A stretch of DNA of 64,000 bases from Lytechinus pictus. Its lineage: Eukaryota. This document shows, one piece after another, positions 1 through 64,000 of the stretch. Below the pieces are notes generated by a model. The model saw nothing but the letters and a program-made list of their open reading frames with translations. It ran no database searches and was not told where the DNA came from. Both the position numbers and the translations under genes were made by a program. The first letter of the stretch is position 1, and each line of letters starts with the position of its first letter. Location: assembly GCF_037042905.1 (NCBI RefSeq), contig NC_087252.1, positions 3,412,001 to 3,476,000 on the forward strand, in the 5' to 3' direction.

Positions 1-1278
1 TTCAAGCCAAATTTCGACAAAAATATCAACATAGTTTTATGGGTGCTAATTTCCTTCTCTTAAGTTTGTGTTCCTAACCCATTTTTAATTTTGTTATGTC
101 TTTGTTATGTCTTTGGGCAACCGATGGTTTGTGAAACATCATTGCAAATGTGTGTAAATTTTGCCCAAACCGAGTCATTTTGAATCAACCATGCAATTTT
201 GCAGTTTTCTAACTGTTAATCACGTTTTAGCCTAAAGTTTGGGCATGTTAAGATTGGGCAAACTCTATCATACAGTTGGTCAATTTGAGTTGAGTATTGG
301 TTGAAGGATAACCCTGTCGGGCAATCGTTGTCCAATAATTTAATCGAAATTGCTCAACTAGTTGTGTAAAAACTTATTAATATACATATTTTTGTTAATG
401 TCAAATCATGTATATAAGAGGGATTCTTAAACTTTAACTGTTATACTTTCAGTCGTCTCTTTACTCTTTTCGCACACGCATAGTAGGACACTTTAGAATG
501 GTAAGTTTTATTGAAAAATTACAAAAGAAAATATTTGAGAATAATGTGAAGGAAAATGAAAGTAAATTGAAATATGACGTATGAAAATATATTTTGTTGA
601 ATTTACTGCCGAAAAATAACGTTGAAACAATGCAATCAATGCCGTACGCAGATGGAGGGACCTTTCGCATTTTTTAACGATTTGGATCCCATTTTGGGTG
701 GATTTTTTTTGGGGGGGGAATTAATACAAAATACATATTCATGGAAATGTGTGTTCCTGACGTAGGATACCGGGAAATGTAAATAGCAAACATAAAACAA
801 TAATTATGATCACTAGCTGGCATAGCCAGGATTTTTTTAACAGGGGACCAAAGCGAGGGAGCGAGGCGACCGAGTGGGAAATGGTGTGGGACAACGATCT
901 TTGAAAATGTGCGCATCAAAAAGATTTTTTTTTTTAGTTCCTCAAATCAACGGGGGTGGGGGCTGGGCCATTGTAGTGCATTCAAGTGGGATGTACTTGT
1001 CATAGTCTCGAAGTTCAAAATCGCCTTCTTTTGTCTGAAATTGGGTATCTTCTATTAGGGTACTCAAGTTAGATTGGAAAAAATGACCCCCTATTCTCGG
1101 GGAAATTAAGAATTTGTGGCTTATTCCTGGCCTTATTGCTTATCGGATGTTGTGAAGAGTCCTATAGGTTTATGTTAATTTCAGGAATAAGGAGGTAAAG
1201 ATGGACTAGACTGTGAATGTGGTGAAAATCACAAAAACTTTAAACAGCAATGCTAACCCCTTCATTATGAAGGTGGCA

Positions 1279-1458
1279 TCATTAAACGAGTTTTTCCATT
1301 ATGTGTTTGTGCAATTTTGCCATTTTTGATTTGTTAGATTTACCTTGTCTTTATGTGTTCAGTCTTGCATTAAACGAGTTTTTTCCATTATGTGTTTGTG
1401 CAATTTTGCCATTTTTGATTTGTTAGATTTACCTTGTCTTTATGTGTTCAGTCTTGCA
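1279..1458. repeat. Tandem duplication of an ~88-bp unit
   Basis: CATTAAACGAGTTTTTCCATTATGTG...GTTCAGTCTTG occurs twice back to back, nearly identical. Confidence 0.9.
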
Positions 1459-1715
1459 TGCATAATGTATAAATATCCTTATTCTTATCCTATTTAATTT
1501 GATGTATGACACTGACTATCTATTTGGTTAGTACATGATATAATACGAGTAAAATAAGTGTCCACTTTTGTTTTCTGTTGAGTGTAGCTGAAAAGAGTCA
1601 TGGCTAATTTTCTTTGCAATAGAATTATTACATTACAGAGATAACGAGAACACCAAAGACAACTATTTCATCCCTTACAGGGCCCCAGACAGCCCGCCCG
1701 TAAAATGCCCCCAAC

Positions 1716-2137
1716 CAGTGTTTCCAAGTTCAAGAAATTTACCCAAATTCCGAAAATCCAGGCAATCTCCAGGTAATTGTCAGGAAACAATTCCAGGAAA
1801 TATTAGAAATAATATAGAAAGATGTTTTTAATCAGTTTTCACTGAAACTAGTAAATTCTAACGACGAAGTGGAACTTGCCACTGCTCAAAACTGTCGCTC
1901 ACTCGCAGAATTAAATTTATTCCATTCCTAATTTCGCGTGAATAACCTCAAGCAAAATTATACTGTACATGTCACATATTCACAAGAGAAAAACAAGATT
2001 ATGTCTTTTATTTATTTTTTATTTATTTATTTTTTTTTTTTTTGGGGGGGGGGGACTAATTCCAGGAAATTTATTCAAATTCCGGGAAATTTAGGATCCC
2101 ATTCCAGGAAATAAATTTCTTAGGAGTGGAAACACTG
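1716..2137. mobile_element. hAT-like MITE
   Basis: TIRs CAGTGTTTCCA / TGGAAACACTG; internal TTCCAGGAAA motifs; no clear 8-bp TSD. Confidence 0.55.
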
Positions 2138-2174
2138 ACTGGGCATGTGTATTACTTCCAGTTAAAATGACGAG

Positions 2175-2515
2175 AATAGTGATGATCATCATGATGATTG
2201 TGGTGGTGGATTTGATAGTGATGGTGGTGATGATGATGATGATAGTGATGATGATGATGATGATGATAGTGATGATGGTGATGGTGATAATGATGATGAT
2301 GATGATAGTGATGATGATGATGATGATAGTGATGATGATGATGGTGATGATGATGATGATGATAGTGATGATGATGATAGTGATGATGGTGATGATGATG
2401 ATGATGATGATAGTGATGATGATGATAGTGATGATGATGATGGTGATGATGATGATGATGATGATGATGAAACTGCTGCCACTGATGATAGTTGCGGTGA
2501 TGACGATAGTGATAG
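2175..2515. repeat. (GAT)n-type microsatellite / low-complexity repeat
   Basis: Long GATGAT/GATAGT/GATGGT run; explains the poly-His/Met/Ser ORFs; a related inverted copy lies at ~9170-9360. Confidence 0.95.
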
Positions 2516-2657
2516 CTTATTTTGCTCGATATATGCCAAAATGTCTGGCACTTAAAGAGATCCAGGGATGAATGTAAAGAAAGTACTACAACACCCCCCC
2601 CCCCCCAAGATGAAAAATAAATGTATGCAAATGTCAAGATTTAAAAGATGACATGCG

Positions 2658-3030
2658 TCACAATGAAAATAAACTGGTATAAAACGAATAGATTATCACC
2701 AAAAAAAGAGAGAAAAGATGAACCATCCTGGTGAACATAAACCATGTATGTGACAATGAAATAAAAAGATCATATGAAGAAGATTTAAAAAAAAAGGAAT
2801 ATGCAAAAAGAAAAAAAGAGAATTGAACCATCTTGGTGAACATAAACCATGTATGTGATAATGAAAATAAAAAGATTGTATGAAGATAATTTAAAAAAAA
2901 GGGAATATGAAAAAAGAAAAGAAAAGATTTAACCATCTCGGTGAACATGAACCATGTATGTGTTATGAAAATTAGAATGATATAAACAAGAAAACAAAAC
3001 AAAACAAAAGAACCATCGTGGTGAACATTA
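2658..3030. repeat. Degenerate ~110-bp tandem repeat (3-4 copies)
   Basis: Recurrent AACCATC-TGGTGAACATAAACCATGTATGTG motif. Confidence 0.75.
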
Positions 3031-3533
3031 CATGGGTGTATCCAGGATTTCACACCCCGGGGGGCCCGACCTGATTTTGGCGCCCCTGTGTACTTTTCAA
3101 AAGATGGCGCCCCCTCCAGGCAAACATAGGCATACGGCTAAAATTCATGTTAAAATAATTTATTAAAGCATTTATATCATGTATATGAAGCCCTTCTTGA
3201 AAGTTAAATGATTTGTTTTCTTTTCTTTTCTTAATATTTAACTGGAAACATCGCACCTCCAAATTAATATAAAATCATGTGAGAGCGAGTTGAAATTTGT
3301 CCATCAATTTATAGTGATTTGAAAGCAAGCCAATGTAAATTGCTGTTTTGCAATAATCATCATATATAAATGTGGTGTATAATCATGATAATCTGGTTAC
3401 AAGAAAAAATCGGAAAGTGGAAATTTTCTCAATACGAGTGATCTGGAATAGGACGCTTTATGCATTTTAAGGGGGTCATAACTCCTCATAATGTAATAAC
3501 CTCTTTAGAGTGACCAGAAGGCATGGAAGTTAA

Positions 3534-5213
3534 AGTACACATTCAAAGCCAATCAATAAAAATAGCAATCTATATATCAATTTAAAGCGGAAAGCATGTA
3601 GAAGACAATGAAATCCATTATTACTCATATAAATTAATAAGAATTTATCAAAACGCATTTTTAGAAAGGCCTCTCATATGGCTCCGGACACACCGATTGC
3701 CGGTAGCGAAACGAGCGATTTCTTGATGGCGTCAATTTATGGGCAAACATACCAACGTTGCAAGTGACCCGAGCTAATGTTCATACTTATACACGGCCGG
3801 ACTGTGATATCCGATGTTTCATGGGCTTGGTTTTAGTCCTATTTACATGATTGTAAGCACCAAAAAAATAAATAAAAATAAGGTTCAGCTATAGAATAGT
3901 AACTCCCCTTTGACTTTGAGGGGATGATTTCTGAGGATCTAGTCTCCCGACTATTTTCGATGTACGAAAAATCATAACATTATAGACAGAGACCAGAGAA
4001 TATCATCGCGTATCTAGCTCAAAGTTCGAACGTAATATCAGTTTACAGATCGTAAGAAAACCCAAATAATTTAGATGTAAATGCTGAAAATAAAGATATC
4101 TAGACATAAACAAGCAGAACGATTTCTACCAATACATATTTTTTCTTTTTTTCTCGATCTCTTGACGATTTCGAGAGGTTTGCTTATATATTCATATATA
4201 TCCAGGCATTGAGCGCAGGATACGCTACTCAGGAGCAGAGAAGCAGTATTTAAAAAAATGGTACAAGCGGGGGAAAAATAATTTAGGTATCAAATCTTCT
4301 CAAACGATATGTGTTTGTGGTATCAAGTTAAAGCCGAAAGATTTTTCTTGCTGATACACTTTATTTCGTATAATTTGCTTTTGTAAAACAAAGAATTAAC
4401 TAAATTTTGTGCGATGAGGAAAGTATATAAGCCCTGTGTTCGTAAGCGAATTATGCACTGCTGTATGCGCTCCGGTCATCAGCTCTCCGTGTATCATAGT
4501 GCCTATTATGTCCGAAACCGGCCTACACAATGCCATAGACACGTACATGCGCAAAATTGATTTTTCTTGATTGTAGAAGAATAATAAAAAACCCAAGATC
4601 TACAACACCCAATGAGATATATATAAAAATATGCAGAAGAAAGTCTGTTTTTCTTGCTTTAAGAAAATACCAAACACTGACAGGTTTTGATTGATCATCA
4701 TACTAAAAAAAAAAAAGTTTTCCGCTAAGTTGTACCATTTTTATTGATACAGACTGTATAATTATTGCGTAATTTTAGTGTTGATGAATCTATTTCAGCC
4801 TGTTCATTTTCTTCTTCAAAATCTTCGATTTCAAAATCAAATTCTAGACTCATCTCTAACTCTGCCATTGTTGACTCTAGTACTAGTCAGGTTTTTTGTT
4901 TTAGTGTAGGCCTACACGGGCAGGACTGGTATGTACACGGGTAATACTGCCTATGCGTTATACACACAAATGGCCTAGCTCGCGAAAGCCATAGCAGAGT
5001 GTTTGCCCATGGATTGACGTCAACGCATCTACGTGTATTTCGGGGACGTGTTTGGGGGCGTTTCGGGAGGGGCGTCTTAGCAGTTTTTGATTGGCGATTT
5101 CTGCGTTCCAGATTTTTTTTTTAATTTGGGGGATAGTGTAATAATGATCCTCATGTCATTACCTTCGCATTGACATCAAATTCGACCATTTTTATTACCT
5201 ATGAATGTGTACT
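3534..5213. mobile_element. Non-autonomous Kolobok-type element
   Basis: TTAA|AGTACACATTCA ... TGAATGTGTACT|TTAA (12-bp TIR, TTAA TSD); acidic ORF start MAELEMSLEFDFEIEDFEEE on - strand at 4868. Confidence 0.7.
4240..4757. mobile_element. Tc1/mariner-type MITE nested in the Kolobok derivative
   Basis: Right end GTACCATTTTTATTGATACAGACTG|TA (CAGT terminus plus TA); degenerate left counterpart AAAAATGGTACAA near 4255. Confidence 0.45.
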
Positions 5214-5324
5214 TTAAGCACTGCACTTTGGGGTTTCAATTTTGTTTATCGTTTCTTCACTATAAAGGGCGGAAAATTTCTATGCTATAGTTATCTGAAA
5301 ACAGGAAATTATTTTTCTCAATAC

Positions 5325-6996
5325 CATAGGCGGATCCAGGGGGGGCCGAAGGGGCCGCGGCCCCCCCTATTGGCGGCGCAAGAAAAGAGAAAAAAGGGGG
5401 AAAAGAAGAGAAAAAGAAGGAGAAGAAGAAAAAGAAGAAAAGGAAGGAGAGAAGAAAAAAAAAGGAAGGAGAGGAGAAAGAAAAGAAGAAGAAAAGTAAG
5501 GAGAGGAGGAAGAAAAGAAGAAGAAGAAAATAAAGGGAGGGGAACTTAAAAAATGCAAATGGCGACACTTTCAGGTCAATAAATCGAAAAATTTCAGCTC
5601 GCGCTTTGCGCTCGCATTACTTGTTTATTGAGATACGTATCCGGTTCATGGGGATTACAAGAAGCGCTTAAAATATCCCAAAAAATTCAGCTCGCGCTTC
5701 GCGCTCGCATTATTTGTTTAACTCTTTGAATGCCACATTAATTTGAAGCACATAAAGTAGATCTTTCTCTTTCAATTTTTAAAATAATATGAAAAAGTTT
5801 TGAGTGGCGTGAACGATGGATATTAGTCTTCAGACATGATACAAGCAGTATTGTTGTTTTTCAGATCCTCTAGCCCCAGCATTAAGGAGAAATGAATTAT
5901 TACGATTGTACAGTTAATAAGTACAATTGTGCAAAAATGCGAACTTGGCACACAAAGAGTTAAGTAGATACATATCTTGTTCATGAGGATTACAAACACG
6001 CCTTAAAAAGTGCCCCGTTCTCAGGTCACTATATCAACAAATTCCAGCTCGCGCTTCGCGCTCGCATTAGGCCTATTTCTTTAAGGATATACATCTATGT
6101 ATCCTGTTCATGAGGATTCAAAAAAGCGTTTAAAATGCCCCGTTTTCAGGTCACTATATCAAAAATTTTCAGCTCGCGCTTCGCGCTCGCATTATTCGTT
6201 TCAGGAGAAACATATCCTGTTCACGAGGATTACAAAACACGCCTTAAAAAGTGCCCCGTTCTCAGGTCACTATATCAACAAATTCCAGCTCGCGCTTCGC
6301 GCTCACTTTAGGCCTATTTCTTTAAGGATATACTTCTATGTATCCTGTTCATGAGGATTCCAAAAAGCGTTTAAAATGCTCCGTTTTCAGGTCACTATAT
6401 CAACAATTTTCAGCTCGCGCTTCGCGCTCGCATTATTTGTTTCAGGAGAAACATATCCTGTTCATGAGGATTACAAAACACGCTTTAAGAAGTGCCCCGT
6501 TTTCAGGTCACTATATATAAAAAAATTCCAGCTCGCGCATCGCGCTCGCATTAAGCCTATTTCTTTAAGGATATATATCTATGTATCCTGTCCATGAGGA
6601 TTACAAAAAGCGCTTAAAATGTCCCGTTTCACGTCAATATATCAACAAAATTCAGCTCGCGCTTCGCGCTTGCATTATTTGTTTAATTAGATACGTATCC
6701 TGTTCATGAGAATTATAAAAAGCGCTTAAAATGCCCCGCTTCAGGTCAATATATCAACAACAAAAATGCTCGCTCTTCGCGCTCGCATTATCTGTTTAAT
6801 GAGATATACATAATCATGTTCGTGAAGTTGAAAATAAAGCTCAAAAGTGCTTAAAATACACTGTCTTTAGGACTACCCCCCCCACCCCCCCCCCCCCCCC
6901 TACGCGGCTTTTTAGCTCTTCGAGCAGCCGATCGAGGAAAATACGGATGGAACTTTTTTCCGGCCCCCCTATTGGAAAATGCTGGATCCGCCCCTG
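5325..6996. mobile_element. MITE with internal ~240-bp tandem repeats
   Basis: CATAGGCGGATCCAG ... CTGGATCCGCCCCTG termini; purine-rich tract; repeated CAGCTCGCGCTTCGCGCTCGC units at 5590-6800. Confidence 0.65.
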
Positions 6997-7232
6997 CAAC
7001 CGATCGTAAGCTACGGGGCACGTGCGTGCCCCGTAGCTTGCGTCGCCCGTAGAACATTTCTGCGATTCCTACGGTTTTGATATGGCTGTAGAAAAGGTAC
7101 TGCAAAAACCTCCTGCGTGCCGTGCCTGCTCCGTGCGTGTCTGAAAAAAACGTGCGTGCGACGTAGAATTTTTCTACGGAATCCGCCGTAGAGAGGTGCA
7201 CGTTGCACGTACGACCAGTTGTGACCACGGCA
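6997..7232. mobile_element. Terminal fragment of a Harbinger-like element
   Basis: Ends TGTGACCACGGCA|TAA; CGTAG/CTACG subterminal motifs. Confidence 0.4.
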
Positions 7233-8096
7233 TAAGGCCTGCACTCAAGAAGCAATGAATGAATTCGGTTTTAGAAGCCAATTTGTAAACTGATGAAATA
7301 AAAGTTTAGATTGGGGTATATGTGCGATTATGGAAGTAAGGGTTGCTACATCTCTGAAATGGGGCCCCCTTGAGTGACCTCGAAATTCCAGCATTTCATA
7401 CCGAAAATCATTTTATGAAAAATATTACCAAAAAAACAAATGTATTGATGCTTTATATATGCCATTTACGATGAACACGGTATTTACATATAGGTTCCTT
7501 ACAATGCGAGATTTGCTTCATTTTTGGAGCTCAACATTTTCCACTCGAGCTGCGCGCTCGCATTTTCCTATTTTAAATTATTTGCAGAACAACATCAACA
7601 AGAAGAAAACGGAAAAAAAAAAAATTCGTGAGTTCCAATACCGCCAAATAAAATTCAGTGCATGCAGCTCTTAATATATTTTGGGCATTGCAGCTTACCC
7701 CTCTCAATCCAGCATGTAGGCCTATGTCTATACCTTATTTATGATTCTTTTTTCTTTTCTTTTTTTCATATTTAGGATGTAATATTTGCTTTATTCAAGA
7801 CCTCAACATTTTTCGCTCGCGCTTCGCGCTTGCATCATCTTATTATCTCTGTAGTTATTTGCAGAAGAAATATAAAACTCAGCGTATATGCAGCAAAAAA
7901 TACATTTTCCGCCTTCCTGGTGTGATCCCCCGAGTGGAGACAAATGTACGTCCTTGCTGAGTGATTCACCCCTCCCCACTTGTTAAGACCTGCATGCCCT
8001 CACCCCCATTTTCAAAAACGCTCTGCGGCCCCTCAACTTTAGTTCCGCCTCCTCAAGATGTGCACCTCCCCATGCCCAAATCAGCCCACGCCCTTT

Positions 8097-9195
8097 GATG
8101 ATGGAAATGATGATGTGATCATTATCGTTAAGACGAATATCATGACTATGGTGGCAATAATTCATTTGTAATTGCAATAGTTGCAAGAAAATCTGTATGG
8201 TAAACATGCATGTAGTCATGATAAAAATCCCAAATTATATTATCTGCTAGCAGTAAAATAAATTAGTGGAGATGTGTTACAGCTCTGTATCTATGTTGGA
8301 TTTAAAAAAATATTATATTCATGATTCTCCTTGAACCTTGCTCAAAGCCATACTAATTAATAAATCTATTATTTCATTTGTGCTCTGGTAGATATTGAAT
8401 TGCACATTAACATGATGTTGAGTACTAGTAATAGATCTAAGTTTGTACCTGATTAAAACATTTAAGTGCTGAATAAATTGTGTGATCCTTTCTGTCTCTC
8501 TCCTCTGTTTTTTCATAACTTATTCTTACCCATTTCCTCTCTCTCTGTCTCATCTCTCCTCCTCTCGAATTGTATCTCCATATTCCACTTCTCTCCTCTC
8601 CCCCTCATTTGAATTCACTTCCTCCATCTCTTTCTCCCATTCCCTATCATCGTTTATCCCCTTTCCCGTACCCCCCCTCTCTCTCCCCTCAGTCACACCC
8701 ACAAATCAATCTCAATTCTCCACTTCGTATCTTCACCCTCTCCCCCCCCCCTCTGTCACACCCACAAATCAATCTCAATTCTCCACTTCGTATCTTCACC
8801 CTCTCTCCCCCCCCCCCCCCTCTGTCACACCCACAAATCAATCTCAATTCTCCACTTCGTATCTTCACCCTCTCTCCCCCCCCCTTCTGTCACACCCACA
8901 AATCAATCTCAATTCTCCACTTCGTATCTTTACCCTATCACTCCCCCCCCCCCCTCCCCCTCTGTCACACCCACAAATCAATTGAGCTGTAACAACACAT
9001 CTCCACTAACTTATTTTACTGCTGGCAGATAATATAATTTGGGATTTTTATCATGACTACATACTTGTAGTAGGCATGTTTACCATACAGATTTTCTTGC
9101 AACTATTGCAATTACAAATTAATTATTGCCATCATAGTCATGATGATCGTCTTAACGTTATCGTGATCGCATCATCACTATCATTTCCATCATCA
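8097..9195. repeat. ~190-bp inverted repeat pair flanking a ~62-bp minisatellite
   Basis: 8097-8285 is the reverse complement of ~8984-9195; five copies of TGTCACACCCACAAATCAATCTCAATTCTCCACTTCGTATCTT lie between them (8690-8982). Confidence 0.85.
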
Positions 9196-9702
9196 TCATC
9201 AGCAGCATCACCACCATCATCATCATCATCGCAACTATCATCAGTGACAGTATCAGTTTCATCATCACTATCATCAGCAGCATCACTAAAATCACCACCA
9301 TCATCATCATCATCACTATCATCATCGCCACATTCACTATCAAATCCACCACCACAACCATCCCTCCCTCAACTTCCAGCACCCTTGGTGTGGCGTTAGT
9401 TGAGCAAGTCGATGAAGGGTTAGTCGAGTCATGTGCTCCAACCTATATACATCTCGTATATTCAAGTGATAATTTATTGAAAAAGCATACATTTGTATAA
9501 CTTTAGCCTTATTCCAAAGTCTTTCATCTTTTGAAAATTTATCTTATGATTATCATCATTCAATATGAAGGCATAGTTGACAGGGTGGTTGAGCGACAGA
9601 AGTAAGGGGTTAGTTGAGGTATGTCATATTATATCCAGTCTAGAAGGTTGTGCCATTTTAACTGTATGTGTGTATTTCCTATAACAAGCAGATAGTATGC
9701 AC

Positions 9703-10065
9703 TGTTACAACCGGTAATGTCGCAGCGACGCATGTCACACCAATATACAAATGATGCTCATTTCTGAATGTTTCGGTAGGAAAGGAATGGTTTAACACAC
9801 GAGGTGCAACCGAGTGGGTTTAGACTTAGTTTCTATAGTTACCAAATGCACACTATTCATATCGACAGACAAAATCCGTTTTATAGAATGGGGGTCAAAT
9901 TTTTGCTCCAAATCCATTTTTTTTTTACCCATGCATGGCAAAATTTACTGACGCAAGCCATAATTTACCGACGCAAGACAAAATTTACCAACGCATGTTT
10001 CGACCCATTCAATAATATGTGTAGGTGTGACATTATGCGCCGCTGCTACATTACCGGTTGTAACA
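9703..10065. mobile_element. MITE with TGT...ACA termini (Ginger-like)
   Basis: TIR TGTTACAACCGGTAATGT / ACATTACCGGTTGTAACA; 5-bp TSD TGCAC on both sides. Confidence 0.75.
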
Positions 10066-13000
10066 TGCACTACATACAGTATTGCTATTTGAGCTTCACT
10101 CAAAACTAGATTCAACGATAACTATGCATGGGCATGACCATATGCAAATAGTGGCTCAACTATTAAAAACCCACTCTTCCCTACATGAAAACAATAATTT
10201 TAAATGAAATTCGAATACGCAATATTTCAACAAATAGAGGAATTATATATTCTTTATTATTTTTTTTAGCAAAGTCTTCAACAGGGTAAAACAACAATAA
10301 CATCATACTGATGACCAAACTTGTAAAACACAATCAACTTTTTTTTAACATCAAGCCTTTTACCTTCTTCAGATTGTTTTGTGATATGTCAGTGGTGGAA
10401 CGCTTGTACCACAGTTTGGTGCGATACCAAATCCAGAAAATGGGCAGCTATAAATTACATGACTCAAGTAATCTACAGATGGATGAAATCATAGCATGCA
10501 TCAACAATAATTTCTACTGCTTGATGCAGGAGTGCAGTTCAAGAGAGTCTGCGACACTGCATGGCAGAATTACACAGGAATTATGTTCAACAACTGAACA
10601 AAATAAATGAAATGATGAAAAATATGCACTGCTGAGTGAAAATAATCAATCATGATAGTCTGTAAATATAGAGAGCCACTGGTCCATGTCAATCACTACC
10701 TGGAAGCTTAATGGTCCATAATCCTTCTAGACCAAAATGTCAACTTGGGCATGAAGATTTATTTCATTTTCCAGATACCTTCATTGATTTATTGTTTTAA
10801 ACATACAATATCTTTGAAGGAATTTACAAACAGAAATGTGCCAAAGGGATTGACAGTAAATATCACGGCTAGAAACAAGAAGACTATAGTTGTTTTCAAA
10901 TAGCTGATCTTTTAAATAAGCATTGTTCCATTGGGGTACTTCCCAAACCACACATACAATGACGCTACATGAATATCATGTGCCCTTGAATGACATGTTA
11001 ATGATATAAACCGAGGTCTGGCTCACTTTCGCAAAAAGGAGCAAGTGACAAATCACTTGAATCTGAATTAATAATGCGTTTAGACTGTTCTCATTATACC
11101 CCACTTCCATGGAAAATATGGAGCAAGAACTCCTATTGTCACTAATCAAATATCAGTGTGTCACTATGTAAATGGCAGATGTGATTTGCTTTTTCATGAA
11201 TTATCACTTTTGCCCCTTGCTACCAGATGAACTTGATATTACTACCCAATAATAAATAGTCCACCCCCCCCCCCCCTCCTGGGGATGGGGTGGGTGTCTT
11301 ATCTGGACCATGGACTAACATGAATGATTATCTATTCTTAATAAAGTCTTGAACATGGTAAAACAACAACATTGCCTTGCTTATACTTACAAAACTCGTA
11401 AAACAGAATGAAAAAGAGAATGGTTTCCAAATGGCACTATGATAAGAGTTACAAACTGTAACACTACATAAAAACATCATTTAACAAGGTGATCCGCGGA
11501 TCACTCGTGTCGCCTAATGTAGCGGTCACCATCGTCTATGAATATATGACTAGTAGGTGTCTCCAAACCTTCAGTTTAGGCGACACAAAAATCGTTTCAC
11601 GATTACTTGCACAAATAAAGGAATGATTATTTATCCTTCATAATAAAGACCTGTACAACAGAAAACTTGAAAATAAACCAACTAGCAAGTAAAACAGAAT
11701 AAGAAACAGAATCATTCACAAATGATTCATCATTTGAGTTTGAATACTGGTAAGTAGCTTTCAAAATGTTGTCAAATTTTGTTTCCATATGATCTGCCTT
11801 ACATTATTTTAGATTTCTGGAGCTCTATTAAAGTTTTTTTTTCTTTCTTTCAGAGAAGAAATAGATTCTCTAAGACTCTTTCTTTTTGTCAAAATCTAAG
11901 ATTGAAAAAGCCTTAAAAATGGTTGAAGTCATGTACATTGGGTTATCTTTTTTCCTTAGTGCGCTTTACATAAAAGTGATGCAAAATCTATAGTTTCTTT
12001 CTTTGCTCTTTCCTAGTAGTCCAGTCAAAATGTGAAATAACCCAAAACAAATTAGAACAGAAACCATTTTACTTGTACATGATTGAGAAAGTCTTGTAAA
12101 TAACATATCAAAAGTTTACCGAAATGGGAGCATTGGAACAATGTTTAATTTGCATAAAAGCAAAATAGCTGTCATTCCAGACTCTTTTACTTATATTTCA
12201 AGATCTGAATTAGGAAGAGATGCTATTTTTCAATCTTTACTTATGTATTCTTGTTTTAGGGTATGTGGTCATAACCTTCTTGATACTATATGATTTTCCT
12301 GTTGTTCCTAATAAAAAGATCACTGATAACAAAATAAAATTAATCCCTGTTGGAGTCTTGAACTAGGCTAAAGTCAGGTTAACAAAGTCATTGGAAATGA
12401 TATTTTTGGAGCAAATCAACATGCCTACATGTACTTTTAACAGATTATGGAAACTCATCATGACTTGGTTAATGTTTTCAAGGCAAAGCAAAAGAAGAGT
12501 GTGCTATTTACATGACCATGTTATTAGAATGGAGGGGGCACCCACCCCCACCCCCTTATTAAAAGTGTCAACAAACTGTGTCAAAAACCGAATATTTGCA
12601 AATCACAGAAATTATTGAAATTTACCAAATTAATCCATGAAACATTTCTGTACATGCATTGTAAGCACAGCCGTCACTTCCAAATGCCCGTTTCCATTAA
12701 TCACAATTATAAGTAATAGCAAGTCACCCTAGCTCCCTCTTATTAAATGTGCCCATTTAATCTATAATTTTCCTGTTTTCGATACTCAAATGGTTCGATC
12801 ACCCCTAAAATGCAACTCCAATCTCCAAAATTATATTCACCAGATATTCTTTTAGAGTATTCCTATGAATCAAAATTACGATAATTATAATCATTAGCCG
12901 TGTTCATTTTAATCTTACAATCCATGCATATTTGAAACAGGCAGGAGTAGCCATATGATGAGACCTCCCCCATCCCCCTTCCTGAAGCAAAATAATATCA

Positions 13001-13069
13001 TGCATTATGCTCACTGAGAAGTGCTCCTAGAGGTTAAAGCAATTACTGCCTTAAATGGCATCTGCCCCA

Positions 13070-16000
13070 TTATGAGTAGATGTTACCTACGCCATTAACT
13101 TTTGCCTTGCAGAAGGGACATTCCATATCATTGGCAAAGAAATGATTCCCACATGGCGCACAAATAGCATGGCCACAGGGAATTAAAAAAGAGGTCTTCT
13201 GCCTGTCCAGGCATATCGTGCAGGCAGCAGTGGTAGGTACCTTCATTGCGACCTGCAATGATAAAAATATAAAAAAGAACAAAGTCACTGCACTGAAAAT
13301 AATGTATACATGTATGAATTAGATGTATGTATGGGATGAGATGTATGAAGTGAGATGAGATGTTGATCTCATCTTGATATCACCTGTGTTCCAAGGAAGT
13401 CGAGTATGTATACAGTTATTGATCGCATATATATCACTAGATGGGGAAAATTGTGTTTTATGACATGATGTATCTTTTGACCACAATTATACAGCAAGAC
13501 TTAGGATGAGGTTTATCCCCTTCAAACTTTAGAGGGGGTACAACTAGTCAAAACTTTGGCGGAGATGTTAGATTTCCAATAAAAATATTTTCTATCCTGC
13601 GAAAACCAATTGATCAATCACATTTTTGGAACACTCATCAATATTCATAAAAGGGATATAATGAAGAATAGTCTACAAGGGTTCAGTTTGTTGCATGCCT
13701 CTACTTCATCCATATCAATGATATATAGGTCTTTGTCCTGGATTCAAACAAGAAGTCGGAAGTGTGGCTGAAGCATTCCTCCATCACAGAGAGGCGTATT
13801 CCATGACACTTTGTATAGGGGTCTTCTAAGCCATGGCTCTCCCAGCCCCCGGAGTGAAATGTCCTTTGGTCATTAGTTGTCATTCTGAAGAAACATTGGC
13901 TTGGTGATTGGGCAACTACATTTTGAAATCGTTGTGACTAGACAAATCATTTGGTAATATTTTGAAGAAAATTGGATAAAATATAGTTCTTGACATGACC
14001 CCTCCCCCCAATTAAGCAGGCAATGACCCAATTTCAGTCCCTAGGAAATATGGTTGAACTTATTATCAAGAAAGACATCAGAGCTGGCTGAATTTGTTAA
14101 GTATCCACTTATCAACCCCAAAACAACTGTCAATTCTTGGTCTCCACGAAAGTACAGTGGAACCTAGTAACCTAGCTACAAGTTGTGCCTCTACCATCTA
14201 TAATGTCAGTGAACCATGCATTAGAATGACAATGCATAGTTGCAAAATGAAGTTTACGTTTAATGTCCTGTAATCGGAATTCACCGATCACATTTCTAAA
14301 ATCTTCATGGGTATTGTATAATATGGTTTAATACCGTTGGGGTTCCCCCGTTGACAAACATCTGCCCTGCGTCTGTTGAACTTGTGCCCGTCGTGCTCCT
14401 GCCTATTGAGCTTGTGGCTGTCAAACTAATGTCCGTCGAGCTTGTGCCAGCGAGATCTGCACAAATATATGAAAAAGTGTAATAACACTAACAGATGAAC
14501 AAAAAAAAATGCACACACAGAATGACTGGAAGGCTGTATACAAGTCTAAAAGAAATGCAATGGCGGAATCTGAATAATTGGAAAATCGCAATTAAAGTTG
14601 ACTTGGTGTATAGATGGTGCTTCACGCAAGGCTTGCAAAAATCCCAGAGGACAGTACCATGCCACGAAACATTCTAGTTGGGAATGGAAGAAACATTATG
14701 CCAACTACGAAAAACTACTGCATGCACCGACCAAACCAATGAATCAAACACTGACCCAGCCTCATTATACACCAACCCTACACTAAGCACTGCGACAGCA
14801 AATTTCCAATTGCTTTGAGTGTATGTGGCTTCTTCATCTCTATATGCGTCGCTGCATCACGTCGCATCACACACAAGAGTGAGTGGGAGTGAACCGAAGT
14901 GCTATGTACTCCTTGCCCCCCCCCCCCCCCCCATCAAAACCCTTCACGGAAGCTGGGAAAAAGTTATGGCACTGCAAAGATGAATTTCTACAAGCATTGC
15001 GTGAAGCGCTATCTACCCACCCAGCCAACTTTAAGTGATGGCCAAAAATAATCACTTGAAAATTACCAAATTTCTTTTACAGTAGATAAACAAGTTATCC
15101 ATCTTTATCATTCTCAGATAGCTCAGATATACAGTGCTGCTGAAGAACAGATAGTGGCTGAAGCAGGTGCCATGCTACAATAAAATGAAATGAATATATG
15201 TGTGTGTGTGATAGAGAGAGAGACATATGGTGGCAAACGAGGACCTACAAGTGAACTGTACATTTAAAGGGAGGATGTCCTCGATCTGCATCTGAAAACT
15301 ATTGTTAATGGTTACAAATCAAATCACATGTCTGTTCTTATAGGGGTGTGGTCGAAAGTGCTCTATTTATATTGCGTCTTTGGACATGCAGAAAAAACTT
15401 CAGATCAATTCTTGGTTCACTAGATTCCTACTGACACAGAAGTCCTCTGCTATGTTGTAAAGATGTATCGCTGTTAAAGGTCCTTGACTGCCACAACAAA
15501 CGTGAGCGTGTGTGTGAGTTTTAATATGGCTGATTCCTGAGAAAAGTGTACAAACCATGTACCAGTCAATATAATTTGGGGCATGATTGACAGTTTCAAT
15601 TTTATGTTCGTAAGATAGAGCTCAAGGAGACCTTTCATTAATATTGTATGTCAAATTTGACGTATTTCATGCAGAGGTTTACTTAACAAGTTCAAGCGTG
15701 TCATTTTGGCAAGTTTTTAAAACTTTTTTTTAACCTAGAGTTTTAATAATCATAAAGATGGGACTAAAATGCTTTTAACATTGTTTTTCATAGATTCTAT
15801 GTTTCCCATTTATCTTTTAATAATAGGAAAATTTTGGAATTCCATGTACAATTCAAGATGTGTATATTCTTTAACAAGCATGCACATGGGCTTGAGATGA
15901 ATGGAAGAGAATAAACAAGAAATCATTGACATAATTTCATGTAGGTGACAAAAATAAGAATGATTGTGTTTTGGAAGGTTCCTCTTTGGTTTGGAGTGAT

Positions 16001-19000
16001 ACTTGTACATTCTACACATTTCAGCCCTTGGGCTGCCATGTGGTTTTTAATAAATACCATTTCAATCTCAATTTCAATTTCAAATACTTTTAGAGATATT
16101 TAATAAATAGCACATATAAATTCACATGTTGCCAATAATGATAAAATAAAGAATGTAAAAAGGCATAGAGCAATGAAATGGTATTCAACAATTAATGCAG
16201 ATAAATACAAACTGCACCAAAATTGGAGACAGAAGTCAGAACATCTCCACATCATACAAACATCAATGTCTACATGGTTTTAATTTAAAGGAGAATTAAC
16301 CCTTTACAGAGAGTTGTCTTACTCTGGATGCAGAAAAATCAAATAAGTACATCAGTGAAGGGTTGGTAAAAATCGGATGAATGATAAGAAAGTTATGAGT
16401 ATTTGAAAGTTGAGATCTCTGATGATATAGGAAATCTCCCAATGGCAACACAGTCATTGTGTGTGATGTCATGCAGGGAGAACTCCCCCATACGGTGTGT
16501 ACAAAAACTATTCAAAATGTCTTTGTTTTAAATTCTAATATTAGAACAGACTTTTTGTCCATGATATATTATGTCTTAACTGTTACATATATTCACATGT
16601 CATCCATAAAAAGAATCTCTGTTCTACCATTAGAATTGAGAAAATAGATCGATGATTTTAGTAGAATGTGTACTAAAGAAATGGGAAAGTTCTCCCTGCA
16701 TTACATCACACATCATGGTCGCATTGCCAATTGGAGGATCTCTATACCATTAGTGATCTCAACTTTAAAAAAATCATATCTCTCTTATTCGTTACCTGAT
16801 TTTTCTGAAACTTTACCAATATGTTTCTCTTATTTTTCTCCACTCATCAAAGCCATATTTCTCTGAAGGGTTAATTCCCCTTTAATGTACAACTTACTTG
16901 ACACTGAAGCATTGACAGCATCGAGTCCAGGATCTGGTAGATCACTTGACGGACTGGTGTCACTGTCCAGCACTTCGAGCACTTCTACGGCCTGTCCATC
17001 AAATGTTCCAGAACATGAAAATATTATTAGAAATCTTACTCTTAGAATTTATGTACATTTTTTGCAGCAAATTTGACACTATGATCTGTGTTATTATTGT
17101 AAACCTGTAGTAGTATTTCAGAATAGTCCAGTGATAACTAAACAATGAAGGTATAGACATAATGTGTCTCGCCACATCCGTGTGCAAACATTCTTGAAGG
17201 TAAATTGCAATTTGACCGCATTTCACCTTAGACGTACAAACATGACCTTTGACCGAACCAACATCGAGGTCCCTGTAAGCCATTTACACTCACCTTACAA
17301 ATGGGCTTCTAGTTCAAAAGTTATCAACCCCAGTAGAAACTTGCAGATAAATTTTAATATTTGACCTCATTTGGCTTTCGACCTGCATACGTGACCTTTG
17401 ACCCCTAAATAACATTAAGGTCACTGTATATGGCATCTACCATCCAAGTTTGGTAACAAAGGGGCTAGTGGTTCAAAAGTTATTTACCCCAGTAGAAAGT
17501 GTAAACATATGAACTCATTTGACCTTTGACCTACATACACGACATTTGACCTCCAAATAACATTAAGGTCCCTATGGAGCATCTACATCCAAGTCGCAAA
17601 GTTATTCAAGTTTCATAAGCATTACGGACGGACGAACGACGGACGGATGCCACCGAGGATCCCTTAGTCTCGCTTCACCTTGGGTCGCTCGACAAAAATA
17701 ACAGATCGGATCAAAACTGTAGCTGTGAAGACTAGGGGGGGCCATGATAACCCCCCCCCTAAGATCTTGGCCGCCGGTCACGCGATCGCCGCAAAATTTT
17801 GCACGCTGGTAGTGTGTGATGTAATCTACAAGGCTGTATTGTTTGTTTTCCCAAAAGTATGTTGCTTTATTTTATATTATTTAATTATGCTAATTTATGC
17901 ATGAAATCATACTTTTTGCTCTAAATCACTAAATAAAGCTTCTAAAATGCTCATCTTTTGCGAAAATACTCTTTGTAGCATTCCTAACAATTGTACTTGA
18001 AAAAAAAATCGGTATCAAATTTATTTCTTTTGTTTTTTATTGTTTTACGAATTTCTTATGTATTTCTTTGTTTTTTTAACCTTTTGTTGTTGTTTTTTCG
18101 CAAAATTTATCATAGAACCTTTTTCAAGCATAATAATGCTATAATAAATTAATTTCAGCCAATGAAAGTGAAAATAATCATATCTTTATGAATAAGAGGA
18201 GAAAACTCCATTTGCATTGACTTTGTACACAAAATCATGTTTTTGAGCCACTTTTGGTCTGACGGACGTGTATATCATGCAGCGCCGTAACGGTATGCCC
18301 GATTTTCGCAAAAATTGTTTTAAAAGATGCGCGAGACTTTAAAGTAAAGAGTCACTGAGCGGCGTGGTCAAATAATTTTGCGCGGCGGAATGGTCGCGGA
18401 AAAAGTCGAGGGGGGGGGGGCTTTAAACCCCCCCCCCCCCCATGGGATTATCTGGATTATCCAAATCTGGATAACTCAATTTCACTAATTGTTGTGGAAA
18501 GAATTGACACCAAAAGCATTCACTTTCTGAGGATAACTATACATGCATGTACCTTCTGTTTTGTGAACAAATAGATTCTGGTGCGGCTCCCATATTTTGC
18601 ATACAGCTGTTCCAAGCTGAAATCTGTATCAAGCAGCTGTCCTTGGAAGTTTCTGAGTTCCTTCTCCATTTCTTTCAAATTTCCTTTGGAGCTTTTTCCA
18701 CCTGGAAAAAAAGCTTTGGCGGAGATTTCTAGTAGATTTTTATACGATGAGTCTCTTGGTACTTGTTGGATGACAGTCCCTCCGCCTTGGTTTGACTTAA
18801 CCTGCACATAATCTTTGCTGCCAGTCTGAAAGTGTCTCCATCCAATGTTTATTCGCACCTGCAAAATGTATGAGAAAGGCTCATCATTTATTGCCTCCTT
18901 CATTTCTTCAGTAGGACTTTGTGGGCCTTTGAAAAAAAAAATCATTCATGGAATACTAGTATGACCCATATTTAGCCCATATTCTTACTTAAACTGCGCC

Positions 19001-22000
19001 TTTGGGTAATGATCCTAGGGTGCAAATTTGATCATCCTACCTTAAAGCTATAGAAAGTAGTTGAAAGTACAGTGATTTTCAGGCCAGGTTCATGGATCTT
19101 TCACCTTTGAGTCAGATTCAGGCCATACTCAAATTTTGACCTGCCCTTTTGAGTAATGTACATATGGTGTGAATTTGGAGGATTGACCTCAATACTTTGG
19201 AAAGTTATCAAGAATACACCATTGTTGACGACTTCGATGTTGACGACAAGTACTGCCAATGCCACTGAAAATAGTGATGCCTATAATAGATCTCGCTTCC
19301 ACTATACGCAGGCGAGACACAAGCAATTTTCAAGGCAAAGTTTAAAATATGAATTTTCAAGCAGGATCTTATTTCTCACCTACCCCCCCCCCCAAAAAAA
19401 AAAGAAGATTCCCTTATATCATCAGGGTCCTCTGTCCATGGACACTTTTGGGGACTAGGTAGCCCATTCTATCATATATTACATTACATTCTCCAAGGAA
19501 GATTTTTACCAAATTTTATGAATCCCTCAATCCCTTATCAGGCAGAGGCATAATTATAATGAAAAAAACAAAAACAATCATACCTCTCCCCGAGATTTCA
19601 TAGATGTCTTCTTCATTTTTGTTTGTGCCACATTCTTGAAAATATCTAATAGTTTTCTCTTTCTTGAATCATCATCTGCCCTTTTAGTGCTTCCTAAAAA
19701 AAAGAAATACAGAAAAAGATAATTTATTGACTTTTTTCAGGTTGAAACGAAAAAGAAGAAGAAGAAGAAGAAGAAAAAAGGATTCTCGACTGCACGCAGT
19801 CAAAATTTACTTTAAAAACGCCTCTGCCCCTAGCAAAATTTGCAATATATTGCACGTTAAAGATAATCTTGAGTAGTGGTCATGATAAAAAAAATAAAAC
19901 ACAAGTTTTCCTTCTAAAATATCAAGCATAGTGAATAAATACTACACACCAAAGGATTTTGCAGAAAATTGCGTAATTGCTGAGAAAAGAGCAAAATAAG
20001 CATCAATTTTGACCGCTTGTCGGGACGTCACCACGTGCGTGTTTTTCACATGCTACATGTACGTGGTAAGTCATGGGTACATGTATATCACAATGCACGC
20101 CATTTTTTTTTGCAGCCCACACCCCCCCCCCCCCCCCCGTAGATCCGCTATGGGAGGGCAGTCCCCTGAATATCACTCTTTCAAGCCTTAAATTTCGTTA
20201 GATTTAGGGCAAGGCCACTTTTTCCATAGGGCCCTTTTTTTTCATTACAGTACGAATGTAAATGTCTAGAAAGGGCACCCAAAATCTCCAAGGACAAACA
20301 GGGACTTTTGGAAGGGGCATTAAGGCCACTTAAGGGGGCATCCAAGGCAATGGCCTCATGGCCTTGGGTTAATTTAAGCCCTGCTCTTTCGAATCTATTG
20401 TCTCCTTCACAAAGGCGCTACCTAACAATTTTGAGACATCCTGTACAAATACTTTTCTATATATGGTCACAAGCTGGCGCTGTTTATCCTGTCGTCCTCG
20501 TGGGTTTGTTTTGGATAACGTCTGCCTTATAAGCTCACTTTCTGTACTGTCGGTCTCGTGGGCTGTTTTGGTCTACCGTCGGTGTCATGGACCTAAATTG
20601 CGTATTTTCTGTCTCGTGGGTCATATTTTTGTGATGTTGGTCTCGTGTACCTTTATTAGCTATTGTCTATCTAGTGGGCTGTCGGTCTTGTGGGCCTATT
20701 TCATTTAAAGTCGATCTCGTTGGCCTATTTTACTTATTGTCGGTCTCGTGGGCCGTCGGACTCGTGGGTGTCGGTCTCATGGGTTGTACCCACAAATGGG
20801 CTTATGGTTCGGAAGTTATCATTAACCCCCTACTTAGAAACTTGCAGGTAAATGTTAATATCTGACCTTGTTTGACCTTTTACCTATATACGTGACCTTT
20901 GACCCCTAAATAATATTTAGGTCACTGTATGGCATCTACCATCCAAGTTAAACAAAGGTTCAAAATTACAAACCCCAGCAGAAAATGTAAAAATTTGAAC
21001 TCGAATCCCCTAGTCTCGCCTACACCTTTGATGGGCGAGACAAAAGAGAGATTTTCACCCACTACCAAACAAGCCTCTAATCTGGCTATAGCCAAGTCAA
21101 TAGCAAAAGACAAGTAAATTCAATTGTTTTGGGAACTGTGATTGGCACCTCCCAGTTTTCCTACATTGGCTAAAGTTTTACATTCAAATTATCATTGGCA
21201 TCCTTCAACAAAATCTGGCTACTACTGATCATGCTGAATTTAATTTTCTTACCATCATCCACTAACATCTTTATTTGTACACTGGTCTCTAGCCTGAACG
21301 ACTCCGTTACATCGACCCAGTCATTCCACGACTGAGAGAAATACTGCAGCCTGACTTGTGAACCAAAAGGCTGATCTGCAAAAATCTGAGGAGCAAGATT
21401 AAGTCAGTTGTCACAATATTATGGCAAGAAATAACTAGATGGATTCTCAACTGCGCACAGTAAGAATCAATACTCAAGTTCAACCTTTGCCAGATCTGAT
21501 ATTATACATATAGTGCATGCTAGGGTGTTGAATATACCGTAATATGTGCATCATACGGCCTTGGTGACATATAATTGCACGAGAGATAATTTAGTATTTG
21601 GAGTTCATATAGTCCAGTAATGGTGCATCAATAGAACATGTAATATCTGTTATAGTAAATAGACCCCTAGATCTAAGGCCTAACCCGAGGCCTGCTGCAG
21701 TTTCTTCGCCTTTATTTATTTTGCTAAGCCATTATGACGTAGATCGTTCCTGCGCGTTTTCTGGTATTAATTTTTATGCGTATTTTTCTGGCGCGTATCC
21801 ATTGTCTTAGCCTTAATTAATTGTGCTAATCGATTGTGACGTATATTGTTGTTGCGCATAAAAGTTGCTTTTACGCGCTAGCGGAATCAGGCAAGATTCA
21901 TCCCCATTCAGTTTAACACGGGATTCCCCATGCATGAATCAAAGAAATGTTTAACGATCGTGTGACATACCGTAATTCTTTAATGGCACGTGGTACTAAT

Positions 22001-25000
22001 CCAACCAATCACAGCGCGTATTTTACTTACACTATTTACTATTATATAGATCTTGCATGGTCTATCATGCACTATACTAGATTATGGCACGACAAACTAC
22101 TAAATTATCCCAAGTGCAGGTTTGTTTCACCGAGGCCAAAGGCCGAGGTGAAATAGACCTGCACGAGGGATAATTTAGTAGTTGGAGTTCACATAGTCCA
22201 GTAATGGTGCATAGATAGAACATGCAATATCTATTATAGTAAATAGACCCCTAGATCTAGGGCCTAGCCCTAGGAATAATGAATTGTCTTCAACTTTATT
22301 TATTGTGCTAAGCCATTATGACGTATATTGTTACTGCGCGTACCCATTGTTATAAGTATTTATTAGTCTATGGTTATAAGCTTGTGTGCGTACCCTTTTA
22401 GTATAACGCGCAAGCAGAATCGGACAAGAGTGACTCATCCCCATTCATTTGAACACGGGATTCCCCGTGCATGAATCAAAGAAATGTTTCACGATCGTGA
22501 AACATACCGTAATTCTTTAATGCCACGTGATACTAATCCAACCAATCACAGCGCGTATTTTACTTACACTATTTACTATAACCATATCTGGTGTAGGTAT
22601 ATTTATATGTAAATGGAACAATATAAGGACATATATCTAACCGATTCTTTCCAATTTACTTTTGGCTTCAACAACTCAAGTTGAGCTTTAAGCTTCTGTG
22701 GTTTCTGGGGTGTGGCTACTTCTGTGGTTTCTGGGGTGTGGCTAGGGGGGGGGGGCTAAGTTAAATCCGTCTTTTGATGAGTTTGTAAATCATCTTTTGT
22801 ACTGTATTACTCTCGTATGCATACATGTTCACCCTTTCTGGATTGATGTTGTAATTGTTTTCTTAATATCGTGTTTATATTGTTACTGTATAGGCCTTTT
22901 GGTATAGTTTTAGGTCAATAACATGTTGAAAAGCCTTTGGAAGCTAAATTTCCATGTATTTTGTGCATGGACCAATAAAGACTTCTTGTATCTTGTATGA
23001 TCTGGGTGAGGCTATTTTGTGCTCATCGTACGACGGATCATCGGTAGCGCGCCTCGTCTCAAGTCAAGGCTAGACCTCTATAGCTCTAACTTTTTTTATA
23101 GGGGTCTATGGCTAATGTAAACTGACATGAATTGACCAGGATAGTGAAATAATAACAGTTAGATCGAGATCTAGAGTCCTGTCCTGAGCTCCGTTTCATA
23201 ACACTTGTTATCAATAGAGTACCGAAGTGATGACGTCACAAAATATTTTTTTTGGATTTCATTGTTTTTTCTTTCATATCTCTGAGGAGCATGATGAAAA
23301 ACATTTACAGCCCAAATTTGGTACGAATCAGTTCAACGGGCCGCCGGGGCCCGAGTCCGAGATATGACCACATGAATTATACCTAGAATAGAGTCTAGTC
23401 CCATTGAAGTCAATGTGTTATTGGCCTGGTTCTAAAAGTTTAGAACCAGGCCAATACATTGACTTCAACAAGTATTCATGAATAATGTGGTCATATCTCG
23501 GGCTCCGTTGACCCGATTCCTACCAAATTTTGGCTGTGGATGTTTTTCATCATGCTCCTCCGAGATACCCAGGACCAAAATCCAATTGAAACCAGTTGAA
23601 ATCTCCAACTGTTTTCAATTGGTTTCAACTGGTTTCAATTGGTTTCAATTGGTTTCAATTGGAATATAAAATTTCCAGTTGAAACCAATTGCCGAACTGG
23701 AAAATATTGTTATGGGTACTCATTTCCAGTTCAAACCAATAAAAAGTGCAACTGGAACCATGCAGTAAGCTAGGTAATTTTTCCAGTTACTCAATTGGTT
23801 CCAGTTAGAAGTCATTTCCAGTTACCCAACTGGATCCAGTTAGCATTCATTTCCAGTTAGAAGTCATTTCCAGTTACCCAACTGGTTCCAGTTAGAATTC
23901 ATTTCCAATTACCCAATTGGTTCCAGTTAGAAGTCATTTCCAGTTACCCAACTGGTTCCAGTTAGCATTCATTTCCAGTTAGAAGTCATTTCCAGTTACC
24001 CAACTGGTTCCAGTTAGAATTCATTTCCAGTTAGAAGTCATTTCCAGTTACCCAACTGGTTCCAGTTAGAAGTCATTTCCAGTTACCCAACTGGTTCCAG
24101 TTAGAATTTATTTCCAGTTACCCAACTGGTTCCAGTTAGCATTCATTTCCAGTTAGCATTCATTTCCAGTTACCCAACTGGTTCCAGTTAGAATTCATTT
24201 CCAGTTACCCAATTGGTTCCAGTTAGCATTCATTTCCAGTTAGAAGTTATTTCCAGTTACCCAACTGGTTCCAGTTAGAATTCATTTCCAGTTACACAAT
24301 TGGTTCCAATTGGAAATATTTCCAGTTACCCAACTGGATCCAATTGAAACCAGTTAATTTGCATATTATCTGCTTGTGTGCAGATCAATGTTTTATGTAA
24401 TTTATTTTGATTTACAATGTACTTATTAATTAATTTTCATTTGCAAGTAATGCATTTGTTTTAGATAAATATAAAGATTAATTAGCAATGATAAGCATGT
24501 TCATTAGTAACATATTTTTTTAATTACACAGATTAAAAGTTGATTAGTAAAACACTAACCATGTACAAAATACATTAAAATAGAAACATATATAATGGCA
24601 ATGCCTTCCTTCCTTCCTTCCAACTAGGCGTTGTGGCGTGCGCCTGTAATCCAGCTAACAGTGGAAGTTACAAACTGATTCAGCCGAGGACGCAGGTTCG
24701 AAACTGAATCGCGTCTTTCGGATGGTGACGTTAAAGGTCGGTCCCCAGACGTAAATAATCATATCTGATTGATATACGTCTGTAAAAACCCAATACACAC
24801 ACACCTTGTTAAATATATTATATGGTCTGCATATTATAATGCCCTTTACATTGTACTTAATGTAGACACATATAACAATGCTTCTGTGTTGACATGAGCG
24901 ATAATTAGTGCCAGAGCTAATTAACTTATAACTAATTAAGTTTATGCCAACTGTATAAAGTTTCAATTGGATCCAATAGAAACCAATTGAAACCAGTTGA

Positions 25001-25807
25001 AACCAATTGAAATTGGTTTCAACTGGTTTCAATTGGTTTCAACTGGTTTCAATTGGTTTCTATTGGATCCAATTGAAACTTAGTTGGCAACTGGTTTCAA
25101 TTGGTTTTGCTCCAATTGGTTTCAACTGGATTTTGGTCCTGGGGTCACAATTCGGTACTCTAGACTAGTCTAGATCTAAGTTAGATTCTCTAGATCTAGC
25201 CTCTAACGTTAGATCTAGGCCCTATATCACTTTTATATCGACAATATCACTATCAGTAACAACTGATATTTCTGACAAATTTGCTCTCAGCCAATCAGAT
25301 GCAAGGATTCCAGTAGCTTATAGTCTAACAGTTATTGCAACTTGTTATTGATAACAGGTTAAATATGAAACGGGACCCTGAAAATGGCCTAAGTAACTTG
25401 TGGTAATCACGTCGAATAGGGGACCAGCCGGCAAACATACCCTACACTCCACCCTAAGACTAAGTTAGAGATCTAGGCCTAACGTTAGATCTAGTCGGCG
25501 GCCTAACGCTAAAACCCTATCCCTAGCTTCTCGTGTTATTTTTGCCGGTCCCCTATTCGACGTGATTGCCTAACTTGTTATAGTCTACCTAGATCTAGAC
25601 CTAGTTAGGCCTATACAGTATACTTACTTGTTGTGAAAGTTCGATTAAATCGGCTCTATTTGCCCCCCGCACTGCCTCCACCTCTCGAGCTCTGTCCGGT
25701 CCCATCCTAAAGAGAATCTTCACATTATGCTGCTTCTTCTCCTCGCCGTTCTCATCACTGCTAGTACTGTCTCCGTTGTTCTTGTTCTCGTCTGTTTGGT
25801 CTGCCAT
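13070..25807 (-). CDS. Spliced gene (~375 aa) for a putative RING-HC E3 ubiquitin ligase: two predicted ubiquitin-like/beta-grasp domains, a Ser/Thr linker and a C-terminal C3HC4 RING
   Basis: Phase-consistent GT-AG exons with no stops: 25807-25628, 21385-21253, 19693-19584, 18858-18553, 16991-16898, 14456-14335, 13252-13070. RING: CTIC...PCGH..CAPC...CPFC. Exon 4 motif: IGWRH..YVQVK..GGGT..FFPGG.S.KG..IYLFTK. Additional small exons are possible. Confidence 0.7.
14590..15035. mobile_element. Degenerate foldback MITE in an intron
   Basis: AAGTTG..TAGATGGTGCTTCACGCAAGGCTTG versus CAAGCATTGCGTGAAGCGCTATCTA..CAACTT. Confidence 0.5.
16289..16881. mobile_element. Kolobok-type MITE
   Basis: TTAA|AGGAGAATTAACCCTT ... 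AAGGGTTAATTCCCCT|TTAA; internally palindromic. Confidence 0.75.
17160..17698 (-). mobile_element. Helentron/DINE-like non-autonomous repeat
   Basis: TGACCTTTGACC core repeats, (GACG)n microsatellite and terminal hairpin; similar fragments at ~19100-19320 and ~20790-21045. Confidence 0.5.
21576..22582. repeat. Tandem ~580-bp duplication with a central long palindrome (Crypton-like non-autonomous repeat)
   Basis: GATAATTTAGTA..GGAGTTCA..TAGACCCCTAGATCTA..CCAACCAATCACAGCGCGTATTTTACTTACACTATTTACTAT occurs twice; hairpin at 22095-22183. Confidence 0.6.
23568..25143. mobile_element. CCC-terminated MITE with an internal TTCCAGTT/AACTGG satellite
   Basis: TIR CCCAGGACCAAAATCCA / TGGATTTTGGTCCTGGG; tandem array at 23780-24350. 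Confidence 0.75.
24623..24800 (+). mobile_element. SINE-like segment: 7SL-like head, B-box and Meta-domain-like core
   Basis: ACTAGGCGTTGTGGCGTGCGCCTGTAATCCAGCTA resembles the 7SL 5' end; GGTTCGAAAC B-box; GTCTTTCGGATGGTGACGTTAAAGGTCGGTCC core. Confidence 0.55.
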
Positions 25808-25953
25808 GATCGTTAACTTGTAGTAGGCCTATAGATCTAGATCTATATACATGTAGACTACCTATATCTCTAGACCATGTACGTACAGTACCTACAGATG
25901 AGATCGAGCGCGCGTGCGCAAGTCTAGATCTCGGCCGGCCATGGCCATATGCC

Positions 25954-26806
25954 CAAGTCGCCTTCTCGCCTTCTCTTCTTAAACAAAGCGCCTTGGTAAG
26001 TTTGTACAAGTCGCTTTCTCGCCTTCTCGCCTTAAACAAGGCGCCTTGGCGAGTTTGTACAAGTCGCCTTCTCGTCTTAAACAAGGCGCTTTGGCGAGTT
26101 TGTACACGGTCGCCTTCTCGCCATCTCGTCTTAAACAAGGCGCCTTGGCGACTTTCACAAGTCGGTTTCTCGCCTTCTCGACTTAAACAAGGCGCCTTGG
26201 CGAGTTTGTACAAGTCGCCTTCTCGCCTTCTCGTCCTAAACAAGGCGCCTTGGCGAATTTGTACAAGTCGCCTTCTCGCCTTCTCGTCTTAAACAAGGCG
26301 TTTTGGCGAGTTTGTACAAGTCGCCTTCTCGCCTTCTCGTCTTAAACAAGGCGCCTTGGCGAGTTTGTACAAGTCGCCTAGACGCCTTCTCATCAAAGAC
26401 AAAGCGCCTAGGCGAGTTTGTACAAGTCGCCTTATTACCTTCTCGTCTAAGACAAGGCGTCTTGGCGAGTTTGTACAAGTCGCCTATAGACGCCTTCTCA
26501 TCAAAGACAAAGCGCCTAGGCGAGTTTGTACAAGTCGCCTTCTCGCCTTCTCGTCTAAAACAAGGCGCCCTGGCGAGTTTGCACAAGTCGCCTAGACGCC
26601 TTTTCATCAAAGACAAAGCGCCTAGGCGAGTTTGTACAAGTCACCTTCTCGCCTTCTCTTATCAGACAAAGCGCCTAGGCGAGTTTGTACAAGTCGCCTT
26701 CTCGTCTTCTCGTCTTAAACAAGGCGTCTTGGCGAGTTTGTACAAGTCGCCTTCTCGCCTTTTTTGCCGAAACAAGGCGCCTTGGCGAGTTAAACAACTC
26801 GCCTTC
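25954..26806. repeat. Subterminal tandem array (~46-60-bp units)
   Basis: About 15 copies of CAAGTCGCCTTCTCGCCTTCTCGTCTTAAACAAGGCGCCTTGGCGAGTTTGTA, with a second subtype in the distal half. Confidence 0.9.
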
Positions 26807-26830
26807 GCGCTGCACGTTTAAGCTTCCGTA
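25954..26830. mobile_element. Terminus of a TAY..RTA (IS3EU-like) DNA transposon inserted in the Kolobok transposase
   Basis: Ends ...TTAAGCTTCCGTA (reverse complement TACGGAAGC) and abuts mid-exon transposase sequence AAAACC; other end not found in the window. Confidence 0.5.
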
Positions 26831-28816
26831 AAAACCAGACTCAAGAATGACATGAAGAAGATGTCCCCTCTTGCCCAAACCAGTTCAGTTGAGGCCTTTC
26901 ACAGTGTGATGCTGTATTGGTGTCCGAAAATGCTGGCCTACTCATATGCAGGCATGAAGTGCAGGTAAGAACTGCATCCATCTGGGGGCAGTTTCATAAA
27001 GTTGTTCGTAAGAGCGACTATTCAGAATGGCTTGTGATCCTTTCTTGTAAATGATATTCACTATTGGTGATTATTTAGTGTGTAAGAGAGGTTCACTAGT
27101 CATTCTTAAAGTTGCTCTGAACATATATACAGCTTAATGAAACACCCCCTGGTATTGTTTTGTTCTGTATTACAATGAGAGGAGAGGGGATAAGGACTGG
27201 TAGATGTAGAAATTTGACTTGAGGTTAATTCTGCATCACAGCAATTTCTTTCTGATTGCCAGCCTGACTACTTTGTCTATGAATATTAGGCTTTCTAATT
27301 GTTTTTTATGCCCCCGCAGAGAAGTCCGGAGGGGGCATATATATCGCTGCCCCTGTCCGTCCATCCTTCCTTTTCTGTCCGTCCCCCACTTGATTTCCGC
27401 GTGATAACTTGAAAAATATTTAATGGATTACAAAAAATTGGGTTTGTAGGTAGATGACACCAAAATACAGGCTAAGTTCGAATTCGGAGTCCGCAGGTCA
27501 AAGGTCACAACTCATTTAATTTGCAAGTCTGTTTCCGTATAGTAAAAACCCAGGCAATTGCAAATTCGATGTCTGCAATTCAAATATCACCCATAGGTCA
27601 CTGTTAAATACTTCTCATGGCACCATTTACCTTTCTCACAGTGATACTTGTAGGCATTTTTAAACAATCTTTCTGTTTGAACATATTGCAAAATGCTGGT
27701 TACAGCAAATAAATAGGTCTAAATTTGTTCATTTTATATATATGCATATTGGTTTCGGCACGATATTAAGTTCAATCATAGTGAATGGATTTCTGATTGC
27801 ACTAAGCGGGGGCATCTGTGTCTTTTGAACACGTAAAATTTCCAGTTTTTAATTGTCAAAAGTAGATTATAGCATTTGCCCACTAGATCAAATAACTTCC
27901 TTTTTTACATGAGGAACTATCGTTATTTCTGCAAAGGGATCTAAAGTGCTAAGTATTAAGTTCTTAGATGGCATACTTATTTTCTGTTTTTGCACTCACT
28001 TCTCTGATTGGTATGATTTGCAGACTGGCAATCGCTGCCTTGCACTGGAATGAAAATGCTGGAAGGAGCCATGCAACTAAGGCTGATGGAACACACATGT
28101 ACAAAATCAACTACCCCAAAGCCAAAGAGGGTGGCCACACTGTTTCCAGAGTACTGACAGATTGTACATACAGTAAGTATATTTGGCACTTCCATTCATA
28201 ATATGAATGCTTATTTGTTCCCCCTTGCCCTCTCCCACCTTTTCACCAAAATAAAATGCAGCACGTAGTTGAATCGGTTAAAATCTGTTGTATAGATGAG
28301 GTTTGTGTAATTGATGTTATTCTGTTGCAAAAATATAATCTGACCAAAAGTGCACGTTACAATCGCTAGAATTTGTCCATTATTTGAAATTCCTCTGTTT
28401 TTATTACATTGTTTATACTTATATTTCAACACGTTAAGGTGTATGTAAAAGTTATAATTGACTACACAAGCAAATGCAACGTCATCTTGGTGTTATATAT
28501 ATTATCTTTCTAAATCATTTAGCTCAACTGATCACCCGTTCTTAGCTGACATTTTAATGACACACCCCTGTTGCCCCTATTTTTATTGTATATGGTTATA
28601 TAAATAGATGTACTAAATTTATTTATTTTCATTTTCATAGATTATGTGACACTACTCATGGAAGAGACGATGAAGCTTGTGTCTGAAAAACAGAAGATCC
28701 GTTCAACTATCCCGGAACTAGAGGGAAAACCACCTTTGTGCTCAGGATTGGAACGTCCTGATAAAGCTGAGGCTGTTCAACGGTTGAATGAACATCGTCG
28801 ATTTATACACGAGTAA
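26831..28816 (+). pseudogene. Kolobok DDE transposase, 3' exons (5'-truncated)
   Basis: Phase-consistent exons 26831-26964, 28024-28172 and 28641-28816: KNDMKKMSPLAQTSSVEAFHSVMLYWCPK..YAGMKCR|LAIAALHWNENAGR..YPKAKEGG..|NYVTLLMEE..PPLCS..RPDKAEAV. Confidence 0.75.
27300..27850 (+). mobile_element. Helentron/DINE-like repeat in a transposase intron
   Basis: TTTTTATGCCCCC..GGGGGCAT hairpin, (GTCC)n, AGGTCAAAGGTCA core, CGGGGGCAT sub-terminal repeat; similar copy at ~29185-29680. Confidence 0.5.
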
Positions 28817-31598
28817 AGATGGCAATGCTGCCATTGCCATGTGAGGAGAATGACTTTCAAACTAATTAGCAGTCTGTTAGACTATTCATCTATGGAACTT
28901 GAAATATTTTGCCAGATATATGAAGGGCAGGAGAAATCATGTTGACTGTAAAACCATTTTTCACCTCTTCTGAAAAGTATATCCTACCAGAACATAAATG
29001 TCAATGAACATTGTTATTCACTCCAGTGATGAAAACTTTATGTATAATTCATTGTTGCATTGAAGAGAAGTCAAAACCACAATGGTAAATAGATGCTGAA
29101 TCAATTTGAACCATACTTTTGTCCAAAAAGTTGTCCAGATGTGTGCTTCTGCTATGAGTGCCCAGAGTGTCCTAGTTTTTTAGTGTTTTTATACGCCCTA
29201 GCGATGGGACTTATTACGGTAGCATGCTCGATGTCCGTCTGTGTATCCGTTAACTTTTCCTTGTAAAACAAACTTCAGTTTAACTTAACCTAGTCTCCTA
29301 TAACTTGTTGTGTATGATACTAGCATGGATCCCAGGAAGCCTATTGATTTTGAGGTCAAGATGTGAAATGTCAAGGTCACAGTGACATCTTACCCTTGAT
29401 TAAGCTCTTGTTTAAAAAATTAATTTTCATAATGACGATTGAAAATGCAAAGTACCCTTGGTTGACAGAGTGATGATGACCATTCTTATCAGAATATTTT
29501 TTTATATTTTTGTCAGAAAATTGAGAAAATACTGTTCACAAAATAGAGATGACATTATCTGATTCCTGTACAACGTACATGAAAAACTACATGAGCAGGA
29601 GGCGTGAAAATTCAACATACTTTGGCCATCAGTAAGAGAGGCGGGCATATTATGTGTTCGCCCTAGCGTCACTCTTGTTTAGTTTTGTTATCTGCTTAAA
29701 TCCCTTGCACATATTTCTGTGAATATGACATCACCTTTTCCCACTGTTGAAATCTTTAAGGTTAATCATCCTGCAATACATGTAAATGATGTTATAATCA
29801 GATTTGGACATGTGTTTGAATGAATGAAGTTGTTCCACACATGCTCCAAGAAAGCATTGAGCTAGCTCTATAGAACTTAGTTGAAAATACTTGATGAAAT
29901 GCAAAGAATCTTCATTGCAGCCTTATTCTGAGCTGCCAACAAGTGCGTTTTGGTTGTATTTAGTAATTGAATATTATTTTAGAAAACAATTTTTTTTTCA
30001 TTTTTTGAAGATAATCATATTTCATGGACAGAATAGTCTCTGTATGGCTTTATTTTATTAAAAATACACAAGTATGGGTACTTGGATGATTGTGATTTCA
30101 GGCAACTGTCTAATTTCAAGTAATAAACATAGATTTTGTCTTGGCAAAGACCTAGCATCATTTTTCTTATTTTTGCTGAACTTGCTCTCGTTTCCTTATT
30201 TCTTCATCAACTGTTTAGCATTGGGTAATCCCACATGTGTTCATGATGATGATGATAGGTCAAAGGTCATCTAGGGGTCAAATGATATGAGGCAACCTGT
30301 GTAATTTTTCTGAGTTTTATTTTCACTCATTTATTTCTGCATCATTTGTGTCCAGATGCGTGCTCATGAGGATGAGGTCATCTACAGTCAGCAGATAATA
30401 TGTTTAATCGATTGCATAATCAGGCGAGATGTTTTTCCAAGTATGTTTTTTCCAATGTTAATCATTTTGTTAAAATCATGGTGAGCTACTACACATGTTC
30501 TAGTGTTTTATTTTTTCCATCTGCAAGAGCTGTGTGCATTTATCACAGAATACTTATTTGAAGGAGAAAATACAGTTTCCGGGATAGAATACAATTTCCA
30601 TTCCCAAAGGTTTGCAGATCTGCTTATTGTGTTCCATTCTACCTTTGACCGTCTGGAAGGTGTAAGAGAAGATGTTTAATAGTATTATGTAACCAAGCAG
30701 GGGTAACTGTTCTTTTTAGGATATCTTTTTAGCCTTGTGATTGATGATACATTCTTGTAGATTATTGAACAAATATGTTAATCATTTTCCAAATTGAAAA
30801 GAGAAATACCAGTAGATGAACATGTACAAGTGGTACAACCCATTTGAAAGATTTTCACTGTAATAAGACATGTGTGATAACTTTTATAAAACAAACAAGA
30901 TGTCGGTTAGAGCAGGACACTCACTATGGATTATTTTTTCAATAAAGACACATTGTATATTTTGTTTGAAAAATGGCATTTAATTCGTCTGATTACATGT
31001 ATGTACATTTCTAGTTGTAACAGTTCACAAACATCTTTGCATAGAAATTTTCCATGTTTAGAGCATTGTGAGCTCTTCTTATTTGATGTCACCTTTATGG
31101 CAGCTGCCCAATATTAATTGCAAAGATAAAATAAGGTTTGTAAACTGTTCACTCCAACTCGTTTGTAGCCTATTATATGAGATTGAATGTTTCACAGTGC
31201 AGTCCACTCCTGTACTGAGCACAGATACAAGTTTTGAATATCAAAAGCAAATGATCCCAGTCCCAATTTCAAGCTTATATTCACTCAAAAATGATTTCCT
31301 TGTAATGAGGCAATTGTCATTCAATCACCTGATAACAGAGTGGACTGTACTGTATATTGTGTTAGTGAGAGCAAACTTTAGTGTGAGGGCTTGTTTATTT
31401 TTATGATAGTGTGATGATTAAATCATTAGAAATTCAGTGAAACAAGATATCTTTTAGAGCGAGGAATCTTGATATACAGTTAACATTGCCAAGTCAAACT
31501 GCCAGTTGGCATAAGTAAAATAATTGCCAAAATCGAAGGCCTGTGCAAGTCACCTTTTGTATTTTACTATTTAAATCACTCATTTGTCAATGTTTTAA

Positions 31599-32200
31599 AG
31601 GACAAGTCCACCCCAACAAAAAATTGATTTGAATAAAAAGAGAAATATCCTACAAGCATAACACTGAAAATTTCATCAAAATCGGATGTAAAATAAGAAA
31701 GTTATGACATTTTAAAATTTCGATTAATTTCACAAAACATTTATATGCACATCCTGGTTGGTATGCAAATAAGGAGAATGATGACGTCATCCACTCACTA
31801 TTTCTTTTGTATTTTATTATATGAAATATGATATATTCTTATTTTCTCCTCATTGTCAAGTGAAACAGTGATTAATTCCTCCCCGAACATGTAGAATTAG
31901 CATTGTTTAATATTATATGGTTCAGTTGAGTTGGTCCCTATGGTCAAATCTGTAAAAATGAAATATTGTATAATTCAAACAATAAAAAACAAAAGAAATA
32001 GTGAGTGATGGACATCATCGAATGACTCATTTGCATGTCACTGAGTTGTGCATATCACTATTTTGTGAAAAATAAGCGAAACTTTAAAATGCCATAACTT
32101 TCTTATTTTACATCCGATTTTGATGCAATTTTCAGTGTTATGCTAGTTTGATTTTTCTCTATTTATTTCAATTAACATTTTTCTGGGGTGGACTTGACCT
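31599..32200. mobile_element. Kolobok-type MITE
   Basis: TTAA|AGGACAAGTCCACCCC ... GGGGTGGACTTGACCT|TTAA; long internal inverted symmetry. Confidence 0.8.
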
Positions 32201-33145
32201 TTAAACTCAAAGTTCTCAAATTCTAATCAATTTTGCTCTGGCGAGGTTGACTATATACTCTGATATTTTGAGTTTGTATTCTAAAACATGAATGTTTGGG
32301 ACCGGAATATAACTTGGATAATGTAGAACTCTTTACACCATGTTTCTACAGTACACTGCAATAAAATATCAAAATGAAACAAGTGACATTTCAAACAAGT
32401 GCATGATATATAGTTTTTCACTTGATACCTGCACTTCTTTTCAAAATGAATACATAAAATTCAAATACATTTGTCGTCACTGGCTTTATTATTTCATTTT
32501 ATGGCAGTATTTCTGTTATAACAAGGCAAATAGCCTTGCTCAAACGATATTTTGTTTCTACTGGCCTTAGCATGAGTGGTTTGTACAATGCATGAATTTG
32601 TGAGAATGTGATCACAAATAGCCAATTGGTCTAAACTCACTTTGACTAATGCCTGCTTAGCCTCGTCTCACATGGTCTAATTTTATCTTGCCTACAACCA
32701 GTCTTCGAATTCACTCTAATTTCTACTTGGTCTGATATATCATTTTCTCTGTTCAGTTGGTTTAACACCACCCAGTCATTTCCTCTATCAGACTTGTAAT
32801 AGACCATATATTGATTTGGAAATTAGATCAAAGTGAAATGAGACAATTGGGCTATTAGACAAATCAACTGATAGACTAAGTGGATATAAACCATTTCAAA
32901 CTGCAGCAGTCGCTGATCCAGGTTTAGAAAACAAACGGGGCACCAGGCCCGATAATGGGTTTATGATTTTAGGAAGTCAAGGGTGGTTTACATATTGTAG
33001 AGTAGATGTTTGTCCCTTGTGCTGTGCCCCCACCTGGATCTGCCACTGGTGCAGTTATCTCCATCAGTTTCATGCACAATATTCATCACCATACAATCGT
33101 CATCATACTGTACCTATGAACAACATTCATCAGCATCATCCATGC

Positions 33146-33291
33146 CAGGGGCCGCGGAACCAGGGGGGGGGGCTTCAGCCCCCCCACTTTTTTCCAAAAC
33201 TGTACAAAAATGTAAAAATGACCATATGATTGTACGATTGTGATTTTTAGCATGGTCAACCCCCACTTTGAAAACCGTTCCGCGGCCCCTG
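33146..33291. mobile_element. Short MITE
   Basis: TIR CAGGGGCCGCGGAAC / GTTCCGCGGCCCCTG; CATGC on both flanks. Confidence 0.7.
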
Positions 33292-33299
33292 CATGCCAT

Positions 33300-33665
33300 G
33301 CACCATCATCACCCTCATAACATCTATGAAAATTATCCATTCATGCATCATCACTCTCATCATGCCCATGGATGATATTCATCATCATAATCATCATCAC
33401 AGGACTGAAAAATATTCATCATCATCATAAATCATCATAAATCTGAACATTCATCATCATCACTCTTACCATGAATATGAACAACATTCATCATCATTGT
33501 GACCCTTATCATGAATATGAACATTCATCATCATTATCACTCTTATCATAAATGTGAAATATTTATCATCATCCATGCATCACCATCGTCACCTTATCAT
33601 ATGAACAATATTCATCTTCATCATCCATACATCATCATGATGGTCATCATCACCTTCATCTATGC
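33300..33665. repeat. (ATC)n-rich low-complexity region
   Basis: Degenerate CATCATCAT runs. Confidence 0.8.
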
Positions 33666-36600
33666 ACAATGTACCTCATGGAGTACTTTCAGTGAAAGGA
33701 GAGGAAAAAATAAGTTTTTTGTGTGTGAGAGAGACTGAACACTTTATTTACATCAACACAATGGAACATGAATTATGTGCAATCATGTCTTAAAAGATAA
33801 GGCATATTATGTCAACATAATAATAATGGCTTTGCACAGACAAAAATAAAGACATCCAGGCCAGGATCTTCTCCTAGTGGTCTATGTACTATAATGAATA
33901 TGTCATGTCTATCAATATTGGACATGTTCATGTATAATTACAAACTTATTTCTATTCGCAAGACTACGATCCTAGTGGGGAAAAAATGTGCACAAACCAG
34001 AATAATTTAATATCTGTCATGCACTTCGAATATCAATTGCAGAGAATGCAATATTCATCTAGTATAAACACACAATAGTAAGATAGAAATCTTTCAGGTT
34101 TGATGTTTTTTATGATTTCGTGACCAAAAAAAAAATCAAAATATTGTGTTTGTCTATTTAATCATATAGTAGATCTCATAACGTATCACTGTCTTCAGTC
34201 ACCAATAACATATGCGTAATGAATATTGTCAAATTTTATGGATTATATAAAATGGACCTGAATTAAATTCCAGATGTAAATCTTATATACATACTCTATT
34301 CCAGACCAACCACAGTCAACTGACAATTTCAAAAGTATATTGAATAGTAACAAAAAAAAGCAACACAATAAATACAATGTAAACAAGATATCAGCGTTCA
34401 TGTCTCAAGTAGGATATTTAGCCACTGAATCGAGCAAACTAGCGTCTCAGGACTCTCAGCACTGTTCCTCTGTACCTCCCAGCACCGTCAGGGTAAGCTT
34501 GCATTATCCTCGAATGGATGCATGCAGGTATTTGCACTCTTATGTCTTTGCCAAGATACCCCCAGCACCACCGAACGACTTTCCTATAAGCAACATATCG
34601 GTACTTCCTGCAAAATACAAATTGAAAAATACATGTATTTATTATCACATGTTTGTGAAACAAACAATATTTACTTTCGGAGAAATACAAAGTGTAGTAT
34701 GGTAATTTGACTTGAGTGAGTCCCCAACACAAATATGCATGTATAGTTCAAGAAACAATTCACAATAACGTCCACAATCTTGAAAATTTCCCTAATGTAG
34801 ATAAGTTTATAACTTGCAAGATGCCAAGTACATGTAGACTGTTTAGTGTTTACTAATGTATCATTTAATGTAGGACATTGATTTTCTATATACCCTATTT
34901 TGTAATATTTTCAAATGATTGTTTGTCATAAAGACACAAGATTAAATTGAAAACTTACTCATTGTTCCGATCCTTAAAGGCCTTCGATGCTTGCCGCCAT
35001 CGCTCTGTGTACTCCAGCCAACCAATGTAGAGAGAGGTTGGATGCAAAATTGCAGCCTCGAATGCCTCTGTGGTTGTCAAACACTGAACACCAAGTACAT
35101 CAGCCTCTCTAGAAACTTCTGCTACCTCCCTGCAGCACAAGCAGTCCCCTGCAGAAAAGGACGGCTCCACATGGCAATGGCCGCCACACAAGCACCTGAT
35201 GAAAAAACGAAAACAAAATCATTTGATTTGTAATAGTAAATACTAATAGCATATGATACAATACATTCTAGTTTTTAAAAATTAGTTTTCATAAATGTTA
35301 AATCACTCAGAAGTAAGTAAAGTAACAGTACAATTTGCATGATTGAAAATTTGAATTTGAAATAAACTGTAGTGTAGATCATCATCATCATACATTGATC
35401 AACAGATCAACATGACCAAATTCAAGTCAGATAAAATCAACATGAATTTTCACAATTCCACAAATATCATCAATGGTCCATGGCATGGGCACAGGGAATG
35501 GCCATGTACGGTGTTTTTTTAGCTCGTAATACAAAAAAAAAGGAGTTCCCCCAAGTCTGCGCAGTCCCCCTTGTCTGCGCGAATCTAGTAAAAGATACGC
35601 AACAAGCACAAACTTTGTATGCAATACATACATTGTAGACAGGTATTCATTAAAAATTCAGACTCAAAATGGTGGAATTTAACGATTTGGGGCATTACAT
35701 ATGACGGCCTCAAAATGCAGCCTTTCTCATCAATATACCTGAATCGTGTGCAAAGTGAATGGGTGCGCAGACATGGGATAGGGTCTATTTAATTTTTTTT
35801 TCAATTTGAAAATGACTGCCCAAGGTTTTTACCAAGAAAATCCTATATTTCTTTCAAACTTTTACGAGATATTTGGTACACCTACTCATAATAAAATAAG
35901 GAACATTAATAATTGAAAGATTTTATGAAATAAAAAGAAATTGATGTCAAATCTTGACTCAAATCGTTAGGTGCGCAGACTTGGGGCCCCCCATCCCACA
36001 TAGAGATAACCCTGGCGTACAACGTGTATCTAACTACCCTTTACGTTACACGTCTACAAATAATGTGGTAGCCATGCCCATAGCACTCAAAATTAAAAAG
36101 GAATTGTGCACTTACCTCGATTATATGGATGAAATCTATCAAAAACCAGAATCCTGACATCATGGCACAAACTGGACTCACAAAAAAAAGGAAGTTATGT
36201 TGCGTTCGTTCTCTCCCTTTCCAAATAAAAAACAAAATGGACGAACGGGAGAGAACGAATGCGACATAAATTTCCATTTTTTGAGGGCCCAGTTTGTGCC
36301 TCAAAAAAAAGTCAAAGTAGAAGTTGGGATTATTGATTTGTTTTTGATGGATTTTCATGCATAAAATAGAGGTAACAATTTCTTGTTTATCCTTTAATTT
36401 GGGGTGCTATGGCTACCCCATTTAATTGTAGACGTCTAACACTACCTACACTACAGTTAGAGCTAGATTTACACGAACAACGCCAGGGCCCCGGCCCGCA
36501 ACCAGGCCAAGGCTTTATAACATAGATTAGAGAGAGTAACTTTATTAGTTGTTACTGTATTTACATACTGTATCGACTCTCTAGGCCCGGCTCAGTAGTT

Positions 36601-37222
36601 TTTACTAAAATTACAAGTTCTTCTTACCAATCATTGTTCAACAAACGAAGAGGTTCAACATCTTGTTGATGAGCATCGCCATAATTTACTACACCATCAC
36701 CATCTCTTGGTAACGGCTCATGTAGACAGGAATAACCGTCGTTTCTGGGGATTTATTCAACAATTTCTGACATTTTACTGTAATCCCCATTAACCGACGG
36801 TAGGGTATACGTGTGGGCTCGCATGTTTTCTCATTCCCACCCTTTTGTCAATTCACAGTCCAAAGTTTGATGTAATTTTACACATCGAATTTACAATCTA
36901 AGGATGTATAGCCATCAAACTTTTAAACCATGATATTTAGTGAAGACAATATTTTAAACGATATAGATTTAAAAGGCATGAAAAATTATACTTTACCGAT
37001 GTTTAATTGGGTTGAACACGATCAAAATAGTCAATATGGCAGCCAAACTGTGAAATATTTACAAACGAACGGAGAGGGCGTCAACAATCACGAATGTGAT
37101 ATCGATATTGCTTTCGATATTATACGATCTGCTCCTTATGCGAGCGAAACCGCTACGATCACAAGTAGCAGACGACAATCAAACGATCACTTTAGTTCAA
37201 GCAGCATAAACGAAAGGCCTGC

Positions 37223-37390
37223 ATGATGGATGCTGTAGCCAAGGGGATATTTGGGGAACACTTCACTCTCAAGCCTGACCAGCGGGAAGCGCTACAGTGT
37301 TTGGAGGACGGGAGAGACCTGTGGGTCCAGCTCCCCACTGGACATGGAAAGTCGGCGATTTTCACCGTCTTTCCGATATGGAAATCAAAG
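37223..37390 (+). pseudogene. RecQ-like SF2 helicase, first exon only
   Basis: LKPDQREAL..GRDLWVQLPTGHGKS (Q motif and Walker A) followed by a GT donor at 37391; no further motifs found. Confidence 0.75.
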
Positions 37391-38459
37391 GTTATTAATT
37401 TTTTAATAGGCCTACTTTATTATAAAATATTGGGAAAATGATAACTACCGTAGTATTAACTTTGACATTCAAAATGCAGCTTTCATCGTTTAGACCCAGA
37501 TCTAGGTTTGTGGATCACTTAAATTCAAGCAGTATAAACATATGGCCTATTTATACTACATAATCGTTTCAATTGAATATCAAATGGCACTAAAACACTT
37601 ATATGATGCTATATCTGCATACTAGTCTAACACTGAACATAAAATGAGTGAAAAAATGATTTTAACAGAAAATATTTTTATAGGTTAGAAGTTCCCATAG
37701 ACCACTACTCCAACTGACCAGACATACAGTCCCAGTTAAATCAAATACACAATTTATTACGTTTATTTACACCTTATTCTTTCTATTCTTCTTTCATTTT
37801 ACACTATTTATTTTGTGCATTCTATTCAACGACAACTTGTAATGCCCTGTTGTAAGATATTTGGCAGCCTTGTGGGTGAAGGAATCTTTCTGCAAAGAAG
37901 ACGAAGAGTTATACAGTCATAGTCAAAATCAAAGTAGTAACATCTCAGTTCTCGGCATTAGTTCTTCCCTTTTCTATACTTTATTGTCAATTATGAATTA
38001 CATTGAATTGTAGATTTTAAAATTATTTTGACTATTGTTTCTTTGATTCTATTTTGTTGTATTTTAAGACTCAATCCTATAAATACAAATTCTAAAAATC
38101 ATATCACCGGCAATGCATGGTAAAGTTGCAATGTGAGGAAATGAACCTAGTAAGTGCTACTATAAAGTTTTAATTAAATATTTGTTATTTTCGCCAGCAC
38201 GGGGGTAACAACGAACAAATAAATTGCCTCCTTTATGAGACTCTCTACCCCATTCTGTCCTCCATTTGAACGTATTATTCAGTGCCAACGGCATTTACGA
38301 AATTGTCGATAATATGAGAGGTTTTGGTGTGTGGGGGAAGGGGGGGGGGCGCTCCCCAGGCCATTCTATGCTTCTGGCTGGATACGTCCAGAAACACCTC
38401 CGTCTGGTTACCTTTTTACCAATTTAATTGATGTTACTATTTTGTCCTCATCATCATCA

Positions 38460-38830
38460 TGGTAATTTGCCAATTCGTTCACTCACCAAATGGCAGTTAG
38501 TCTAATGCTATTCTGTCCATCAACATTTCGTCTAACAACCATTTGGCCCAATTATCACTTCGTCTAATCATCATTTCGTATATGGGCATTTTGTCTAATA
38601 ACCAATTGGTCTAATACCCATTTTCTTTTCATTAATTTTGCACAATTAACCCTTTAGTTATATTAGACCAAATGGTATATGGACTAAATGGCTATTGGAC
38701 CAACTGGTTATTAGACGGAATGGCATTAGACTAGATGAAATTAGACCATGTGGTGAGTGGATGAACTGATTATAGACCAAACAGTAGTTGGCGAGTTGAC
38801 GATTTGGTAATAGACTAATTGGAAATAAAC
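38460..38830. mobile_element. Foldback MITE (GTCTAA/TTAGAC repeats)
   Basis: Mirror-arranged CATTTCGTCTAA / TTAGACCAAATGG motifs; similar remnant at ~32620-32900. Confidence 0.5.
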
Positions 38831-39451
38831 CAGCATCACATCATCATCATCGTGATAACTATCATAAAGCAAGTTTCTAATTCAGATCAAGATATCTACA
38901 CTTCAATTTATAAGTATCTATCAGAATTAGACCTATACTAGCAATCATATAGATGCGTATCAACAATGATTGCGAATGCAAAATATGTGACATTGACCTA
39001 CTCATCTGAAAATATGACATTTCAACTACAATTGAATTCATGAAAAGGATACGTACACTCTACCTCTGTAATCAAATAACGCGAGCGCGTAGCGCTTGCT
39101 GGCTTTTAAAGATAAAATTATCATCACTATTATTTACTATTATCGTATAATTATCATTATCGCTAAAATCATTGTGGTTTTTAAATATTATCGTTGTAAG
39201 TATTAATATTTGTAGTAGTAATATTTCATTATCATCGTTATTATGATTATTATTATTTCATTATTATCATCATCATCATCATTGTCATTATTTTCATTAT
39301 ATCTATTATCACTATGGTTAAGAGATAAAAGAATAATATTTTTCAGATAAATGTTATAGTAAACTGGTCGGGTTGATAAAATTTCTTGTTTGAAATTGAA
39401 TTCCCAATTGGTCATGACCAGTTCCAATCATTCTCTGATGATGTTGAGTAC

Positions 39452-40320
39452 CAGTGGCGTACCATGGGTCACGGCATTGGGTGGGGGGCACCAGCAAAAA
39501 TTTTGAGTCATTTACTGGGCGGGCGAAGCGCGCTCAATTCCCAGGTACTGACGTAATAGAATCATTTTAAGGACTCTTTCATTAAACAGATATGTATCTC
39601 ACTGATTAAATAATGCGAGCGCGAAGCGCGAGCTGAAATTTTTGAAATTCACACCCGAAGAGGGGCATTCTTAGGCTTGTTTGTAAAAATTCACTAAGGC
39701 CATACGTATTTCAAGTTACTAAATTATGCGAGCGCGAAGCGCGAGCTGAAAATTTCTGATAGAGTTTTCAGACCAGTAAAGGGAAAATTTTAGGGACTGT
39801 TTTCAGGAATCCATGAAGAAAAGATATATCTCACCAGTCCATTAATGCGAACGTAAGCACTAACTGGGAATATTTTGTATTCAGACTTTAAAAAAGGGGC
39901 AGTTTATTTTAAGTAGTCATGAAAGAGAAGCATGTCACTACATAAAACAATAACTCGAAGTGCGAGGAAATACATGTATATGGTGTATATTGACTTGAAA
40001 ACGGAATTTTTAGTACAACATGATTATATATTTCATCAAACAGAAATTGCGAGTACCAGGAATGATGAACACAATGTCATAGGCCCTTAGCAAAATATGT
40101 TTCATAAAGTTATGAAAAAATATTTATGTAATATTATAATATAATATATATATATATATATAAAACTTAATATAATAGAATATGCACTAGTTTCCTCTTC
40201 CTCTACTACGCCTCTCCTTTTTTCTCCTTCTTTTTCTACTTTTCCCCCTTCTTTTTTTTGGCCAGCCGATGGGGGGGGGGGGGGCACGTGCCCCCCATGC
40301 CCCCCGTAGTTACGCCACTG
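39452..40320. mobile_element. hAT-like MITE nested in the Academ element
   Basis: CAGTGGCGTA / TACGCCACTG; 8-bp flanks TTGAGTAC / TTGAGCAT (6 of 8 match). Confidence 0.7.
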
Positions 40321-41163
40321 TTGAGCATGTGTTTTACCTCACTTTCATACACTTTCTTTCCCTTCGTTTTTTTCAATCCGCGGCAGCTTTGTCGTGTTAT
40401 TGACTTTTTTCTTGTTCCTTTTCTTCATATTCTGATTTTCAAATTCAACCTTTGTCTCTATATATATATACCTTCATTTCGTATCTCTTTTTGTCTATTT
40501 CTCTCATTGTCCACCATTCTTGTTCATGCCACTGAGTCTCCTGCTAAAGACATGTTAAGGCCTATACTTTCTTCCATGTTCTAATTCTTTCTTTCTTTAT
40601 TGTTGTCATTTTCCTTTGCCTTTTCACCTTTCCCATTCCTCCCACCCCGGCCTCTTTCCTCGTTTTCTTTTCTTCATTTTACCTTTCTCTCTTTTCGCCC
40701 TTTTCTCGGTGAAATCCGCCAGGGCCGGGGCAGCTCCCTCCCCCGCCTGTTACGCCAGGAAGACCAAATTAACAACCGATAAGACCAATAGGGACTACCA
40801 GTAAATTATTGAGTTCACTCAGTTGGATACCAACCACTAAGCGAAAACAACGATAACAGACTCCAGTATAATTAAGACCAGTTTAAAATCACAGTTACTA
40901 TAGGCCTATTCAAGACCAATGACTGGAGCAGTATTATTTGTAACTAGACCAGTATTACCAGACCGATAAACCAATACTCCAATTTCCAGAGTTACTGGTC
41001 CAACTGGTCCAGTTGATTTTTTTTCTTGTGGTTAATTTGATTGCCTATTTTTATCATTTGACAGATTATTGTCTTATCTCTTCATTTTGGGCTCGGTAAA
41101 ATGTAGTTTAATGTGTCTATGGACAATCAAGTCTCGAAATGTGTGATTTAAAGAGAAACTTAC

Positions 41164-41562
41164 CCGCCGTTTTTCTGGCTGTGTTTGTGTCGTGACATCT
41201 TTATGAAGGGGTGTCTGTGCTTGTGGGCTCAGTCTTCTTCGTTTCTTCCGAAGAAATGGCGAAGCATAGCTGGTCACTTTCACTTTCCTCCCCAGGTAAA
41301 CATTGATTCTACTAATTTTCTTTAATTTGGATTTATTTTCAATTACATTTGAATTGCTTTCAGATAATTTTGAAATTATTCTGCAACATCTGTCGCAAAT
41401 GAATTTTTTTGATTTTTGATCTGGTGTCACTTTAATTCCCAATGATTCGACAGCGTCAGCAGTGGTGTAATCACGGTGATCCAATTTTGCATTCAAAGAT
41501 CTTCTTTTATTAGGATGATTATTCAAATTACGGTCACAATTACAACACCAGTAGTCAGCCAT
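41164..41562 (-). pseudogene. First exon of a probable Academ transposase (ZAD-like CxxC...CxxC N-terminus)
   Basis: MADYWCCNC...FICDRC..., basic NLS-like RKKRRR, GTAAGT donor at 41163; lies near the right end of the Academ element. Confidence 0.55.
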
Positions 41563-43197
41563 AATTACTAAAATGAATTAATGAATCAAATAAAATTACC
41601 ACCAGCAATCAGCACACCTAACGTTATACATGGCAATATACGAATAAAATAATACGATACGATACACTACACGAAGATAAACGATACTAGTTATAATCGC
41701 GATAAATCGAGACATGAAAAAGTTAATAACGATAATGACGTCATTCAAGATGGCAACTTGCAAGAAAAACCGTCAGGTCAGGTGAAAATGTCTTAGATGA
41801 CAGATTTCTCAATCATCCAGAGGATTTTTTTCAATAACTCCGGCCCAAGGTATGCAATTAGCTTAAGTTATCTATATTACACTGATAATGGAAACCATGA
41901 AAATGTCAATTTTGCCTAAAAAAAGTTTTAAATCGCGATCTATAAAACGCTAGTTCACTATACGTTGGCTGTAGCCAGGGGCCCCCTCCGCTTCAGTCTA
42001 TGTATGGTGAGTGAGCCAACGCAGTTCAGCGGAACAACCAAAATACAGAGACTGAAGCTTTTGGTCTACGGCTCATGGAGATATGGCTGTGGGACCCGAG
42101 GACGAGGTGCTACCGGTACTTCCCCGCCTGCAGGACGGGGGACTTCTGCATCGACGACGCCTTCCTCTCCGATTTCCCCACCATCGTCACTTGTTGAAGT
42201 AACATCTTCCCAAGAATCCCAGCTTCCATTTTCGTCCTCGTCCGTGCTCTCGTCTCTTTCATCACCTTCAAGTTCATCATCTTCGTCTTCAACAAAGTCT
42301 TCAAAATCCATGTAAAGGCCCAACTCATCACTATCTTCGGCCATTCTTCTACTTTCTTTGTCAACAAATATCGAGTACCAACAAAGCTAATGACTTGTAT
42401 TATTAGAAATATAAAGCCAATTCGAAATATGCTATACCGTACCGGTACGTACGTACGTAAACAAATGTAAAAAATAGAGACAAACTTGAAAGCCGCGCGC
42501 TAGCTAGCTGTGTGTGTGGTGTGTATTGTATAGGCGTGCAGCGCGCGCAGAGCTGAGCTAGCCGCCGGATCTATTTTCCAGCTACTCACTTGATGGAACA
42601 TCGTGATAAAATAAATGAGAAATAGTGAAAATATCATTCAATAACTCACTGTTTGCAATCTTACATCATGATTTAAGAGTTCATGATATTCATTCATACT
42701 ATTATTTAGACAGGGAAAGTAAAGATTTGTACATATGATTCCTATTTCTTTGATTTGAGTTGCTTTGAAAAAAAATTGTAAAATCATTTTTCTCTCTCTG
42801 CATAGCATTTCTGTATTACATCCGGGCACCTCTCATACTAAATTATACAAAGTTCCCCCCGGTGACGTCACACTCAGATTGATTTTTCTGTACACTCGTC
42901 TCTCGGGCTCTGACAGGTGGCTAATTTCATAGACTTTCAAAGCAAAATATCGAGAAGGCAGAGGATTTTTGTGACATGCTATCTGTTTGAACAACTTATA
43001 TATACTATATATTGTGTGTGGAACCCATTTTTATGGAAACTCATCCCCTTCTTAATTCAACTTTAAAAAAAAAAAAATCCAAAATTTCACCTATAATACC
43101 CATTTTCCCAGGATGGCCCACATATTTAAACAAATGAACATCAAAGACATATTCTTCAAATGACACACTTGGTCCAAAGCATGAATAATTTCACTTT

Positions 43198-44970
43198 TTA
43201 TACTCTTGAAAGAGCATCAGCAATTACATTATTCTTTCCCTTTATGTGTAAATTTTTCAAAGGGAATGGTTGGAGCATAAGGCTCCATCTATACAGTTGT
43301 TGATTCTTTGTTTTGAATTTCTCCAAAAACCCAAGAGGATTGTGGTCTGTATAGACTGTAATCTCTCCATTGGTTAGATACACCTCAAACTGCTGAAGGG
43401 CTAGTACGAGACTCAGGGTCTCTTTTTCAATAGTTGAGTACTTCTTCTGAAACCGATTGAGTTTCTTAAAGAAGTAGCACACTGGTTTTTCGATGCCTTC
43501 TTCATCTTCTTGGAGCAATACTGCTCCTACTCCAACATTACATGCATCAATAGCTACTTTGAACGGCTTTGTGAAGTTTGGAGCTGCCAAAACAGTCTCA
43601 TTTACCAAAATGGCCTTTAATTTCTCAGATGATCTCTGACATTCGTCAGACCAAACATATTTCACTTTTGCCTTCAGCAGGTTTGTCAGAGGGCTATCCA
43701 CTGTACTGTAATTTGGAACAAATTTCCTGTAGAAGCCACTCGTACCTAAGAATCTAAGCAATTCTTTCTTAGTTGTGGGAATTGTGAAGTCTAAGATAGC
43801 TTGTATCTTGGCTTCTCTTGGTAGCACTTGCCCTTGACCAACCACATGACCAAGATATGCGACCTTTGCCTTGGCAAATTCACTCTTCATCAGATTCACT
43901 ACTAGGTTGGCTATATCAAGCCTGTCAAACAGTGCTCTTAAATGATCTAGATGATCATTCCAAGTATCACTGTACACTAGGATGTCATCTATGTACACGA
44001 CACAATTGTCAAGCCCAGCAATCACTTGATTTGTTAATCTTTGGAAAGTTGCTGGTGCATTTTTCATTCCAAAAGGCACGACTTTGCATTGAAATAAGCC
44101 TTCGGGTGTAACAAAGGCTGATATCTCTTTGGCTCGGTCAGTCAGTGGCACTTGCCAATATCCTTTAAGCAAGTCTATCTTTGTGATATAGGCAGAATTT
44201 CCAACTCTATCAATACAATCTTCTAACCTAGGAATTGGATACGAGTCAGTCTTAGTTACTGCATTTACCTTTCGGTAATCAATGCAAAATCTCTGAGAGC
44301 CGTCTGGCTTTGGAACAATTGGAATAGGAGAATCTAACATTATCTAACATAAAATGTATTTCCTTATTCACCATTTCCAACTTGCTTGGACTGAGCCTAT
44401 AAGGATTCTGTTTGATAGGTCTTACATCACCTACGTCTACATCATGTACAGTTAAAGGTGTACGCCCTGGTGTGTCTTTACACACATTCTCATATTCTCT
44501 AAACAGGCCAGATATAGCAATTCTTTGATCTTCAGGCAGGTGTTTTGATGCCTCATCCATATTTCTAGCATCTCTGAGTTAGACAACTTTACACCACATG
44601 GTTCATTCTTAGATACATCTTTATAAGACAATTCATTATCTGTCTTTCCATAGCATTTTTCTTCATCTACATTTACACGTTTCTTGTCTTCTTTGACCTG
44701 TGTTGAACCTATTTGCTGACTAGCCTCTCGCTCAAAATATTCGTTCAACATGTTTACATGACAAACTCTTTGAGACTTTCTTCGATCAGGGGTACTGATC
44801 AAATAGTTGACATCATTCAGTTTCCTTTTGACTATGTAGGGACCACTAAACCTAGCTTTCAATGGCTCACCTTGCAAAGGCAACAACACTAATACTTTGT
44901 CTCCAGGCTTGAAACTTCGCTCTTTTGCATTTTTGTCAGCTTTAGCTTTCATTTTTCCTTGCGACACTTT
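43198..44970 (-). pseudogene. pol: Gypsy element A pol, 3' part: integrase GPY/F tail, RT, RNase H (frameshifted)
   Basis: ARFSGPY; PIKQNPYR; FCIDYRKVN, KIDLLKGYWQ, PFGMKNAPATFQ, YIDD, YSTIEKE, TDHNPL, NVIADALSR. Confidence 0.92.
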
Positions 44971-45438
44971 CACAATTGGCGCCTCACTCGTGCGATAATT
45001 TTTTTTTTCGAAAATATTTGTTCCGTCCTGTTGTAGAAGTGTTGTCTTTGAGTCGCAAGCAATATATAAAATCGTACGAGAGGTGAACGACCACTGCACC
45101 AGGATACATCAGTCGTGAGACGTAATCGTGCGATTATTTTCATGTTTCCGGGTGCAACAGTCGTACAACGGTTGCAACGGTTGAACGATGATGCGACCAA
45201 GTCGTACGACATATGCGTTTTGTAGCGCCATATGTCGCGCGACCTAGCGACCCGTTGTACGACTACTACAACCGATCGTACAAGGCTACGACCCATTGTG
45301 CGACACACCGCACCACCTGTCGCGCGAGGTGTTGGCCTATAAATACGACACGCGATGCGACTTTCTTCATTACAACCGCTGATGCCTGACGAGACGCTGC
45401 TACAGTGAACAAGACACAACCAAAATACAAGCATCGGC

Positions 45439-46457
45439 ATGGCCCCAAAGAAGTCAAGGAAAAAGAGGAAAAATCAGCCTGATGAGGAGGAAGGGCCCCA
45501 GCCTATACCCGTGGCCGAGGAGAAAGCTACTGCTTCTGTCATAGCTGGTGATGAGGGTGATGAATTTGGTGAAGCCCAGACCGAGGATGATGAAATGCTG
45601 CAGGAAGGGGGCCAAGATCCACCAGCCGCCGCCAGTGATGAGAACAACGTGACAGATGGCCATGCTACCTGCGGTATCACCAAAGCCATGGAGCAGGAGC
45701 TGGCGAAGTTTTTCGCTGACAATGAGTTCATCTACGACAAGAGCAAGGTGGACTTCAAAAACTCTAAGAAGAAGGAGCGCAAGTACATGGAGATGGCGGA
45801 AAAGCTGGGAGTCACCGGTAAGTAGTAGCTGAAAAATATGCACATTCCGATTTATTGATGATGTTTATTAGTTAAACATGCCAATTTTTTGGATGTTGAC
45901 TAATTTCTTGCTTCTACATTTTGTATATTTTCAGTGGCCGACATCAGACTATGGTATAAAAGCCAGAGGACCATCCTGGGGAAGATGAAGACCGCTGGAA
46001 AGAAGAGTGGTCAGAAGGCCATCGTCCTTACCCCCAGGCAGAGATGGGTCAATAACAACCTTGGTTTTCTGACGAAGCACATAGTCCATCGGTCACAGGG
46101 CTGACAACTGACAACCGCTACCAGGATCGGGCGGACCACCTTTCCACCACCCCAGTATCTCGCCCCAGCACTCCCCAGATGATCCAGCCACTCAGGCCTC
46201 AGTCAGCGCCGATCGGCTTCACCCAGGACGCTCCACCAAGCAGCACCTGGACCCCTCAGAACCCTCAGGGAGGATTTCAGCAGCCCAATTTACAGGCCCC
46301 CTTCCAGCAGCAGCGTGCCCCCTTCCAGCAGCAGCACCCCCACTTCCAGCAAAAACAGCAGGCCCCCTTTCAGCAGCAGCAGCAAGGAGGCAGCAACAGC
46401 GCCAACACATCAATAATCACCCAGTTGAACTTGTCAGATGAAGAAGATGAACAGTGA
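45439..46457 (+). pseudogene. Harbinger Myb/SANT (MADF-like) DNA-binding protein
   Basis: Exon 45439-45817, intron GT45818..AG45934: FFADNEFIYDKSKVDFKN..MAEKLGVT|VADIRLWYKSQRTILGK..KSGQ..LTPRQRWV; stop at 46104, Gln-rich tail beyond it suggests an internal deletion. Confidence 0.8.
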
Positions 46458-46828
46458 ACTTTTGTTAGGATTGTTTTTATTGTTACTTGACGAACTCTCT
46501 CAACTCAAATTATAATTTGACTATTTTGGAACGTTTATTTCAAACTTTTTTAAACATTTACTCGGTGAATAGAATTCATTTTCGTTAACAAAATGTCTTG
46601 GAAAAATATATAATTTTTAAAACAACATGATTAATTTGTTATATCTGTACATCTTTTTTATTCTCATAAATCACATTTTTTCAAACATGTTCTCCTTCAT
46701 TATTTTATTTCAAACACATGTTATTAAGGAGAGTTAACTTTTTAAATTTCAAACTACCTTTCGATGTAAAAGTAATGTATGTTTAAAATAACTGTTGACA
46801 TGGTCATTCATTTCTACTTTGAAATGAT

Positions 46829-48190
46829 TCATTCCACAAAATCAGTCTGTGCTGTATCCCAAGTACATGTAGTGCGCCAAGTGGCAGTGTATATCATGTG
46901 TTGTTGCCAGGGCAGGCTTCCAACTGGACTGTTGTAGTAGTGCTTCAGGTAAGTTCTCAGCTTCTTGCCCTCTTTGTTTGCCTGGTAGCCTCCGCCAACT
47001 CGTTCAACATCCTGCAGAACTGCTGCGTTTCTCCATGCCCCAGGGATGTGGTTGCCCAACTCATCTTCATGGTCAACGTCAATGTTCTGAAGCCCAGGAA
47101 AACGATCTCTCATTAGGTTGTGGAGGCACATGCAGGCCATAATGACTGTCCTGGCTTTTTCTGGATCAAGATGTAGGGTACTCAACAAGCATCTCCAGCG
47201 ATGGGCAAGGATGCCAAAGCTGTTCTCCACCACACGGCGAGCCCTCGAGAGACGGTAGTTGAAGATTATCTTCTCGTCGGTCTGCTCACGGTTGGAGTAC
47301 GGCTTCTGCATCCATGTCCTGAGAGGGAAGGCGTCGTCCCCAATTAAGAAGTAAGGGGTGTCTCGGTCATTATCTGGCAGGGGCTCTGGATCTGGCAGGC
47401 CAAGAGTACCATTCTCCAGTCCACGTCTCAGCGGGCTGTGGTTGAAGACCTGGGCATCCGATGATGAACCGGGATTACCAACGTCAGCCCAGAGGAACTT
47501 GTAATTGCCATCAACTAGGGCCAAGAGGATGAGGCTGTATAAACCCTTGTAGTTGTAGTAGATCGTACCAGAGCCTGGTGGATTTCTGATGGCCACGTGT
47601 TTTCCATCCAAGGCTCCGCAGACATGATGAAAGTTCCATCTGTCAGCGTAAGTCCGTGCCACTTCTCTCCATTCATCTGGGGTAGTTGGACAGGAAAATA
47701 CTTCATCTTGGTATTAACTGATGATGGCTTGGCACACCTCTGGTATAAACAGAGAGATGGTATTATGGGCAACACGGAAGGCATACTGCAGGGTTTTGTA
47801 GCTGTTGCCGGTCGCAAGATATCTCAAGGTGATGGCCAGTTTGAGCCCAGGATCCAGTGGCTGCCGGTAGCGATAGGACTTCTCTATCCTCGGAGTGATG
47901 CGCTGCAACAGTTCAAGGAACGTTTCTGGTGGCATCCTCATGTAGTTCAGGAAGTAACCCTGACATTCTCTCTGCAACTCCGTCATCAGATTATCATACT
48001 GTCCAAACAGCACACGTCTCTCAATCCAGGGTTTGACCCACCACCTTCTTCTTTGCCTTGCATGTCTTTGACGTCTACGGATGAGTAAGGCCATCAATAT
48101 GACATGTCTGTCTTGAACGTTTTGGATTTGCCTTCTCAGACTTAGCAAATGCAAGAGCCTCCCGGGAGCTATTGGTCGAGCAGCAGCCAT
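46829..48190 (-). pseudogene. Harbinger (HARBI1-like) DDE transposase with one frameshift
   Basis: WWVKPW, NYMRM, KLAITLRYLATG; GALDGKH, YYNYKG, IGDDAFPL, FNYRLSRARRVVENSFGIL, CLHN; frameshift near 47700. Confidence 0.92.
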
Positions 48191-48657
48191 GTTTACAGTC
48201 TGGATGGTCCAGACATTTGGGATGAAAGCTCAGGAGTTCTCGAGCTTATATTGGGGGTGAAAAAAAATCGCACAACGTTGCAAAGGGGGCAAGACAGGTC
48301 TTCCAATAGTATTAGGGTGGTACAACTGACTCGTACGACAGGATGCATCATCGTACGACATGAAAATAATCGTGCAACACTCGTTCGGGGTCTTACGAGT
48401 GCGTGCAAAGTCGCACAACACTCGTACTGCCTGTCGTGCAATTATTCTTCATCGCGTCAGTCGCTCAAAATATCGGAGCAGCACGGTTTTTTTTCCCGAC
48501 CGAGATGCGACCATTTTGTCGCATCTGGATCGTACAATAAGTGGTACAACGGCTACAACGAGTCGTACAACGGGAAAATTTTCGAGTCGCAAGCCGTTGT
48601 AGTCTGTTTGGCAACAATTGTGAAAGGGGCTTTAGCCACATCACAAGCTTTTGAGAG

Positions 48658-50049
48658 TGTTAAGAATTCAACCTTCTTCCCCTATGCTATCCCCTATTGT
48701 TATGCACAATTAAGTCCTGGGACTGAATAAACCATTGTTCGGCTCCAGTCCACTCTCCCTGGCTTAACAGGTGGAACATTTTTGCATTGGGTGCGTTGCC
48801 TTACCAAGCACTTAGGCTTCACTATCTGCTCAGAAGTCAAACAGGGAGGACCTATGGGTCAATTCTTGGTTCAGAAATGTTATTGGAAAATTGAAGTTTT
48901 AAACTGAATTTAGGGCAGATAGCGCTGCATTTTTCGTTTCAAGCATCAAGAACATTACTGTTGAGATTTGAGGCCTTCCTGATGATTTCCTGCCTTTAGT
49001 CACAGACGTCAAACTGTAAGTGAAAATGATTTTGATTCATTTTGTATTTTGAATGTGTCTTTGAGAAAGTCAAGGTCATTAAAAGGACCATTGAATTTTA
49101 TATTAAAAAAAAAAGTGCTAGTTTATAAATTTAATTAATGTCATGTTAATTAATAATTTATATGAAGAAGTTGAGTTATTCCAGAACACAGATTCATTAA
49201 CTTTTAAATCTCAGACATCAGAAAGGATTTTGTAAAAGAAATGCCTTTAGGAAGGAGTCATTTTTGTGTTATATATGTGAAACATTTTGAGGACTGATCA
49301 TGCTTATTAATCAGTTGTGAAATTGCAAATGAGTATTTTTGAAGATTGGAAGATATTCCTTTGAATACATGAATTAATCTAGGGAATAACATATATGAAT
49401 ATTGTGAAGATTTAAAGATATTATTCCTTAAAATATTTATAGTTTACCAGAATTAATCTAGGGAAGTATATATATGAATATTGTGAAGATTTAAAGATAT
49501 CACTATTCCTGAGATTATTTATAGTTTGGGTAATGTTTGTTTTTAGATGGGTTCCGATTCCAATTCCACTGGTCGTTCCACTGGTTGTTCCAATTCTGGT
49601 TCTGAGTTTGGTTCCAACCGCCGTTCCAGTAGCCGTTCCGGTCCCACTCCCGGCTCCGGCTCCACCATGATTATGACTGTCAAATCCCGCTATGGACAAG
49701 ACTTGTAAAGAGAGTCAGAGGGAAGACAGATCCATCTTCGAATGATGTAACTGTTTAACGATTCGTCAGTATCGATTAATATTGAACTGGAGTGATTATA
49801 TCACCGTATAAAGTGGGTTACCTTGTTTGTTCTTCCAAAGACAATATTTCATATGTTATTTGTACTCTGAAACAACGCCATTGAATCATTGTTCTACAAG
49901 AACCTGAATACAGTTTTAATAAATTCTTTGAACTGTATTTTTATTGTTCATGTAATTATTTCATTTTTATGTCCTCTTGAGTTACTTGGGTGTGACAATT
50001 GGTTGCGAGAATTGATTGTATGTCCTCTTGGGTTGACTCGGGTGTGACA
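48658..50049 (+). repeat. 5' LTR of element B
   Basis: Direct repeat of 55414-56806; about two dozen differences counted by eye (~98% identity). Confidence 0.95.
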
Positions 50050-50051
50050 GT

Positions 50052-50090
50052 TGGGGGCTTGTCCGGGAGTCGAACCCGGGACCTCTCGCA
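50052..50090 (+). promoter_or_regulatory. Primer-binding site, tRNA-Pro (extended, 39 nt)
   Basis: TGGGGGCTTGTCCGGGAGTCGAACCCGGGACCTCTCGCA starts 2 nt after the LTR; reverse complement of the tRNA-Pro 3' half. Confidence 0.9.
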
Positions 50091-50751
50091 AAAATACTTT
50101 GGATATTATGAGGTTGACCTCTCGCAAATTTACTTTGGATATTATGAGGTTGACCTCTCGCAAAATTACTTTGGATATTAAAAGGTTTAACTTTTGCAAA
50201 ATTGTTCGGATATCAGGTTTACCTCTTGCAGATTAATTTGGATATTATATCATGATATTTACCTCTTGCAAAATTGAGTTTGCCGTTTTGTAATGTTTAC
50301 CTCTCATGGAATATGTTTTCCTCTAAGTTAATACTTCTTGCATAGAAAAGATTTTCCTTTAGTGGAATATAATCTTTTGATTGTTTTCCTATTGCAAAGT
50401 GTTTAAATACTCTTAGGAAATATTAGGATTGCTTAAAATGTTTAATATGTGTTGAATACTATACACGCATCATTGGATAAGTTATAGAATGTTTTCATAT
50501 ATGAATAACTTTGACCTTACATGATATGCTACTTCTCTTCCATGGTTTATTGTTCTCTGTATACAGTTGGAATATTTGTGATTCTGTGCTACAGGACAGG
50601 AATCAGAGGCAAGTCTTCAAGTCGGCAGAAGGTGTTCTTGATTCTTTGGTAAGAATAACAATTCTGCATGTGCGCGTTTTGGAAAGGTTTATTCTCTTAC
50701 GTAGAGATATCAATTATCGATACCATAGTCCTGCCTGGTTGAGTTCTCATT

Positions 50752-51693
50752 ATGGATGTTATGGATGAAAAATTTGTTAACTTGGGTAAGGAGTTAGGTT
50801 TAGCAGGTGAAGACTTGTTCGAATTCATTAAGGATAGGGAACAAAAGGCACGAGAAGAAAGAGCAGCTGTTAGGGAAGATAGGAAACAAGAAATTGAGTT
50901 AAAGAAACAGGAATTTGAGTTGAAGAAATTAGAGGAAAATATTCTAGATAAACAGATAGTTCTTGAGCAGGCTAAGAAAGGCAATGAATCTCAGTTAGGA
51001 GATATTAGGAATGGAACCCATAGTTTGACAAAAATCCCAAAGTTACGTCACTTTGATGAAAGTAGAGACAACATAGACGCATACTTAGAGCGTTTTGAAC
51101 GATACGCTAACAGTCAGAGATGGCCAACAGATTGTTGGGCTATTAATTTAGGTGCACTTCTACAAGGGAAGGCTTTGAAGGTCTACAGTAGACTGGCACC
51201 AGATGAAGCTGCTAATTATTCTACTCTCAAGGACGCCCTCCTTCGTAGATATCAGATATCTGCAGATGACTTCCGAAAGAAGTTCTACAGAGCAACGCCA
51301 GAGACAGGAGAGTCTGCTGGTCAGTTTATGGCAAGGTTAGAACACTACTTCGAAACATGGGTAGATCTTACAGACACAGATAAATCATTTGAGGGATTGA
51401 AAGATTTGATAATTAGACAGCAGTTTCTTGAGCAGATTAATCCAGGATTAGCTATTTATTTGAGAGAGCGTACTCCCCAGACTACTAGGGATATGGCTGA
51501 TGCTGCTCAGATTTATATTTCAGCACACGGTGGTCATTTCAAGGGTCCCAGAAAGGACATCAAAGTAATGACACCTCATAAGTCTGAAAACAAGAGTGAA
51601 GCTTTTCATAAGGAAAAGCCTAAGAGTCGAAAGCCAATTGGGCCATGTTATTTGTGTGACCAAATGGGTCATCTTGCAAGAAATTGTAAGTAA
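50752..51693 (+). CDS. gag: Gag (capsid/SCAN-like region and CCHC zinc knuckle), element B
   Basis: IDAYLERFERYA..W..LLQGKA..Y..LKDALLRRY; CYLCDQMGHLARNC; the stop is probably premature. Confidence 0.88.
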   Translation: MDVMDEKFVNLGKELGLAGEDLFEFIKDREQKAREERAAVREDRKQEIELKKQEFELKKLEENILDKQIVLEQAKKGNESQLGDIRNGTHSLTKIPKLRHFDESRDNIDAYLERFERYANSQRWPTDCWAINLGALLQGKALKVYSRLAPDEAANYSTLKDALLRRYQISADDFRKKFYRATPETGESAGQFMARLEHYFETWVDLTDTDKSFEGLKDLIIRQQFLEQINPGLAIYLRERTPQTTRDMADAAQIYISAHGGHFKGPRKDIKVMTPHKSENKSEAFHKEKPKSRKPIGPCYLCDQMGHLARNCK

Positions 51694-51873
51694 AGTTCTA
51701 AACCAAAACCTGAGAAGGGTGGAAGTTTTGTAGATATAGGTACCAAGACCTATAAACAGAGAAAGTCTTCAGTTAAGACTAAATCTCATGATGGAGATAA
51801 TGAGGCGAGTAGAGACTTATGTCTTTCATGTCCTACATGTTCTTCTCCCAAAGTTTTAGATGCTGACAATAGC

Positions 51874-54800
51874 ATGTCTCAGATCGAGAGTGGGTTGTTT
51901 GTCATGATGTCTGCCACAGGCATTGAGCAGGCTAGACCTTCAATGAAACAAAGGAAGAAGAGAATTCTAGAGATATGTGCGACTTGTAAAAGTAAGTTGC
52001 GCTCACTAATGCCTGTTACTAATGGAACTGTAAATTCTGAGACAGTTTCTGTTCTTAGAGACACAGGGTGTACTTGTGTTGTGATTCGGAAGAGACTAGT
52101 CAATAAGGAGCAGATGACAGGGAAATACAAGCTCTGTATTCTCATCGATGGTACTGCACGTTGGTATCCTACTGCTAAGATTCATCTTGATTGTCCTTTG
52201 TATGTAGGATGCATTGTAGCTTTGTGTATGAAAGCTCCAGTGTTTGATGTTATTCTAGGAAATATCCAGAATGTTCTTCCACCAGATGCGCCAAATCCGA
52301 AATGGGGAATTTCAGACTCAGACAGTGATGGTAGAGTTCACCCTTCATCTGAAGTAGGGATGGCAATTGAGACGAGGTCACAAGTGAAAGTTGCTGAGCG
52401 AAAGCAGACTCCACTGAAGGTGATGTCTCCCATTCCAGAGGTTTCCCCTGACAATATCAAGGAAGCGCAGTTAGCAGATCCCACACTCAAGAAGGCAAGA
52501 GAGCTTGCTGAGTCGGAGGATGGCAGCAAGACAGATAGGAAAAATTCTACTTTTCTCCTACAGGATGGTTTGCTGCATAGAGTATTTCAACCGAACAGTG
52601 TTGCGGATGGAAACCAGGTTGTACAGCTTGTAGTGCCGAAGCCATATCGGAAAGCTTTTGTGAAGTTAGCACATGAAGGAATCATGGGCGGACACCAAGG
52701 TGTCAAGAAGACGTCGGATAAGATAATGTTGAGTTTCTTTAGGCCAGGTTTACAGGCCGATGTAAGTAGATTTTGTCAGTCATGGGACATCTGCCAACGA
52801 ACCATCAGCAAGGGCAGAGTCCCTCGTGTTCCTCTTGGTAAGATGCCAGTTATCGACGTTCCTTTTAAGAGGATTGCTGTTGATTTGGTAGGACCAATAC
52901 AGCCAATCACTTCACGGAAGAATAGGTATATTCTCACAGTAGTCGACTGTGCCACAAGGTACCCAGAGGCGGTGGCCTTGCCCAACATAGAGACAACTAA
53001 AGTTGCAGAGGCACTTGTTCAGATATTCTCCAGAGTCGGTGTGCCACAGGAGATTTTGTCAGATCAGGGTACCCAGTTTACCTCTGATCTTATGAGAGAT
53101 ATTGGGAAGTTGCTTTCTATAAAGCGAATGACCACGACCCCATATCACCCGCCTGCAACGGGCTTGTCGAGTGGTTTAATGGCACGTTGAAGAAAATCCT
53201 CCGTAGAATTTGTTCAGACCGTCCCACTGATTGGGATCGGTATCTTGCTCCTATTTTGTTCGCCTACAGAGAGGCTCCACAGGCTTCAATGTGTTTCTCA
53301 CCGTTCGAGCTCCTGTACGGACGTACCGTCAGAGGATCCTTAATGATTCTTAAGGAACTTTGTACTGGTAAGCAACAGAATGAGGAGTTGAAATCAACCT
53401 ACCAGTATGAAGTCGAGCTGAGAGAACGACTAGAATCGACATTGGAAGTAGCACAGCAAGAGCTGAAGAAGTCGATGGAAAGAAGTTCAAAGTACTACAA
53501 CTTGAAGAGTAGGGAGAGAAGATTTCAGGTCGGAGATCAAGTCTTGTTGTTGTTACCCACTGAACACAACAAATTGTTAGTACAGCGGAAAGGTCCGTTC
53601 ACTGTTATGCACAAACTCAGTGATCAGGATTATAGGTTGGACATCAACGGAAAGCTTAAGACTTTCCATGCTAATCTGTTGAAGCGTTATATCAGCAGAG
53701 ATGAAGACGACGAACGTGAAGAGTCTTCTACTAACAGGGAAGATCCAGAGATCGGAGCTCAAGCTACTGTTGTCACTGAGGATGACGACGATGGAGAAAG
53801 TCCTGTGATGGAGAAACCGAAGTCACTTGATATTCAACTCCCTCCGCTAGAAGCGACAGAGACAATTGAAGATGTCTCGGTATGCTTGAACTTATCTCGA
53901 GAACAGAAGTGTGAGGTAAAGTCTTTGTTACAGGGTTACAAGGAGGTCCTTACTGATCTTCCAGGAGAGTGCAATATAGGCACTCATTCACTCAAGTTGA
54001 CTACAGACGAACCTGTGCGTCAGCTACCATATCCTACACCCCATGCTCGCAGGAACACAATCGAAGAAGAAGTCAAGAAGATGCTAGATATGGACGTTAT
54101 CGAGCAATCTGAGTCTCTCTATTCTTCACCGATCGTGTTAGTAAAGAAATCTGATGGGACTAATCGATTCTGCCTGGATTTTCGTCGGTTGAATCGAGTT
54201 ACAGTGTTCGATGCGGAACCTATTCCCAATACCGATGAGATTTTCTCAAGTCTTTCAGGGTGTAGATACTTCTCGAAAGTGGATTTATCCAAAGGGTATT
54301 GGCAAATCCCCTTGTCAAATGATGCTAAGGAAAAGAACGCTTTCCGTAGTCCGAGTGGACTATACCAGTTCCGTAGGATGCCATTCGGCCTTGTGAATGC
54401 GCCGGCAACATTTAGTCGAGTTATGAGGTCACTACTCAATGATATGTCCATCGTTCACAATTACTTGGATGACATACTCATCCATACTAGAACATGGGAG
54501 GAGCATCTTCGTGTTCTGAGAGAAGTTTTCGACAGACTTCGTACATCGGGTTTGACGGCACGACCAAGTAAGTGTCAAATAGGATGTAACCAGATTGAAT
54601 TTCTAGGTCACATCGTGGGAGAGGATAAGCTTCAACCGATGCAAGATAAGGTGGAGAAGGTACGCGATGCTCCACTACCAGAGACCAAGAAGCAGATGAG
54701 ATCTTTCATTGGGATGGTGAACTTCTACCGAAAATTCATCCCGAATTTTGCATCAATCGCCACCCCTCTGACTGACAAGACGAAATGCCGTCAACCAAAC

Positions 54801-55265
54801 AAGCTCATTTGGAGTGAAGCAGACAAGAAAGCATTTCAGCACTTGAAAGACTGTTTGTCGACAGCTCCAATCCTTTGCTTAGCTGACGTTGCTAAGCCAT
54901 TCATCATCCGCACTGATGCCTCAGCAACAGGTATCGGAGCAGTTCTCCTTCAAGAGAAAGAAGAAGGAAAATGCCCTGTCGCATATGCCAGCAGGAAGTT
55001 ACTTCCACGAGAGCAAGCGTACTCAGCGATCAAACGCTAATGTCTTGCGATTGTATGGGGAATCAGCAAGTTCCAGGTATACTTAGATGGACGAGAGTTC
55101 ATACTGGAGACGGACCACAAACCTTTAGTCTACCTCAATCAGTCTAAGTTGACAAATAGTAGGATCATGAGGTGGTCCCTTGCTCTTCAACCCTACAGGT
55201 TCCATATTGAGTCTATACCAGGTTCAGAAAATGTTGGCGCGGATTTCTTAAGCAGGGCAGTTTAA
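51874..55265 (+). pseudogene. pol: Pol of element B: protease-integrase-RT-RNase H
   Basis: LRDTGC; H..GH..CQ.C; VDLVGP, SDQGTQF, frameshift near 53150; KGPF; FCLDFRRLN, YLDD, TDAS, stop at 55040, TDHKPL, GADFLSR. Confidence 0.93.
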
Positions 55266-55400
55266 GGTTAAATTTAAGTATCGTTACTTTTAAGCAGATT
55301 TTTCTGTAAGGATTAAGCAAGATAGCTTACATTTAGTTTGTTTTCAGTCAAAACTGTTAGGGATATATTGAATCATAATGTGAATATAATATATTTTCTT

Positions 55401-55413
55401 AAGGAGGGGGTGA
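55401..55413 (+). promoter_or_regulatory. Polypurine tract of element B
   Basis: AAGGAGGGGGTGA directly before the 3' LTR. Confidence 0.85.
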
Positions 55414-56806
55414 TGTTAAGGATTCAACCTTCTTCCCCTATGCTATCCCCTAATGTTATGCACAATTAAGTCCTGTGACTGAATAAACCATTGTTAGGCT
55501 CCAGTGCACTCTCCCTGGCTTAACAGGTGGAACATTTTTGCATTGGGTGTGTTGCCTTACCAAGCACTTAGGCTTCACTATCTGCTCAGAAGTCAAACAT
55601 GGAGGACCTATGGGTCAATTCTTGGTTCAGAAATGTTATTGGAAAATTGAAGTTTTAAACTGAATTTAGGGCAGATAGCGCTGCATTTTTCGTTTCAAGC
55701 ATCAAGAACATTACTGTTGAGATTTGAGGCCTTCCTGATGATTTCCTGCCTTTAGTCACAGACGTCAAACTGTAAGTGAAAATGATTTTGATTCATTTTG
55801 TATTTTGAATGTGTCTTTGAGAAAGTCAAGGTCATTAAAAGGACCATTGAATTTTATATTAAAAAAAAAAGTGCTAGTTTATAAATTTAATTAATGTCAT
55901 GTTAATTAATAATTTATATGAATAAGTTGAGTTATTCCAGAACACAGATTCATTAACTTTTAAATCTCAGACATCAGAAAGGATTTTGTAAAAGAAATGC
56001 TTTTAGGAAGGAGTCATTTTTGTGTTATATATGTGAAACATTTTGAGGACTGATCATGCTTATTAATCAGTTGTGAAATTGCAAATGAGTATTTTTGAAG
56101 ATTGGAAGATATTCCTTTGAATACATGAATTAATCTAGGGAATAACATATATGAATATTGTGAAGATTTAAAGATATTGTTCCTTAGAATATTTATAGTT
56201 TACCAGAATTAATCTAAAGAAGTATATATATGAATATTGTGAAGATTTAAAGATATCACTATTCCTTAGATTATTTATAGTTTGGGTAATGTTTGTTTTT
56301 AGATGGGTTCCGATTCCAATTCCACTGGTCGTTCCACTGGTTATTCCAATTCTGGTTCTGAGTTTGGTTCCAACCGCCGTTCCAGTAGCCGTTCCGGTCC
56401 CACTCCCGGCTCCGGCTCCACCATGATTATGACTGTCAAATCCCACTATGGACAAGACTTGTGAAGAGAGTCAGAGGGAAGACAGATCCATCGTCGAATG
56501 ATGTAAATGTTTAACGATTCGTCAGTATCGATTAATATTGAACTGGAGTGATTATATCACCGTATAAAGTGGGTTACCTTGTTTGTTCTTCCAAAGACTT
56601 TTATTTCATATTTTATTTGTACTCTGAAACAATGCCATTGAATCATTGTTCTACAAGAACCTGAATACAGTTTTAATAAATTCTTTGAACTGTATTTTTA
56701 TTGTTCATGTAATTATTTCATTTTTATGTCCTCTTGAGTTACTTGGGTGTGACAATTGGTTGCGAGAATTGATTGTATGTCCTCTTGGGTTGACTCGGGT
56801 GTGACA
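55414..56806 (+). repeat. 3' LTR of element B
   Basis: Direct repeat of 48658-50049. Confidence 0.95.
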
Positions 56807-58000
56807 GAGAGCCTTTCTCTAAATTTTGACACAAATTTTTTTACCATAAACCCCTCTTTGATCAGCTTTAGGGGGCCCCTAACCTCATGACCATAGACCA
56901 ATTCAAATGGACTGAAACCTGTGGACTCATAGGGGAATCCCTAGTTGCAAACAGTAAGAATGAGATCCCTTTATCCCAGTCATCGGGATAGTCTTCACAA
57001 TAAGCCCTAATCATGGTCTTCAGGGTCTGATGATAGTGTTCTAACGCTCCTTGGGACTGTGGGTGATAAGCAGAGGACTTGATCTGCTTTATTCCCAACT
57101 CCTTCATAACTTGCTGAAATATTCCTGACATGAAATTTGACCCTTGGTCAGACTCAATTTTCTTAGGCAGACCATACCGAGTGAAAAACTGCACTAACGT
57201 CTGTACCACTGTTTTTGCAGTGATACTCCTCAAGGGTATCGCCTCTGGAAAACGTGTAGACAAGTCCATAATCGTCAGGAGAAATCTGTGACCCGACCTC
57301 GTTCTGGGTAAGGGTCCCACACAATCAACAAGAACCCTAGTAAAAGGTTCATCAAATGCAGGAAGGGTATCAATGGAGCAGGCATGATAGAAGGCTGTGC
57401 CTTACCAATAATCTGACATGTGTGACATGTCTTACAGAAATGCTTAACATCTTTGTGCATCTTAGGCCAATAGAAATGCCTCATAATTCTATCTTCTGTC
57501 TTCCGGATACCGACATGACCTGCCATAGGTAACTCATGAGCCATTTTCAGAATCTCTGTGCAGTAACAAGAAGGAACTACTACCTGGTGAATTATACACC
57601 AATCTTCGTCAGCTGGTCTCCGGGGTGTTCTCCACTTCCTCATCAAAATATCATCTTTGACATAAAAGCACGCAGGAACCTTATCAGCCTTAGAACATGC
57701 TTTCTGTGACAGGCTTTTCAATTCTGGGTCTGCCTGTTGTGCCTGTACAAGGGAGGATTTACTAAACAAACTATCATTGTTAGCAACAGAGCCTTCAACA
57801 CTATCCCCATTCAAATCCTTGAAAAAGGTTTCAGCTAACCAGACATCAGTAGTCTCTTCTACATCAGCAGATTCCGCATCATCCTTTTCAGCTCTACGAG
57901 TCTGGGACCTAGTAACAACACAATCCGGGAAAATCCCTGGAAAATCTTCCTGCAACAATTCAGTTTCAGCCACCTCAACCGGCTTCTCCGAAACCACTGG
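56807..58000 (-). pseudogene. pol: Gypsy element A integrase (HHCC and core), running into the assembly gap
   Basis: AHELPMAGHVG..FYWP..CKTCHTCQ; TRFPEAIPL, SDQGSNF, YHPQSQGALE; continues FRERLS|KACDVAK across element B. Confidence 0.9.
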
Positions 58001-58200
58001 NNNNNNNNNNNNNNNNNNNNNNNNNNNNNNNNNNNNNNNNNNNNNNNNNNNNNNNNNNNNNNNNNNNNNNNNNNNNNNNNNNNNNNNNNNNNNNNNNNNN
58101 NNNNNNNNNNNNNNNNNNNNNNNNNNNNNNNNNNNNNNNNNNNNNNNNNNNNNNNNNNNNNNNNNNNNNNNNNNNNNNNNNNNNNNNNNNNNNNNNNNNN
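58001..58200. other. Assembly gap
   Basis: 200 N. Confidence 1.
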
Positions 58201-60730
58201 TCGCCAAGATTGCCCTCAGTGATCATTATTTGATATTTACATGTATTGATCTCAAACCAGATGAACCTCTACATAAACTGGCCAAGTACAGAGACTTTAA
58301 GAAATTCGACGAATCCCAATTTCTTGAAGATATTCGTCAATGTAGCATATTGTATAATAATGAACGAAGTGTGTCTGAATCGATTGACCATGATGAAAAT
58401 GTATGGTCAGAATGAGAGCAGGCCTTTTTAGCAATTTGTGACAAACATGCTCCGATCAAACAGATGCGTGTACAAAATAGGTTCAACCCTTGGATAAATA
58501 ATGATATTTTAGAACTCATGTATCAAAGGGATTACTTGAAAGGTAAAGCTGATAAGAGTGATGATTTCAAAGACGAGTACCGCAAGGCAATAAATCTAGT
58601 CACCAGTTCTATCCGTGAAAGTAAAAAGAATTATTTTGATGATATCTCGAACGAATTTAAGAATAATGCTCGTAAGCTCTGGAAGAATATTAACATGGCA
58701 ACCGGTAACTCAAAATTTAGTAACTCTATTCATCATGATCTATCACCCGAATTATTCAATGACTACTTTGCTAATGTTGGTCGCAAAATTGCAAATTATT
58801 TTCATGAAAAAAAAACCTATTTGGAGAAACCCCGACTGTACTCATAGATTTATTTTTGATACGATACCAGACAGTACAGTTTTTAAATTACTATCTGGCT
58901 TAGAGACAAACAGTAACCTTGATATTCTGGGTTTTGATTCGAAATTACTTCGGATAGCTGCGCCACTCATACAAACATCCTTGACATCTGTCTTTAATTA
59001 TTCGCTCAGAAACGGGATCGTTTTTGATGAATGGAAATACTCAAGAGTTACTCCCATCTATAAAGGTAAAGGACCCAAAGATGCGTGTTCCAACTACAGA
59101 CCAATATATGTCGTGTGTCATATAGCTAAGTTAATAGAAAAAATAATCCAATTGAATTTGCACCAGTATTTAATCTCAAATGAACTTATCTCTATTGACC
59201 AATCTGCGTTTTTGAAATCACATTCTACGGTAACATGCCTCCATCGCGTCATCGATGATTGGTACGATGCATTAAATAATCATGATATGGTTGGGGCATG
59301 TTTCCTTGATATATCAAAATGTTTCGACAGTATTAACCATGAATTATTATTGTTTAAGTTGAAGAAATATGGTATTATTGATGTTAAATTTAAATGGTTC
59401 AAATGTTATTTATCTAACAGAAGACAATCTGTCCGATGTCATGGTCTTCAATCTCAACCGATCGATCTTGATATTGGAATTCCACAAGGGGGAGTCATTG
59501 GCCCTGATCTTTTTTTCTTATTTTTATCAATGACATAGTCCAAAGTGTTTCTAAGGGGACTTGTAACATATTTGCTGATGACGTTATTATTTATTGTACT
59601 GATCCATCACTAAACAAGATTGAAGAAAATTTACAAAATTGTATAAATAGTATCACCGCCTGGTATACTGAAAACCGTCTTCAGATAAATGCTTCAAAGA
59701 CTAATGTCATGCTAATCTCTTCGCGTAAATCAAGAAGTAGAGGAGAGCTTAGAGTTAAACTAGATGGAATTGAATTGAAACAAGTAAACAGTGTTAGATA
59801 TTTGGGTGTTAAAGTTTACTGTTATCTTTTGTGGGAAAATCATGTCAAACAACTCTGCAGATCATTATCGTTTAAAGTACATGCACTAAGGCGTTTAAGT
59901 TCTATACTAAATAAGCAATTGTTGAATACATTGTACAAATCTACTATACAACCATGCATTGACTATGGTTGTTCAGTTTGGGGTAATTGCTCTGAGAAAA
60001 ACAGAAACCTTATTCATAAACTTCAAAAAAGAGCAGCCCGGATTATTACCAAACAATTCGATTTTTCTGTAAGTAGCGCCGATCTATTCAAGGAATGAAT
60101 GTGGCAGCCTTTTGAAAAAAGACGTGACTATTTTCTTTGTATATTAGCATATCAATGCATTTATGGGCTTGCACCTTCTAGGTTGTGTAATGAAATTGAA
60201 ATGTATTTTGACAGACATTGTGTTAATACTAGAAATCATAACTCCCTAATCGCAATCTTGCCAAATCCTAATAAGGACATTTTTAAACTCTCATCCAAAT
60301 ATGCTGCTATAAAAGTCTGGAATTCTTTGCCAACATCAACGCAAAATATCCAATCCCTGCAATCTTTTAAACGTGTTTATAAAGCTAGCTTTTTTAACTA
60401 ATGTCATTTTTATTCTTTTATCAATTGTTACCTTACCTCCTGAATATTATTTTTGTCTCATCTCTACATATTCTTTTAGTGAATTATTGATATATACTTT
60501 GTTTTATCTTTTAATTCTCTAAGATTATATTTTGTAGTTTTTATTATGAACTCTCTAGTTACTTTGTTAAATTGTATTTGTTATTTTTAATCTATTTGAT
60601 GAATTTATATATATATATATTTTCAATTTTTTTACCTGTTGTATCAGGACAATGATGTAAAACAGCTGTGCTGATCATGTTTTTATCCTGTATAAATAAA
60701 TTCAAATAAATAAATAAATAAATAAATAAA
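58201..60730 (+). mobile_element. Decayed CR1/L2-group non-LTR retrotransposon (end of APE, RT, 3' UTR)
   Basis: ALSDHY; PWIN; VTPIYKG..NYRPI, FLDISKCFDSINH, GIPQG, IFADD, YLGV, IDYGCSVW, WNSLP; several stops and frameshifts; (TAAA)n tail at ~60705-60730. Confidence 0.9.
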
Positions 60731-60924
60731 TTACCACATACAAACATAAATCAAATATGCATCATAGTGCGCATAAACAATTGCAAATACAAATCAATTG
60801 TAATTGCCAGTCCACTACAGACAAAATTTTAAAATTTGTACAAAAGTATTAATAGCTTGGTTGGAAAGGAGGGGATCCACTAAAATAACTACTTGGAGAG
60901 CGTGAATCCCTATGATCATAAACA

Positions 60925-61030
60925 CCGACCTGGGAACGATTTTTTCAGTGGGGGTGCTGAAATCTCTCCTCAGAGGTGGGTTGGGGGGCAGACACACTTG
61001 ACTTTTCCATAATTACACACACACACATAC

Positions 61031-61106
<76 letters not shown>

Positions 61107-61885
61107 TATGACAGTCACTTCTTAGCTTTCTTCTTATAAAAGAACATAAATAATTAGATAATTTAAGCGCGAAGCGCGAGCTATTTTTTGTGGAAATTTC
61201 ATGTATTTTGTCCTGAAAATTGAAAATTCTGAGCAATGTTTGTGGTCCAAGATGCGTATGTAACAAATAATAATTGTGAGCGCGATCAACGCGAGCAGAT
61301 ATTTTTTATATACGCTCTGGCCTGATCGAAAGGGACGTTTTATAAGGACTGTTTGCAGTTGCCCATGAAGACGATACATATATTAACAATCAAATAATGC
61401 AAGCGCGAAGCGCGAGCTGAAAAAATTGACATTCCGACCTAAATACTGGACATTCTAAGCACGTTTTTTAATTATTAACAGGATAGGTATATATTCAATT
61501 GATGCGAGCGCGAAGCGCGAGCGGAAACAAAATTGAGATTTCAGACCAAAAAAAACCCAGAGATTCTAAGTACTTTTCTAATCATGATGAGGATAGGTAT
61601 AAAACTATACAATTGATACGAGTGCAAAGCGCGAGCGGAAATAAAAATGAGACTCCAAACCTAAAAACGAGACATCTTAATATGCACTTTTCTAATCATA
61701 AACAGGATAGGTATATACCTATGCAATTGATGCGAGCGGAAACAAAATTGAGATTTTGGACCTGAAAACGGGACATACTATTCATGTTTTGTAAATCAAG
61801 AAAATGATGGGTAATTGGATATATCATTAAATTAATAATGTGAGCGCGAAGCGCGAGCAGAACATTTTTGATATTCTGTTCTGAA
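60925..61885. repeat. GCGAGCGCGAAGCGCGAG-family repeat with (CA)n(TA)n microsatellite
   Basis: Same motif family as 5590-6800 and 39600-39750; microsatellite at 61015-61108. Confidence 0.7.
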
Positions 61886-62403
61886 ACTCCACACTGAATG
61901 TAAAATGGTTTGAACAGATATAGAAAATTCAGACGAACATAAGAATAAAGATTTGATCAAAATCAGACAAGGAATATCACAGTTATTGCATTTTAAAGAT
62001 TAGCATTATTCCCCACTTGTTCTTTTGTATTTTATTATATAAAATGAGGTTTATTCAATATTTTCCTGTCAAGAACCAAAACAGTTGAATTGACAATTGA
62101 TTTAGTCCATTAGATATTTTTAGCTGCAACTTATTTCATTATAAGGGAGACATATCATTCATTCTGGTTTGAAAAAACATGAAGCAACTTTGATTCCACA
62201 AGGAACAGCTAGGATAGTGGGGATGTGACAGCAGCAGCCCACCTATCAAATATTCATGACGACATGCGTATTTCCATTTTCATAAAATATTGCTAAACTT
62301 TAGAATTAAATAACTTAACTAATCGTTATCAGATTTTGAAAAAATTTATTAATTTTGATAAAATGTATTTGATATAAATATTTTCAGCCAGGAGTACCCC
62401 CTC
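61886..62403. mobile_element. Degenerate copy of the Kolobok-type MITE family
   Basis: Resembles 16289-16881 and 31599-32200 (ATCAAAATC..AGTTAT..CATTTTAAA; TAACTT..ATC.GATTTTGA); termini eroded. Confidence 0.5.
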
Positions 62404-64000
62404 AAATCAAGTTGCGTATCTGAATAAACATGCGTGCGCGTGTTTAGAGTTAGACCAACGAACGTAGAGGGCAGCAACACACAAGCGTGTAAGCGTGTTG
62501 CTCTAAGGAAGGTCAACTCCGCTCGAGTTTTGTGACCACTCTAAAAAATAAGGTGGGGTTTTGGGAAATTTGTCGAGTTGATTTTTTTTCATTTGTTGAT
62601 TTCAAATATTTTTTAATGAACAATTATTAGATCAGTTATTCTGGGTAGAAATATTAAAATATTACTTTTATTTTTAAAGAAAATATTTAGCTTGAATAAT
62701 CATTATTTTGACATTTTCCCTCATTTTGGAATATTAAGTCTATGACGAGGATACCTCTCATCTCTTATTTTCTTCTGCTGAATTTCGCTGCACCACTAAT
62801 AAATGCATAGACATCCACCGTAATAATCGAGGTCATTTTTCTGGCCTGGGTACGCCGAGTCTGGGCCGGTCGCGCAGCTAGCTAGTGACGTTGAAGATGC
62901 GCTGGGGCTTCATGCGACTCGTCACAGATCTTCTAGCAACATAGACAATGACGTCTAATTTGCCTAGTCTGATTTGAAGTGCAATGGCTTCAGGGCTGAT
63001 GTTTATCAACGATGATTGTTCAAGATTAGATTTTAATTTTTTAATTTCATTCGACTTTTAAATCTATAAATCTGAAATAAAGGCGCTGTTTCCCCGAAAT
63101 CCGGGTCTAAATTTCAGCTTCGAGTCCGAGACAATGGACGGCGAAAAAAAACCCATGCATCGGATGCATTGCATTGGCTGCGCGCTGCGCTGCAGCTGCA
63201 CAGCCAGGCTGCGTCGCGTCGAAGGTCGATTGAGCAACCAAACTTCCAAAGCCAAATTTAAGCTTTAATAAACGGCCACCTATCCACATTTTCCCGGGTT
63301 TTCTTCAATAATTTCTAAGAAAAATCAGCCAATTGATGGAAACTGATTGCAATGTTACATCGTTTTGCGTTAGACCTAACCCAGTCTGCCAAAGTTAGGG
63401 TAGGCCTGGACTAGGGATGGGGGCTAGATTAAACCATCTTAATTTATGATTTTGGGCAGAAAGTTGATTTGATAGACAGCATCCATATCTTAATTTGACC
63501 ATTGATTCTCTGCAATCAATGTTTAAAGACTTTTACATAATTTGTTTGCCATATTGCAATTGGTTAATTTTCCTGGGCCTGGCCTGTGCTTGGCCGGCAG
63601 AACGCGTAATTTTTGTTTGAGAAATTTCAAAATCGAAAGAGCAAAGTGACTGAGCTCGTCCTGATTTTATGCATTTTCTAAAGTGAATTTCAAGGATTTC
63701 ATGTCTAACACTAAGGCCTAACGGTAACTTGTCAACCATATAATCTTCTAACTTTGTTAGATCTAACAGTTAGACTCAAGGAATTTACCCTGTAGGCATT
63801 TAACGGACTAAAAAAATCATAACCTCCTAGTGGCTAGCCCATGCAGGTTGGTCTTAATTAAACCAAAGTTAGCTTGCATGGATCAACCCTCAAATGGTGT
63901 AGGTTTCGGCGTCCTTTATATAGACAGGGTGAAATCCGTCTGTTTTGAGTTTGTTATTATTATTTTATTATTTTTTTTTTTTTGCATAGACTATCTCATA

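What the first reader, a model, noticed from the sequence alone, without database searches (positions are those of the whole stretch)
50052..50090. 39-nt primer-binding site complementary to the entire 3' half of tRNA-Pro, ending at position 38
Seen: the reverse complement is TGCGAGAGGTCCCGGGTTCGACTCCCGGACAAGCCCCCA, i.e. 3' anticodon stem, variable loop, T arm, acceptor strand and CCA. It matches the metazoan tRNA-Pro sequence I recall at 36 of 39 positions. Established: a PBS is normally 18 nt or less because plus-strand copying of the primer stops at m1A58, and tRNA-Pro carries m1G37. Inference: the match runs through position 58 and stops just before 37. Either this RT reads through m1A58 and halts at m1G37, or the element is primed by an anticodon-cleaved 3' tRNA half.
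Basis: partly seen in the sequence, partly recalled or inferred. Interest (0 to 1): 0.75.

Follow-up and report, generated by a model that had tools for sequence, protein, structure and literature searches.

The report
Double-length tRNA-Pro primer-binding site
A young jumping gene, and several other element families in related animals, carry a 39-base primer site matching the whole 3' half of proline tRNA instead of the usual 18 bases, likely because DNA copying of the primer ran past its normal chemical stop and halted at a second one.

Summary
Confirmed. Two bases after the 5' LTR of a Gmr1-type Gypsy element (LTRs 98.3% alike, 5-bp target duplication) lies an unbroken complement of tRNA-Pro positions 76 to 38; position 37 is not matched. 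It is not a single-copy oddity. In public runs of two related organisms, several different LTR ends and leaders join the same 39-mer and leave it at position 38, and a CCA-less, tRNA-gene-like contig matches it exactly. An unrelated metagenome contig has the same 76-38 site for another tRNA-Pro isodecoder. It is not clade-wide: five tRNA-Pro sites in another animal's DNA run 14-19 nt. Best reading (0.55): plus-strand copying passed A58 and stopped at m1G37. That product is a dead end in HIV; here it pairs with the genome, perhaps first through a downstream 48-38 box that is still repeated in the leader. A 3' half primer still carries A58, so it does not explain the read-through. No paper found in a limited library. 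This scan noted the same site elsewhere in this genome (e1-7882086) and a 45-nt tRNA-Thr case in another (e1-7807674).

The parts
48653..48657 (+). Left target-site duplication (GAGAG)
48658..50049 (+). 5' LTR, TG...CA, 1392 nt
   Evidence: 98.3% identical to the 3' LTR
50050..50051 (+). 2-nt spacer between LTR and PBS
50052..50069 (+). Canonical 18-nt part of the PBS, complementary to tRNA-Pro 76-59, including CCA
50070..50090 (+). 21-nt extension complementary to tRNA-Pro 58-38 (T loop, T stem, variable loop, 3' anticodon stem); G37 not matched
   Evidence: 21 of 21 against L001 and L003; shared by several families
50080..50342 (+). Array of about 8 units (36-nt period in the young part), each headed by a box like the complement of tRNA 48-38; first three boxes perfect, later ones 7-9 of 11
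   Evidence: units 4-8 picked by eye
50752..51693 (+). gag with SCAN-like, Retrotrans_gag and zf-CCHC matches; ends at an in-frame stop
51694..53190 (+). Protease region (DTG motif, read from the translation) and integrase (zinc-binding and core), upstream of RT
53088..55040 (+). Integrase C-terminal part, reverse transcriptase and start of RNase H, in another frame; this copy's pol is broken
55401..55410 (+). Polypurine tract
55414..56806 (+). 3' LTR, 1393 nt
56807..56811 (+). Right target-site duplication (GAGAG)

Best explanation
The element carries a 39-nt primer-binding site that matches tRNA-Pro from its CCA end to position 38, and it is likely a DNA copy of the primer made when plus-strand synthesis ran past A58 and probably halted at m1G37. 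Shown: the match, its end at 38, its recurrence with different LTR ends and leaders, and its tracking of two isodecoders. Established: retroviral plus-strand synthesis normally stops at m1A58, minor products stop at position 37, m1G blocks AMV RT, and m1A levels vary among tRNAs. Inferred: the primer is full-length tRNA-Pro (UGG or CGG) that is under-methylated at A58 or read through. The 39-nt product, a dead end in HIV, can pair with the minus strand here and finish second-strand transfer. It likely first did so through a 48-38 box downstream of a shorter PBS, replacing the spacer with tRNA-templated sequence. Once fused, both the 18-nt and the 39-nt products would be productive, so the long site would be re-copied from tRNA from time to time and stay exact.
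For: The end falls at exactly 38 in the window and in L002, a different isodecoder behind a different LTR-like end. In run X1 the graph is unbranched from 50055 to 50090, two other LTR-like ends enter it with CCA, and three leaders leave at 50090 (CCA-bearing depth in 29-31, depth out 31.7). Runs X2 and X3 show a further LTR-like end (X2) and a further leader leaving at 50091. T-loop positions 57 and 59 and acceptor position 68 differ between window and L002 as tRNA isodecoders would, and a CCA-less contig with a T4 run 10 nt behind position 73 fits the window version with 0 other letters; exact T-loop identity is expected from templated copying. PMC13191261 section 10: HIV minor stop P5 at ms2t6A37 is not an active template; lentiviruses carry a primer over-extension sequence that rescues shorter over-runs. 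PMC8062790 passages: tRNA-Pro-UGG has m1G37, AMV RT is blocked by m1G, and m1A fractions vary among tRNAs. Repeat homology in the leader starts exactly at tRNA position 48, the edge of the T stem.
Against: No cDNA intermediate and no tRNA modification was measured. In G001, five tRNA-Pro-primed sites run 18, 19, 19, 18 and 14 nt with no 48-38 box, so A58 of tRNA-Pro is a working stop in another animal; human tRNA-Pro A58 is methylated (PMC11251516 passages). No changed base opposite A58 is seen in the window, L002 or the X1 core contigs, where read-through of a methylated base might leave one. The families in X1-X3 may share one origin by descent or recombination, so independent origins could be as few as two. 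L002 holds no coding region, so it is an LTR element only by its end motif. The boxes may be copies made from an already long PBS; box and spacer conservation differ little, and the comparison is biased. I saw no two-part (unfused) relative myself.
Confidence: 0.55

Rival explanations
1. A rare over-run was fixed once or twice and is carried passively through the genomic RNA. The element works with the ordinary 18-nt stop; the extra 21 nt have no role and spread by descent and by recombination at the shared site.
For: Closest gag relatives elsewhere have canonical sites (0 of 7 examined show a T-loop complement). Only 1 element-like hit came from the metagenome scan, and 0 from genome contigs. 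The X1 leader is nearly identical to the window's (5 other letters), so little time may have passed. An earlier, unchecked scan note reads a 45-nt tRNA-Thr site as such a fossil (e1-7807674).
Against: At least three different leaders and three LTR ends share the exact site. L002 repeats it exactly with another isodecoder. No decay is seen in the extension.
Confidence: 0.22
2. The site is kept by RNA-RNA pairing at initiation: a two-part contact (tRNA 76-66 or 76-59, plus 48-38) as in Ty1 and Ty3, of which the 39-mer is the fused form, with the leader repeats as extra landing boxes.
For: The boxes cover exactly 48-38, pair at about -20 kcal/mol against -6.4 for the anticodon arm, and older boxes keep 9-10 of 11 pairable positions through G:U. 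A contig in organism B fits the box at 50215-50235 with another spacer. Bipartite PBSs are established for Ty1 and Ty3 (PMC5371799 passages). An earlier scan note reports two-part relatives in this genome (e1-7882086; not checked by me).
Against: It does not by itself explain exact T-loop identity, including position 58, which cannot pair if methylated. C-to-T changes are also the commonest neutral change. L002 has no second box near the site. None of five tRNA-Pro sites in G001 has the box. It is compatible with the best explanation and may be its first step.
Confidence: 0.14
3. The primer is an anticodon-cleaved 3' half of tRNA-Pro, whose two single-stranded arms (76-66 and 48-38) flank the T hairpin and anneal without melting a whole tRNA.
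For: The site spans nearly what a 3' half would span, and the 11+11 arm geometry fits. Priming by cleaved tRNA is known, although from 5' pieces (PMC5371799, PMC6317226, PMC10886601 passages).
Against: A 3' half still carries A58, so read-through is needed anyway. Cleavage is expected inside the anticodon loop, not at 37/38 (recalled). HTLV-1 packages a 3' tRNA-Pro fragment but primes with full-length tRNA (PMC11251516 passages). No small-RNA data could be laid.
Confidence: 0.07
4. The match is a separate tRNA retrocopy that landed next to the LTR, or an assembly artefact.
For: 5'-truncated tRNA copies with CCA exist in animal genomes (recalled).
Against: It sits 2 nt from the LTR end, exactly where a PBS belongs, no other PBS was seen there, and independent runs join LTR ends to it.
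Confidence: 0.02

Closest known systems
Lentiviral and spumaviral primer over-extension sequence; HIV-1 plus-strand strong-stop products P3-P5 (PMC13191261, section 10 read whole)
   Same: Genome sequence just behind the 18-nt PBS that is complementary to the tRNA beyond position 58; a minor product that stops at a modified position 37.
   Different: There the over-run that can be rescued reaches only 55-54 and the position-37 product is inactive. Here complementarity is continuous to 38, in an LTR retrotransposon, with tRNA-Pro and presumably m1G37.
Canonical 18-nt tRNA-Pro PBS (HTLV-1, PMC11251516 passages; Gypsy elements in G001)
   Same: Same primer tRNA, same position behind the LTR, starts at CCA.
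   Different: Stops at 59-58; here 21 nt longer.
Bipartite PBS of yeast Ty1 and Ty3 (PMC5371799 passages)
   Same: tRNA contacts beyond the acceptor strand; separate boxes on the genomic RNA.
   Different: tRNA-iMet, with T and D arm contacts in separate segments; a title in that review's reference list says the Ty1 primer sequence is not inherited. Here one unbroken complement that tracks the isodecoder, plus repeated 48-38 boxes.
Half-tRNA priming of copia, Ty5, Osser, Bianca and fungal Helenus (PMC5371799, PMC6317226, PMC10886601 passages)
   Same: The anticodon region marks a boundary of the primer site.
   Different: Those prime from the 3' end of a 5' piece and their PBS does not begin at CCA; this site begins at CCA and covers the 3' half.
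Gmr1-like Ty3/Gypsy elements (definition from PMC3587641 and PMC4592553 passages)
   Same: Integrase upstream of RT, SCAN-like gag.
   Different: The relatives I could read have PBSs of about 18 nt, so the long site is not a clade character.

Membership tests
Gmr1-like Ty3/Gypsy | Integrase upstream of reverse transcriptase | tested here: met
   rve and Integrase_H2C2 in 51694-53190, RVT_1 and RNase H after; definition
Gmr1-like Ty3/Gypsy | Gypsy-type pol domains and SCAN-like gag | tested here: met
   RT_RNaseH_2, Integrase_H2C2, Integrase_p58_C; SCAN E 1.6e-4, below its curated cut-off
Gmr1-like Ty3/Gypsy | RT tree placement with named Gmr1 elements | not tested
   no named reference sequence was fetched
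tRNA primer-binding site | Lies 0-5 nt behind the 5' LTR and begins with the complement of CCA | tested here: met
tRNA primer-binding site (canonical) | Complementarity ends at or before position 59 (18 nt or less) | tested here: not met
   runs to 38
Primer over-extension sequence | Genome complement to tRNA beyond 58, directly behind the PBS | tested here: met
   definition
Primer over-extension sequence | Rescues over-extended plus-strand strong-stop DNA in strand transfer | not testable with these tools
   needs cDNA end mapping
Bipartite PBS (Ty1/Ty3 type) | Two separate segments pairing with different tRNA arms | tested here: inconclusive
   main site is continuous; separate 48-38 boxes lie downstream; no unfused relative seen
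Half-tRNA priming (copia/Ty5 type) | PBS matches the anticodon arm of a 5' fragment and not CCA | tested here: not met
Priming by a 3' tRNA half | A 3' half is the RNA joined to minus-strand DNA | not testable with these tools
   no small-RNA or particle data

The most novel reading that the evidence does not exclude
A sublineage of Gmr1-type retrotransposons has moved its plus-strand strong stop from m1A58 to m1G37. Its RT reads through m1A58, or it picks A58-unmethylated tRNA-Pro, and it uses the 39-nt copy, a dead end in HIV, as its regular strand-transfer sequence, renewing a half-tRNA-long PBS in every cycle.
Probability: 0.3. Interest if true: 0.78.

Novelty: new variant of a known kind. 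Interest (0 to 1): 0.55.

Why it matters
The 18-nt limit of a PBS is textbook and rests on m1A58. Elements that keep a site twice as long, ending at the next RT-blocking base, would show that the strong-stop point can evolve, and that a product lethal to HIV replication can be made productive by genome sequence alone. It would also make PBS length a genomic record of how fully a germline tRNA is methylated at A58. The question is directly testable: a genome survey separates a host trait from an element trait, and cDNA end mapping shows the stop. If the site is only a fixed accident, it is a neat fossil of RT over-run and little more.

Tried and rejected
No whole genome is held for this window, so family copies, host tRNA genes and the share of long versus short sites in the host could not be counted; laying the 39-mer cannot show short-site relatives. 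Rfam gave no tRNA call for the half. Protein scans of viral contigs found no relative. The long-site pattern gave 0 hits in genome contigs and 2 in metagenomes, one of them an ordinary tRNA gene with encoded CCA (L003). A two-part pattern gave 1 hit in viral contigs, not an element. In G001 the extension pattern gave 0 hits. A generic long-PBS pattern gave 7 hits against 7 for the control; only one has a full T stem, and it coincides with a tRNA gene called. Folding of 49990-50330 is no better than shuffles (z -0.72). Box versus spacer conservation was inconclusive. No RNA holder was listed; RNA run X22 laid 9 reads, too few to say anything. Summed contig depth over the PBS in X2 and X3 was not used as a copy number, because tRNA genes and overlapping contigs add to it. 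Paper searches found no description of a 39-nt or routinely long PBS; one search concerned modification levels. The library lacks most subscription papers and Repbase reports, and the original Gmr1 papers were not read. Chance, and a free tRNA retrocopy, were rejected.

Full report
The element. The finding lies in a complete LTR retrotransposon. Its LTRs span 48658-50049 and 55414-56806, 98.3% identical, with GAGAG duplicated at both ends and a purine tract at 55401-55410. Pfam gives a SCAN-like gag with a zinc knuckle, then integrase before reverse transcriptase and RNase H. That is the Gmr1-type order as defined in PMC3587641 and PMC4592553 (passages). No tree was built. This copy's pol is broken by an in-frame stop after gag and by frame changes. 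Unchecked scan notes on the same genome call the host a sea urchin (e.g. e1-7880839); I did not test this, and no genome was held for my session.

The observation. After a 2-nt spacer, 50052-50090 is the complement of tRNA-Pro 76-38. I numbered it against two tRNA-Pro(UGG) genes fetched by tools, L001 and L003. It matches 21 of 21 positions over 58-38, 27 of 28 over 65-38 and 4 of 8 over the variable acceptor strand 66-73, but only 3 of 12 over 37-26, with G37 the first mismatch. The chance of the 21-mer in register is about 2e-15. The distal 11 nt also head a 36-nt tandem repeat of 4.8 copies. Related boxes go on to about 50342: three perfect, five with 7-9 of 11 (units picked by eye). Homology between units starts at tRNA position 48, the edge of the T stem.

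Is it only this copy? Twenty runs of two organisms hold part of 49600-51600, none half of its words, so they are relatives or divergent copies. I laid 4 of the 24 listed runs on 49800-50400. In X1, 9 contigs were laid. Two core contigs cover 50052-50084 and 50055-50090 with 0 other letters. Two contigs enter from LTR-like ends unlike the window's and carry CCA. One 643-nt contig enters at position 73 without CCA, with 0 other letters over 73-44 and a T4 run 10 nt behind, which I read as a tRNA gene. Three contigs leave at 50090: one with the window's leader and two others that agree with each other at only 0.63, so at most one of them can be a tRNA 5' half. Depth arithmetic fits both being elements: 29-31 in with CCA, 31.7 out (a rough sum). 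X2 and X3 show contigs with A-runs before 50053 or 50054 (tRNA genes with terminators) and another leader leaving at 50091. X2 also shows another LTR-like end and an 89-nt contig joining the window-type LTR to the first repeat. Eighteen loose ends and 87 pieces were not shown, and human-like contigs are filtered. Only sequences that carry the long site can be laid, so there is no denominator.

Is it elsewhere? An exact-pattern scan of metagenome contigs gave 2 hits. L003 is a tRNA gene in a tRNA cluster and runs on through the anticodon, a useful control. L002 has an AATAAA, an LTR-like end, 3 nt, and then 39 nt complementary to tRNA-Pro 76-38, differing from the window at 57, 59 and 68 and ending at 38; no gag or pol follows, and no second box lies near. 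So the same boundary appears with a second isodecoder.

Is it routine? No. A gag profile found one locus in a bacterial MAG that carries animal DNA (L004, G001), which holds 17 gag matches. For 7 of them I assigned a PBS; 0 of 7 show a T-loop complement after position 18. Of 7 hits to the tRNA-Pro PBS start, two lie in what look like bacterial genes. The other five run 18, 19, 19, 18 and 14 nt and have no 48-38 box within 700 nt (best 6-9 of 11). A generic long-site pattern was at control level, 7 versus 7. Kojima 2024 (PMC10886601; passages, supplement search and one supplement part) lists animal Gypsy and Helenus sites, shown only to about 20 nt. Its tRNA-Pro cases break off early, and the 48-38 box does not occur in the supplement.

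Mechanism. PMC13191261 (passages and section 10 whole) states that plus-strand synthesis stops at m1A58, and that minor HIV products stop at 55, 54 and ms2t6A37. The last is not an active template, and lentiviruses carry a primer over-extension sequence that rescues the shorter over-runs. PMC8062790 (passages) reports m1G37 on tRNA-Pro-UGG (53% in yeast; not detected on human Pro-AGG), a block of AMV RT by m1G, and variable m1A fractions. PMC10275265 (passages) confirms that m1G37 is widespread. From this I infer that the 39-mer is a plus-strand copy of the primer that passed A58 and stopped before G37. Exact identity through the T loop in two isodecoders fits templated copying better than selection on RNA pairing. 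For such a product to survive it needs a partner on the minus strand. The 48-38 boxes offer one (about -20 kcal/mol): pairing at a box behind a shorter PBS would replace the spacer with tRNA sequence and give the fused site. After that, short and long products both fit. The reverse order, boxes copied from an already long site, is not excluded. The two-part origin was suggested by my repeat analysis and by note e1-7882086, whose unfused relatives I could not see.

Against this reading: nothing was measured; tRNA-Pro A58 is a working stop in G001 and is methylated in human cells (PMC11251516 passages); no misincorporation is seen at 58; the number of independent origins may be two; and the long site folds on itself (-14.5 kcal/mol), which could be a cost or a switch. 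The 3' half model does not remove the A58 problem. Known half-tRNA priming uses 5' pieces (PMC5371799, PMC6317226, PMC10886601 passages).

Novelty. Nine searches for long or unusual PBSs found no description of a half-tRNA-long site. The library is limited, and Repbase entries and the original Gmr1 papers were not seen. This scan noted the same site on another piece of this genome (e1-7882086) and a 45-nt tRNA-Thr site in another genome (e1-7807674); both are unchecked leads. It works like an extreme primer over-extension sequence; it is not a canonical PBS and not copia-type half-tRNA priming. Verdict: real, recurrent, a new variant of a known kind; interest 0.55.

Noticed in passing
window 50061-50400, run X1: A leader nearly identical to the window's (5 other letters) is present, but no laid contig joins it to the window-type LTR end; two other LTR-like ends enter the site. 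LTRs and leaders may be swapped between families at the shared 39-mer.
   Followed up: no
window 50110-50126 and 50146-50162: Each young repeat unit puts GAGGT just before ACCTC, a short inverted repeat that could hide the box in a hairpin or be a DNA-binding site.
   Followed up: partly
window 44452-45108 and 56868-58222 (- strand): Pieces of a second, older Gypsy integrase on the minus strand flank this element and the transposon below, which suggests nested insertions.
   Followed up: partly
window 45400-48300: Harbinger/PIF-like transposon: DDE_Tnp_4 match on the minus strand and small ORFs on the plus strand.
   Followed up: no
window 58416-60098: Broken LINE-type reverse transcriptase; a 200-N gap lies at 58001-58200.
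   Followed up: no
window 49366-49527: A 79-nt tandem duplication inside both LTRs.
   Followed up: no
L004 1-4768: RT/RNase H end, one LTR-like stretch, PBS, then gag: tandem elements sharing an LTR, or a collapsed assembly.
   Followed up: no
G001: A bacterial MAG in the genome collection holds 17 matches to an animal retrotransposon gag, so it carries much animal DNA.
   Followed up: partly
L007 about 110-175: The LTR end appears twice, 30 nt apart, the first followed by a short TGG stretch and the second by the PBS.
   Followed up: no
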